From the NCBI GenBank assembly GCA_050506795.1, contig JBJHCF010000042.1, forward strand, positions 1-49,071: a stretch of DNA of 49,071 nucleotides, given 5' to 3'. The position numbers and the translations under genes are program-made. A model generated the notes under the pieces. That model worked only from the letters and a program-made list of their open reading frames with translations, did not search any database and was not told the origin of the DNA. The DNA comes from Opitutia bacterium. Its GTDB lineage: Bacteria; Verrucomicrobiota; Verrucomicrobiia; Opitutales; T3Sed10-336. Shown one piece after another: positions 1-49,071 of this stretch (its first letter is position 1; each line of letters opens with the position of its first letter).

Positions 1-284
1 CGAACGCGGCGTTGATGGGCGAAGGGCAGGGGTTGCCCAAGAGTGTGGTGGCGCGGGTAAAGGGGCGGGAAGGGGAGTTGAGCCTGCCGGAGGTGTTGCG
101 TTGCCGGGTGCGTTATTTCACGGCCGGGGCGGCGATCGGGACGCGAGAGTTCGTGGAGGAAGTGTTGCGTCAGAACGCGGGGATGTTCGGGAAGAACCGC
201 AAGAGCGGAGCGGTGCGAATGCGGGGGAAGGGGTTGGGGGACCTCTATAGCTTAAGGAACTTGCAGAAGGACGTGTTCAGTTGA
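1..284 (+). mobile_element. C-terminal fragment of a probable REP-associated (RAYT)/Y1 tyrosine transposase-like gene, 5' part outside window
   Basis: Frame is open from the window edge to TGA at 282-284. LRCRVRYFTAGAAIGTREFVE...RKSGA...LYSLRNLQ resembles the C-terminal tail I recognise from verrucomicrobial Y1/RAYT-like transposases. The catalytic HUH/Tyr motifs are not in the window. Confidence 0.55.
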
Positions 285-345
285 GCCAAAGGAATCCTCC
301 GCCGGCGGGCGTCATGGCCAAGGTGAACGGTGATGCAGGTTGGCT

Positions 346-1764
346 CTACAGATCGCTGGCGTTCTCTTCCGGAATGACGGGTTCCCGCAAGCCGTATGCA
401 CCAAGCAGTGCCGACCAGGCTTGAAATGGAGTGGCTTGCGGGGGAAGCGAGATCGGTTTGTGAGGGTCGGTCAGCAGCTGACGTCGTTTGCCGGCACGGC
501 GCAGACCTAAGCGCTGTGGGGCTCCCGCCAGCCAGGCTTCCAGGTCGGCTTGGAAGGATTCGGGGAAAACGAGGTGGACGTCACCATATTCGTGGCGAAG
601 GCGATAAAAGAAACGCAGCCGACTGATTCTGTTGGATGGCGGGGCCAGGCAGCGCTCGGCGGTGCCGGATTGCTCGAGATCGGAGAGGGTTTCCTGATTG
701 GCAAAAAGGGTCAGGCCCATGTCGGGCCGGGCTTCCCGGATGGCTTGCAGTAGGGGTAAGAGGATTCGGCAATCGTCCGGGGAATCCGGCATGGTAACCC
801 ACAAACGGGTTTCACGCGGGGTTTCCGGACGCCCGTTAAAGGCGTTACTGGCGGCCAGACGGTTCCGTTTGTTGCGCAGCTGAAACCGGCGTTTGGCTTT
901 GTCCTGCGTCCGCCAACGGTCGTGCAGCCAGAGCCAGTCGGCGCAGTGATCGTCGGATTCGGCCAGGTACCTTTCAAGCCAGTGATGGGCCGCCAGCGTG
1001 ATACCGGTAGGAGAGTTTTCCTGTATGACTTTGAAACGCAGACGGCCCCGCCATAAGCCAACGCGTTCCGGAATAAAGACCACGGTTTCCGCCTTTTGCC
1101 GGCAGGCGAGCAGTCCCGGCAGTTCCGTCGCGCTGGCCAGACGATCAAACATGGTGATGAGGGCGCCGCTGCTTCCCGCGCTCTGGTCGAAGAGCACCCC
1201 CGCGATCCCGTTGCCTTCCAGGCACCGTGCGACCGAGGAGAAACCGTCCCGGCGAGAGGCCAGTTTAATTCCGAAACGCTCTCGGGCTTCTCTTACCCAC
1301 CGGTCGACAGCGGGTTGATTGATTGGGCGGAATACGACGGCAGTCGTTGCCATCCGATAGGGCAACACCTGGGGCAAAAGGGTCAGCGTTTCCGAAAGAG
1401 TGAAATGAGGTACCAATATGACTGTCGGGTGGGTGCTTTCCTCCGAGATGTGCACTTTCAAGGAGGCGGCATCCTCAGGTGCGAGGCGGACGGTTTCCCG
1501 GATTCGCCGGTCGTTGAAGTGAGGCGAGGCAAGGAGAAACAGACCCATCTCGACCAGGCGGGCGCAGCTTTCGCGCAGGATGGCGCGTCTTTGCCGCTCG
1601 GTTTTCCGCGGGAACGCGCCGTGGAGCGCCCGCAGCGCCTGCCTTCGTCGCCCCCGGAGGGATAGGTAGATCAAGGACCCGACCACGACACAAAGGGCGC
1701 GGACCAGAAACGGAGGACAGGCGGCAAGCAGCCGTCCCGAGGCATTGAGAAAAAGACGGACCAT
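346..1764 (-). CDS. Lipid A late (lauroyl/myristoyl) acyltransferase, LpxL/HtrB family, fused to the N-terminal half of a GT9 heptosyltransferase-like domain
   Basis: N-terminal membrane helix, HFTLSE (HX4E acyltransferase motif), LFDQ and WLWLHDRWR. C-terminal RLWVTMPDSPDD..LLPLLQAIREARPD..AGAPQRLG resembles the GT9 N-domain. Confidence 0.75.
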   Translation of the reverse strand: MVRLFLNASGRLLAACPPFLVRALCVVVGSLIYLSLRGRRRQALRALHGAFPRKTERQRRAILRESCARLVEMGLFLLASPHFNDRRIRETVRLAPEDAASLKVHISEESTHPTVILVPHFTLSETLTLLPQVLPYRMATTAVVFRPINQPAVDRWVREARERFGIKLASRRDGFSSVARCLEGNGIAGVLFDQSAGSSGALITMFDRLASATELPGLLACRQKAETVVFIPERVGLWRGRLRFKVIQENSPTGITLAAHHWLERYLAESDDHCADWLWLHDRWRTQDKAKRRFQLRNKRNRLAASNAFNGRPETPRETRLWVTMPDSPDDCRILLPLLQAIREARPDMGLTLFANQETLSDLEQSGTAERCLAPPSNRISRLRFFYRLRHEYGDVHLVFPESFQADLEAWLAGAPQRLGLRRAGKRRQLLTDPHKPISLPPQATPFQAWSALLGAYGLREPVIPEENASDL

Positions 1765-2152
1765 CGCTGAAACCTCAGGTCACGCCGGTGCTCCAATACG
1801 GCTGTCCGGTTTGAGAATTCTGGTCCGTGTCGTGTCGTGGGTTTCAGGCGATCGATAACAGCGGGCGAGGTTCGGTTCTATTCTCATAAGCGACAGCATT
1901 TCGGCTGCATCGTGTCTGCCAAGAAAAAAGCTTCAGCGCTCGTTTATTGGGGGGACAGCTGAGGGAAACGCGGGCGAACATCGACCTGGCCGGGCCGATT
2001 GTCGCTGTGTGTCACCATTAATCGAGAACGGAAAACCAATCTCCCGGTTTTGCGTCGACACCGGGGGCAATTCCCTACTTTATGTGATAAAAATCTACTG
2101 AGGTTCACTTGACATCCCCTTTGTTGAGGAAGCGGGCAAGTTTGTTTATTTC

Positions 2153-2962
2153 ATGATTTTCAATAGAATACGGCATCGGGCTGACAGATTAGGCGGGAAG
2201 AGCCGCCCGGAGGATGATTCCCGCTGTTTCGCAGGGCGCGAAACCGTTCGTTATGGCCGTTTGCAGCGCACCCGAGCGGCCTTCACCCTAATTGAGCTTT
2301 TGGTGGTGCTCGGTATTATCGCCGCGGTGGTCGGCGGGGTGGGTTTGGCCTTGCGGGGTGGCGACGACACCGTCGCTCTCGGCTCGGCCCAGCGTACCGT
2401 AGCCAGTATGCTTACCGCCACCCGGGCACAGGCCGTAATGAATGGCACCACGGCCCGGTTGATTATTCACGTGGATTCGAGCGAGCCGGAACATTTTCTC
2501 CGAAGGGTTGGCATTATCAAGCAGCTCTTACAAGCCGACGGCACGCCCTACAGTCCGCCTCGCTGGGTTCCGACAAGTGACGGAACCGCGTTGCCGCGCG
2601 GAACTTATTTTGTCCCGGGCGTTGGGACGAGCGTGCCGGCCGAGCTTTTCTCCAACGAATGGAACCTTTCCACCGACGCGATTTCGCTCTACGGCTCGAA
2701 CGAGATTAATCTGACCTATCCCCAGATGGGCAGCGGGGATTCCCTGCAGATGTCGGGCCCGCGCTGGGCTTTTTATGAGTTCGGGCCAGACGGTCAAATG
2801 ACTTCGTTCGGCACCAATCAGCAGATTGTGTTGACCACGGGCCGGCGAACTCAGACCACCCCGGTTTTTGAGAATCCCGAAAACGTTCGCGGACTTGTCC
2901 TGCGGCGGATCGGCACCTTTCACCTGGTGAACGAACGGCTGACTTTTCACGGAACGAATTGA
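2153..2962 (+). CDS. Type IV minor pilin/pseudopilin, FimT/GspH-like
   Basis: Basic leader, then A|FTLIELLVVLGII (class III signal with E+5). ARAQAVM helix is typical of FimT/GspH. Confidence 0.8.
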   Translation: MIFNRIRHRADRLGGKSRPEDDSRCFAGRETVRYGRLQRTRAAFTLIELLVVLGIIAAVVGGVGLALRGGDDTVALGSAQRTVASMLTATRAQAVMNGTTARLIIHVDSSEPEHFLRRVGIIKQLLQADGTPYSPPRWVPTSDGTALPRGTYFVPGVGTSVPAELFSNEWNLSTDAISLYGSNEINLTYPQMGSGDSLQMSGPRWAFYEFGPDGQMTSFGTNQQIVLTTGRRTQTTPVFENPENVRGLVLRRIGTFHLVNERLTFHGTN

Positions 2963-3579
2963 GGATGACTGGCGACATTAAACAACGGAGCGGAGCGTTC
3001 TCGCTCGTCGAGGTGGTAATCGCGGTGGGCCTTTTCGCCTTGAGCATCCTCGCGGTGGTGGGGTTGCTCGGCCCGATTCTCGACTCCATTCGCGAGAGCG
3101 AGGAAACCGAAATCGCCTCCAACATCAACGAACTGATCCGCGCGGAGCTGGAGCGCATTCCGTTTACCGGTCCCGATAGTATCGAGGCGTGGCCGACCGG
3201 TACGAACGACCGGGTTGTGCTATATGCCAGTCGCGATCTGACGGCCATAGGGGTGGCCGGTCCAGGCGGCAACCAGTGGCGGCAGTTGCTGACCGACCTG
3301 AACGCGCTGGACAGCGACCGGCAATATGGCGTCGCCGACACGGTTTTCCGGATCGAACTCCGCAATTCGGAGGCCTTTCCGTTCGATCAGAATACACACG
3401 CGTCCCGCACCTTCCACATCCGGGTCTATTGGCCGGTGTACCGGCGTACCGGCCCGGGGCCCAACGACGCTCGGCCAACCATCGAGGGTTATCAGATGGG
3501 GGATGCGGTCCAGCCGGGCAATGTCTCTCTGGGTGAACTCCGGCAAATGAACTTTTTCACGACCATTCGCAGGAAATGA
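2959..3579 (+). CDS. Type IV minor pilin/pseudopilin, PilV/GspI-like (TTG at 2959 or ATG at 2965)
   Basis: A|FSLVEVVIAVGLF..LLG class III signal; TTGA overlap with the upstream stop. Confidence 0.8.
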   Translation: MRMTGDIKQRSGAFSLVEVVIAVGLFALSILAVVGLLGPILDSIRESEETEIASNINELIRAELERIPFTGPDSIEAWPTGTNDRVVLYASRDLTAIGVAGPGGNQWRQLLTDLNALDSDRQYGVADTVFRIELRNSEAFPFDQNTHASRTFHIRVYWPVYRRTGPGPNDARPTIEGYQMGDAVQPGNVSLGELRQMNFFTTIRRK

Positions 3580-4745
3580 GCGATTTATCTTCCAGGACGC
3601 ATTCGACGCCGCGGGTGTCCGCCGGGTTCACCATTATCGAACTCCTGGTGGCGGTCGCGATCACCGCCGCCATGGCGGCGGTGATGCTGGCCATGACCAC
3701 CAACATCATGAGTTCGTGGACCCGCGCTTCGGGCAACCTGGCCGCGCAGACCCAGGCCCGCCTGGCTCTGGATTTCCTGCAGCGCGACCTGGAGCGGGCG
3801 CTTTTCCGGCAGGATGGCAACGTGTGGTTCGCGGTGGACTCGCTGACCGCCCCGGGCGGGAATCGTCCGCCCAATGTGTGGCAGAATCCATCCAACGCGA
3901 ACCGTGCCAAGCCCCTTTCGATGAGCCCGGGATCGAGGGAATCCGCCTGGGATCCTGATCAGGACCGCTTCGGCTGGGCCGGTGTCTGGTTGCGTTTTTT
4001 TACCGCGGATCCGGAGGTCAACGCCGTTTCCTACCAGATTGTCCGCCGCACGCCGGTTGAAATGTCAACAGCGCTGAGTCAGCAGGAAATCGACGCTCGG
4101 GCCAGGTACATGTTGTATCGTTCGTGGGTGCCTTCGGAATCGACTTTCATTCATGGGTACAATATCCTGAATCCCGATTATAATCCGCCGACGGGGCCGA
4201 GTGAAGGCCGCGGGTCGCGGGAGGAATTCGATTATCCGGAGTACGGGGCGAACACGATGGCGCAACGGGCTGAAGCCGCCGAGATTCGTTATCCCAGTCG
4301 CGACAGTGTGGTCGCGAGTAATGTGGTTGATTTCGGAGTCCGGTTGTTTTGGAGAACCCGGGTAAATCCGGGTAACCCGAATTCCGAATTCACCTACGTG
4401 GAAATTTTTCCCCGGCCCCAGCCTCCTATTGCCAGCGGATTGAATTCCAATCTTGCTCATCGCTCTCCGGCCCTGGTCGGGCAGCGGCCGCAGCCGCAGG
4501 ACCGTACCACGGCAAATTACAGCGAGTACACTTTTGCTCTAGACCCGACCAACGCCACCCAGGCCTCGACCCGCATTCCCCATGTTGCCGAAATCACCTT
4601 GCGCGTTCTGACCGATGAGGGGGCGACATTGTTGTCCAATTATGAAGCCGGACGAATCGAAGGCGATTGGTGGGAAATCGTAGAAGCCCATTCCAAGCTG
4701 TTCACCCGGCGGGTGGTCCTCCGTAACGTTCCCGAGGGCCGCTGA
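3576..4745 (+). CDS. Type IV minor pilin/pseudopilin, PilW/GspJ-like, copy 1
   Basis: G|FTIIELLVAVAIT; ARLALDFLQRDLERA helix; SNVVDFG motif; ATGA overlap with the upstream gene. Confidence 0.8.
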   Translation: MSDLSSRTHSTPRVSAGFTIIELLVAVAITAAMAAVMLAMTTNIMSSWTRASGNLAAQTQARLALDFLQRDLERALFRQDGNVWFAVDSLTAPGGNRPPNVWQNPSNANRAKPLSMSPGSRESAWDPDQDRFGWAGVWLRFFTADPEVNAVSYQIVRRTPVEMSTALSQQEIDARARYMLYRSWVPSESTFIHGYNILNPDYNPPTGPSEGRGSREEFDYPEYGANTMAQRAEAAEIRYPSRDSVVASNVVDFGVRLFWRTRVNPGNPNSEFTYVEIFPRPQPPIASGLNSNLAHRSPALVGQRPQPQDRTTANYSEYTFALDPTNATQASTRIPHVAEITLRVLTDEGATLLSNYEAGRIEGDWWEIVEAHSKLFTRRVVLRNVPEGR

Positions 4746-4760
4746 GCGCGGGCCGGTGTT

Positions 4761-4781
4761 ATCGGGCGCACTTCGCCCGAT
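4761..4781. other. Intergenic stem-loop ATCGGGCG-cactt-CGCCCGAT
   Basis: Perfect 8-bp inverted repeat 15 nt after the copy-1 stop codon. There is no adjacent U-tract, so terminator function is unproven. Confidence 0.5.
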
Positions 4782-4935
4782 GAGTCCACTGATCGCTTGG
4801 CGCTTTTTGCTTGCGGTGTGAGGAGTGCTGCTGGATCGTTTCGTTCGTTGATACCCTGTGATTCACTTATAGACGGTTGTTTTTGTTTGTTCTGGCGCAA
4901 TCCCGCACTAACCCCTTCAGCTTTACCCCTGTTCC

Positions 4936-5922
4936 ATGTCCGCATTTTCTACCCCGCGATCCCCCCGTTTTAGGGCGGGGACCTTGATTGAACTTCTGGT
5001 GGCGCTGGCCATCACGGTTGCGATGGCCGCAAGCATGCTGGCGATGACCGGCACCATCTTGAGCAAGTGGCGAGTCGCATCGGGCAGTGTCTCGGCTCAA
5101 GCGGAGGCGCGTCGCGTCCTGGACCAAATTCAGCGTGACCTGGAGCAGGCTGTGATCTATGCCGGTGGCGTTGGTTTCGCCGTCGACACGGTGCGAGGTC
5201 CTTTGGACACGTTGTTATGGGAGTTCCCGGATATGGACCGCATCAAGCCCCTCGATGCATCCTGGGACCCGGATCGCGACCGGTTCGGGTGGGGCGGCGT
5301 TTGGTTGAGGTTTTTCACCGGAAACGCCGAGGTTCGGGCGGTATCCTATAAAATCGTGCGTCGCACTCCGACCGGGGGTGCGGACCCTTCGCAGGCGCGG
5401 TATTACCTTTATCGCGGGCAGGTTCGAGGCGATCGAACCTTTGCCGCCGGGTACGATCTCCTGGCGCCCGCCTACAATCCCGGGTCCCGCCCCGGCGGCG
5501 CCGTCCGAGTCGGTGACGCCGCCGAGGTGCAAAGGCCGCGTCGGGACAGTCTTCTGGCGAATAATGTGGTGGATCTCGGAATTCGTTTGTACTGGCGACC
5601 CCTCAACGCGGCCGTGGGACGGGAGGAACTGCTCGTCTTTCCGGTTTCCGAATCGCAGCGCCACCGGGCTCCGGCGCCATCGGGTCAATCCTGGATCCCG
5701 GCGAACCAAGTCGAAGCTTTGTCCCTGCCGGAAGGCGCCATCACCAATCGCGTTCCCGACAGCGCGGAGGTCGTGGTGCGGGTATTGACCGCGGAAGGCG
5801 CCGAGAGGCTGGCCGATTTCGAGAATGGCCTCGTATCGGGGGACTGGTGGGCCATCGTGGACGCCCATTCCAAGGTCTTCAAGCGCAGGGTCAATCTGCA
5901 GAGCACGATGGTTTGGAGATGA
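4936..5922 (+). CDS. Type IV minor pilin/pseudopilin, PilW/GspJ-like, copy 2 (paralog of 3576-4745)
   Basis: Shares blocks with copy 1: ELLVAxAIT, QRDLE, WDPDxDRFGWxGVWLRFFT, AVSYxIVRRTP, GDWWxIVxAHSKxFxRRVxL. Confidence 0.8.
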   Translation: MSAFSTPRSPRFRAGTLIELLVALAITVAMAASMLAMTGTILSKWRVASGSVSAQAEARRVLDQIQRDLEQAVIYAGGVGFAVDTVRGPLDTLLWEFPDMDRIKPLDASWDPDRDRFGWGGVWLRFFTGNAEVRAVSYKIVRRTPTGGADPSQARYYLYRGQVRGDRTFAAGYDLLAPAYNPGSRPGGAVRVGDAAEVQRPRRDSLLANNVVDLGIRLYWRPLNAAVGREELLVFPVSESQRHRAPAPSGQSWIPANQVEALSLPEGAITNRVPDSAEVVVRVLTAEGAERLADFENGLVSGDWWAIVDAHSKVFKRRVNLQSTMVWR

Positions 5923-5965
5923 GTGCCGTCCCAGATCCCAAGGCGCTTCGAGGCCGCCCTTCGAT

Positions 5966-7669
5966 TTAAAGTTCCCGGTCGGTGACCGCTCCGAGGGAAG
6001 CGGAGGAAACCAGGCGGGCGAACTTGGCCAGTACTCCGCGGTGTTCGGCGGGTTCCGGTTGCTTCCATCCGTCCCGGCGTTTCCGGATCTCCGCATCCGG
6101 GATTTCAAGATTAATCTCGTCCTTGTCGGCGTCGATGGAGATGGGGTCACCGTCCCTGATCAGGGCTATTGTGCCTCCGTTGAAGGCTTCCGGGGTGATG
6201 TGGCCGACCACAAATCCGTGACTGCCGCCCGAAAAACGTCCGTCGGTGATTAGCGCCACCTCTTTGCCCAGGCCTCGGCCCATAATGGCGGCGGTGGGAC
6301 TGAGCATCTCCCGCATTCCGGGGCCGCCCCGCGGTCCCTCGTTGCGAATGACGATAACATGGCCCGCTACGACCGTGCCGTCCAGGATGGCGCGCAGGGC
6401 ATCCTCCTCCGACTCAAAAACGATGGCTTTGCCCTCGAAGCGGGATCCCTCCTTGCCGGAGATTTTTGCCACCGCGCCTTCCGGGGCCAGGTTGCCGTAG
6501 AGAATCCGAATGTGACTGGTGGCGCGAACGGGTTTATCAAAAGGCATCACCACATCCTGGTCCGCGGGGTACGGTTGGACGTCGGCCAGGTTTTCGGCGA
6601 CGGTTTTTCCGGTTACAGTCAGGCAGTCGCCGTGCAGCAGGCCTTGATCGAGCAGGATTTTCATCAACGGTGTGAGACCGCCGATACGGGAAAGGTGGGC
6701 CATGTGGTATTTTCCGCTCGGCTTGAGGTCGCAGAGCACCGGTACCCGCCGGCCGATCGCGGTGAAATCGTCGATGGAAAGCTCGACTCCGGCGGCGTGA
6801 GCCATGGCAAGCAAGTGGAGCACCGCGTTGGTTGATCCCCCCAGGGCGATCACCATGGTGATGGCGTTTTCGAACGCCTTGCGGGTCATGATGTCGCGCG
6901 GACGGATGTTCTTTTCCAGCAGGTGGAGCACGGCGGCTCCGGCGTTGCGACAGTCGGCGGTTTTGTCTTTGGAGACCGCCAACTGAGCCGAGCTGTTTGG
7001 GAGGGACATGCCCATCGCCTCAATGGCGGAAGCCATGGTGTTGGCGGTGTACATGCCGCCGCAGGACCCGGCGCCGGGAATGGCGCAGGATTCGACTTCT
7101 TTCAGGCCCTTGTCGTCCAGTTGTTTGTTGGCGTGCTGTCCGACCGCTTCAAAAACGGACACGATGTCAACGGGTTTGTCCTTGATGATGCCCGGCAGGA
7201 TGCTGCCGCCGTAAACAAAGACCGAGGGACGGTTCAGGCGCGCCATGGCGATGAGGCAACCCGGCATGTTTTTGTCACAGCCGCCGATGGCGACCACGCC
7301 GTCGAACCCCTCCGCCCCGGTCACGGTTTCGATCGAATCGGCGATCACCTCGCGCGACACCAGTGAGTAGCGCATGCCTTTGGTTCCCATGGAAATGCCG
7401 TCTGATACGGTGATGGTCCCAAAGATGATCGACTTGCCGCCGGCGGAGTCAACCCCCTCGCCGGCGTCGCGGGCCAGCTGATCGATATGCATGTTGCACG
7501 GCGTGACCATGGCCCAGGTCGATGCGATGCCGACGATCGGTTTTTGGAAATCCTCGTCGCCGAAACCGACGGCCCTGAGCATTGAACGGTTGGGCGCCCG
7601 GTCGGGTCCATCCACAACTTGAGAGGAATAGGCGCGGGGATTCGCGTTCTGATCGGTCTTCTGATTCAA
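5966..7669 (-). CDS. ilvD: Dihydroxy-acid dehydratase
   Basis: [53 protein letters not shown] and TDGRFSGG motifs. Confidence 0.97.
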
Positions 7670-7866
7670 CTTAGGTCCGGATTAAAGGTTTGGTGAGAAA
7701 TGTGGGCGTCGGGCGCCATCGAAATATTTTATTTTATCGTTCAAGGCCCATTGTCTTGGCAAAGGAAATTTTTCTGTTTTTCCGGGAGAAAAACTCATTT
7801 ACTGATGGGGGTGTGTTTGCATCCCAATGGATCGACAGCACCTTTTTTCTTCACCGACGATCTGTA

Positions 7867-8739
7867 ATGACATTCGATCTTAAACCGGTTCTCAAGGCTC
7901 TGCTCTTCTCTACTTCGAGCTCGCTCGGCATCAAGGATATTCAGGCGGTATTCACTCGCTTTCACCAGCAACACGGCAGCACTGAGGGAGAGGAGGAACC
8001 GGCGGAGGAGACGGCGGAGGCCGATTCCGCCGCGGATGCGGATGGATGGCGTCCCGAAGATGTGCCGTCGCTGATAACCGTGACCCAGATCCGGGAGGCG
8101 GTGGAAGCGGTGAATGCGGAATTGGAGGAACGGCGGGACGTTTACCGTATTGTGGAGACCCACGATGGATTCCGCATGACCACCGATTCGCGGTATGCCA
8201 CCTGGGTGCGGTTATTGCGGGAGGAACCCCGGCAGATGAGGCTCAGTCAGGCCGCGCTGGAAACCCTGGCCATCGTGGCGTACCGGCAGCCGGTTACCCG
8301 TTCGGAGATGGAAAGCATCCGCGGCGTTTCGGTTGACGGTGCGTTAAACCGGTTGATTGAACGTGAGCTGGTTGAAGTGATCGGGCGCGCGGATCTGCCG
8401 GGGCGCCCCATTCAGTACGGCACGACCGAGCGGTTCCTTGAGTTTGTCGGCATACGCACCCTGGAGGAACTGCCCGCCTCGGATGTGCTATCCCAGCGGC
8501 AGATCGATGATTGGTTGCGCGAAGCGGCCGAGGCGCATCACCCGGGCGATCGCGATGTCGGATTGCCCGAGGAACCGAATGACCAAGAGGCTGTTGATCC
8601 GGCGGTGGTGGGATCGTCCGAGGGGGCACCGCAGGAGCTACCTGCCGCTGACGATATTTCGCGGAAGGAGAGTGACGAATCCGAATCCCCGAAAAAGGAA
8701 CCCGAGTCTACGAACCCTTCAACTTCCACGCAGTCATGA
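7867..8739 (+). CDS. scpB: SMC-Scp complex subunit ScpB (start placed at ATG 7867)
   Basis: LKALLF; LSQAALETLAIVAYRQPVTRSEMESIRGV; GRPIQYGTTERFLE. Has an acidic insert and an acidic C-terminal tail. Confidence 0.93.
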   Translation: MTFDLKPVLKALLFSTSSSLGIKDIQAVFTRFHQQHGSTEGEEEPAEETAEADSAADADGWRPEDVPSLITVTQIREAVEAVNAELEERRDVYRIVETHDGFRMTTDSRYATWVRLLREEPRQMRLSQAALETLAIVAYRQPVTRSEMESIRGVSVDGALNRLIERELVEVIGRADLPGRPIQYGTTERFLEFVGIRTLEELPASDVLSQRQIDDWLREAAEAHHPGDRDVGLPEEPNDQEAVDPAVVGSSEGAPQELPAADDISRKESDESESPKKEPESTNPSTSTQS

Positions 8740-9803
8740 ACCTGGACGCCATACGCGACGATATTGATGCCTTGGACCGGGAAATCGTGTCGCTGCTGAA
8801 CCGGCGGCTTGAACTGGCTGCGGAGATCGGACGGGTCAAGCGCCGGAACGGTGCTCCGGTGTATGTGCCCAAACGCGAGGAGGAAGTCTTGCGGAAACTG
8901 GTGGCGCACAACGCTGGGCCCTTGCAGGAAACGGCTCTGCGCGCGATTTACCGGGAAATTATGTCGGCGGCCATCGCCCTGGAGAAGCCCACCCGGATCG
9001 CGTTTCTCGGTCCGGAAGCGACCTACACCCACCAGGCGGCTCTCAAGAAATTCGGAGCGAGCCTGGAATACGAGCCGTACGTCAATATCGCCGATGTTTT
9101 CAGCGCCGTGGAAAAAGAAGAGACCGATTACGGAGTGATTCCGGTGGAAAATTCGACCGAGGGCGCGGTTTTTCATTCTCTCGACCTGCTGGCGGAGTCA
9201 GATTTGAAAATCATTGCCCAGGTTCACCTGGAAATCACCCACAGCCTCTTTTCCCGTTCCCCTCTGGAGGAAATCGTCCGGGTGTACTCGAAGGACCAGG
9301 CTATCGGGCAGTGCCGGCGTTGGTTGCAGGCGCACCTGCCGCGCGCGGAGCTGGTTGCCGACACCAGCACCGCCGCCGCCGTCCGGCGGGTGCGCGACGA
9401 GCCCGGCGCCGCCGCCATCGCCGGATCTCTTGCCGGCCGGATGTACGACGTACCCGAGGTGGCGGCCCGCATCCAGGACAAGGCCGAGAATATCACGCGT
9501 TTCCTGGTGATCGGCCGGGAACCCTCGGGGCCGGTGGAGGAGGGCGAGAATAAGACCAGCCTGGTGGTTTCCATCCGCGACGAAGTTGGGGCGTTGCAGA
9601 GAACCATCCAGCCGTTCAGTTCCCGCAACATCAGTCTCTGCAAGATCGAATCCCGTCCCAGCCGCCGCAAACCCTGGGATTATTACTTCTTCATCGACGT
9701 CATCGGGCACTACGAGGACGCTCCCGTTCGCGAGGCCATTGGGGAGCTGGAGGGCTACTGCCCGTTCATCAAGTGGCTCGGCAGCTACCCTAATACGAGG
9801 TAG
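8736..9803 (+). CDS. pheA: Bifunctional chorismate mutase/prephenate dehydratase (P-protein)
   Basis: IRDDIDALDREIVSLLNRR (chorismate mutase); FLGPEATYT, PVENSTEG and NITRF (dehydratase); KIESRPS (ACT domain). Confidence 0.96.
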   Translation: MNLDAIRDDIDALDREIVSLLNRRLELAAEIGRVKRRNGAPVYVPKREEEVLRKLVAHNAGPLQETALRAIYREIMSAAIALEKPTRIAFLGPEATYTHQAALKKFGASLEYEPYVNIADVFSAVEKEETDYGVIPVENSTEGAVFHSLDLLAESDLKIIAQVHLEITHSLFSRSPLEEIVRVYSKDQAIGQCRRWLQAHLPRAELVADTSTAAAVRRVRDEPGAAAIAGSLAGRMYDVPEVAARIQDKAENITRFLVIGREPSGPVEEGENKTSLVVSIRDEVGALQRTIQPFSSRNISLCKIESRPSRRKPWDYYFFIDVIGHYEDAPVREAIGELEGYCPFIKWLGSYPNTR

Positions 9804-9906
9804 GCGGCCGGGGAAATCGCTTGCCTTGCGCCTCAGGGCTGGCAGATTGGATGGTTTCCATTTAATCGACAACCCGCCAATCCTATCCGGATTGCTCCCG
9901 GTCCGT

Positions 9907-10845
9907 ATGAAACATTTTCTCAAAGACACCGATTTTGCCGTCAATGAAATCCCTGAGATCTTCGCTCTGGCGAAGACCTGCAAGGAACAGCGGGGAACGG
10001 GTGTTTTTTCGGCGTTGCAAGGCCAAACCTGGGCGTTGATTTTCGCCAAATCGAGTACGCGCACCCGGGTATCTTTCGAGGTCGGCATTCATGAGCTGGG
10101 CGGGCGCGCGTTGTTTCTGAATCAAAATGACATTCAGCTGGGCCGGGGAGAGTCCATCTCGGATACGGCGCGGGTGCTCAGTCGTTACGTGCACGGTCTG
10201 GTGGTGCGGACGTTCGATCATTCAGACGTGGAGGCGCTGGCAGAGGCGGGGAATATTCCGGTGATCAACGCCCTCACCGACTTCCTGCATCCCTGCCAGA
10301 TTTACGCCGACGCTTTTACTCTGGCGGAACGGTGGGTGGGCGAAACCGGTGATTACCTTTCCTCCCTTTCCGGCCGCAAGATCGCGTTTCTGGGCGATTG
10401 CGCCTGTAACGTGGCCAACTCGTGGATACTCGGAGCCAGATTGTTCGGAATGGAGATCGCCTTGGCGGGACCCAAGAACTACGCCCCCGGAGAAGAGATC
10501 CAGGCGTTGCTCAAGGAGGAAGGATTTGGCGAAGAGGCCTACACCTTCACCGAGGATCCCATGGAAGCCGTGCGGGGCGCCGACGTCGTCTACACGGACG
10601 TCTGGGTCAGCATGGGCAAGGAGGACGAAATGCGGGATCGAATCGCCGACCTCATGCCCTACGGGGTGACTATGGATCTGTTGAACGCGGCCAAACCCGA
10701 CGCCTTTTTTATGCACTGTCTGCCGGCGTATGTGAGCAAGGAGGTGACGCTCGACGTCCTGGAAAGCCCGCGTTCCATCGTCTTTGACCAGGCGGAGAAC
10801 CGGCTCCATATGCAAAAGGCGATCCTCTCGGTGCTGGGGCGGTAA
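9907..10845 (+). CDS. argF: Ornithine carbamoyltransferase (start placed at ATG 9907)
   Basis: KSSTRTRVSFE, HPCQ, DVWVSMG, FMHCLP and DQAENRLH motifs. Confidence 0.95.
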   Translation: MKHFLKDTDFAVNEIPEIFALAKTCKEQRGTGVFSALQGQTWALIFAKSSTRTRVSFEVGIHELGGRALFLNQNDIQLGRGESISDTARVLSRYVHGLVVRTFDHSDVEALAEAGNIPVINALTDFLHPCQIYADAFTLAERWVGETGDYLSSLSGRKIAFLGDCACNVANSWILGARLFGMEIALAGPKNYAPGEEIQALLKEEGFGEEAYTFTEDPMEAVRGADVVYTDVWVSMGKEDEMRDRIADLMPYGVTMDLLNAAKPDAFFMHCLPAYVSKEVTLDVLESPRSIVFDQAENRLHMQKAILSVLGR

Positions 10846-10904
10846 TCCCGGGTCCTCGGCGCAGGGTCAAAGGTTGTCCGGACAAACTTAACCCTTGGCT
10901 GATT

Positions 10905-13900
10905 GTGATGAGTTCAGAGTGGCAGCTTCGGGTGGATACGGGAGGGACTTTTACGGACTGCCTGGCGCGTGATCCGGGCGGAGCCCTTCACCGGAGAAAA
11001 GTGTTGTCTAACAGTGCCTTGCGAGGTTCGATCAAGGCGGTGCGGGAGGGCGGCTGCGATTTAATCTGCGCCTTCGAGGAATCGTTGCCCGAGGACTTTG
11101 TCGAAGGATTCTCATTCCGTCCCCTGAAGCCCGGGGTCGGGGAATCGTTTCTCATTGAGGCGTTTGATGATCGCCAGGTGATGATCCGTTTGGACCGGAG
11201 CTGTGACGACAAAGTGTGTCCGGGGGATGCGTTCGAGGCGGTTTCTCCTTATGAAGCGCCGGTGCTGGCCGCGCGTTTGGTTACCGGAACGCCCGGAAGA
11301 GGTGACCTGCCTCCGATGGTCCTCCGTCTGGCCACCACCCGGGGAACCAATGCCCTCCTGGAAGGCAAGGTGGCCCGGGTGGCGTTTTTTGTCACCTGCG
11401 GATTCGCCGATCTTCTGCCGATCGGCGACCAGCGGCGGGCCGACCTTTTCAATTTGAAAATCGAAAAACCCGGACCGCTTTACCAGCGGGTAATCGAGGT
11501 TTACGGACGGGCCGGGGCCGATGGCGCGAAATTGGAAGCGCTCGACGAGGAGACGCTGCGACGCGACATCGTCGCCTTGCGTCGGGAGGGAATCGATACC
11601 GCGGCGGTGGCGTTGCTGCACGGTTACCGCTACCCCGCCATGGAGGAGCGGGTGGAGGCGCTGCTGCGGGAGAATGGATTTCGCTATGTTTCCCGTTCGT
11701 CCGACCTGGCTCCGTTGATCAAGCTCCTCCCGCGCGCGGAAACCACCGTGGCGGACGCCTGCCTGGCTCCGGTTATGAACGAGTACCTCGACCGGGTTTC
11801 CGAAGGTTTGGGGCGAGGCCGGGTTTATGTGATGACCAGCGCCGGGGGATTGGTTTCACGCCAAACCTTCCGGTCCAAGGACAGCCTGCTCAGCGGTCCT
11901 GCCGGGGGCGTGGTTGGGGCGGCCGCGGCGGGAAAACGGGCGGGCTTTCAGCGGACTATCGCGTTCGATATGGGGGGCACCAGTACGGACGTGTCGCGCT
12001 TTGACGGCGAATTCGAGTACGGATTCGAACATCGGGTGGGTGGCGCGCGTCTGATGGCGCCGGCGTTAAAAATCGAAACCGTGGCCGCCGGGGGAGGATC
12101 GATTTGCGGGTTTGACGGACAAGGGCTCTACGTTGGGCCGAAAAGCGCCGGAGCCCGGCCGGGCCCGGCGTGTTACGGGGCCGGCGGTCCACTGACCTTG
12201 ACGGATGTGAACCTGCTCCTGGGACGTATCGATCGGTCGCTGTTTGGGATCCCGGTTTCCGTTGGTGCGGCGGAGGCGCGTTTGAAGGATTTGCTGACCA
12301 CGATTCGGGAGGGCGGATGGAACATCGAGCGCGATGAATTGCTGGAGGGTTTCATCGCGATCGCCAACGAGATTATGGCCGATGCCGTGCGCCGTATATC
12401 GGTCCGCGAAGGTTATGATCCCGCCGACTACGCTTTGGTGGCGTTTGGGGGCGCCGGCGGCCTGCATGCCTGCGCCCTGGCGGAACGGCTGAGAATTCCG
12501 CACGTCCTCTCTCCGGCAAACGCCGGACTCCTCAGCGCGTTCGGACTGGATCAGGCGGTAATCGAGCGAATCGCCGACCGGCAGGTGCTGCAACCGATCG
12601 ACCAGATGAATCCTTCGCTCGAAACGATCGTCGAGGAATTGACCTCGCAGGCCATGGAAGCCTTGCTTGGGGAAGGGGTGGACGAAAAGGAAGCGGCTTT
12701 GCCGCGCATCGTGGCCGCCTTGCGTTTCTCCGGTCAGGATACCCTGGTCGAAGTGGAGTACGATGGGCCGGAGAATCTGCGGGAGCGTTTTCACGAGCGG
12801 TACACGGAACTTTTTGGATACGTTCCGCGCGATCGCCGGGTGGAATTGGCTACCTTGCGGGTCGTGGCTTCCGGCCGGGCGCCGACAGTTGGAACGGAGC
12901 GTTTTCCAGCTGGGGAAAATGGCGGTTCGGGTGGGGCGAAGGGAGCGTTGGTTTCCCGCTCCGCGTTGCGTCCTGGCGACTGTTTGCGGGGCCCCTGTGT
13001 GGTTCAGGACCGTTATTCGAGCCTGGCGGTCGATGCCGGTTGGCGGGCCGAAGTGGGGGATCAGGGAGCCATACGGTTGACCCGGGCAACGGAGGGATCC
13101 TCCCGGGGGCATGCCGCCGGTCCGGAGGTGGTTGAATTGGAGCTTTTCACCAACCGGTTTTTCTCGTTGGCGGAAGAGATGGGACTGCAACTCGAACGCA
13201 CCGCCATCTCCACCAATATCAAAGAACGCCGGGATTTTTCCTGTGCCCTGTTGGATGGCAACGGTGAACTCGTGGTGAATGCTCCCCACGTTCCCGTGCA
13301 TCTGGGATCTCTGGGGCTTTGTGTCCGCGCGGTCGCGGAGGTCCTGCCGCTGGAACCCGGGGATGTGGTGGTGACGAATCACCCCGCCTACGGCGGCTCT
13401 CATCTCCCCGACCTTACGGTGATCACCCCGGTGTTTCTGGCTGACGGCGAACTGCTCGGATATGTGGCGAACCGTGCCCACCATGCCGAGATAGGCGGAG
13501 TCCGTCCGGGGTCGATGCCGCCGGATGCATCCTGCCTGGCGGAGGAGGGGGTGGTGATTCCTCCCATGTATTTGTTTCGCCGTGACGGAGATCGGTACGA
13601 TGAAATTCGGCGCCTCCTGAGCGAGGGACCCTATCCCAGCCGGGCGGTGGAAGAGAATCTGGCCGATCTCAACGCCCAGTGCGCGGCCAACCGTCGGGGA
13701 ACCCGCGCCTTGTTGAACCTGGCGGACAAACACGGCGCTGAAACGGTTCGCCGGTACTGGCGCCTTTTGAAACGTCGGAGTTCCGATGCCCTCAGCCACG
13801 GGCTTGGACGGTTGCGTCCGGGGCGCTACGAGGGGCGACAGGAACTCGATGATGGCACGCCCCTGCGGGTCGCGCTGGAGTTGACGCCGGATCGGGTCCG

Positions 13901-14753
13901 AATCGATTTCACCGGCACCGGCGGGGTGCATCCCGGGAATTTCAACGCCACCCCCGGGATCGTCCGCAGCGTGGTGATTTACGTCCTGCGGTTACTGGTG
14001 GAAGAACCGGTTCCGTTAAACGAAGGATTGATGCAACGAGTCTCCCTTTGCCTTCCCCGCGGAATGCTCAATCCTGAATTCGGCGATGATCCTCGACGGG
14101 CGCCCGCGGTGGTGGCCGGCAACGTGGAGACCAGTCAGCGATTGGTGGATACGTTGCTGTTGGCCCTGGAGCGGGCGGCATGCAGTCAGGGTACCATGAA
14201 CAATCTCGTTTTCGGCGACGAAGACATCAGTTTTTATGAAACTTTGGGCGGCGGGGCAGGGGCGGGCCAGGGGTTTCCCGGTGCAAGCGGGGTACACACC
14301 CACATGACCAACACCGCCGTGACCGACCCGGAGATTCTGGAGTTTCGGTACCCGGTGCGCCTGCGGCGTTTCAGTTTCCGGCGCGGATCCGGCGGAGAGG
14401 GCCGGTATCGCGGGGGCGATGGGCTGGTGCGGGAGTTCGAGTTCCTTCGGCCCGTGCATTTGTCGCTTCTCAGTCAGCATCGAAAAAACGCCCCCTACGG
14501 CATGGCCGGAGGCGAACCCGGCAGACCGGGGCGGCAGCGAATTCTTCGTGCGGACGGTTCTGTGGAGGAACTCCCGTACCTGGCCAAGGTTTCGGTTGAA
14601 CCGGGGGACAGATTGGTGCTGGAAACCCCCGGTGGAGGAGGGTATGGTAATCCCAGGAAGGAGGTGTCCGAACATGTTGCAAAAGACCGATCCGTTTCGG
14701 GACGCTCGCCGGGAGATGGTGGAGCGACAGATCATGGCCAGGGGCGTGTCTGA
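10905..14753 (+). CDS. ATP-dependent 5-oxoprolinase / hydantoinase A+B fusion protein
   Basis: [88 protein letters not shown] and TPGGGGYG motifs. Confidence 0.92.
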
Positions 14754-15315
14754 TGCCCGCGTCCTGGCGGCTATCGGTGAAATTCCGCGGGAGAGATTCG
14801 TTCCGGCGGAGGAGAGGGGACGAGCGTACGAAGACTCGCCGCTGCCGATTGGGTTCGGTCAGACGATATCCCAGCCCTACGTGGTGGCATTTATGACAGA
14901 ACAACTTGGACTGCAAGGAGATGAAGTGGTGCTGGAGGTGGGCTCCGGGTGTGGTTACCAGACCGCGATTCTGGCGCGGCTTTGCCGGCGGGTGTTCGCC
15001 ATTGAATATTTCGAAGGTCTCGCGGCCGGGGCGCGCCGGGTGTGGGAGGAGTTGGGACTCACCAACATCACGTCGCGCGTTGGCGACGGTGGTCCGGGAT
15101 GGCCCGAGGAAGCGCCCTTCGACGCGATTCTCGCGGCCGCCGCGGCGCAATCCGTGCCAAGGGCCTGGATCGATCAACTCAGAATTGGCGGAAAGATGAT
15201 CCTTCCTGTGGGAACCGTGTCGCAAACGTTGCTGCTGGTGGAGAAGAAGTCCGACGGCGTTCAAACATCCGATCTTATGGAGGTCCGATTTGTGCCACTG
15301 CTTGACGAGGAATAA
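14674..15315 (+). CDS. pcm: Protein-L-isoaspartate O-methyltransferase (start ATG 14674)
   Basis: AYEDSPLPIGFGQTISQPY, LEVGSGCGYQ, EAPFDAI and VRFVPL motifs; GGAGG ribosome-binding site upstream of 14674. Confidence 0.95.
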   Translation: MLQKTDPFRDARREMVERQIMARGVSDARVLAAIGEIPRERFVPAEERGRAYEDSPLPIGFGQTISQPYVVAFMTEQLGLQGDEVVLEVGSGCGYQTAILARLCRRVFAIEYFEGLAAGARRVWEELGLTNITSRVGDGGPGWPEEAPFDAILAAAAAQSVPRAWIDQLRIGGKMILPVGTVSQTLLLVEKKSDGVQTSDLMEVRFVPLLDEE

Positions 15316-15345
15316 GGCGGTGCTTTTCACTCGGAAAGGAAGCGG

Positions 15346-15717
15346 ATGATCTATCGGATTCTGGCGGAGCTGGTGCTGTTGGCCCATTTCACCTTCATTC
15401 TGTTTGTCATTCTCGGCGGTTTGCTGGCTTTTCGTTGGAAAACGGCGGCCTGGGTGCATTTGCCCTGTCTCGCCTGGGGGGTCGTTATGGTGACTGCGGG
15501 GTGGATTTGTCCTCTCACGCCCCTGGAGAACAGTCTCAGGGAACGGGCCGGCCTCGAAGGGTACGACACCGGCTTTATCGAACACTATCTCCTCCCGTTG
15601 GTCTACCCGCCGGGAATGACTTTCACTGTGCAGATTGTGTTGGGAGCGATGCTCCTTGTGTTTAACATTTTCGTTTACCTGTGGTGGCTGGCCCGACGCC
15701 GGCCGACGCGATCTTGA
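15346..15717 (+). CDS. Small membrane protein, DUF2784-like
   Basis: Hydrophobic helices with H..F..F..LGG, WVHLP, WICPLTPLENSLR and GFIEHYL.P..YP. Confidence 0.8.
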   Translation: MIYRILAELVLLAHFTFILFVILGGLLAFRWKTAAWVHLPCLAWGVVMVTAGWICPLTPLENSLRERAGLEGYDTGFIEHYLLPLVYPPGMTFTVQIVLGAMLLVFNIFVYLWWLARRRPTRS

Positions 15718-15837
15718 GCCGGTCCCGGGCGGCGGTGTGCGCGTCGCCGGGGGGCCTGGTCTAATACTCACCGGGGAGCAATGCCACAGCCGCAGTTTTG
15801 CCTTTACCGCCGGGTAAACTCCCTTAATTTTGGAGAA

Positions 15838-16440
15838 ATGAGATCGGACGATGATAGAGATTTCGCCACGTTGAAAATCGGCGACTACGCGCCTGATTTT
15901 TCGCTCCCGGCCACGGATGGCAAAACCTACCGCCTGGCTGATTTCGACGAGAGTCGGGTTCTGGTGATCTTCTTCACCTGCAACCACTGTCCCTATGTGA
16001 TCAACTCGGACGAAATCACTCGAAAGACGGCGGATGCCTTTGCTCCCAAGGGGGTGCGGTTTGTCGGCATCAACTCGAATAGCGAAAACACCTATGCCGA
16101 GGACTCCTTCGAGCATATGGTCGAGCGGATAAAGCAGCATGACTTTCCCTGGGTTTACCTGCACGATAAGGAGCAGGAAGTCGCCTGGGAATACGGGGCA
16201 TTGCGGACGCCGCATTTCTTTGTGTTCGACGAGGATCGCAAGCTGATTTACACCGGGCGGGCGATCGACAATCCGCGCGAGCCGGCCAAGCTGACGGTGA
16301 ACGACTTGGAGAACGCTTTGAGCGCTTACCTGGAAGGGAAACCAATCCCGCGTCCCCTCACCAACCCGATCGGCTGCAACGTCAAATGGGAAGGCAAGGA
16401 CGCGCATTGGATGCCGGCCGACGCCTGCGATCTCGTCTAA
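15838..16440 (+). CDS. Thioredoxin-fold redoxin, AhpC/TSA-like (start probably ATG 15838)
   Basis: [32 protein letters not shown] and IGCNVKW motifs; GGAG before 15838. Confidence 0.85.
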
Positions 16441-16455
16441 CCCGGAGGTTCATTT

Positions 16456-17280
16456 ATGAAACCACTCACTCCCGCCCGCACCCGTTGCCGCCTTGGTTTG
16501 CGCGCTTTGACGTGGGCGGTTCTCCCGTTTCTTCTCCTCGCCGCGTGTCACACGGTTCCCGATACGGGCCGGCGCAGCCTGTCGCTCATTCCCTTGCAGG
16601 AGGAGATTGCCCTGGGCGACAGCTCGTTTGCGGAGATCAAGGCGCATGAAACGATTTCCGATGACCGGGAGCGGCGTGAAATGGTGGAGCGAGTCGGGCG
16701 GCGAATCGCCGCGGTGGCGGAGCGGGATATGCCCGGCCTCGACTGGGAGTTCGTGCTTTTCGAGAATGACGCGGTAAACGCTTTTGCCCTGCCGGGCGGA
16801 AAAGTCGGCGTCTACACCGGCTTGTTCCGGGTGGCGCGCACCGAGGATGAACTGGCGGTCGTCATGGGGCACGAAGTGGCTCACGTCACCGCGCGCCACG
16901 GAAACGAGCGCATGTCACAGTACCTTCTGGTCGCGGCCGGAGGCATCGCGTTGGATGTGGCCCTGCAGCGTCAGGAGCAGGAGACGCGTCAGATGGCGCT
17001 CATCGCCTATGGCGCCGGCGCGACTTTTGGTTATATCCTGCCATTCTCCCGCAGCGCCGAATCCGAAGCGGATGAGCTCGGCTTGTACTACTCCGCCCGT
17101 GCCGGCTACGATCCCCGGGAAGCGCCGCGTTTCTGGGAGCGTATGGCGGAGTTGTCCCAAGGGGGCAGCCCGCCCGAATGGCTTTCCACCCATCCCTCTC
17201 ATGGCACCCGTGTGCGGGACCTCGAGCGGATTATGCCGCGGGCCCTGCGTTACTACCAGGAGGCAACGGGCGAGCGTTAG
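16456..17280 (+). CDS. M48 family zinc metallopeptidase, probable lipoprotein
   Basis: Lipobox LLAAC; NAFALPGG; HEVAH zinc motif; FSRSAESEAD; LSTHP. Confidence 0.92.
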   Translation: MKPLTPARTRCRLGLRALTWAVLPFLLLAACHTVPDTGRRSLSLIPLQEEIALGDSSFAEIKAHETISDDRERREMVERVGRRIAAVAERDMPGLDWEFVLFENDAVNAFALPGGKVGVYTGLFRVARTEDELAVVMGHEVAHVTARHGNERMSQYLLVAAGGIALDVALQRQEQETRQMALIAYGAGATFGYILPFSRSAESEADELGLYYSARAGYDPREAPRFWERMAELSQGGSPPEWLSTHPSHGTRVRDLERIMPRALRYYQEATGER

Positions 17281-17428
17281 GGAGATCGGAAGTGGGTAAT
17301 GGGTGTCAGTTATCGGCGGAAAATTAACGGCCGGTATTGGGCTGCGTCCCGGCGACGCCACTACTTTCACCTGCAAGCGGATGTTGACTTCGCGATCATG
17401 ATCAATCCAGAACCGACCACCACATACC

Positions 17429-18802
17429 ATGTTCGATCCCGTTGAGACTCTAAAAGCGTTTGTCCGCTTCCCCAGTGTGTCCACCGATTCCGCTTATCGC
17501 GAGGGCATGAAAGGGGCGCGGGATTTTATCTCCGGACTGCTCAAACAGACGGGTTTCGAGGTGGAAGAGATCGCCACTCCCTTGCATCCAATAGTGGTGG
17601 CGCGCCGGGAAGGGGATCCTTCCTGGCCGCATGTTTTGATCTACGGGCATTACGACGTACAGCCTGCGGATCCTTTGGACTTGTGGAGCAGCCCGCCGTT
17701 CGAGCCGGAGGAACGGGACGGGCGGCTTTATGGGCGCGGGGCCGCGGATAACAAGGGACCATTGATCACGCATCTATGTGCGGTGGCCCGTTTGCTGGAG
17801 GAGCATCCAGATCTGCCTTTGCGAATCACTTTCCTGATCGAGGGTGAGGAAGAGATTGGAAGTCCCAGCTTTGGACGGTTTCTCGAGGAGCGGAAAGATG
17901 TGTTTGATGCGGACTTTGTTTTCCTTTCCGACACCGGCAGCCCGAATGCCTCGCAGATTGTTGTTACCACGGGCTTGCGAGGGATCACGTGCCTGGAGGT
18001 TGAGGCGATCGGCCCGCGCTTTGATTTGCATTCAGGCGTTCACGGCGGGGCCATTCTCAATCCGGTCCAGGCGCTCGTGGAGGTATGTGCTTCATTGCAC
18101 GACCAGGACGGACGGGTAAACGTGCCGGGGTTTTACGACGACGTGCAGCCGGTTGCGGATTGGGAGAGGGAGGAACTCGGCCGCCTGGGCGTCTCCGAGC
18201 AGGACTATGCCCGTTTTCTTGGAGTGGACCGGTTTCATGCCGAGAAAGGGTATTCACCTTTTGAGGCGGTTCGGTTTCGTCCAACCTTGGAATTCAATGG
18301 TATCGGCGGCGGATACCAGGGAGAGGGCTCCAAGACGGTGATCCCCGGCAAGGCGTTTGTGAAGATCAGTTGCCGCCTGGTGGCGAACCAGGATCCCGAA
18401 CGTATCCAGGAAGCGGTTGCGGCGACGATTCGGCAACGTTGCCCGGCAGGGGTTTCTCTGAGAATCAAGACCAGTCACAGTGGCCCGCCCTATCGGGTTG
18501 TGCCTCCTGGGAAATCCGATACGCCTCCGGACCAATCGCCAGCCCTGGCCGAGGCGTTTCGTGCGGCTGACGAAGCAATTGGAATCGAGTTTGGGCGTCG
18601 TCCACTCTATCTGCGCGAGGGCGGTAGCGTGCCGATTATCGGTGATATCAAGCGGGCTACCGGCCTCGACTCATTGATGGTGGGTCTCTTTCTGCCCGAA
18701 GATAACCTGCATGCGCCGGACGAGAGTTTTCACCTCGATGTGATGCGTAAAGGCATTGCCGTGTCCCAACGGATCCTGTCCCGGGTTGCCTTTGGGGAAT
18801 GA
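17429..18802 (+). CDS. M20 family dipeptidase
   Basis: YGHYDVQP, GRGAADNKG, EGEEEIGS, DLHSG, GGSVPI and NLHAPDE motifs. Confidence 0.9.
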   Translation: MFDPVETLKAFVRFPSVSTDSAYREGMKGARDFISGLLKQTGFEVEEIATPLHPIVVARREGDPSWPHVLIYGHYDVQPADPLDLWSSPPFEPEERDGRLYGRGAADNKGPLITHLCAVARLLEEHPDLPLRITFLIEGEEEIGSPSFGRFLEERKDVFDADFVFLSDTGSPNASQIVVTTGLRGITCLEVEAIGPRFDLHSGVHGGAILNPVQALVEVCASLHDQDGRVNVPGFYDDVQPVADWEREELGRLGVSEQDYARFLGVDRFHAEKGYSPFEAVRFRPTLEFNGIGGGYQGEGSKTVIPGKAFVKISCRLVANQDPERIQEAVAATIRQRCPAGVSLRIKTSHSGPPYRVVPPGKSDTPPDQSPALAEAFRAADEAIGIEFGRRPLYLREGGSVPIIGDIKRATGLDSLMVGLFLPEDNLHAPDESFHLDVMRKGIAVSQRILSRVAFGE

Positions 18803-18850
18803 GTGTTTCGAAGAGGTTAAATGAAACGCCCAGGCCCGACGCACAAGGGG

Positions 18851-21800
18851 TTATCCGGGCTCTGAATCGCCGTTTGAGTCGGGAATAAGCGCCTCTCGTA
18901 AGGTGTCGAGAAGCTTGGCCGCGGTGTAGGGTTTGTGCAGGAAAAAAACGGAGCCTTTCGCGGCGATTCGTGCCTCGTTTTCCCGAGAGCTGAGACCGCT
19001 GGCCGCGATAATCGGAATTTTCGGGTCTTCCCTGCGAATCGCCTCAATCGTTGCTGCGCCATCCATGATCGGCATCATCATGTCGGTGAGAACCAGGTCG
19101 ATGGAGTTGCGATTCTCTCGATACTTTTTGATGCCTTCAGCGCCGTTGGAGGCGACCACGATACGGTAACCAAAGGCTTCCAGGGTTTGTCGCGTAATGC
19201 ATCTTACCGAGGCCTCGTCGTCGATTAACAGGACGAATTCCCCCGAGCCCCGTGGAAGCAGGGTGTTCCGCCGGCTTTCGACCAGCAATTCCTGTTCTCC
19301 GGCCGCGGGCAGGTACAATTTGAACAGGCTGCCTTTTTTCACCTCGCTGTCGAGGGTCGCAAAGCCGCCATGTCCCTTAAGAATACTCAATACCGTGGCA
19401 AGCCCGAGGCCGGTGCCTTTTCCAGGTTCCTTGGTGGTGAAAAAGGGGTCGAAGATCTTGGGCATCAGATCGTCGGGGATTCCGATTCCACTATCCTCAA
19501 CCTCTATCAACACGTGAGGCCCCGTCGAACCCTGACGGTTGATGTGAACGAAATGTTCATCCAGGACCACATTGGAGACAGCGAGCCGCAGTGTCCCTCC
19601 GTCGGGCATGGCGTCGCGCGCGTTGATACACAGGTTGAGCAAAACTTGGTTGATCTGAGTTGGGTCGCCCAGCATGGGCCAGACCCCGGATGGGGGTTCC
19701 GCCTGCAACTGAATGTTCTTGGGAAAGGTTTCCGCGATGATCCGAACCACGTCGTTGAGTACGTTCTCCGGATCGATGGGGATTCTGTCGCCCGGGGTAC
19801 CGCGGGCGAAGGAAAGCACCTGCCGCACGATATCGGCGCCGCGCTGCGCGCTGCTCTCGATGGTATCGATGATCTCCAGGTCGGGTCGGCTCAAGCTCCC
19901 ATGGCGCAGAAGTTCGGTGGCCATGAGGATAGGCGACAGAATGTTGTTAATGTCGTGGGCGATGCCTCCCGCCAGGGTGCCGATTCCCTCCATGCGCTGC
20001 GCGCGGAGGAATTGTTGTTCGAGTTTTTTCCGTTCGGTGATGTCCGTGTTGATATCGAGGATCGAAATGGGCCGACCGTCGTTGTCTCTAACCAGACTCC
20101 AGCGCGATTCCACCAGGATGGGTTCGCCGTCTTTCCGCACCTGGCGAAACTCGCCCCACCATTCTCCATCCTGTAGAACCGCCCGGATTGCTTCTTCAAA
20201 GCCTTCCGGAACCTGGTAGATCAATTGACGCACATCTGTCCCCATGGCCTCTTCCGCCGTCCACCCGTAAATTCGCTCCGCGCTCTTATTCCAGAAGGTG
20301 ATGATGCCGTCGAGGTTCCGTACAAGGATGGCATCCTGAGCCTTGTCCAGAAGGGCGGCCTGCTCGGCCAGACGGTTTTCCGCTTCCTTGCGCGTGGTGA
20401 TATCGTGGAAATAAACCGCCAGTCCTTCCTCGGAAGGGTAGGCGCGCACTTCAAACCAGGTATTCAGGGGAGGGTAGAACTCGTCGAATCCGACGGTGTT
20501 ATCGCTTTCCAACGCGCGTCGGTATTCAGTTTCGAAGGTTGTTCCTCGCGCTTCCGGAAACGCTTCCCAGACAACACGACCGAGCAGGCCTTTCCGGCGC
20601 CTTTGCAAAAGACGTTCCGCCTCCTGGTTGACGTAGGTGAAACGCCAGTCGTGATCCAGGGTGAACAAGGCGTCGGTAATGCTTTCCAGCGTGGTGGACA
20701 AACGCCCGGCGAGGCGGCGGGTTTCCTCGGCACTTTCCTTTTTCTCCGTGATATCCTGGAACGCGCCGCGCACTCGGGTGACGATGCCCTGTTCATCGGG
20801 AACGGCCCGGCCGATGGTGCGAACCCAGACCCGGCGACCGCGGGCAGTGATGATCTGCAGCTCTTCATCATACGGGGTGCCCTGATTGATGCAGGCGGTG
20901 AAAACCTCCCGAAGGCGATCGCGGCACTCGGGGGCATAGTAGGCGATTCCGTCTTCGATAGTCGGTTGGGTTCCGGGGGCATGTCATGGATAGCGCAAAC
21001 CTCGTCCGACCAGTAAACCCGGTTTTCGGTGAGATCGACTTCCCAACCGCCGAGCAGGGCGGCCTGGCCGGCGATCTTCAGAAGGGCTTCGCTGTGGCGA
21101 AGCTTTTCTTCGGTCTGTTTGCGTTGAGTGATATCCTCGGTGACCGCGATAATATTGGGCGGACGACCGTCGGTGGTACGCATCAGGGAAACGCTGGCGC
21201 GTACCCAAACGATGGAGCCCTTCTTATGGAGGCATCGTTTTTCGATCGTAAAGTGGTCGACTTCCCCGGCGAGCAGCTTGGTGATCCAGTGAAGGTTGTT
21301 GGACCGGTCCTCCGGGTGGGTCACCGCGGGGAAATCCATTTTGCAGAGTTCGGTTTCCGAATAACCGAGCATTGTGCAGTAACTCGGGTTCGCCATAATG
21401 TAGCGCCCGTCGGCCCACGTGATTGCGATGCCGGCTCCCGCCGCCGCGAAGGTGGCGCGGATACGATCCTGGTACTCGCGCAGCGCTTGTGCGGTGCGAC
21501 TGCGTTCGACCGCCAGAGTGACGAGTTTAACGGCGGCCGTGACCCACTTCAACTCGCCTTCCTGAGGGTGTCGCGGGGTAAGGTGGTACACCGCGACGGT
21601 GCCCAGGATTTCGCGGTCGGAAGAGAAAACGGGAACCGACCAGCAGGAGTGCAGGCCGAGGTCGAGCGCGATTTCCCGAATGTTTTCCCACTCCGGATCG
21701 GTGGTGATGTCTTCGGTGATGACGGTTTTTCCCTGGAGGGCGGCCAGAGATGAGGCGCCCATCCCCTCCTGCAGGGGGATGGGTTTTTCTTTGATGCGGC

Positions 21801-22401
21801 GCGAAAACTCTCCGGGCAGGTTGGGCGCCGCGCCCAGGACGAGGTGTGTGCCGTTCGGGTCAACGAGTAGAATCGAACATAAGGGGCGGTTGGTTGATAG
21901 CGGGAGACTCTCGATACGGCGCGCGATGTGCCCGAGGATCTCGGGCAACGGGCGGTTTTCCAGGATAAGTTCGAGCACCTCTCCCTGCCCGGTGGAGAAT
22001 GCTTCCACCAGGCGTCGTTGCCGGCGATCACCGGCGTCCCGCAATTCGTGCTCCACGGCGGGTCCCAGTCGGGTCAGGTTTTGCTTGAGGATGTAGTCGT
22101 TGGCTCCTTGCTTTAAAGTCTCAACGGCGACCTCCTCTCCGATGGTGCCGGAGACGATGATCACGGGAATATCCAGTCCGGTGTCCCGGATGATTTCCAA
22201 CGCCTCCAGGGCGTCGAAGCCTTCCATGCTGAAATCGCAGAGAATGATGTCCCAGTCCGACGATTCCAAAGCCCGACGGAGTTGGTCGGCATTAGTGATG
22301 CGCGTCGCCTCAAAAATCAGTCCGTGACGCTGCAGCGCTTGCTGCATCAGCAGAAAATCGTCATCGGAATCTTCCGCGATCAGTAAACGCAGTGACCTCA
22401 T
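18851..22401 (-). pseudogene. Hybrid sensor histidine kinase (REC-GAF-4xPAS-HisKA-HATPase-REC) split by a 1-nt frameshift near 20975-20979 (true lesion or assembly error)
   Basis: ORF 20464-22401 encodes REC-GAF-PAS and breaks mid-PAS at HDMPP. The PAS continues in the frame of ORF 18851-20773 as GTQPTIEDGIAYYAPECRDRL...VWVRTIG...VRGAFQDITEKK, then GIAHDINN, QVLLNLCINARDAM, GTGLGL and a C-terminal REC. Confidence 0.88.
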
Positions 22402-22841
22402 CGTTGATCCGGAGGGGTTTCGTTCAGCAAGAGCCAGTAAAGTCCCAATTGGCGCGTGGCCTCGATGAACTCGGTAAAATCAACCGGCTTGCGGACGTAG
22501 CTGTTGCAGCCGCGTGAATAGGAGGAAAGGATATCCCGATCGTCTTTGGATGAAGTCAGCACCACCACCGGAAGGTAGCGGGTGCTCTCGGACTGGCGAA
22601 TGCGCTCCAGCACTTCCAGCCCGTCCATCTTCGGGAGTTTCAGGTCCAACAGAATCAGTGTGGGAAGTCTCCGGGTGCGAGGCGCGGTCTCCGATTCCTT
22701 CCCGAAAAGGTGTTCGACGGCCTCGACTCCGTCCCGCGCCACCACGACTTCATTCATGATATTGTTTTTTTTCAGGGCGAGCAAGGTCAGTTCCTCGTCG
22801 TCCGGATTATCCTCCACCAGTAAAATGTACTTATCATTCAT
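22398..22841 (-). CDS. Single-domain response regulator, Rcp1-like
   Basis: ILLVEDNPDD, LILLDLKLPKMDG, VVVLTSS, NSYVRKP and LGLYWL motifs; ATGA overlap with the downstream kinase. Confidence 0.93.
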   Translation of the reverse strand: MNDKYILLVEDNPDDEELTLLALKKNNIMNEVVVARDGVEAVEHLFGKESETAPRTRRLPTLILLDLKLPKMDGLEVLERIRQSESTRYLPVVVLTSSKDDRDILSSYSRGCNSYVRKPVDFTEFIEATRQLGLYWLLLNETPPDQR

Positions 22842-22859
22842 GGAAATGCGCCCTTATTG

Positions 22860-24899
22860 TCAGCCGAGTGTGAACGTGAATGTGGCGCCTTTCCCGGGGT
22901 CGGCTTCGGCCCAAACATCGCCGCCGTGAAGTTGGACAATCCGTTTAACAGTGGCAAGTCCGATGCCCGTTCCGGGGAACTCGGACATGGCGTGCAGTCT
23001 CTGAAACGGAGAAAAAAGTTTGTGGGCGTAACGCATGTCGAATCCCACCCCGTTGTCGCGGACGCGAAAGAGCGCGGCACCGTCGCCGTTGCTCAGCCGG
23101 TCAAAGAGAATACGGGGCGCTTCCGATTTCGAGGTGAACTTCCAGGCGTTGCTCAGGAGATTCTCCAGCATGATCCGCGAGAGCCGGGCGTCGCCGAAGG
23201 CTCGGATATTCGGTTCGATTTCCACCGCGACCTCCCTCTGCGGATCGTGTTGCCTCAAGTCCCGCACGATTTCGACCGCCAGATCGCTGAGGTTGACCTC
23301 ACTCCGCTTAAGCTCGTGACGGGAAATACGCGACAGTTGCAGCAGATCGTCGATTAACTGTCCCATCCGTTCGGCGGCGGCCCGCACCCGGTGCAGGTAT
23401 CCCGGCGCCGCTTCGTCGAGCTGAATCGCGGGGACCTCCTGCAACGCCTGCGCGAAGCCGTCGATGCCGCGAAGCGGGGCGCGAAGGTCGTGCGACACGG
23501 AGTAACAGAAGGATTCGAGTTCCTGGTTTACCGCCTGCAGCCGGGCGGTCCGTTCCGCGACTCGTGTTTCCAGTTCCCGGTTCATATTGGCCAGTTCCTT
23601 CTCGCCTTCGATCCGGTCGGTGACGTCGTCGACGAGTGAGAATATGGAGGACATTTTCCCGTTTTCGTCGAAACGTACCGAATTGTACCACTCGCAATGG
23701 ATCGTCCTTCCGTCGCGGGTGAAATTACGGTTCAGGCAAAGTTTGTCCGTCGTCGTCCCGCTGAGGAGCTTCGCCATGTAGTCGCCTACCCGTCCGGCGT
23801 CGTCGGGGTGAACGAAAGCCCAGTCGTCGGGATGGAGTCCGAGGGTTTCTTCCGAGGACCATCCGAAGAGCTGTTCCGCGCGAGGAGACCAGTAGCTCAC
23901 ACGAAAATCGCTGTCCCATTCCACGACCGCGAGCGGGGAATTGTTGATGTGAAAACTCAGCAATTCATGCGCTTTATGCAATTCGCGTTCGTGTTTGCGC
24001 AAGGCATCTTCCGATTCCCGCAGGCTCGCTTCCATCCGGTGGCGTTCGGTTACGTCGTAGGCGAGTACCAATTCGGCCTTTCGCCGGTTGAACATCAGGG
24101 GATGCGAGGTGATCTCGGCAAAGATGATTCGTCCGTCTCTCAACTGATGGCGCCAGATTCCGGCATAGTCGATTTCGTCCGATGGACGGGAGGAGACGTT
24201 TGACACGTTTTCAAGCAAAGCCGGCACGTCGTCCTTTGGCCGGATGTCCTTGAGCGTCATCCGGAGGAACTCCTCCCGGGTGTACCCGTACGCTTGCACC
24301 GTGGCTTTGTTGACGGCGAGAAAACGCAGGTTCTCCAGGTCGTAAATCATCAGGGGTTGTGGATTGCTTTCGAAAAGGAGCCGGTAATGCTCTTCCGATT
24401 CACGCAACCGTTCCGCTTGCCGATCTGAAACTGAAGGATCGTGATCGGAGTCCGGGATCGGCAACGGGTTCTCCGACGGCCCGCCGGTGTCCGGCCGGGA
24501 GACTCTGCCGTTGTTGCCGGTGCGAGGAGACTTTTCCGCGCTTCGGTTCCATACCTGCAGGCGAGCCAGAAATTCTTCTCGCGTCGAGGGCACCAACAGG
24601 CAATCGTCCGCCCCGGCTTCGAGCATGCGGGTCACGGATTCGCTGTCCGGCGGGGCGGGCATAAGAGCCACGACCTTGAGGCCGGGTGCGGTCAACCGAG
24701 TTTTTCGACAACAGGCAACGGCATCTCGGTCGACCGAATCGCAACAGAGAAAAACCATGGCGGGTGGCTCCGGTGCGGCAGCCAGAGACTCGGGGTTCTG
24801 AATGATCGTCGGCGCGGGGAATTCCGCACTCCCGGGCCAGGTTTTCAGAGCGGAGCCAGCCGCTCGCGAATTCAGTGAAATAATGGTGAAGAGCGGCAT
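22860..24899 (-). CDS. Sensor histidine kinase: degenerate receiver-like N-terminus, 2 PAS domains, phytochrome-type HisKA/HATPase (start ATG 24899 or TTG 24920)
   Basis: ELESFCYSVSHDLRAPLR, NLLSNAWKFT, DNGVGFDM, LFSPFQRLH and GTGIGLA motifs; two PAS/PAC repeats. Confidence 0.9.
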   Translation of the reverse strand: MPLFTIISLNSRAAGSALKTWPGSAEFPAPTIIQNPESLAAAPEPPAMVFLCCDSVDRDAVACCRKTRLTAPGLKVVALMPAPPDSESVTRMLEAGADDCLLVPSTREEFLARLQVWNRSAEKSPRTGNNGRVSRPDTGGPSENPLPIPDSDHDPSVSDRQAERLRESEEHYRLLFESNPQPLMIYDLENLRFLAVNKATVQAYGYTREEFLRMTLKDIRPKDDVPALLENVSNVSSRPSDEIDYAGIWRHQLRDGRIIFAEITSHPLMFNRRKAELVLAYDVTERHRMEASLRESEDALRKHERELHKAHELLSFHINNSPLAVVEWDSDFRVSYWSPRAEQLFGWSSEETLGLHPDDWAFVHPDDAGRVGDYMAKLLSGTTTDKLCLNRNFTRDGRTIHCEWYNSVRFDENGKMSSIFSLVDDVTDRIEGEKELANMNRELETRVAERTARLQAVNQELESFCYSVSHDLRAPLRGIDGFAQALQEVPAIQLDEAAPGYLHRVRAAAERMGQLIDDLLQLSRISRHELKRSEVNLSDLAVEIVRDLRQHDPQREVAVEIEPNIRAFGDARLSRIMLENLLSNAWKFTSKSEAPRILFDRLSNGDGAALFRVRDNGVGFDMRYAHKLFSPFQRLHAMSEFPGTGIGLATVKRIVQLHGGDVWAEADPGKGATFTFTLG

Positions 24900-24967
24900 G
24901 GACAACTGGAAAGAGTACAACGGCGAGTTTATTCCCGAATGACTTATGCCGCAAGTGAAAAGGGGAT

Positions 24968-26194
24968 TCAGAGTCCGGTAAATATACGGTTCTCATGCAG
25001 GCAACAGGCCAATTCCCGCAGGATCGGAGTGAAATCCCGGGGATCGTCGAGTTGCCTATGCGCTTCCGTCAGGCGGGCGCTCAGATTTCCGGCGCGCAGG
25101 ATGTGCTCCAGGTTCTTTTGCGCCGGCATCGGAAGGTCGGAACTATGGCGATGGAAAAGGTGCCGCCAGAAATCTCCCGCGGATTGGACGGCGGGCGGGA
25201 TTGCCAAGGCTTCCCGAAGGTCGGTCAGCTGCAGCGGCGCATCCAGGCCCGCTTTCACCACTTCGTTCAATTGGGCGGTCCGGGCCGAAGCAGGTGAGGA
25301 AATGGCCCATTGCCGCAGGGATTCCTCGGGATGTTCGACCAACTCGCGCAGGACGCGGATGAAGAGTTGGGCGATGGCCAGATCGGCGGCGGGGCATTCC
25401 TGGACGTCCAGAAGCCGAATTTCGATGGCGTTGCGGTCGAACCGGGCGATCGCGCCGCGGGAGTTCAACCATTCGTGGGCAAGGATTCCTCGCGGGTCGT
25501 GGGGAGCGATCTGCCGGTAGATCGGTTGCAGAATCCTTTCCTCGTATTCCCGGCGCGAAAAAACGGCCTCGGGAATCACCGGCCCGACGATGGCCGGGCA
25601 CTTGTCCTGGTTGTGACGGTAGATGTCGATTCGCGTGTCCGCCAGGCCGGTGAGCGCGCCGTCGCGGAACGGGCTCGCGGCCGTGAGGGCGGGCATCAGC
25701 GGCAGCAGCAACAGCACCGCCGAATGCAGGCGGGCGAACTCGTCGTCGTCGGCGAAGGGAAGATTCAGGTGACAGCTTTGCAAATTGAACCAGCCGTGAC
25801 CATGACAATCAAAGATCGAATCGTAGAGTGAATAGATTTCACGCCCTTCGTATGGCCAGGTGAACGATTCGCGCGCCGGATCCATAAAGGGGTGCATGGG
25901 TCCGGGCAACAAACGTGCTCCCCGTGCCGAGAGTTTCTCCTGGATAAGTTGGATCGCGGCGACAAAGCGCTCCTCCATCGTCTGGAAGTTTGCCAGCGGT
26001 TCCGGTGTTTTGACTTCGATGACATGGGCCGCCAGTTCATTGGAAACGGCGCAGTCGCCAATCGTACAGTCGTTGAGAGGTTCGCCGCAAAAATCGGAGA
26101 TCAGCTCCGCCGCCATCGGCGCGACTCCGAAATCGGTTGCCCGTACGATCATGTACTCGAGTTCAATTCCGAATTTCTCAAACAGGTGAATCAT
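24968..26194 (-). CDS. Glutamate-cysteine ligase family 2 (GCS2)-like carboxylate-amine ligase
   Basis: FGIELEYMIV, NELAAHVIEVKT, MHPFM, QSCHLNLPF, AASPF and NSRGAIARFDRNAIEIR motifs. Confidence 0.85.
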   Translation of the reverse strand: MIHLFEKFGIELEYMIVRATDFGVAPMAAELISDFCGEPLNDCTIGDCAVSNELAAHVIEVKTPEPLANFQTMEERFVAAIQLIQEKLSARGARLLPGPMHPFMDPARESFTWPYEGREIYSLYDSIFDCHGHGWFNLQSCHLNLPFADDDEFARLHSAVLLLLPLMPALTAASPFRDGALTGLADTRIDIYRHNQDKCPAIVGPVIPEAVFSRREYEERILQPIYRQIAPHDPRGILAHEWLNSRGAIARFDRNAIEIRLLDVQECPAADLAIAQLFIRVLRELVEHPEESLRQWAISSPASARTAQLNEVVKAGLDAPLQLTDLREALAIPPAVQSAGDFWRHLFHRHSSDLPMPAQKNLEHILRAGNLSARLTEAHRQLDDPRDFTPILRELACCLHENRIFTGL

Positions 26195-26247
26195 GGCGCG
26201 TTACCCGTGAATCGGCATTGGTAGTTTGTGCTCACGAATAAACGACA

Positions 26248-27723
26248 TTACACCGCGGGATGTTTGGCTTTTTCGATACGGGTGAGAAATTCTTTCATTA
26301 TTCGGAGGTAAAGTTCGTCGTGCAGGAAACAGTCTTCCACCCCGTGTTCTATGTTGGGGTTGTCGTTGACTTCGATCACGTAAACCTCGCGGCCGCGTTG
26401 TTTGAGGTCCACGCCATATAGCCCGCGTCCAATCAGGCTGGCGGCGGCGAGCGCCGCTTTGAGCACAGCCGGGGGGGCGTCGTCCACCGGCACGGCGTCG
26501 AAATCGCCCTCCTCAAAGCGACCGGAAGCCTCGTGATTGTAAATCTGCCAGTGCGCTTTGGTCATGAAGTAACGGCAAACAAAAAGAGGAATGCCGTTGA
26601 GCACGCCCACCCGCCAGTCAAATTCGGTGGGGAGGAACTCCTGCGCCAGCAGCAGATCGGACGACTTCAGGAGACGCTGGGCGGTTTTTTTAAGGCTCTC
26701 GGCGTCGTCCACTTTGAATACGCCAAGGGAGAAGGCGCTGTCGGGAATCTTTATTACCATGGGGAATCCGAGCGATTTCGCCGCGTGTTCCAGGTTTTTG
26801 GCGTAAAGAATTGTTGTCCTTGGTGTACGGATACGATTCTTTCGCAGCAGTTCGTGGAGATAAACCTTGTTGCAGCAGCGTCGAATTGAGTCGGGATCGT
26901 CGATCACCGCCATGCCTTCCCGCTGTGCCTTGGTGGCGAAGCGGTAGGTGTGATTGGTGAGAGAGGTCGTTTCGCGAATGAAGAGTGCGTCGAATTCCAG
27001 CAGTCGCGGGTAGTCGGTTCGGGTGATAAGCTCGACATTCATTCCAAGGCGTTTGCCGGCTCTGACAAACTTCTGCAATGCCTTGCGGTTCGATGGAGGC
27101 TGCTTGTCTTCGGGGTTCTGCAGAATCGCCAGGTCGTATCCGGTCAATTCTCTGCTGCGAACCGTCGTCCAGCGACGTTTGAGGAAGCTGTCGATGGCCT
27201 CCTTGACTTTGTCCAGGTGATTCGGCGGAACCTCGCTTAATCCGAGTGGGCGGAGTGAACGGATTTCCCAGCCCTTTTCCCGGCGCCAGGTGAAGGTCAC
27301 CCGGAAAAGGGGACAAGGGAAGTGAAAGAAAAGCCGTTGGGCCAGCCTGGCGTGGCGTTCGGCCAGGTTGAGTCCGAAGTACACGCTCAGGACAAAATCG
27401 TCTCCGGATATTCGGGCGAGACTTCGGCGAATAAGGGTGTTGAGGTCCTCCAATTCAACGCCGTAGATGCGCTTGGTGGAGAGGTTGTGCAGAGTGCGGG
27501 CGGTGGCCATCACGCGGTGACGCCGCGCTTCCGCCAGCAGGGAAATGAAATAGCCGGTACTCAGGGTATGGCCGTGACGGCAGAGATTGATGAGGCGGAA
27601 GCCGGACGCGGTGTAGGCGTCGTTGATGAAGTACTCTTCGGCGGAAACCACTTCGTAGCCGGTCCATTCGGGAGACCAGTCTTTGAGGTCGTCTACCACG
27701 ATCAGATTGCGCGACGGTTTCAA
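26248..27723 (-). CDS. RimK-family ATP-grasp ligase with N-terminal RLAN domain
   Basis: INLCR..STGYFISLLAEARRH (RLAN); DALFIRETT, NKVYL, VIKIPDSAFSLGV, QEFLPTEFDWRVGV, GLYGVDLK and VIEVNDNPN motifs. TTG start overlaps the upstream TGA. Confidence 0.9.
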   Translation of the reverse strand: MKPSRNLIVVDDLKDWSPEWTGYEVVSAEEYFINDAYTASGFRLINLCRHGHTLSTGYFISLLAEARRHRVMATARTLHNLSTKRIYGVELEDLNTLIRRSLARISGDDFVLSVYFGLNLAERHARLAQRLFFHFPCPLFRVTFTWRREKGWEIRSLRPLGLSEVPPNHLDKVKEAIDSFLKRRWTTVRSRELTGYDLAILQNPEDKQPPSNRKALQKFVRAGKRLGMNVELITRTDYPRLLEFDALFIRETTSLTNHTYRFATKAQREGMAVIDDPDSIRRCCNKVYLHELLRKNRIRTPRTTILYAKNLEHAAKSLGFPMVIKIPDSAFSLGVFKVDDAESLKKTAQRLLKSSDLLLAQEFLPTEFDWRVGVLNGIPLFVCRYFMTKAHWQIYNHEASGRFEEGDFDAVPVDDAPPAVLKAALAAASLIGRGLYGVDLKQRGREVYVIEVNDNPNIEHGVEDCFLHDELYLRIMKEFLTRIEKAKHPAV

Positions 27724-28418
27724 GCTTCGGCGGGTTTTATGGTGAGCAGGTTGGCGTCGTAGGTGACGATGCCGAGCATGACCGCGTTGATGAAGCGGTG
27801 AACATCCACGCGGTAATACCCGCGAGGGTTGAAGGGATTCCCTTTATAGGGATCGGAGACCACCACCTCGTCGGACTCGTCTTCGTAGCCGTTGACCACC
27901 AGGAAGTGGCCCACGGGAAATCCTTCGAGGTCGTCGCTCCTTCCGTCCGGAAGTTCACGGACGGTCTGGTAAAGGTAGGTCGCGCTGAGCCCCGTGAGGA
28001 TGGGGGTGCCTTTGCTCAGGAGGTGGCGCACCAGGCGTGGGGTGAGGTCGTGGAAACGGAGGCGGCCGCCGAGTTCGAGGAATTGGATATATGCCTGGTG
28101 GGTCTCCACCAGTTTGAGGTCGTCCAGCATGGGGATGCGTTGCTGCAACTTTGCGATCATCTCTTCCGGTTCCAGGTTCCACCATGTCGGATCGAATATC
28201 TTCAAGTTATATGAATAGGTGGTGGCCCTGAAGCCCTGGCGCAACGCGTGCAGGGCCAGGTGCACCGAGACGGTTCCGCCTTCCTCGTCGCGCTCAATCT
28301 CGCCGATCAATTTATCCAGAGGGTAATCCCGCCGGTGAAAGCGGTAAATCGCGTGCAGACAAGTCGGCCCGCAGGTGGATTCGGTTGGCTGGGCGGGCAT
28401 CTCCAGTGGAATGTGCAT
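27720..28418 (-). CDS. Papain-fold C39-like cysteine peptidase (start placed at ATG 28418)
   Basis: QPTESTCGPTCL (oxyanion Gln and catalytic Cys), GHFLVVNGY (His) and VVSDPY (Asp). No signal peptide. Confidence 0.82.
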   Translation of the reverse strand: MHIPLEMPAQPTESTCGPTCLHAIYRFHRRDYPLDKLIGEIERDEEGGTVSVHLALHALRQGFRATTYSYNLKIFDPTWWNLEPEEMIAKLQQRIPMLDDLKLVETHQAYIQFLELGGRLRFHDLTPRLVRHLLSKGTPILTGLSATYLYQTVRELPDGRSDDLEGFPVGHFLVVNGYEDESDEVVVSDPYKGNPFNPRGYYRVDVHRFINAVMLGIVTYDANLLTIKPAEA

Positions 28419-28683
28419 GGGCGGATTACTGCGATGATTCTCCAGGAGTCTTTCGGGCTTCGCCGACAGAATCCTAGAAGAGGAAATATCATGATAAAAA
28501 GCGAGGGGATCTTTGAAGAAAAGCCAGGAGTTCGGGAAAAATGTTCGAGGTTCGAGCCTCCCGGGAGTCTTCACGGCATTGAACCGAATGGGGATTCCAT
28601 GGTTCCAGCGACTAATTTCTGGTTTTCGGCGTTGGTTAGGGTTGTGTTCACGGGCGCTTGTTTTGAAATATAGGCGCTAAGTA

Positions 28684-29472
28684 ATGGCAACCTACATTAT
28701 CGGAGATGTGCATGGCTGTTATCGCACGCTCATGGAACTCCTGGGGAAATTCGATTGGCGCCCCGGCGAAGATCGGCTGGTGTTCACCGGCGACCTCATC
28801 AATGGACCCAATTCGCTGAAGGTCCTTCGCTGGGCCTGCGAGAATGAGGTGGAGGCGGTGCTTGGAAATCACGATATTCATTTTCTAGCCGTGCTGGCGG
28901 GAGTGCGACGGGTGCGCAAGAAAGACCGGTTTTATGACCTGCTGCAGGCAGAGGACCGGGAAGAACTGGCGGAATGGCTGCGCACGCGTCCTTTTCTCAT
29001 TCGCCTCAACCCCGATGCTGTGGTCGTTCATGCCGGTTTGTTGCCGTGCTGGGATATTAACGCCGCCGAGCGGATTGCCGCGGAGTTGGCCGCCGCGATG
29101 CGAGGGTGTTTTCCGCAGGATCTCTTTCAGGACACCCCCGACCACTGGAGTGATGACCTGCCCTGGGCGGACCGTGTTCGCGTCGGGGTCAATGCCATGA
29201 CCCGCATGCGGGCGTTGACCGCCGACGGTCGAATGGACCTGTCATGCAAGAGCCCGCCGGAAGTTTTGCCCAAAAATCTGGTGCCCTGGTTCGCCGCACC
29301 CGACCGGGCCTGGCGAGGGACCAGGGTCTTTTTCGGCCATTGGGCCAGTCTGGGTCATCGCATCGCCGAAGGCGTGGTCGCCCTCGATTCAGGATGCGTC
29401 TGGGGCAACAAGCTCACGGCCTTTCGCCTTGAGGATCAGACCGTATATCAGGTCAGCAGCCAGAAACGGTAA
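28684..29472 (+). CDS. apaH: Symmetrical bis(5'-nucleosyl)-tetraphosphatase
   Basis: YIIGDVHGC, VLGNHD, VHAGLLP, NAMTRMR, FGHWASLG and LDSGCVWG..LTAFRLED motifs. Confidence 0.9.
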   Translation: MATYIIGDVHGCYRTLMELLGKFDWRPGEDRLVFTGDLINGPNSLKVLRWACENEVEAVLGNHDIHFLAVLAGVRRVRKKDRFYDLLQAEDREELAEWLRTRPFLIRLNPDAVVVHAGLLPCWDINAAERIAAELAAAMRGCFPQDLFQDTPDHWSDDLPWADRVRVGVNAMTRMRALTADGRMDLSCKSPPEVLPKNLVPWFAAPDRAWRGTRVFFGHWASLGHRIAEGVVALDSGCVWGNKLTAFRLEDQTVYQVSSQKR

Positions 29473-29488
29473 GGCGCAGCGGGGTGCT

Positions 29489-29815
29489 TCAGAGATGCGC
29501 CGAGAGCTTGTTCTTCAGGTCTTCTTTGTTCGTCATCCCCACAACCTGATCGGCGACGTCGCCGTTTTTGAAAAGCAGGAGGGTTGGAATCGCCCGAACG
29601 TTGTGGTCGGCGGCAATTTCGCCGTGGTCATCGATATTCACCTTGCAGATCCGGAGTTTGCCGTCGAGTTCATCGGCCAATTCCTCCAGCACCGGTGCGA
29701 TGGCTTTGCAGGGTCCGCACCAAGGCGCCCAGAAATCGACCAGCACCGGCTGGCCCGAGCTTTCGATCGTGCTCTTAAAGTTTTCAGCGTTCAGTTCCTG
29801 AATCTTGTCTGACAT
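29489..29815 (-). CDS. trxA: Thioredoxin
   Basis: VDFWAPWCGPCK and IPTLLLFKNG motifs; 108 aa. Confidence 0.97.
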   Translation of the reverse strand: MSDKIQELNAENFKSTIESSGQPVLVDFWAPWCGPCKAIAPVLEELADELDGKLRICKVNIDDHGEIAADHNVRAIPTLLLFKNGDVADQVVGMTNKEDLKNKLSAHL

Positions 29816-29820
29816 AAATC

Positions 29821-30540
29821 CTAATAGTTGGTGTACAAAAGATAGGCGAAGACCACCGCCACGCAGGCGGCAATCACGTCGATAGCCACGCCGGCGGGAG
29901 ACACCTTGCCTTTGTCACTATCGTCAACGACCGGTGCGGGTGTTGGGGTCGCGGCTTTTTTGGTTGCGGCTTTGGGCGGGGGAGGCGGCGCGCCGGGAGG
30001 ACGCGGCCGTCCGGCGCCCACCGGTTTGGGAATGGGGGGGCGCATCTTGGGCGGGGTCTGGGCCGGCTTCGGTGCCGCGGCGCCGGCTGCCGGCCCGGCG
30101 GCGGTTTCGGTCGGGGGTACCGGTTTGGCGGTGGGTGGCTCGGTCTCGGCGACCGGCTCTTTTTTTTCTTCGACGATTTTCTCCGCCGCGGCGGGTTCGG
30201 CTGGTTTATCCTCCTTTTTTTCCGCGGGTGCCTCCTGGGTGCGTGACAGTTTCAACTTCGAACCTTCGTCGCTCCTGGGGGGAGGCGGTGAGTCTTTTGA
30301 TTCGGCGGAGGAGGAAGGCGCCGATTCCTCGGATTTCTCGGCGGCTGCGGGCGTCTCCGATTTCGAGAGTCGCAGGGAGGGGCGGCTTTCGCCTTCTTTG
30401 GTGGCGTCTCCTTCCGCGGTCTTTTTCTCGATCTTCTCCTCAACTTCGGGCGGAAGGTCCCCGAGTTTTATTACGTTTTTCTTTTCCTCGCCTTCTTTGC
30501 GGGGTTCCTGCTTTTCGGGAGAGTCGTCTTGATTGCTCAT
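29821..30540 (-). CDS. Low-complexity Glu/Lys/Pro/Ala-rich protein with a single C-terminal transmembrane helix (start placed at ATG 30540)
   Basis: Charged then proline-rich tract ending in IAACVAVVFAYLLYTNY-stop; stop lies 5 nt before trxA. Confidence 0.7.
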   Translation of the reverse strand: MSNQDDSPEKQEPRKEGEEKKNVIKLGDLPPEVEEKIEKKTAEGDATKEGESRPSLRLSKSETPAAAEKSEESAPSSSAESKDSPPPPRSDEGSKLKLSRTQEAPAEKKEDKPAEPAAAEKIVEEKKEPVAETEPPTAKPVPPTETAAGPAAGAAAPKPAQTPPKMRPPIPKPVGAGRPRPPGAPPPPPKAATKKAATPTPAPVVDDSDKGKVSPAGVAIDVIAACVAVVFAYLLYTNY

Positions 30541-30577
30541 GGTTGGAAATGAGTTAACGTTGCGCGGAAGGGAATTG

Positions 30578-30817
30578 TCAAGCTGGCGTATGCCGGGCCA
30601 GGAGATCCCGAAGTTCCTTTGGTTCGACATCTTCAAGGCGTTTGCCCCGGGTGTCGAGGTGTTCCATGGTTTTGATCACCGTCTCGGTCATGCGGCCGTG
30701 GGTTTCCTCCGAGCCCCCGGCGATGCAAAAGCGCTCCGACTGCGTGATGCGTTTGTGCCCGTCCTCATTGTCGAGGCCCAGACCCAAAAGATAGGCGTTT
30801 GGTCGCTTGCTCTTCAC
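30578..30817 (-). CDS. Small hypothetical protein (79 aa), translationally coupled to scpA
   Basis: GTGA start/stop overlap with scpA; protein-like sequence LLGLGLDNEDGHKRIT...GGSEETH..M.E; fills the gap in a co-directional run. Confidence 0.75.
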   Translation of the reverse strand: MKSKRPNAYLLGLGLDNEDGHKRITQSERFCIAGGSEETHGRMTETVIKTMEHLDTRGKRLEDVEPKELRDLLARHTPA

Positions 30818-31650
30818 GACTCCAGTGTCGTTGAGCCAGAGGGATTTTCAAGCTCGTTTTCGTTTTTGGCCAGGCAATGGATGTCGCTGAAGTTTTCGTT
30901 CTGTATGACCTGGAGGTGTTTGAGGCGAACCAACTCCAGCAGGGCGAGAAATGTGGCCACCAACGTGCGGATGGAGACGGATTCACCTCGGAAAAGGGAG
31001 GAGAACAGAAACGAGGTCTCCCGGCGACTGCGTTCCAGCAGGAACTCCATGCGATCCGAAACACTGACCTGCTCCGCGGCGATTTCGCCCAGGACGAGTT
31101 TTTCCGAGAGGCGTTTGAGGACCTGGTTGAACGCGTACCAGAGGTCCAGTTTGTCCGATGGCTTCAGCGGGCGTTGTTCAGCCGTGTCGCGGCGCGGCAT
31201 TTCGACCTGACGGGGGATCATCGCGGCGGTTTCCTCGGCCAGAAGGTGGAGGTCGCCGGCGGCTTTCTTGAATTTCTGATACTCGAGAAGCTGGTGGACC
31301 AGTTCCCAGCGTGGATCGAATTCGTCCTCGGTATCGGGCGCCTCATTCTGCTGGTGACGGGGGAGGAGCATGCGGCTTTTGATTTCCATCAGGGTGGCCG
31401 CCATGACAAAAAACTCGCCCGCGACGTCGGGCTTAATTTCCTCCATGGCCCCGAGAATGTCGAGGTATTGGCTCGTAATCCGCTTGATGGGAATATCGTA
31501 GATATCGATCTCCTGCTTGCGGATCAGAAAAAGAAGCAGGTCGAGCGGGCCCTCGAAAGCGGGAAGTTTCACCGAATAATCGACGTTGGCGATCATGGCT
31601 TGAGGTGTGGTGACGGTAGCGGCGGTCGACATGGTCCAGGATTGAATCAT
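30814..31650 (-). CDS. scpA: Segregation and condensation protein A (kleisin)
   Basis: FEGPLDLLLFLIRK.EIDIYDIPI, FFVMAATLMEIKSRMLLP, LLEYQKFK and TFLALLELVR motifs. Confidence 0.95.
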   Translation of the reverse strand: MIQSWTMSTAATVTTPQAMIANVDYSVKLPAFEGPLDLLLFLIRKQEIDIYDIPIKRITSQYLDILGAMEEIKPDVAGEFFVMAATLMEIKSRMLLPRHQQNEAPDTEDEFDPRWELVHQLLEYQKFKKAAGDLHLLAEETAAMIPRQVEMPRRDTAEQRPLKPSDKLDLWYAFNQVLKRLSEKLVLGEIAAEQVSVSDRMEFLLERSRRETSFLFSSLFRGESVSIRTLVATFLALLELVRLKHLQVIQNENFSDIHCLAKNENELENPSGSTTLES

Positions 31651-31655
31651 TCAGG

Positions 31656-33761
31656 TTAGAAGCGTACCAGTGAGAGCGCCATCCCGAATTCGGCCGAGCT
31701 TTCGCGGCGGGCGCCGTTGCGGAGGGTGACCCGGTACTCCACGTCCCAGGTGTTTTGCAGCCGTTGTGTGAGCGAGTATCGCTGTTCGGTAAACAGATGC
31801 ACACGAGCATCGTAGCGTGCCTGTGCGCTGACTGCGTACACTTCGTTCAAGCGGTAGGAGTAGCGGGCGGCGTATTGCTCGATGGCGTCCTCGAGGTAGT
31901 CCGACCCCAGCGTCAGAGCCCACACCTGGGCGTCGGTCAGGGTAACCGCGGTATTGATCTCCGCCACGCTGAGCTCTTCGGGGTCCAGGCGGTTGAAAAG
32001 GTTGAAACGCAGCCAATAAACCGGGGTGAACACGATTTCAGAGTGCAGATCGGAGAATTCGTTCTCCGGGTTGCCCTCCGCGTCGGTCTCGCGGGAGAAC
32101 CGCCAGTCGTTGGCCAGGAAGACCGCGAGGAGATTGCGGGAGCCGTAATCGGAATCGCGGGTTTGGAAGTACTGGTCCAGCCCGAAACGCAGGCTGTGGA
32201 TTTCGTCGAGTTCGTCGATGTTGCGGATGCGTCCGAGGCGCAGCGGAGGAAGCTGGGTCGATTGTGCCCGCCGGTCTATGGCGGGGATAAAGGCTTCACC
32301 GCGGTCGGCCTTCGGGATGTAGCGGTATTGAAGTTTGGGTTCCACCAGATGGCGAATCCCGTCGATTCCCCAGAAGGCGTTTTCGTAATCGTAGAGCCCA
32401 TACCCGTAAAAGTTCACGTCCATGCCCACTTCCCCCAGCCAGCGGGTGTAGTTGTCACGGTCGCCTTCAGCCCGATCGTAGTGGGTGACCCGACCCCCCG
32501 CCGCCGGGGTCAGACTCATCCAGTCGCCAACCAGGATCGGGCGGTCGAGTCCGTAGTAGGCGTCCAGTCGCTCGCTACGTAACCTTTCGCGCTCCAGGGT
32601 GGGAGGGGGGCGCTCCTGCAGGTTCGCCGCGCTGAGCTGGTAGTTCTGGTAAATGCCGGCGGCGAGTTCGGTGTTCAGTCCGTCGATGCGCACTTCCGGC
32701 AACCTTTCCTGAACGGACTGGAAATCATTGGGCCGTCCGCGGGTGAAAAAGCTAAGGATCGTGTTGTCGCCCAGCCAGTTGGCTTCCAGGAACGTGTCCG
32801 GTTCCTGTTCTCTTTCGAAGAGTGAGCGGCGAAAATCCCGGGTCACCGAGGAATCGCTCCAGCCTTTGTACTGAATGGTGATTTCCAGGTTGTCCTCCCA
32901 GAAAAACTGGTTTCGCCAGTCGATGAAATGGCGGTGTTTGGAGATGTCCCGGTCCAGCAGGTCCGTTCCCAGTTCGCCCTGGTCGGCAATGTAACCGGAG
33001 CTGAAAACTCCGCTCAGATCGTAACGGTCGCGGCTCAGGTTGTAGTCCGCGCCCGGTCCTGCCATGACCCCGCGCCGGGAGTAACCGTCAACATCCACCC
33101 CGATCCGGCCCGCATCCGACACCGGAACCCGCACGCCCACCCGCAGCCAGGTGCCCAGGATTTTTTCATAACCGGCGCCGAGAGTGACGTCGGCGGGGAA
33201 TTCAGTCGGGCCGCGCTCGACGGATGGCCAGTAGAAGAAGGGAACCCGGCCGATGCGAAAGGTCAGGCCTTCCCCGCGAAAACGGCGGTCCTCGGTGACC
33301 GAGGCGTGGCGCGCGCGAACGTTGGGCGAGAAGGCCCGCGGCTCGTAGGCATAGAAAACCGCATCGGTGAACGTCAGCTGCTCCCGGGTACCTTCGACCT
33401 GCTCGCTTTCCAGAAAAAGCGGGTAAAATCCGAAGCGCACGTTTTCCCCTTCCGCCCGCCCCGCGTTGAGGTCGTAGGAGAGTTGGTCGGCGATCAGGCG
33501 GCCCTGACGGTACTGCACCACCGCGTCGCCCCGGGCGCGCGCCACCATGCGCTGCTGATTGTAAAGGATCTCGTTGGCGGTAAGGAAGGTGTCCTCGTAG
33601 ATCAGGCGGGCGCTGCCCCTGGCAATCAGCTCCTGTTGGCGAAAGTCGTATTCGATGGGGTCGTCGGAGATCAGCTCGATTCCCCACGCGGGCGCGGCCG
33701 CCGCTCCGGTCAGGAGGATCAGCGGGAGCCAGCGGATTTTGGTGCGAGCGAACGACGACAC
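31656..33761 (-). CDS. lptD: LPS-assembly outer-membrane protein LptD-like (start probably GTG 33761)
   Basis: Signal peptide; N-terminal OstA-like beta-jellyroll (LTANEILYN, LIADQLSYD, VPFFYWP); ERLPE and RHLVEPKLQY; beta-barrel ending in C-terminal Phe. Confidence 0.82.
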   Translation of the reverse strand: MSSFARTKIRWLPLILLTGAAAAPAWGIELISDDPIEYDFRQQELIARGSARLIYEDTFLTANEILYNQQRMVARARGDAVVQYRQGRLIADQLSYDLNAGRAEGENVRFGFYPLFLESEQVEGTREQLTFTDAVFYAYEPRAFSPNVRARHASVTEDRRFRGEGLTFRIGRVPFFYWPSVERGPTEFPADVTLGAGYEKILGTWLRVGVRVPVSDAGRIGVDVDGYSRRGVMAGPGADYNLSRDRYDLSGVFSSGYIADQGELGTDLLDRDISKHRHFIDWRNQFFWEDNLEITIQYKGWSDSSVTRDFRRSLFEREQEPDTFLEANWLGDNTILSFFTRGRPNDFQSVQERLPEVRIDGLNTELAAGIYQNYQLSAANLQERPPPTLERERLRSERLDAYYGLDRPILVGDWMSLTPAAGGRVTHYDRAEGDRDNYTRWLGEVGMDVNFYGYGLYDYENAFWGIDGIRHLVEPKLQYRYIPKADRGEAFIPAIDRRAQSTQLPPLRLGRIRNIDELDEIHSLRFGLDQYFQTRDSDYGSRNLLAVFLANDWRFSRETDAEGNPENEFSDLHSEIVFTPVYWLRFNLFNRLDPEELSVAEINTAVTLTDAQVWALTLGSDYLEDAIEQYAARYSYRLNEVYAVSAQARYDARVHLFTEQRYSLTQRLQNTWDVEYRVTLRNGARRESSAEFGMALSLVRF

Positions 33762-33849
33762 TAAAAACGGCTTAGGGAGGGGGGTGGGGGGACACAAGTG
33801 CAAATTGTCCCCGAACCGGATAACGGCATTGTCCGCGGATCCCGCGGCC

Positions 33850-33882
33850 AAAAAAAACGGCGGGTTGGAATGCCCGCCGTTT
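33850..33882 (-). terminator. Rho-independent terminator downstream of the ferredoxin gene
   Basis: Minus strand reads AAACGGCGGG-cattccaa-CCCGCCG followed by a T8 run, 27 nt after the fdxA stop. Confidence 0.85.
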
Positions 33883-33909
33883 GAAAGAAATGAATGTGGG
33901 GTCGCCGTC

Positions 33910-34212
33910 TCAGGCGGCGTTCGGGTCGACGCAGCGTTCGCCCTTCAGCGGTTCCTTGACGTCGACGATCACGTCGTATTTTTCACACTCATTGGCGTTT
34001 TCCTCAGTCCAGCTCGCCCATTTTTCCGGCACGTCATAATCCGGGAAAATGGCCTCCACCGGGCATTCGGGCACACACGCGTTGCAGTCGATGCAGGTCT
34101 CCGGGTTGATGTAGAGACGGTCCGGAGCCTCGTGGAATGCCTCCACCGGGCACACGGCGGCGCAGCTCGTATATTTGCAATCGACACAGTTCTCAGTGAC
34201 TACATAAGCCAT
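33910..34212 (-). CDS. fdxA: Dicluster (7Fe-type, FdxA-like) ferredoxin
   Basis: CVDCKYTSCAAVCPV and CIDCNACVPECP cysteine patterns; AGAGGAG ribosome-binding site upstream. Confidence 0.9.
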   Translation of the reverse strand: MAYVVTENCVDCKYTSCAAVCPVEAFHEAPDRLYINPETCIDCNACVPECPVEAIFPDYDVPEKWASWTEENANECEKYDVIVDVKEPLKGERCVDPNAA

Positions 34213-34276
34213 TTTAGATAGTACTCCTCTGGTTTTTATCTTCCCTGGTTTTGGGAACGTCTTTGAATCTGCCTTC

Positions 34277-34306
34277 AGATTGAATGCAGCGTTCGGCCAA
34301 TGTCAA
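34277..34306 (-). promoter_or_regulatory. Candidate sigma70-type promoter for fdxA
   Basis: Minus strand TTGACA-N18-CAATCT: perfect -35, weak -10. Confidence 0.35.
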
Positions 34307-34465
34307 CGCTTCAACTGCCGGAAAGCGTTCTTACGGGGCTAATCCGGCCCTCGATTCCACGCGAAGCAGAAATGGCTTGGCTGCAGTTTGATTCCAAGTG
34401 TACAACGGAAAGCCGGGAGGGGGCCATTCGGGCTCTAGAGTTTACCGGATTCGGAATCGTTTATT

Positions 34466-36715
34466 ATGATTATTAAAGAAACTGAATTACGACGTTTCCT
34501 GCGCGGCGAAGAAAAGGACCCCCACCGGATCCTCGGAATTCATTCGGCCCGCGCCGAGGGCAAAAAGGGTTGGGCCGTGCGTGCCTACCTGCGGGAGGTC
34601 GAGCGGTGTGAAATTGTTGTACTTGGTTCGGGAAGCGGAGAACTCCATCCGATGTCGCCGCTTGATGAATCGGGGTTTTTCGAAGGGTTCGTGGAGGGGG
34701 AGACAAGCGAGCCGTTTATGTATCAATTGCGAGCATACGACCGCAACGGAGAATTTCGGCAGTTTCACGATCCGTACGCTTTTCCTCCATTTCTGGGAGA
34801 ACAGGACCTCTACCTTTTCAACGAAGGCAACGAGCACCGAATCTACACCAAACTCGGCGCCCACGTGCGCGAGCACCGCGGGGTGTGGGGGGTGTCGTTC
34901 GCGGTGTGGGCGCCCAACGCGGACCGGGTGGCGGTGGTGGGGCCGTTCAACCACTGGGACGGTCATTACCATCCCATGCGCCACCTGGGAAGTTCCGGTG
35001 TCTGGGAGCTTTTCCTGCCCGGCCTGGGCGAGGGAGATATGTACAAATTCGAGATCCGGGGACGCGACGGAGTGGTCCGTTTGAAGACCGACCCGTTCGG
35101 CACCTACTTCGAGAGCCCCCCCCACAATGCCTCCATCGTGTACGATACCCGCCAGTACCGCTGGGGCGACGGGGATTGGATGGAGGCCCGCGCCAGGCGG
35201 GGCAAGGGCGAGCAACCGATTTCCGTTTACGAGGTCCACCTCAATTCCTGGAGAAGGGTAGTGGAGGACGGGAAACGACCGCTGACCTACCGCGAACTGG
35301 CGCCGCGCCTGAGCGAATATGTGCTGGCCATGGGGTTTAGCCACGTGGAGTTCCTGCCGCTCGCGGAGCACCCGTTTTCCGGGTCCTGGGGGTACCAGGT
35401 GACCGGATTCTTCGCCCCGACACACCGTTTCGGCGAACCCGCCGATTTTATGTACCTGGTCGATTATCTCCACCAGCAGGGAATCGGCGTCATTCTTGAC
35501 TGGGTGCCGGGACATTTCCCACGTGACGCTTTTGCCCTCCCTCTTTTTGATGGCACCCACCTGTTCGAACATGCCGATCCGCGCCAGGGTGAGCATCGGG
35601 AGTGGGGCACGCTGGTTTTTAACTACGGCCGCAGCGAGGTTCGCGGTTTCCTGGTGGCCAACGCCCTTGCCTGGATGGACCGTTATCACATCGATGGCCT
35701 GCGGGTCGACGCCGTGGCTTCCATGTTGTACCTCGACTATTCCCGCGAGGAGGGCGGATGGATTCCGAACAAGTATGGCGGAAGGGAAAACCTGGAGGCG
35801 ATCGATTTTTTGCGCATTACCAACGATCTGGTTCACAAGTATTATCCGGGTGCGCTGATGATCGCCGAAGAGTCGACCTCGTGGCCGGGGGTGACCAAAC
35901 CCACGGCCGATGGCGGCCTGGGATTCGATATCAAGTGGAACATGGGGTGGATGAACGACACCCTGGAGTATTTTTCCACCGATCCGGTTTACCGGAAATG
36001 GCATCACAACAAACTCACCTTCGGAATGCTGTATCAGTACTCCGAAAATTTCATAACGGTCTTTTCTCACGATGAGGTCGTGCATGGCAAAGGTTCCATG
36101 CTGATGAAGATGGCCGCCGGCACCATCGCCGAGAAAGCTCGGCAGTTGCGGGCGCTTTACGGCTACATGTGGACCTATCCCGGCAAGAAACTGCTCTTCA
36201 TGGGCAGCGAGTTTGGGCAGTCGTCGGAGTGGCGCTACGATCAGAGCCTCGACTGGCATCTCTGTGAGTACCTCGACCACGAGGGCATTCGGCGTCTGAT
36301 AGCCGATTTGAACCGGCTTTACCGGGAGGAACCCGCTCTCGCTTCCGGCGATTTTCGCCCCGAGTGTTTTCGCTGGATCAATGCCGGGGATTCGGACAGC
36401 AGCGTACTCACCTTTTTGCGTCAGGATACCTCGGGGAGCGAGTTCTTTGCCGTGGTGTGTCATTTTACGCCGGTATTGCGGCGTGATTACCGGGTGGGGG
36501 TTCCCCGCGCGGGTTTCTGGGAGGAACGCCTCAATACCGACTCCCACCATTACGGCGGATCGAACGAAGGAAACCAGGGCGGGAAGGAAGCCGAGCCTAC
36601 GCCCTGCGACGGTATGGAACACAGCCTGTCACTCACGCTTCCGCCGATGTCGGTCCTGGCTTACAAGTGGAAAGGGGTCCTGGAACTCGATGCAGTGGAG
36701 GATGACGAAGGTTGA
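34466..36715 (+). CDS. glgB: 1,4-alpha-glucan branching enzyme (GH13)
   Basis: FAVWAPNA, YEVHL.SW, SWGYQVTG, DWVPGHFP, DGLRVDAVASM, IAEEST, WNMGWMND and SHDEVVHGK motifs. Confidence 0.97.
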   Translation: MIIKETELRRFLRGEEKDPHRILGIHSARAEGKKGWAVRAYLREVERCEIVVLGSGSGELHPMSPLDESGFFEGFVEGETSEPFMYQLRAYDRNGEFRQFHDPYAFPPFLGEQDLYLFNEGNEHRIYTKLGAHVREHRGVWGVSFAVWAPNADRVAVVGPFNHWDGHYHPMRHLGSSGVWELFLPGLGEGDMYKFEIRGRDGVVRLKTDPFGTYFESPPHNASIVYDTRQYRWGDGDWMEARARRGKGEQPISVYEVHLNSWRRVVEDGKRPLTYRELAPRLSEYVLAMGFSHVEFLPLAEHPFSGSWGYQVTGFFAPTHRFGEPADFMYLVDYLHQQGIGVILDWVPGHFPRDAFALPLFDGTHLFEHADPRQGEHREWGTLVFNYGRSEVRGFLVANALAWMDRYHIDGLRVDAVASMLYLDYSREEGGWIPNKYGGRENLEAIDFLRITNDLVHKYYPGALMIAEESTSWPGVTKPTADGGLGFDIKWNMGWMNDTLEYFSTDPVYRKWHHNKLTFGMLYQYSENFITVFSHDEVVHGKGSMLMKMAAGTIAEKARQLRALYGYMWTYPGKKLLFMGSEFGQSSEWRYDQSLDWHLCEYLDHEGIRRLIADLNRLYREEPALASGDFRPECFRWINAGDSDSSVLTFLRQDTSGSEFFAVVCHFTPVLRRDYRVGVPRAGFWEERLNTDSHHYGGSNEGNQGGKEAEPTPCDGMEHSLSLTLPPMSVLAYKWKGVLELDAVEDDEG

Positions 36716-36881
36716 CCGCTCCCCGGGCGCCCCTCCGTCAAAACCCTGTTAATGTTGCCGCCGGCTCCTTTTGGAGTGTACGGCGGTCGTTAGCCGCACT
36801 AAGCAAATAGGCGTGCGAATTCGGCGCCGTCGGAAGAACGGCCGATCTTGCGTTCTTTATTTCCTCAGGGGAAAGTAGGCA

Positions 36882-37928
36882 ATGTTTGTTGATGAAGTAG
36901 TGGTGACGCTCAATGCCGGTGACGGCGGAAAAGGGTGTGTCAGTTTTCGACGGGAGAAGTACGAGCCCCGCGGTGGCCCCAATGGCGGCGACGGCGGTAA
37001 GGGCGGAGATGTCGTCCTGCTCTGCGTCGATGACGTCAGTGATCTTTCCTCCTACCGTTACAATCCGAACCACCAGGCTCCGAATGGGGAGCCGGGACGC
37101 GGATCGGATCAGAACGGCCGGGGCGGCGAGGATTGTGTCCTCAAGGTGCCGCCGGGAACCCTGGTGATTTCCGAGGCCACCGGCAAGCCGGTCGCCGACC
37201 TGGTGGAAGACGGGACTCAAGTGGTGCTCCTGCGGGGCGGTAACGGCGGTTGGGGCAATAAACGATTCAAGTCCTCCGTCAATCAGGCCCCCCGCCGGGC
37301 CAACGATGGCCTCCCGGGCGAACAGGGGCGCTTTCGGCTGGTGCTGAAGACCGTGGCGGAGGTCGGTTTGGTGGGATTTCCCAACGCGGGCAAGTCGTCG
37401 TTGACCAATATCATTACCAAGGCGCATCCGCGCTGCGCGGCCTACCCGTTCACCACCTTGCAACCTCAGATCGGCATTATCGAGTACCCCAGGCTTTTCG
37501 AGCGGGTGATTCTGGCCGATATTCCCGGATTGATCGACGGGGCCAGTCGGAATCGCGGACTGGGGCATCAGTTTCTCCGCCATATCGAACGCTGCCGGGT
37601 GCTCTTGATCATGGTCGATATCGCCGGGACGGAAGAGCGGGATCCACTGGACGATTACACCGCCCTTTTGCAGGAGTTGCGCCTGTATTCGGAGGACCTT
37701 TTGGATAAGCCGCGCCTGGTCGTGGCCAACAAAATGGACCTCGATGGCGCGACCGAGAATCTGGACCGTTTACGCCGGGAGGTCGATCTTCCGGTTTTGC
37801 CTCTCTCCTGCATCAGCGGCGAGGGAATCGACGAACTCAAACAGGCGATACTCGATGCCGTCCTGGCCGTCCGCAAGAACGACCCGGTGGCGCCGGGCCG
37901 GACGGAAACCGGAACTGAAACCGATTAA
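36882..37928 (+). CDS. obgE: GTPase ObgE/CgtA
   Basis: MFVDE..AGDGG.G.VSFRREK..P.GGP.GGDGG; GFPNAGKS; YPFTT; DIPG; NKMD. Confidence 0.97.
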   Translation: MFVDEVVVTLNAGDGGKGCVSFRREKYEPRGGPNGGDGGKGGDVVLLCVDDVSDLSSYRYNPNHQAPNGEPGRGSDQNGRGGEDCVLKVPPGTLVISEATGKPVADLVEDGTQVVLLRGGNGGWGNKRFKSSVNQAPRRANDGLPGEQGRFRLVLKTVAEVGLVGFPNAGKSSLTNIITKAHPRCAAYPFTTLQPQIGIIEYPRLFERVILADIPGLIDGASRNRGLGHQFLRHIERCRVLLIMVDIAGTEERDPLDDYTALLQELRLYSEDLLDKPRLVVANKMDLDGATENLDRLRREVDLPVLPLSCISGEGIDELKQAILDAVLAVRKNDPVAPGRTETGTETD

Positions 37929-37937
37929 CACACTATC

Positions 37938-38432
37938 ATGGCGACACATCGTTCACTCCTGATGCGGGCCAACCGCCGTATGGGCGCCAGCCTCGTGGAT
38001 TACAACCTGGTGGAGCTTTCCGAGTTGGAAGCCGCCAACGAACGCCTGCTTGAGGTGGTCAAGGACGGAATCGGGCGCCGGACCTCGATCCTCGGCCTGC
38101 TGGCCGCCGAGATGAATGCGGTTGACGAGCGATTGCTCATTCGCCGACAGGTTGAGGAATTCAACCTTGCGCCGATTACCCTGGCCCACGCCGAGCGCGA
38201 TGAAACGCTTTTCCGAAACCTGGATCCGGATCAACTTTGGGCCACCTGGACGGTGCCGTTTGACGTTCAGGACAACTTCACCTTCCTGGCCAGCTCCTAT
38301 TATCTGAGTTCCTTCGTGCGCGACTATTGGGAGGAACTCCTGGGGGGGCCGGTGTTGTGGTTTGTCGCCACCATGAACGACATTTCCGAAGTGATCGAAT
38401 GGCACGCGAGGGAGTTCGCGGAAAGGAGGTAA
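37938..38432 (+). CDS. Hypothetical protein resembling a stand-alone MshEN/T2SSE N-terminal domain
   Basis: RRMGASLVDYNLV...LE.A resembles the MshEN RLGxxLxxxGL motif; the later VPF..and short strands resemble the PilB/GspE N-domain. Lies 9 nt after obgE and 6 nt before pilB. Confidence 0.55.
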   Translation: MATHRSLLMRANRRMGASLVDYNLVELSELEAANERLLEVVKDGIGRRTSILGLLAAEMNAVDERLLIRRQVEEFNLAPITLAHAERDETLFRNLDPDQLWATWTVPFDVQDNFTFLASSYYLSSFVRDYWEELLGGPVLWFVATMNDISEVIEWHAREFAERR

Positions 38433-38438
38433 TTTCTT

Positions 38439-40148
38439 ATGGCTTTGGGGCGTATCCAATCGGCGATTGTCAAACAACTCGAGGAGATGAAACTGCTCGA
38501 TGCGGAAGCATCGGAGCGGATCATGACCATGTCGCAGGACCTGACCGGAGACGAACTCGATCAGGTTCTGCTTAAAGAGCACGGGCTGACCGACTTCCGG
38601 CTCCTGGCGGCCAAAGCACAGGTTTTCGGGATGAATCCCATCGGGCTTTCGCGCTTTCAGCTCGACCCGGATGCGACGGACAAGCTGTCCAGGGAGTTTT
38701 GCCGCGAACACCGGCTGGCCCCGTTGGGCATGGTGGGGGATTTCATTGTGGTGGCATTTGCCAACCCTTTTGAAATGCATGCCGTCAATGAAATCCAGGA
38801 GAACACCGGCTTGCAGGTGGTTCGGCTCCTGGCCAGCCCCCAGGAGATCGATCAGAAGCTGAAAAGCGACTCCTCGGGCGAAAAGGTTGAATTCGGCGAT
38901 GTGGTCGAAGCCATCGGCGAGGAATTCGGCGACGATACCGAGGTGCGGGCGGAGGACCTGGAAGACGAGGACTCCGGACCCATTATCCAGTTGGCCAACC
39001 GCATCGTCGAGGACGCCCACAAGGAGGGAGCCAGCGATATTCACGTTGAGCCGGGAGAAAAGGAACTCCTGGTGCGCTACCGTATCGACGGTGTCTGCCA
39101 GGAAAAGCTCCGACTGCCGAAGAAGGTGGCGGGTGCGATCGTGGCGCGCTTTAAAATCATGTCGAATCTCGACATCGCGGAGCGTCGTTTGCCGCAGGAC
39201 GGGCGAATCATCTTTAAGCAGTACACCAAAAAAAATATCGACATCGACTTGCGGGTGGCCACCGCTCCGCTCAATCACGGCGAGGGAATTGTCATGCGTA
39301 TCCTGGACAAGGAGAAGTCCACGCTTCCCATGCCCGCTCTCGGTTTCTCGGAGGATAATTTGATCCAGTACCGGAAAATCATCCAGCAGCCGTACGGAAT
39401 GATCCTCCATTGCGGCCCGACGGGTTCCGGGAAATCCATGACTCTGTACTCGGCACTCAACGAGATCAATTCGCCCGAACTGGTCATCCGCACCGCCGAG
39501 GACCCAATCGAGTATACGCTGTCCGGCATCAATCAGATGCAGATGAGCCGGCAGATCGGACTCACCTTCGCCAGCGCCTTGCGCGCCTTCCTGCGACAGG
39601 ATCCGGACATCATTCTCGTCGGTGAGATTCGGGACAAGGAAACCGCCAATATCGCGGTGGAGGCCGCGCTTACCGGCCACTTGCTGCTGAGCACACTGCA
39701 CACCAATGACGCCCCCGGAACCGTTGCCCGACTGACCGACATGGGCATCGAGCCTTTCATGATCTCGTCATCCCTCCTTTGCGTCTGCGCTCAACGCCTG
39801 ATGCGGCGCGTTTGCAAGAAATGCCGTGTTGCCTACGAGCCGGAGGGCCGCGAAAAGGACATCCTCGAGAAGGCGCTGGGTTGGTCCGGAACCGTTTACC
39901 GGCACAATCCCCGGGGTTGCGCCAATTGCAACGGCCTGGGTTACCGGGGACGCGTCGGCATTCACGAACTGATGCAGATCTCCGAGGAACTGGTGCATGC
40001 CATCAATGCGGAAAAAGAGACCGCCGAAATCAAGAAGATCGCCATTCGCAACGGCATGAAAACCCTCCACCAGGACAGCATGCTCAAGGTAAAACAAGGG
40101 CTGTCCACCATCGAGGAGGCTTTGGCCAACGTGCCGCCCGACCTCTGA
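38439..40148 (+). CDS. pilB: Type IV pilus assembly / type II secretion ATPase (PilB/GspE family)
   Basis: [49 protein letters not shown] and [12 protein letters not shown] motifs; Zn-binding CKKC..CANC. Confidence 0.92.
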
Positions 40149-40196
40149 TCAGTGCTTTCCGGGGAGTGGGCGGAAAGCCCGAGATTCCTGGCAAAA

Positions 40197-40700
40197 TCAG
40201 TCCGCCGGTTCCATCGACCAGAGGAAACTCTGCTCGGAGTCCAGCAGTTGGCCATCGGCGTCCAACAGGGAAACCTTCCAGGCCAGGGGACGGGGGACGT
40301 CCTCCGGCCAATCGGGGCCGGTCACTCCGAACAACACCAACGGCCGCCGGCGTTCGACCGATTCCAAGGGGAATTCGTAAGTGCGGATTTCCTGCTCCTC
40401 GGGCATGGCCAGCTCCAGGCGGGCGGTGACCCGGGCGAAACTCGACCGGCTGTTTCGGCGCAGACGGGCGGTCAAATAGAATCCTTCACGCGTGTCCGGG
40501 TCGGTCCGGAGAATCGAACGCCTTCCGGTGTACTCCCGGCCGGTGAAAAACTCCGGAATCCGGTGAAACGATTCCTCCGCGCGAAGTTCCGGAACCACCC
40601 GCACGATCCGGGCGGCTTCCGCTTCCGGCGTCAGCCAGATCGATAGTGTTGTGAGGGCGATCGCGACGCCCAGGGTTCGAGCAGTGTAAGGAATTTTCAT
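40197..40700 (-). CDS. Hypothetical exported protein
   Basis: Sec-type signal peptide ending AEA|A; beta-rich mature part; co-directional with the helicase gene. Confidence 0.7.
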   Translation of the reverse strand: MKIPYTARTLGVAIALTTLSIWLTPEAEAARIVRVVPELRAEESFHRIPEFFTGREYTGRRSILRTDPDTREGFYLTARLRRNSRSSFARVTARLELAMPEEQEIRTYEFPLESVERRRPLVLFGVTGPDWPEDVPRPLAWKVSLLDADGQLLDSEQSFLWSMEPAD

Positions 40701-40755
40701 GGCGTATTATTCCAACCCGGATTTGTGGGCGGTGAATAGGTCGGGCGAAGTGTCG

Positions 40756-42756
40756 TTACCATACCCGCTGGCGCTGGATGCGCAGGGTTTCGTATAAATT
40801 AGTCGGCAGTTCCTCCAGGAAACAGCTCGGTCGAAGCCGGATAGGCGGGCCGTTGGATCCGGAAAAAGCGGGGTGGCACAGGTAAAGCTCGTCCTTGGCC
40901 CGGGTCACGCTCACGTAGAACAGACGCCGCTCTTCCTCCACCGCCCCTTCTTCCACCGCGCGTTTGAGGGGGAAGAGGTTTTCCGCGAGGCCGATGACAA
41001 AAACAACCGGGAACTCCAAGCCTTTGGCCTGGTGCACAGTGGTCAGTCTGACGGCGTCGGCGTCCGGATCGACCGAGCGATCGCTCATTTCCGAGTTGAG
41101 CAGGACCAGTTGGGCCAATAATTCCTGCATTTCGTCGAAACGGCCGGCGAATCCGATCAGGCTGCGCAGATCCTCCAGACGGGAATGATAGTTGGAATAG
41201 GCGCCGCGGAGGTAATCGCCGTACCAGCCCTCGATCGCCACCTGCACCGTCCGGGCGGGATCGCGCTCCCGTGCCGTTTCACTGATGTCCTTGAGGGATT
41301 GCATGAGCGAAATCCACTCCTGGGTCGCCGCTTTCGGGGTCTTCTTGACGACCGGTTCCGAGAGCAGGGCGTCGGCGACCGGAAGCCCCTGCTTGCGGGC
41401 GTGGTCCAACGCCAGTCCGTGGAGGCGGGTGGCGGTTTTTGGGCCCACTTTCGGGAGCAGTCCGGCCACGCGCTGGAACGCGGTTACGTCGTTCGGATTG
41501 TAGGTGAAGCGCAATTGAGCCACCACATCGCGGATATGCGCCTGCTCGAAAAAACGAATGCCGCTGGTGATCTGGAACGGTATGCTCAGGCGGGCCAGTT
41601 CCATTTGCAGATCCATGGCCTGGTAATGGGCGCGGTAAAGGACTGCGACATCCGAGAGGCTGTAACCCTCCGAGCTCAGGCCCTCCAGGCGTTTGATCAC
41701 GAACTGGGCCTGCTCACGCGTGTCCATGGTTTGCACCAGGTAGGGCCGCACCCGACTCTCACGGAACGCCCGCAGCTCCTTGTGGAAACCGCTGGCGGGG
41801 ACCTGATTGACCAGAACCCTGTTGGCCAGACTGAGAATTTCCGGGCTGCTCCGGTAGTTGGTTTCGATTTTGTAGATGACCGTGTTTGGGTGGCGGTCGG
41901 GGAAGGTGACGATGTTTTCGTAATTTGCTCCGCGCCAGGAATAAATGCACTGGGCGTCGTCGCCGACCGCCATGATCCGGTGGTGACTGCCAATGGTGTC
42001 CACAATGCCGGCCTGCAGGGTGTTGGTGTCCTGGTACTCGTCCACCAGCACATGTCGAAAGCGTTCCTGATAATAGCGCGCGGTGTCGGGGTCGGTCAGT
42101 AGCAGCTTCAACAGGTATTCCAGCAGATCGTCGTAGTCGACCACCTGCTGCTTGCGCTTGGATTCCATGTAGGTCTCGAACAGGGGAATCATCCGGCCGG
42201 TCAGGTGCTCGTGCTGGGGATGGAAGCGGCGTACGCTTTCGCCCAGATCGAGGCGGGTGTTACGGGCCAGACTGAAAACCTCGCCGAGTTGCCGGGCACG
42301 GGGATTGGCTTTGTCTTTGAAAAAAGTGGGGTCCTTCTCCTTCACCAGGTCGCCCAGAAAGGCCTCGGCGTCCTGTTGATCGAGAATGGTGAAATCCCGC
42401 TGCAGACCAACTGTTTCCCCGTGCACCCGCAATACCCGGTGCCCGATGTGGTGGAAGGTTCCGCCCCAGAAACGCCGTCCCTGGATTCCGGTCAACTCCT
42501 CCACCCGGTGCAACATTTCCCGCGCGGCTTTGTTGGTGAAGGTCAACAAGAGGATTTCCTCCGGAGCCACTCCCTTGGATAGGAGGTAAGCCACACGGTA
42601 AGTCAGGGTTCGGGTCTTCCCGGAACCCGCCCCGGCGAGTACGAGCGCCGGCCCCGGTTCGGCCGTTACCGCGTCGTACTGCTCGTCGTTGAGTTCGGCC
42701 CGGAAATCGATGGGCGGGATTTCAGTGGTGAATGTTTTCCCCATGTGAGAAGCCAT
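40756..42756 (-). CDS. UvrD/PcrA-family SF1A DNA helicase
   Basis: LAGAGSGKT, LTFTNKAA, VDEYQDTN, VGDDAQCIYSWRGA, NYRS, TVHQAKGLEF and EERRLFYV..TRA motifs. Confidence 0.95.
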   Translation of the reverse strand: MASHMGKTFTTEIPPIDFRAELNDEQYDAVTAEPGPALVLAGAGSGKTRTLTYRVAYLLSKGVAPEEILLLTFTNKAAREMLHRVEELTGIQGRRFWGGTFHHIGHRVLRVHGETVGLQRDFTILDQQDAEAFLGDLVKEKDPTFFKDKANPRARQLGEVFSLARNTRLDLGESVRRFHPQHEHLTGRMIPLFETYMESKRKQQVVDYDDLLEYLLKLLLTDPDTARYYQERFRHVLVDEYQDTNTLQAGIVDTIGSHHRIMAVGDDAQCIYSWRGANYENIVTFPDRHPNTVIYKIETNYRSSPEILSLANRVLVNQVPASGFHKELRAFRESRVRPYLVQTMDTREQAQFVIKRLEGLSSEGYSLSDVAVLYRAHYQAMDLQMELARLSIPFQITSGIRFFEQAHIRDVVAQLRFTYNPNDVTAFQRVAGLLPKVGPKTATRLHGLALDHARKQGLPVADALLSEPVVKKTPKAATQEWISLMQSLKDISETARERDPARTVQVAIEGWYGDYLRGAYSNYHSRLEDLRSLIGFAGRFDEMQELLAQLVLLNSEMSDRSVDPDADAVRLTTVHQAKGLEFPVVFVIGLAENLFPLKRAVEEGAVEEERRLFYVSVTRAKDELYLCHPAFSGSNGPPIRLRPSCFLEELPTNLYETLRIQRQRVW

Positions 42757-42831
42757 TGAAACGCCGTTCCCGCATTTTTCGAGCCTCGAATGTTTCGGCG
42801 GATCCCCAAACCGCGGGGCGGCGGATTCCGG

Positions 42832-43746
42832 TTAGGCACGGTGCAGGACGATCCAGGCGCCGATTCCCGCCAGCACCGAGGCGCCGTAGAACGCGGGCGC
42901 GGGAACCTCGGAGAAGATCAGGTAGGCCAATATTCCGGCGAACACGAATTGCAGGAGATTCACCACGCTCACCACCTGACCCCGAAAATGTTTGAGCGAA
43001 TAGTTCAGGAGCGAATGCCCGATGACCGTGGGAACCAGTGCCAGCGCCAGGATAAGCAGATACTCCTTGCCCCCGTAGCCGGTGAAAGGAAGGCGCAGAA
43101 TCAGGGCGAAAACCAGAGATATGAGGCCGGCCATCCAATAGAGGGGAATAAGATACAACCAGACATTGCTGAAATCGCGATTGCGTCGCCCCAGCGCCAG
43201 GTAGATCGCGAACAGCACCATCGAGACGAAACAGACGAAATCACCGTATAGCAGCCCCGGATCCAATCGGTAATCCGAGATCCCGATCAGCGACACCCCT
43301 GCCAGTGCCAGGACCGTCGCGACGATTTCCCTGCCGTGAACGCGCTCGCGCAACACGATTACGAGGATAAAGGGCATCACCAGGGGAACCAGGTTGACGA
43401 TAAGCGCGGCGTTCGCCGCATAGGTCATACGGCCACCCGCGGCCCAGGAGATGAAATGGGCCGCCAGAAATACCGCCGGTATGAAAGAACGGCGCAGGTG
43501 CTCCAGCCGGTAGACCGCGCGCTCGCGGCGCAACGCATGGATGAAAACCGGGGTCAGCACTGCTGAAGCGATCAGGAGGCGGTAGGCCGCGATGACGATG
43601 GGATGGCTTTCGCTTGCCTTGATCATAATGACCGAGGTGGAGCAGGCGATGACCCCACCGAGGAGCAGGAGAGTGGGGAGAATCAAACGCCCCGCCTCCT
43701 CCAGTCCCGAACCGGTGTGGCTACCTTCTTCCGTGCTCATCGTCAA
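42832..43746 (-). CDS. DMT/EamA family transporter
   Basis: About 10 hydrophobic helices in two repeats; AAYRL, FLAAHF.SW, LRE, GD and PTVIGHSLLN motifs. Confidence 0.88.
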   Translation of the reverse strand: MTMSTEEGSHTGSGLEEAGRLILPTLLLLGGVIACSTSVIMIKASESHPIVIAAYRLLIASAVLTPVFIHALRRERAVYRLEHLRRSFIPAVFLAAHFISWAAGGRMTYAANAALIVNLVPLVMPFILVIVLRERVHGREIVATVLALAGVSLIGISDYRLDPGLLYGDFVCFVSMVLFAIYLALGRRNRDFSNVWLYLIPLYWMAGLISLVFALILRLPFTGYGGKEYLLILALALVPTVIGHSLLNYSLKHFRGQVVSVVNLLQFVFAGILAYLIFSEVPAPAFYGASVLAGIGAWIVLHRA

Positions 43747-43957
43747 TTTGTGTCGCGTCAGGTTTCACATGACGCCCCGGATTGCCCGCGAACGCAAGGT
43801 TTCGGTCCTTTCCCGGACGGAAATTCCTTTCCCGTTGATCTTTCCCGTACCTCGATTCATGCTGCGAAACCCTTGCGAAGTCGCGGCAACGTCTTCTTCA
43901 CGCCATCCTGCGAAACGCCGAGCGCGGCTTCCCGGAATTCCCTGTTTTGGAAAACCA

Positions 43958-45943
43958 ATGAACGAAAAAAAGTCCGCCAAATCCTGGATACAAATCAATC
44001 CGCCCGTTTTTTTCTCCTCGGCCATCATCTCCATTGTGCTTGTCGCTTACGCCGTGTTCGATTCCGAGGGAGCGGAATTGCTCTTCAACTCGGTCCGTAC
44101 CTGGATCACCGACTCGGCCGGGTGGTTTTATATCCTTTCGGTCGCCTTTTTTCTGGTCTTCATAATCTTCCTGGGGGTCTCACGATTCGGACTGATCAAG
44201 CTGGGTCCCGATCACAGCGAACCCGACTACAGTTACCTCTCCTGGTTCGCCATGCTGTTTTCCGCCGGGATGGGCATTGGATTGATGTTTTTCGGCGTTG
44301 CCGAGCCGGTCATGCACTACGTGGCGCCCCCGGTGGGGGATCCGGAAACGGTGGAAGCGGCCAGGGAGTCGATGCGCATTACTTTTTTCCACTGGGGCGT
44401 GCACGCCTGGGCCATTTACGCGGTCGTTGCCATTTCCCTGGCCTATTTCGCTTTCCGTCACAACCTTCCCCTGACCATTCGTTCAGCGTTGTACCCGCTG
44501 ATCGGGGAACGGATTCACGGGCCGATCGGCCACGCGGTGGACACTTTCGCGGTGCTCGGAACCATCTTCGGTGTCGCCACCTCTCTCGGGGTCGGGGTAA
44601 CCCAGATCGGTTCCGGCCTCGAGTACCTGTTTGGAATCGAGAGCACGGTGCGCGTGCATGTGGTTCTCATCGTGGTGATAACCGCCATCGCGACTTGTTC
44701 AGTCGGCCTCGGTCTCGACAAGGGCATCCGGCGTATCTCGGAATTGAATATCATTCTTGCTGTAGGGTTGCTGGGATTCGTTCTGGTGGCGGGACCGACC
44801 GTGTTCCTGCTGCAGACGCTGGTCCAGAACACCGGCAACTACCTGTCGGGGGTATTTCACAGCACCTTCAACCTGTACGCGTATGAACCGACCGACTGGA
44901 TAGGGGGCTGGACACTGTTTTATTGGGGGTGGTGGATCGCCTGGTCGCCATTTGTGGGAATGTTTATCGCCAGGGTCTCGCGTGGCCGAACGATTCGCCA
45001 ATTTGTTGTCGGGGTGCTGCTCGTTCCAGTGGGCTTCACCTTCATGTGGATGACCTTTTTCGGAGACACCGCGCTCCATATGATCATGGTTGAGGGAGTC
45101 ACCGAATTGTCCGAAGCGGTGGCTGAGGATTCCTCCATCGCATTGTTCGCCCTTCTTGACCAGCTTCCATTGTCCTCTCTGTTTTCCCTGGTGGCTACCT
45201 TGTTGGTGGTAACTTTCTTCGTGACTTCGTCCGATTCGGGTTCGTTGGTGGTCGATATGCTGACCTCGGGCGGGAGCGACGAATCGCCTACCTGGCAGCG
45301 TATTTTCTGGGCCGTGGTGGAAGGGGTGGTGGCCGCCGCGCTACTGATCGCCGGGGGCCTGGCGGCGTTGCAGACGGCGACAATCGCCAGCGCGCTTCCC
45401 TTTACAATCATCATGTGGTTCATGTGCTGGGGGCTTTTCCGGGCGGTAAATATCGAAACGCTGAAAAAGACGAGCCTCAAGGAGGCATGGATTATGCCCA
45501 AAAGCGGTCCCGCGCACGTGACCTGGCAACGGCGTTTGCGCACTCTGGTGCATCATCCTAAACGCCCTGAAGTGGAGCGTTTTTTAAATGGGACCGTGTA
45601 TCCTGCTTTTGAAGAAGTGGCCGTCGAACTGAGAAAGCAGAATCTGGAACCACACGTTTACAAAGGCGAGGACGGTCGAGTCGTAATTGAGGTGTTGCAT
45701 GGTCAGGAGGCGGATTTCTTTTACTCGGTCCGTCCGCGCGAGTACGAGCCGCCCACCTTTCTGCTGGAAAACACCCGGAAGCAGCGCGCGGAAGAGCTCA
45801 AGTACTATCGGGCCGAGGTGCACCTGCGGGAGGGGGGACAGGACTACGATATCATGGGGCTTTCAAAAGACGAAATAATCCACGACGTAATCGACCAGTA
45901 TGAACGACACCACGCTTTTATGAACGCCGTGCGGTCATCCTGA
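43958..45943 (+). CDS. betT: BCCT family choline/glycine-betaine transporter, BetT-like with long C-terminal domain (start ATG 43958)
   Basis: SWFAMLFSAGMGIGLMFFGVAEP, FFHWG.HAW, WTLFYWGWWIAWSPFVGMFIARVSRGRT and FFVTSSDSGS motifs; BetT-type tail YYRAEVHL.EGGQDYDIMG. Confidence 0.9.
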   Translation: MNEKKSAKSWIQINPPVFFSSAIISIVLVAYAVFDSEGAELLFNSVRTWITDSAGWFYILSVAFFLVFIIFLGVSRFGLIKLGPDHSEPDYSYLSWFAMLFSAGMGIGLMFFGVAEPVMHYVAPPVGDPETVEAARESMRITFFHWGVHAWAIYAVVAISLAYFAFRHNLPLTIRSALYPLIGERIHGPIGHAVDTFAVLGTIFGVATSLGVGVTQIGSGLEYLFGIESTVRVHVVLIVVITAIATCSVGLGLDKGIRRISELNIILAVGLLGFVLVAGPTVFLLQTLVQNTGNYLSGVFHSTFNLYAYEPTDWIGGWTLFYWGWWIAWSPFVGMFIARVSRGRTIRQFVVGVLLVPVGFTFMWMTFFGDTALHMIMVEGVTELSEAVAEDSSIALFALLDQLPLSSLFSLVATLLVVTFFVTSSDSGSLVVDMLTSGGSDESPTWQRIFWAVVEGVVAAALLIAGGLAALQTATIASALPFTIIMWFMCWGLFRAVNIETLKKTSLKEAWIMPKSGPAHVTWQRRLRTLVHHPKRPEVERFLNGTVYPAFEEVAVELRKQNLEPHVYKGEDGRVVIEVLHGQEADFFYSVRPREYEPPTFLLENTRKQRAEELKYYRAEVHLREGGQDYDIMGLSKDEIIHDVIDQYERHHAFMNAVRSS

Positions 45944-45969
45944 CGCGAGTCCGGCATGAGAGGTTTTCA

Positions 45970-48693
45970 TCAGGATTCGTTTCCCGGCATACTTTCGAGT
46001 GTCTTGCGCAGCAACCGCAGCAACGTCTGAGTCGAGTAAGGTTTCGGAATGAAGTGAGAAACCCTCATCTTCGCTGCCCGCAAGGCGTTCTCCGGAGCGT
46101 TCATCCCGCTGGTTGCCATCACATGGAGGTTCGGTTTCAGTTGGCGCAAGCGGTCAATCAACGTAACCCCGTCCATATCGGGCATCATCAGGTCAGTGAA
46201 GACCAGATCTATGTTTTTAGGGGGGTCTTCCGTGAAGCGCCCGAGTGCCTGTGCGCCATTCTCCGCCGTAATCACCCGGTAACCCCAGGTTTCGAGGGTT
46301 TGTTTGGTGATATTGAGAATCGAAGCTTCGTCATCCACAAGCAGAATGGATTCACCTCGACCACGCGGCATTTCCGCAAGCAAAGGGGATTCAGTCACGC
46401 GCGATGCGTTTTCCGGCTTCGCCGGGAGGAATACCTTAAAGCAACTGCCGGCACCCGGTTCGCTGTAAACTTTGACGAACCCGTTGTGGTTGCGAATGAT
46501 CTCCAGCGACGTGGAAAGGCCCAGGCCGGTTCCTTTCCCATGTTTCTTTGTCGTAAAAAAGGGCTCGAAAATACGGTCGATCGTATCCTGGGAGATGCCT
46601 TCTCCTTCGTCGGCCACTTCTACAACGACGTGCGGTCCCGGTGCCGCGCCCGGTTCCATGGCCGCAACTTGCTGATCGATATGCACCTGACGAATCGAAA
46701 GACCAAGTCGGCCGCCGGATGGCATGGCATCGCGTGCATTTAGGCAAAGGTTCAGCAACACCTGGTAAAGCTGAGTTGGATCGGCTGGAACCGGGGGCAG
46801 ATTGTCGATAACATCGCGCTCGAAAACGATGTTCTTGGGAAACGTATGCCGAATGATCGAGTCGAGGTCGCTGGTCAGTTGATTCAAGTCAACCGACGCT
46901 TTGGCGCCATCCACGCCGCGTGCAAACGACAGAATTTGTTTGACCAGATCGGCACCGCGCTGGGCGCTCAATCTCATGCTTTCGATTGTCGTTCGGTTGG
47001 CGGGGGGAGGGTCGCTCATCTCCAGCATGTCGAGGCCCATGATGATCGGGAGCAAGAGATTGTTCAGGTCGTGGGCGATGCCTCCGGCCAGGCTGCCGAT
47101 GCTCTCCATTCGTTGCGCCCGGCGAAAATTCTGTTCGAGCGTTTTCTGGTAGGTGATGTCGGTTAGAAAGCCTTCGATTACCTCGTGTTGGTTGCCCGCA
47201 CCGCTGACCTTCCGTCCTTTTTCCCAAATCCATCGTTCCGCGGCCGAAGCGGTTTTTAGTCGATAGACGATTTCAAATGGCTTGTTTTCTCTAATTGCCA
47301 ACTGTACTTCCTCCCAAATCCGGTCGCGGTCATCGGGATGTATCAGGTCAATGAGGGTTATCCTTTCCGGCCCGAAAAGAAAGCTTTCCTGGGAATAACC
47401 GGTCAGTTCGAGAGCGCCTTCACTGACGAACTCAGCGGTCCATTTCCTGTCGTTCCTCACCCGGTATGCCATTCCGGGAAGATTGCTCATCAGGGTTGCG
47501 AGGGATCGCGCGTTCTTTTCCAGGGCATCCTGAGCCCGTTTCCTTTCGGTGATGTCCTCGACCATCCCGATAACGAACTGAGCTTCCCCTTTGTCGTTCG
47601 GTACCACTGTGGCCGTCAGTTTCCCCCACATCCAGTCGCCGCCCTTGCGTCGGTATCGCTTCTCCATGATGAAACGATCCCGTCGCCCCTCATACATTTC
47701 AGCGCCGAATTCAAGATCCCGCTTGTGGTCCTCGGGATGGCTGACATCGGCCACCGTCATGCGGCACAGTTCCTTGACGCTGTAGCCGAACATCTCACCC
47801 AGAGCGGCATTGCATTGGAGTATTCGTTTGGTTTTGGGGTGCACAATGGCCAGGCCGATGGCGGCGTTTTCGAAGATGGTCCGAAACCGGCGCTCGCTTT
47901 CCGCCAGTTTGATCGCCGCTTGTTTGCGCTCGGTAATATCGCGGGCGATCCCCTGGATGGCCGCGGGATGACCCCGTTCCAGGATGGGGCTTCCCATACA
48001 TTCGACCCAGATCAGGCTCCCGTCGCGTTTTCTTAATTGATATTCTTCAGGTTCCTCCTGGAACCCCTTTTCCAATACCCGTTTGATCGACTCACGGGCC
48101 CGTTTCAATTCGGCCTCGTTTTGGGTGAGCGATTCAAGGGAAATTGCGGGTATCTCCTCGCGCGTATAACCGAACAATTTCAGCGCGGCCGGATTGGCAT
48201 CCAGGAAGTTTCCCTGCAGATCGTGGACGTAAACCGCGTCCAACGAACGATCGAAAAGGGACCGATAGCGTTCCTCCGTAGCCCGCAATCTTCGAGTCGT
48301 TTCCTGATGCCTGGCGAGGACATTGAGCCGGGCCCGCAATTCCCGTTCATCTGCCGGGTAGCGAATGAAGTCGTCGAAAAACCCATCGAGAATCACCCCC
48401 GGTTTCGTTTTCAACGACGTGGAATCACCAATCCAGACAATGAACGGTTCTCCCTCCCGGGCCAGTTGCTTGAGCTTGCGCAGGAGGGCAGGGGATAAAG
48501 CATGGTTCCAGGAGTGGTCGAGCAGGATGATTTGCGGGTGATGCTCGCGGATCATCTCCATGGCGATCGGGCGGGTGGGCGCGAGACGCACCGCGTAGTC
48601 GTGTTTTGAGAGGCATTGGGTAAGGGCAAAAGCCATATCTTCGTCGGCTGATGCGATGACAACACGTGTCTTCCCTTGTGGATAAGCACTCAT
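45970..48693 (-). CDS. Hybrid sensor histidine kinase (degenerate REC-3xPAS-HisKA-HATPase-REC)
   Basis: Three PAS/PAC repeats (DITERK); [27 protein letters not shown]; C-terminal REC with LLVDDE, TDLMMP and KP. Confidence 0.93.
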   Translation of the reverse strand: [907 protein letters not shown]

Positions 48694-49071
48694 CCGGTTT
48701 TGGGGTATTCGAGAAACTTCAGCCGGTGATCTTTGGAATCGCCCGGTGTCGACATTGGCTCTTCTTGTCCAGAAATTCAGTTAAACCTTGTCTGATAATA
48801 GCATGATCCTCGAATCTTCGAGGTTCTGTGTCGAGTTGAAAAGGAATCCACAGGACACTGGTTCCCTCGATTTCGGAGTATAATTGTGGCGGCGACGGTG
48901 CAAATCCCGATAGTGTGACAAATTAATCCCTCGCCGGTGGTTGAGTCCGGGGGAATGAATGGCCGGATTCCGATCTACTCAATAACGTTTTTTCTCAGGT
49001 CGCGCACCGCGCATAACCCCTCCCATTGCGCTCCGCGCAACGGACGGGCCCCGTCTCGGCGACGTTTCCCG

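Follow-up and report, generated by a model that had tools for sequence, protein, structure and literature searches.

A conserved peptidase, RLAN-RimK ligase and GCS2 ligase cassette in an Opitutia bacterium that may make a small gamma-glutamyl peptide

The DNA analysed here (the window) is a 49,071-nucleotide stretch of contig JBJHCF010000042.1 from an Opitutia bacterium. It carries a cassette of three co-directional open reading frames on the minus strand. The first (27720..28418) encodes a papain-fold, C39-like cysteine hydrolase of 232 amino acids when read from its ATG codon. Its TGA stop codon overlaps the TTG start codon of the second in a TTGA that can be read from the sequence (27720..27723), and this second frame (26248..27723) encodes an RLAN-RimK-type ATP-grasp amide ligase of 491 amino acids. 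A 53-nt spacer (26195..26247), also read from the sequence, separates it from the third frame (24968..26194), which encodes a divergent carboxylate-amine ligase of 408 amino acids with the glutamate-cysteine-ligase (GCS2) fold. An earlier, sequence-only reading had described this arrangement, and the ORF coordinates bear it out. Its domain calls also held when checked with HMMs, wherein Peptidase_C39 and C39_2, RLAN (4e-37), RimK (2e-9) and GCS2 (1.5e-28) all exceed their Pfam cut-offs. The cassette is flanked by a divergent apaH gene and by a PAS sensor kinase gene; apaH, the sensor kinase and hflX are lineage-local neighbors. A promoter and terminator scan across the cassette gave nothing above chance (3 versus 1.5 and 4 versus 4.0).

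The catalytic residues of the peptidase (Q10, C16, H171 and D189) are invariant in all 92 aligned peptidases, in agreement with the earlier view that the motifs of the three enzymes are intact. Close relatives are 230 to 246 amino acids long and align from their first residues with the ATG start. With the catalytic Gln and Cys both inside the first 16 residues, the sequence cannot accommodate a signal peptide, whose absence had been noted before. The AF2 model (pLDDT 94) matches C39 (VIA Z 15.7), the Nostoc phytochelatin synthase Alr0975 (Z 15.3, 159 aligned residues, rmsd 2.5) and PeiR (Z 14.9), and these three are tied. No match was found to the Pfam Phytochelatin family, and a single-sequence PDB search returned nothing significant. 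The papain fold and the Gln-Cys-His-Asp residues are also common to the C39 leader peptidase of PCAT. Unlike C39 leader peptidases, which are fused or linked to a bacteriocin exporter, the cassette enzyme is a stand-alone ORF, and no ABC exporter or precursor of at least 45 amino acids recurs around the cassette in 107 loci. A complex prediction for the ligase and the peptidase scored 0.00 in both runs, which bears neither way on an interaction.

In the ligase, Pfam places the RLAN domain at residues 29 to 175 (27199..27639, minus strand), fused in one ORF to a RimK-type ATP-grasp. The catalytic module, as delimited by invariant residues and fold comparison, spans residues 196 to 484 (26272..27138, minus strand). 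All 60 aligned ligases share the E451-x-N453-D-N-P motif, and R250, K286, K325, R371, D439, E451 and N453 are invariant among them. The order of secondary-structure elements is suggestive of RLAN being a degenerate second ATP-grasp; hhalign of the N-terminal against the C-terminal module is not significant (probability 0.6–0.7%, E 0.08–0.1). In the AF2 model (pLDDT 87, pTM 0.70), the ATP-grasp module is most similar to ArgX (VIA Z 28.4), LysX (28.2) and RimK (27.3), followed by GshB (22.3). The substrates of RimK, LysX and ArgX are protein C-termini. In contrast to the LysX/ArgX-LysW systems, no gene for a LysW-like carrier or for a downstream kinase or reductase recurs in the 107 loci.

The RimK-RimB pair of E. 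coli and Pseudomonas resembles the cassette in its ATP-grasp fold and in having a protease gene beside the ligase gene. However, the cassette ligase has the extra RLAN domain and is only about 19–22% identical to RimK, its partner protease is a cysteine rather than an aspartic enzyme, and GCS2 and an N-formylglutamate-amidohydrolase-like enzyme (FGase; see below) are additional. The equivalents of RimK R64 and R189 are kept as R250 and R371 in all 60 ligases, and that of N262 is kept also. One RimK report assigns R64 and R189 to the two glutamate sites of the enzyme (PMC10375531). Where RimK has its “FRSNLHRGG” loop, the cassette ligase has “HWQI”, and N or D occupies the position aligned to R8, so glutamate is not assured as the donor.

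One reading of these similarities is that the cassette builds a storage or osmoprotective poly-glutamate, with GCS2 supplying a primer for processive elongation by the ligase and the two hydrolases mobilizing the polymer. In vitro, RimK synthesizes poly-alpha-glutamate, an activity that RimB stimulates (PMC10375531; PMC11957791). An inventory of synthesis and breakdown enzymes with no recurring exporter (107 loci) is also consistent with this idea. We nevertheless regard such a polymer as improbable, given the loss of R8 and of the FRSNLHRGG loop. Moreover, genes for nitrogen or osmotic stress do not recur around the 107 loci, and the idea leaves unexplained a sister form of the cassette, described below, that carries a GNAT gene in place of GCS2.

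The GCS2 protein retains E11-x-E13, E53, E60, H142, E258 and R260 (invariant in 70 of 70 GCS2 proteins), which are metal- and glutamate-site residues and are common, with the fold, to YbdK and plant-type glutamate-cysteine ligase (GCL). A single-sequence PDB search with GCS2 gave no match. This protein and the peptidase each have more than 7,500 related protein clusters, both counts being lower bounds. The GCS2 protein is the sole GCS2 match in its genome, which has neither a GshA nor a GshB match. These observations raise the possibility of a glutathione-like thiol, wherein GCS2 would form gamma-Glu-Cys and the ATP-grasp would add a third residue. The papain-fold enzyme would remove that residue or polymerize the product, in the manner of phytochelatin synthase. 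Indeed, the three folds and their chemical order mirror the route from GshA (or plant-type GCL) through GshB to phytochelatin synthase, and the peptidase model is tied with Alr0975. However, the earlier alternatives of a simple GshA, GshB or RimK identity find no support in the family scores. GCS2 falls below every NCBIfam cut-off (at best 57.1 versus 176.4 bits), and the ligase reaches 15.9–36.7 bits with GshB families (cut-offs 272–408) and 57.5 bits with rimK_fam (cut-off 143.4). In two disagreeing alignment registers, GCS2 has no conserved arginine at the YbdK “RY” or at the position that we tentatively equate with plant Arg220. In the plant enzyme, Arg220 lies in the cysteine pocket, where it contacts the C-terminal carboxyl by binding (PMC6463388). 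The ligase is also nearer to RimK and LysX (Z 27–28) than to GshB, the cassette is patchily distributed (9 of the 251 genomes sampled from the phylum), and eight RLAN-positive genomes of the order lack any GCS2 match. Glutathione synthesis by the cassette is not favored, and a related thiol is very unlikely.

A conserved set of genes emerges from a census of neighborhoods, in line with what the sequence-only reading expected. Among GCS2-anchored metagenome loci, the ATP-grasp gene lies upstream in 69 of 73, and these two genes are the fixed core of the cassette. The peptidase gene is upstream in 33 of 49 loci, whereas the other 16 have the core without an adjacent peptidase gene. The order peptidase-ligase-GCS2 is kept in 17 of 80 GTDB loci, which belong to Verrucomicrobiota, Planctomycetota and Bacteroidota. 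An FGase-like gene follows GCS2 in 39 of the 61 metagenome loci whose downstream DNA is long enough, and its product is usually a fourth member of the cassette. Together with the loci that lack the peptidase, this finding contradicts the earlier idea of a minimal write-write-erase trio. At the source locus, FGase does not follow GCS2, but an intact FGase-like gene of the cassette clade resides on another contig of the same genome (C31), and the gene is likewise displaced in four relatives from the same family. The earlier statement that no amidohydrolase gene is present thus holds for the locus and fails for the genome. In genome G011, a second GCS2 gene directly precedes an FGase gene, and the DNA upstream of this GCS2 gene contains neither an ATP-grasp nor a peptidase ORF. 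No FGase match was found in three trio-bearing genomes of the phylum (G235, G266 and G234) or in G026.

Such neighborhoods of RLAN-RimK, COOH-NH2 (GCS2) ligase, papain-like peptidase and FGase genes were reportedly predicted by Iyer, Abhiman, Burroughs and Aravind in 2009. The source cassette (RLAN, PF14401) has the same families in the same order, except that its FGase gene is on the other contig. When ORFs of at least 45 amino acids within 2.5 kb were clustered for 107 loci, no fifth gene, carrier, precursor or transporter recurred (the largest neighbor cluster covers 5 of 107 loci), and neither did a small acidic partner gene.

The same ligase family, at 44–51% identity, also occurs beside GNAT (and DUF3335) genes (PF11814/PF14401). 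We examined 80 GTDB loci that encode this ligase. GNAT and/or DUF3335 is present without GCS2 in 59 of them, GCS2 without GNAT in 18, and neither in three. Likewise, a GNAT query of the L083 type matched none of 80 GCS2-anchored metagenome loci. In this sister form, a RimI-like acetyltransferase takes the place of GCS2 (68–78 bits with RimI, cut-off 86.4). A papain-like peptidase gene is often directly upstream, as in the cassette, although it belongs to another family with no BLAST match to the cassette peptidase. FGase-like genes are found in 6 of the 18 GCS2-type GTDB loci versus none of the 59 GNAT-type loci. On the ligase tree, GCS2 and GNAT contexts are interleaved (seven changes for the GCS2 label), but the starred branches force just one change, and therefore the tree does not establish repeated partner swapping. 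Some ligase genes (L111–L114) have neither GCS2 nor GNAT beside them, and no GCS2 match was obtained in the genomes that carry them. Among nine viral relatives, RLAN is absent in seven, and GNAT is beside the ligase in four of the nine loci; the RLAN-less phage ligases adjoin GNATs or sit inside head-gene clusters. We also considered whether GNAT-type genomes draw gamma-Glu-Cys from another GCS2. This was unsupported, as eight of nine genomes searched (RLAN-positive, non-trio, with a full-length ligase, same order) have no GCS2 match.

The GCS2 and GNAT families both acylate amines, and FGase chemistry is the hydrolysis of N-acyl-glutamate, with which the Pfam family name agrees. The exchange of the first partner beside the same ligase suggests a pathway wherein a substrate is capped and then extended. 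The confinement of FGase-like genes to the GCS2 context, and a ligase fold nearest to ArgX, LysX and RimK that keeps both glutamate-site arginines, point the same way. From gene order, folds, intact catalytic residues, co-occurrence and the displaced FGase we infer the following steps. GCS2 would use ATP to activate the gamma-carboxyl of glutamate and cap the amine of an amino acid X, probably not cysteine and most likely glutamate, to give gamma-Glu-X. The RLAN-RimK ligase would then phosphorylate the free carboxyl of gamma-Glu-X and add at least one acidic amino acid, most likely glutamate. Finally, the papain-fold enzyme may trim or transpeptidate the extension, and the FGase-like hydrolase, a predicted zinc enzyme, may recycle the cap by deacylating N-acyl-glutamate. 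The RimI-like acetyltransferase of the sister form would supply an acetyl cap instead of a gamma-glutamyl one. Our leading, still tentative, interpretation is that the cassette makes and recycles a small intracellular N-capped peptide that contains glutamate, specifically a small gamma-glutamyl peptide.

Known peptide syntheses follow the same logic: NAAG (NAT8L with RIMKLA/B) and NAGGN (Ngg) are made by an N-acylating enzyme and then an ATP-grasp ligase. The cassette differs from these in its protein families and in its predicted gamma-glutamyl cap. Linked ATP-grasp, COOH-NH2-ligase and GNAT genes often catalyze successive peptide ligations (PMC4431377), and small dipeptides from RimK-like enzymes are documented, as with TgiB (PMC13674229). 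We count both reports in favor of the proposal, and the lack of a recurring fifth gene, carrier, precursor or transporter is consistent with a small-peptide product.

Other observations argue for reversible tagging of a protein. In such a scheme, a protein encoded elsewhere would receive glutamates, or some other acidic residue, from the ligase at its C-terminus or on a side-chain carboxyl, and GCS2 or GNAT would modify one of its amines. The peptidase and the FGase-like hydrolase would erase the marks, much as RimB partners RimK. The nearest fold relatives of the ligase modify protein C-termini, the sister GNAT is nearest to the protein acetylase RimI, and the RLAN-less phage ligases beside GNATs or within head-gene clusters are easier to understand as modifiers of macromolecules. 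RimK-RimB is a precedent for a ligase-protease pair (PMC11957791). However, no target gene recurs near the 107 loci, the core has no peptidase gene next to it in 16 of 49 metagenome loci, and the GCS2 and FGase families, as named, work on small molecules. Ribosomal protein S6 of the source genome ends in ...VERVGA and has no acidic C-terminal tail, which makes S6 modification in the manner of canonical RimK unlikely. We consider protein tagging possible but rather unlikely. Between the two products offered earlier, a small gamma-glutamyl peptide thus fits somewhat better than protein polyglutamylation, each being a candidate. The altered loop and R8 position of the ligase, the partnerless ligases and the trio-bearing genomes without an FGase match also weigh against the capped-peptide proposal.

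The cassette is a widespread type that was reportedly predicted before, and this copy is not special in itself. In the literature searched, mainly open-access papers, we found no experimental work on any member and no product, as the sequence-only reading had stated. A broader view, which we hold to be doubtful, is that one chemistry with interchangeable caps centers on the RLAN-ligase clade, and that its substrate is general enough for phages to hijack through an RLAN-less ligase and a GNAT. The most surprising form, if true, would be a code of reversible protein glutamylation in bacteria, with a writer pair, two erasers and a non-ribosomal target. This copy adds that FGase can be displaced yet intact, and the analysis adds that GCS2 and GNAT are mutually exclusive partners of the ligase and that phages carry RLAN-less versions, a minimal form. 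Because the cassette recurs across phyla, with no product reported in the literature found, identifying that product would add a bacterial metabolite or protein modification and would give functions to four families.

The three minus-strand genes of the cassette encode a C39-like peptidase (27720-28418), an RLAN-RimK ATP-grasp ligase (26248-27723) and a GCS2 protein (24968-26194). The sequence-only reading is confirmed for the ORFs, their TTGA overlap and the gap of 53 nt, and its domain calls (C39/C39_2, RLAN plus RimK, GCS2) all exceed Pfam cut-offs. All three proteins fall short of every NCBIfam cut-off and so do not qualify as canonical RimK, GshA, YbdK or GshB. Alignments of chosen homologues (92 for the peptidase, 60 for the ligase and 70 for GCS2) show no variation at the catalytic residues. 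The GC content of the cassette (0.57-0.60) is similar to that of the window, and its nearest relatives (66-76% identity) come from Opitutales/Puniceicoccaceae assemblies. Divergent from the cassette lies apaH (28684-29472, plus strand; symmetrical Ap4A hydrolase, over cut-off), which does not recur beside the cassette at other loci. A minus-strand run of PAS sensor kinase, response regulator and hybrid kinase genes (18851-24920) starts 47 nt past GCS2; its final two large ORFs (20464-22401 and 18851-20773) overlap in different frames, which suggests one gene with a frameshift.

Co-occurrence of the three genes in other genomes, which the sequence-only reading had left to a neighbourhood census, was found in GTDB, metagenome, family and phylum sets, every count including related genomes that are not independent. 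Among the best 80 of 231 GTDB ligase relatives, with partners typed by tblastn, the ligase is accompanied by peptidase and GCS2 at 12 loci and by both plus FGase (an N-formylglutamate-amidohydrolase-like gene) at 5; one locus, its upstream side cut, has GCS2 and FGase, and three, all close to contig ends, have the ligase alone. The others carry a GNAT acetyltransferase with DUF3335 (43), a GNAT match alone (15) or DUF3335 alone (1). Six of the 15 GNAT-only loci were inspected: GNAT is directly upstream in four, and no same-strand GNAT was found at L032 and L066. Metagenome GCS2 loci number 520 or more. In the best 80 of them, with shorter-flanked loci excluded from each count, the ligase accompanies GCS2 at 69 of the 73 that have 300 nt or more of upstream DNA, the peptidase does so at 33 of the 49 with 2.6 kb or more upstream, and an FGase-like gene at 39 of the 61 with 800 nt or more downstream; at peptidase-less loci, unrelated genes precede the ligase. 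Within the window's family, RLAN occurs in 7 of 12 genomes and the trio in all seven, six of these being the same contigs as loci L020-L025. Cassette-type GCS2 occurs in 9 of 251 genomes of the phylum sample, and all seven further regions taken from those nine hold the trio.

No fifth gene recurs, the biggest neighbour cluster covering 5 of 107 loci. At four of these 107 loci (L147, L174, L180, L184), the DNA upstream of the cassette encodes a nitrilase-family protein of 508-518 aa whose N-terminus looks GNAT-like. Two small same-strand clusters (L044, L052 and L059, downstream; L195, L215 and L221, upstream), which we take to be DUF155/RMD1-like, gave no NCBIfam match. One of the control genomes, that of Bacteroides thetaiotaomicron, gave an RLAN match above cut-off; this species is a genetically tractable bearer of the ligase family.

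By structure comparison, ligase residues 196-484 resemble ArgX/LysX (Z 28) and RimK (Z 27), then GshB (Z 22.3). Equivalents of RimK R64 and R189, assigned to glutamate sites in PMC10375531 and PMC10092738, are kept in the alignment, whereas the FRSNLHRGG loop of RimK is replaced in the ligase family by an invariant HW-QI motif. The RimK-like dipeptide ligases described in PMC13674229 are distinct from the cassette ligase.

The ligase is also encoded at nine viral loci (L259-L267; for example L262, 4555-5867; L264, 4573-5834; L265, 4496-5903; L266, 4493-5861; L259, 4989-5924). RLAN is wholly absent from seven and partial in one, and one is cut by a contig end, which shows that the predicted catalytic residues persist without RLAN. 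GNAT lies directly upstream in four of the nine, overlapping the ligase ORF as called, and the one of these four tested is RimI-like; peptidase, GCS2 and FGase were found at none of the nine. At L259 and L260 the ligase sits between terminase and portal genes. These RLAN-less phage ligases keep alive macromolecule modification as a rival explanation; protein tagging by the cassette itself we regard as doubtful. Modification of ribosomal protein S6 in the manner of canonical RimK, an alternative raised by the sequence-only reading, is unlikely, because the 97.8% complete assembly contains no canonical RimK and its S6 lacks an acidic tail.

That reading had also considered that the ligases might simply make glutathione. 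Genome content leaves room for this, as the same assembly yielded no GshA or GshB match and the cassette GCS2 is its sole GCS2, but sequence features disfavour it. The GCS2 keeps metal-site and glutamate-site residues. Cysteine is probably not the amine that it accepts, because two alignments, differing in register, place no conserved Arg at the position of Arg220 of plant GCL (PMC6463388) and because it has invariant residues of its own (W113, Y121, H133 and W135). We consider a glutathione-like thiol quite improbable as the product.

The peptidase model is papain-like (pLDDT 94). Its matches to C39 domains (Z 15.7, 135 aligned, rmsd 2.0), Nostoc phytochelatin synthase Alr0975 (Z 15.3, 159 aligned, rmsd 2.5) and endoisopeptidase PeiR (Z 14.9, 146 aligned, rmsd 2.3) are tied, and the predicted fold does not separate hydrolase from transpeptidase.

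The single FGase-family match in the window's genome is an intact, cassette-type gene on contig C31 (26278-27000; L118, 1483-2208), behind an LL-diaminopimelate aminotransferase gene. It is 33-36% identical to cassette FGases and retains 29 of 30 positions conserved in their clade. A quick IQ-TREE run with 63 sequences places it in a family clade (SH-aLRT 100), nested among operon-encoded copies, with a canonical-type FGase far outside. The clade also holds a copy from genome G011 (contig C382, L135/L253) that follows, after 3 nt, a second GCS2 of the cassette subfamily; the DNA upstream of that GCS2 contains neither ligase nor peptidase, and a stand-alone GCS2/FGase pair is possible. As a query, the C31 FGase gave no match in G003 and G007, trio genomes of the window's family that do carry weak FGase matches, and trio-bearing G235, G266, G234 and G026 have no FGase match. 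The trio-FGase link is not strict. The congeneric genomes G008 and G005 (L133, L134), without RLAN or GCS2 match, retain FGase on a long branch with 5 of 30 conserved sites altered, as if relaxed after partner loss; the two belong to one genus and count as a single event.

Iyer et al. 2009 reportedly covered exactly this cassette type. According to PMC4431377, that study repeatedly found genes for ATP-grasp enzymes, COOH-NH2 ligases and GNATs to be linked. Our literature searches found no study of the cassette system. The cassette is real, conserved and uncharacterised, and belongs to an already predicted kind.

Among the loci compared, FGase was met only alongside GCS2. Because either GCS2 or GNAT usually stands beside the ligase, and FGase solely with GCS2, a cap-then-ligate reading is the simplest account. 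The ligase would require an N-blocked acceptor, the block would be supplied by GCS2 (a gamma-glutamyl cap) or by GNAT (an acetyl cap), and FGase would remove the cap. NAAG and NAGGN syntheses are analogies for such a mechanism. We hold a storage polymer to be a poor candidate for the product, and the remaining probability is spread over other options. Our tentative proposal, somewhat short of an even chance, is that the cassette makes a small gamma-glutamyl peptide from substrates that are all putative.
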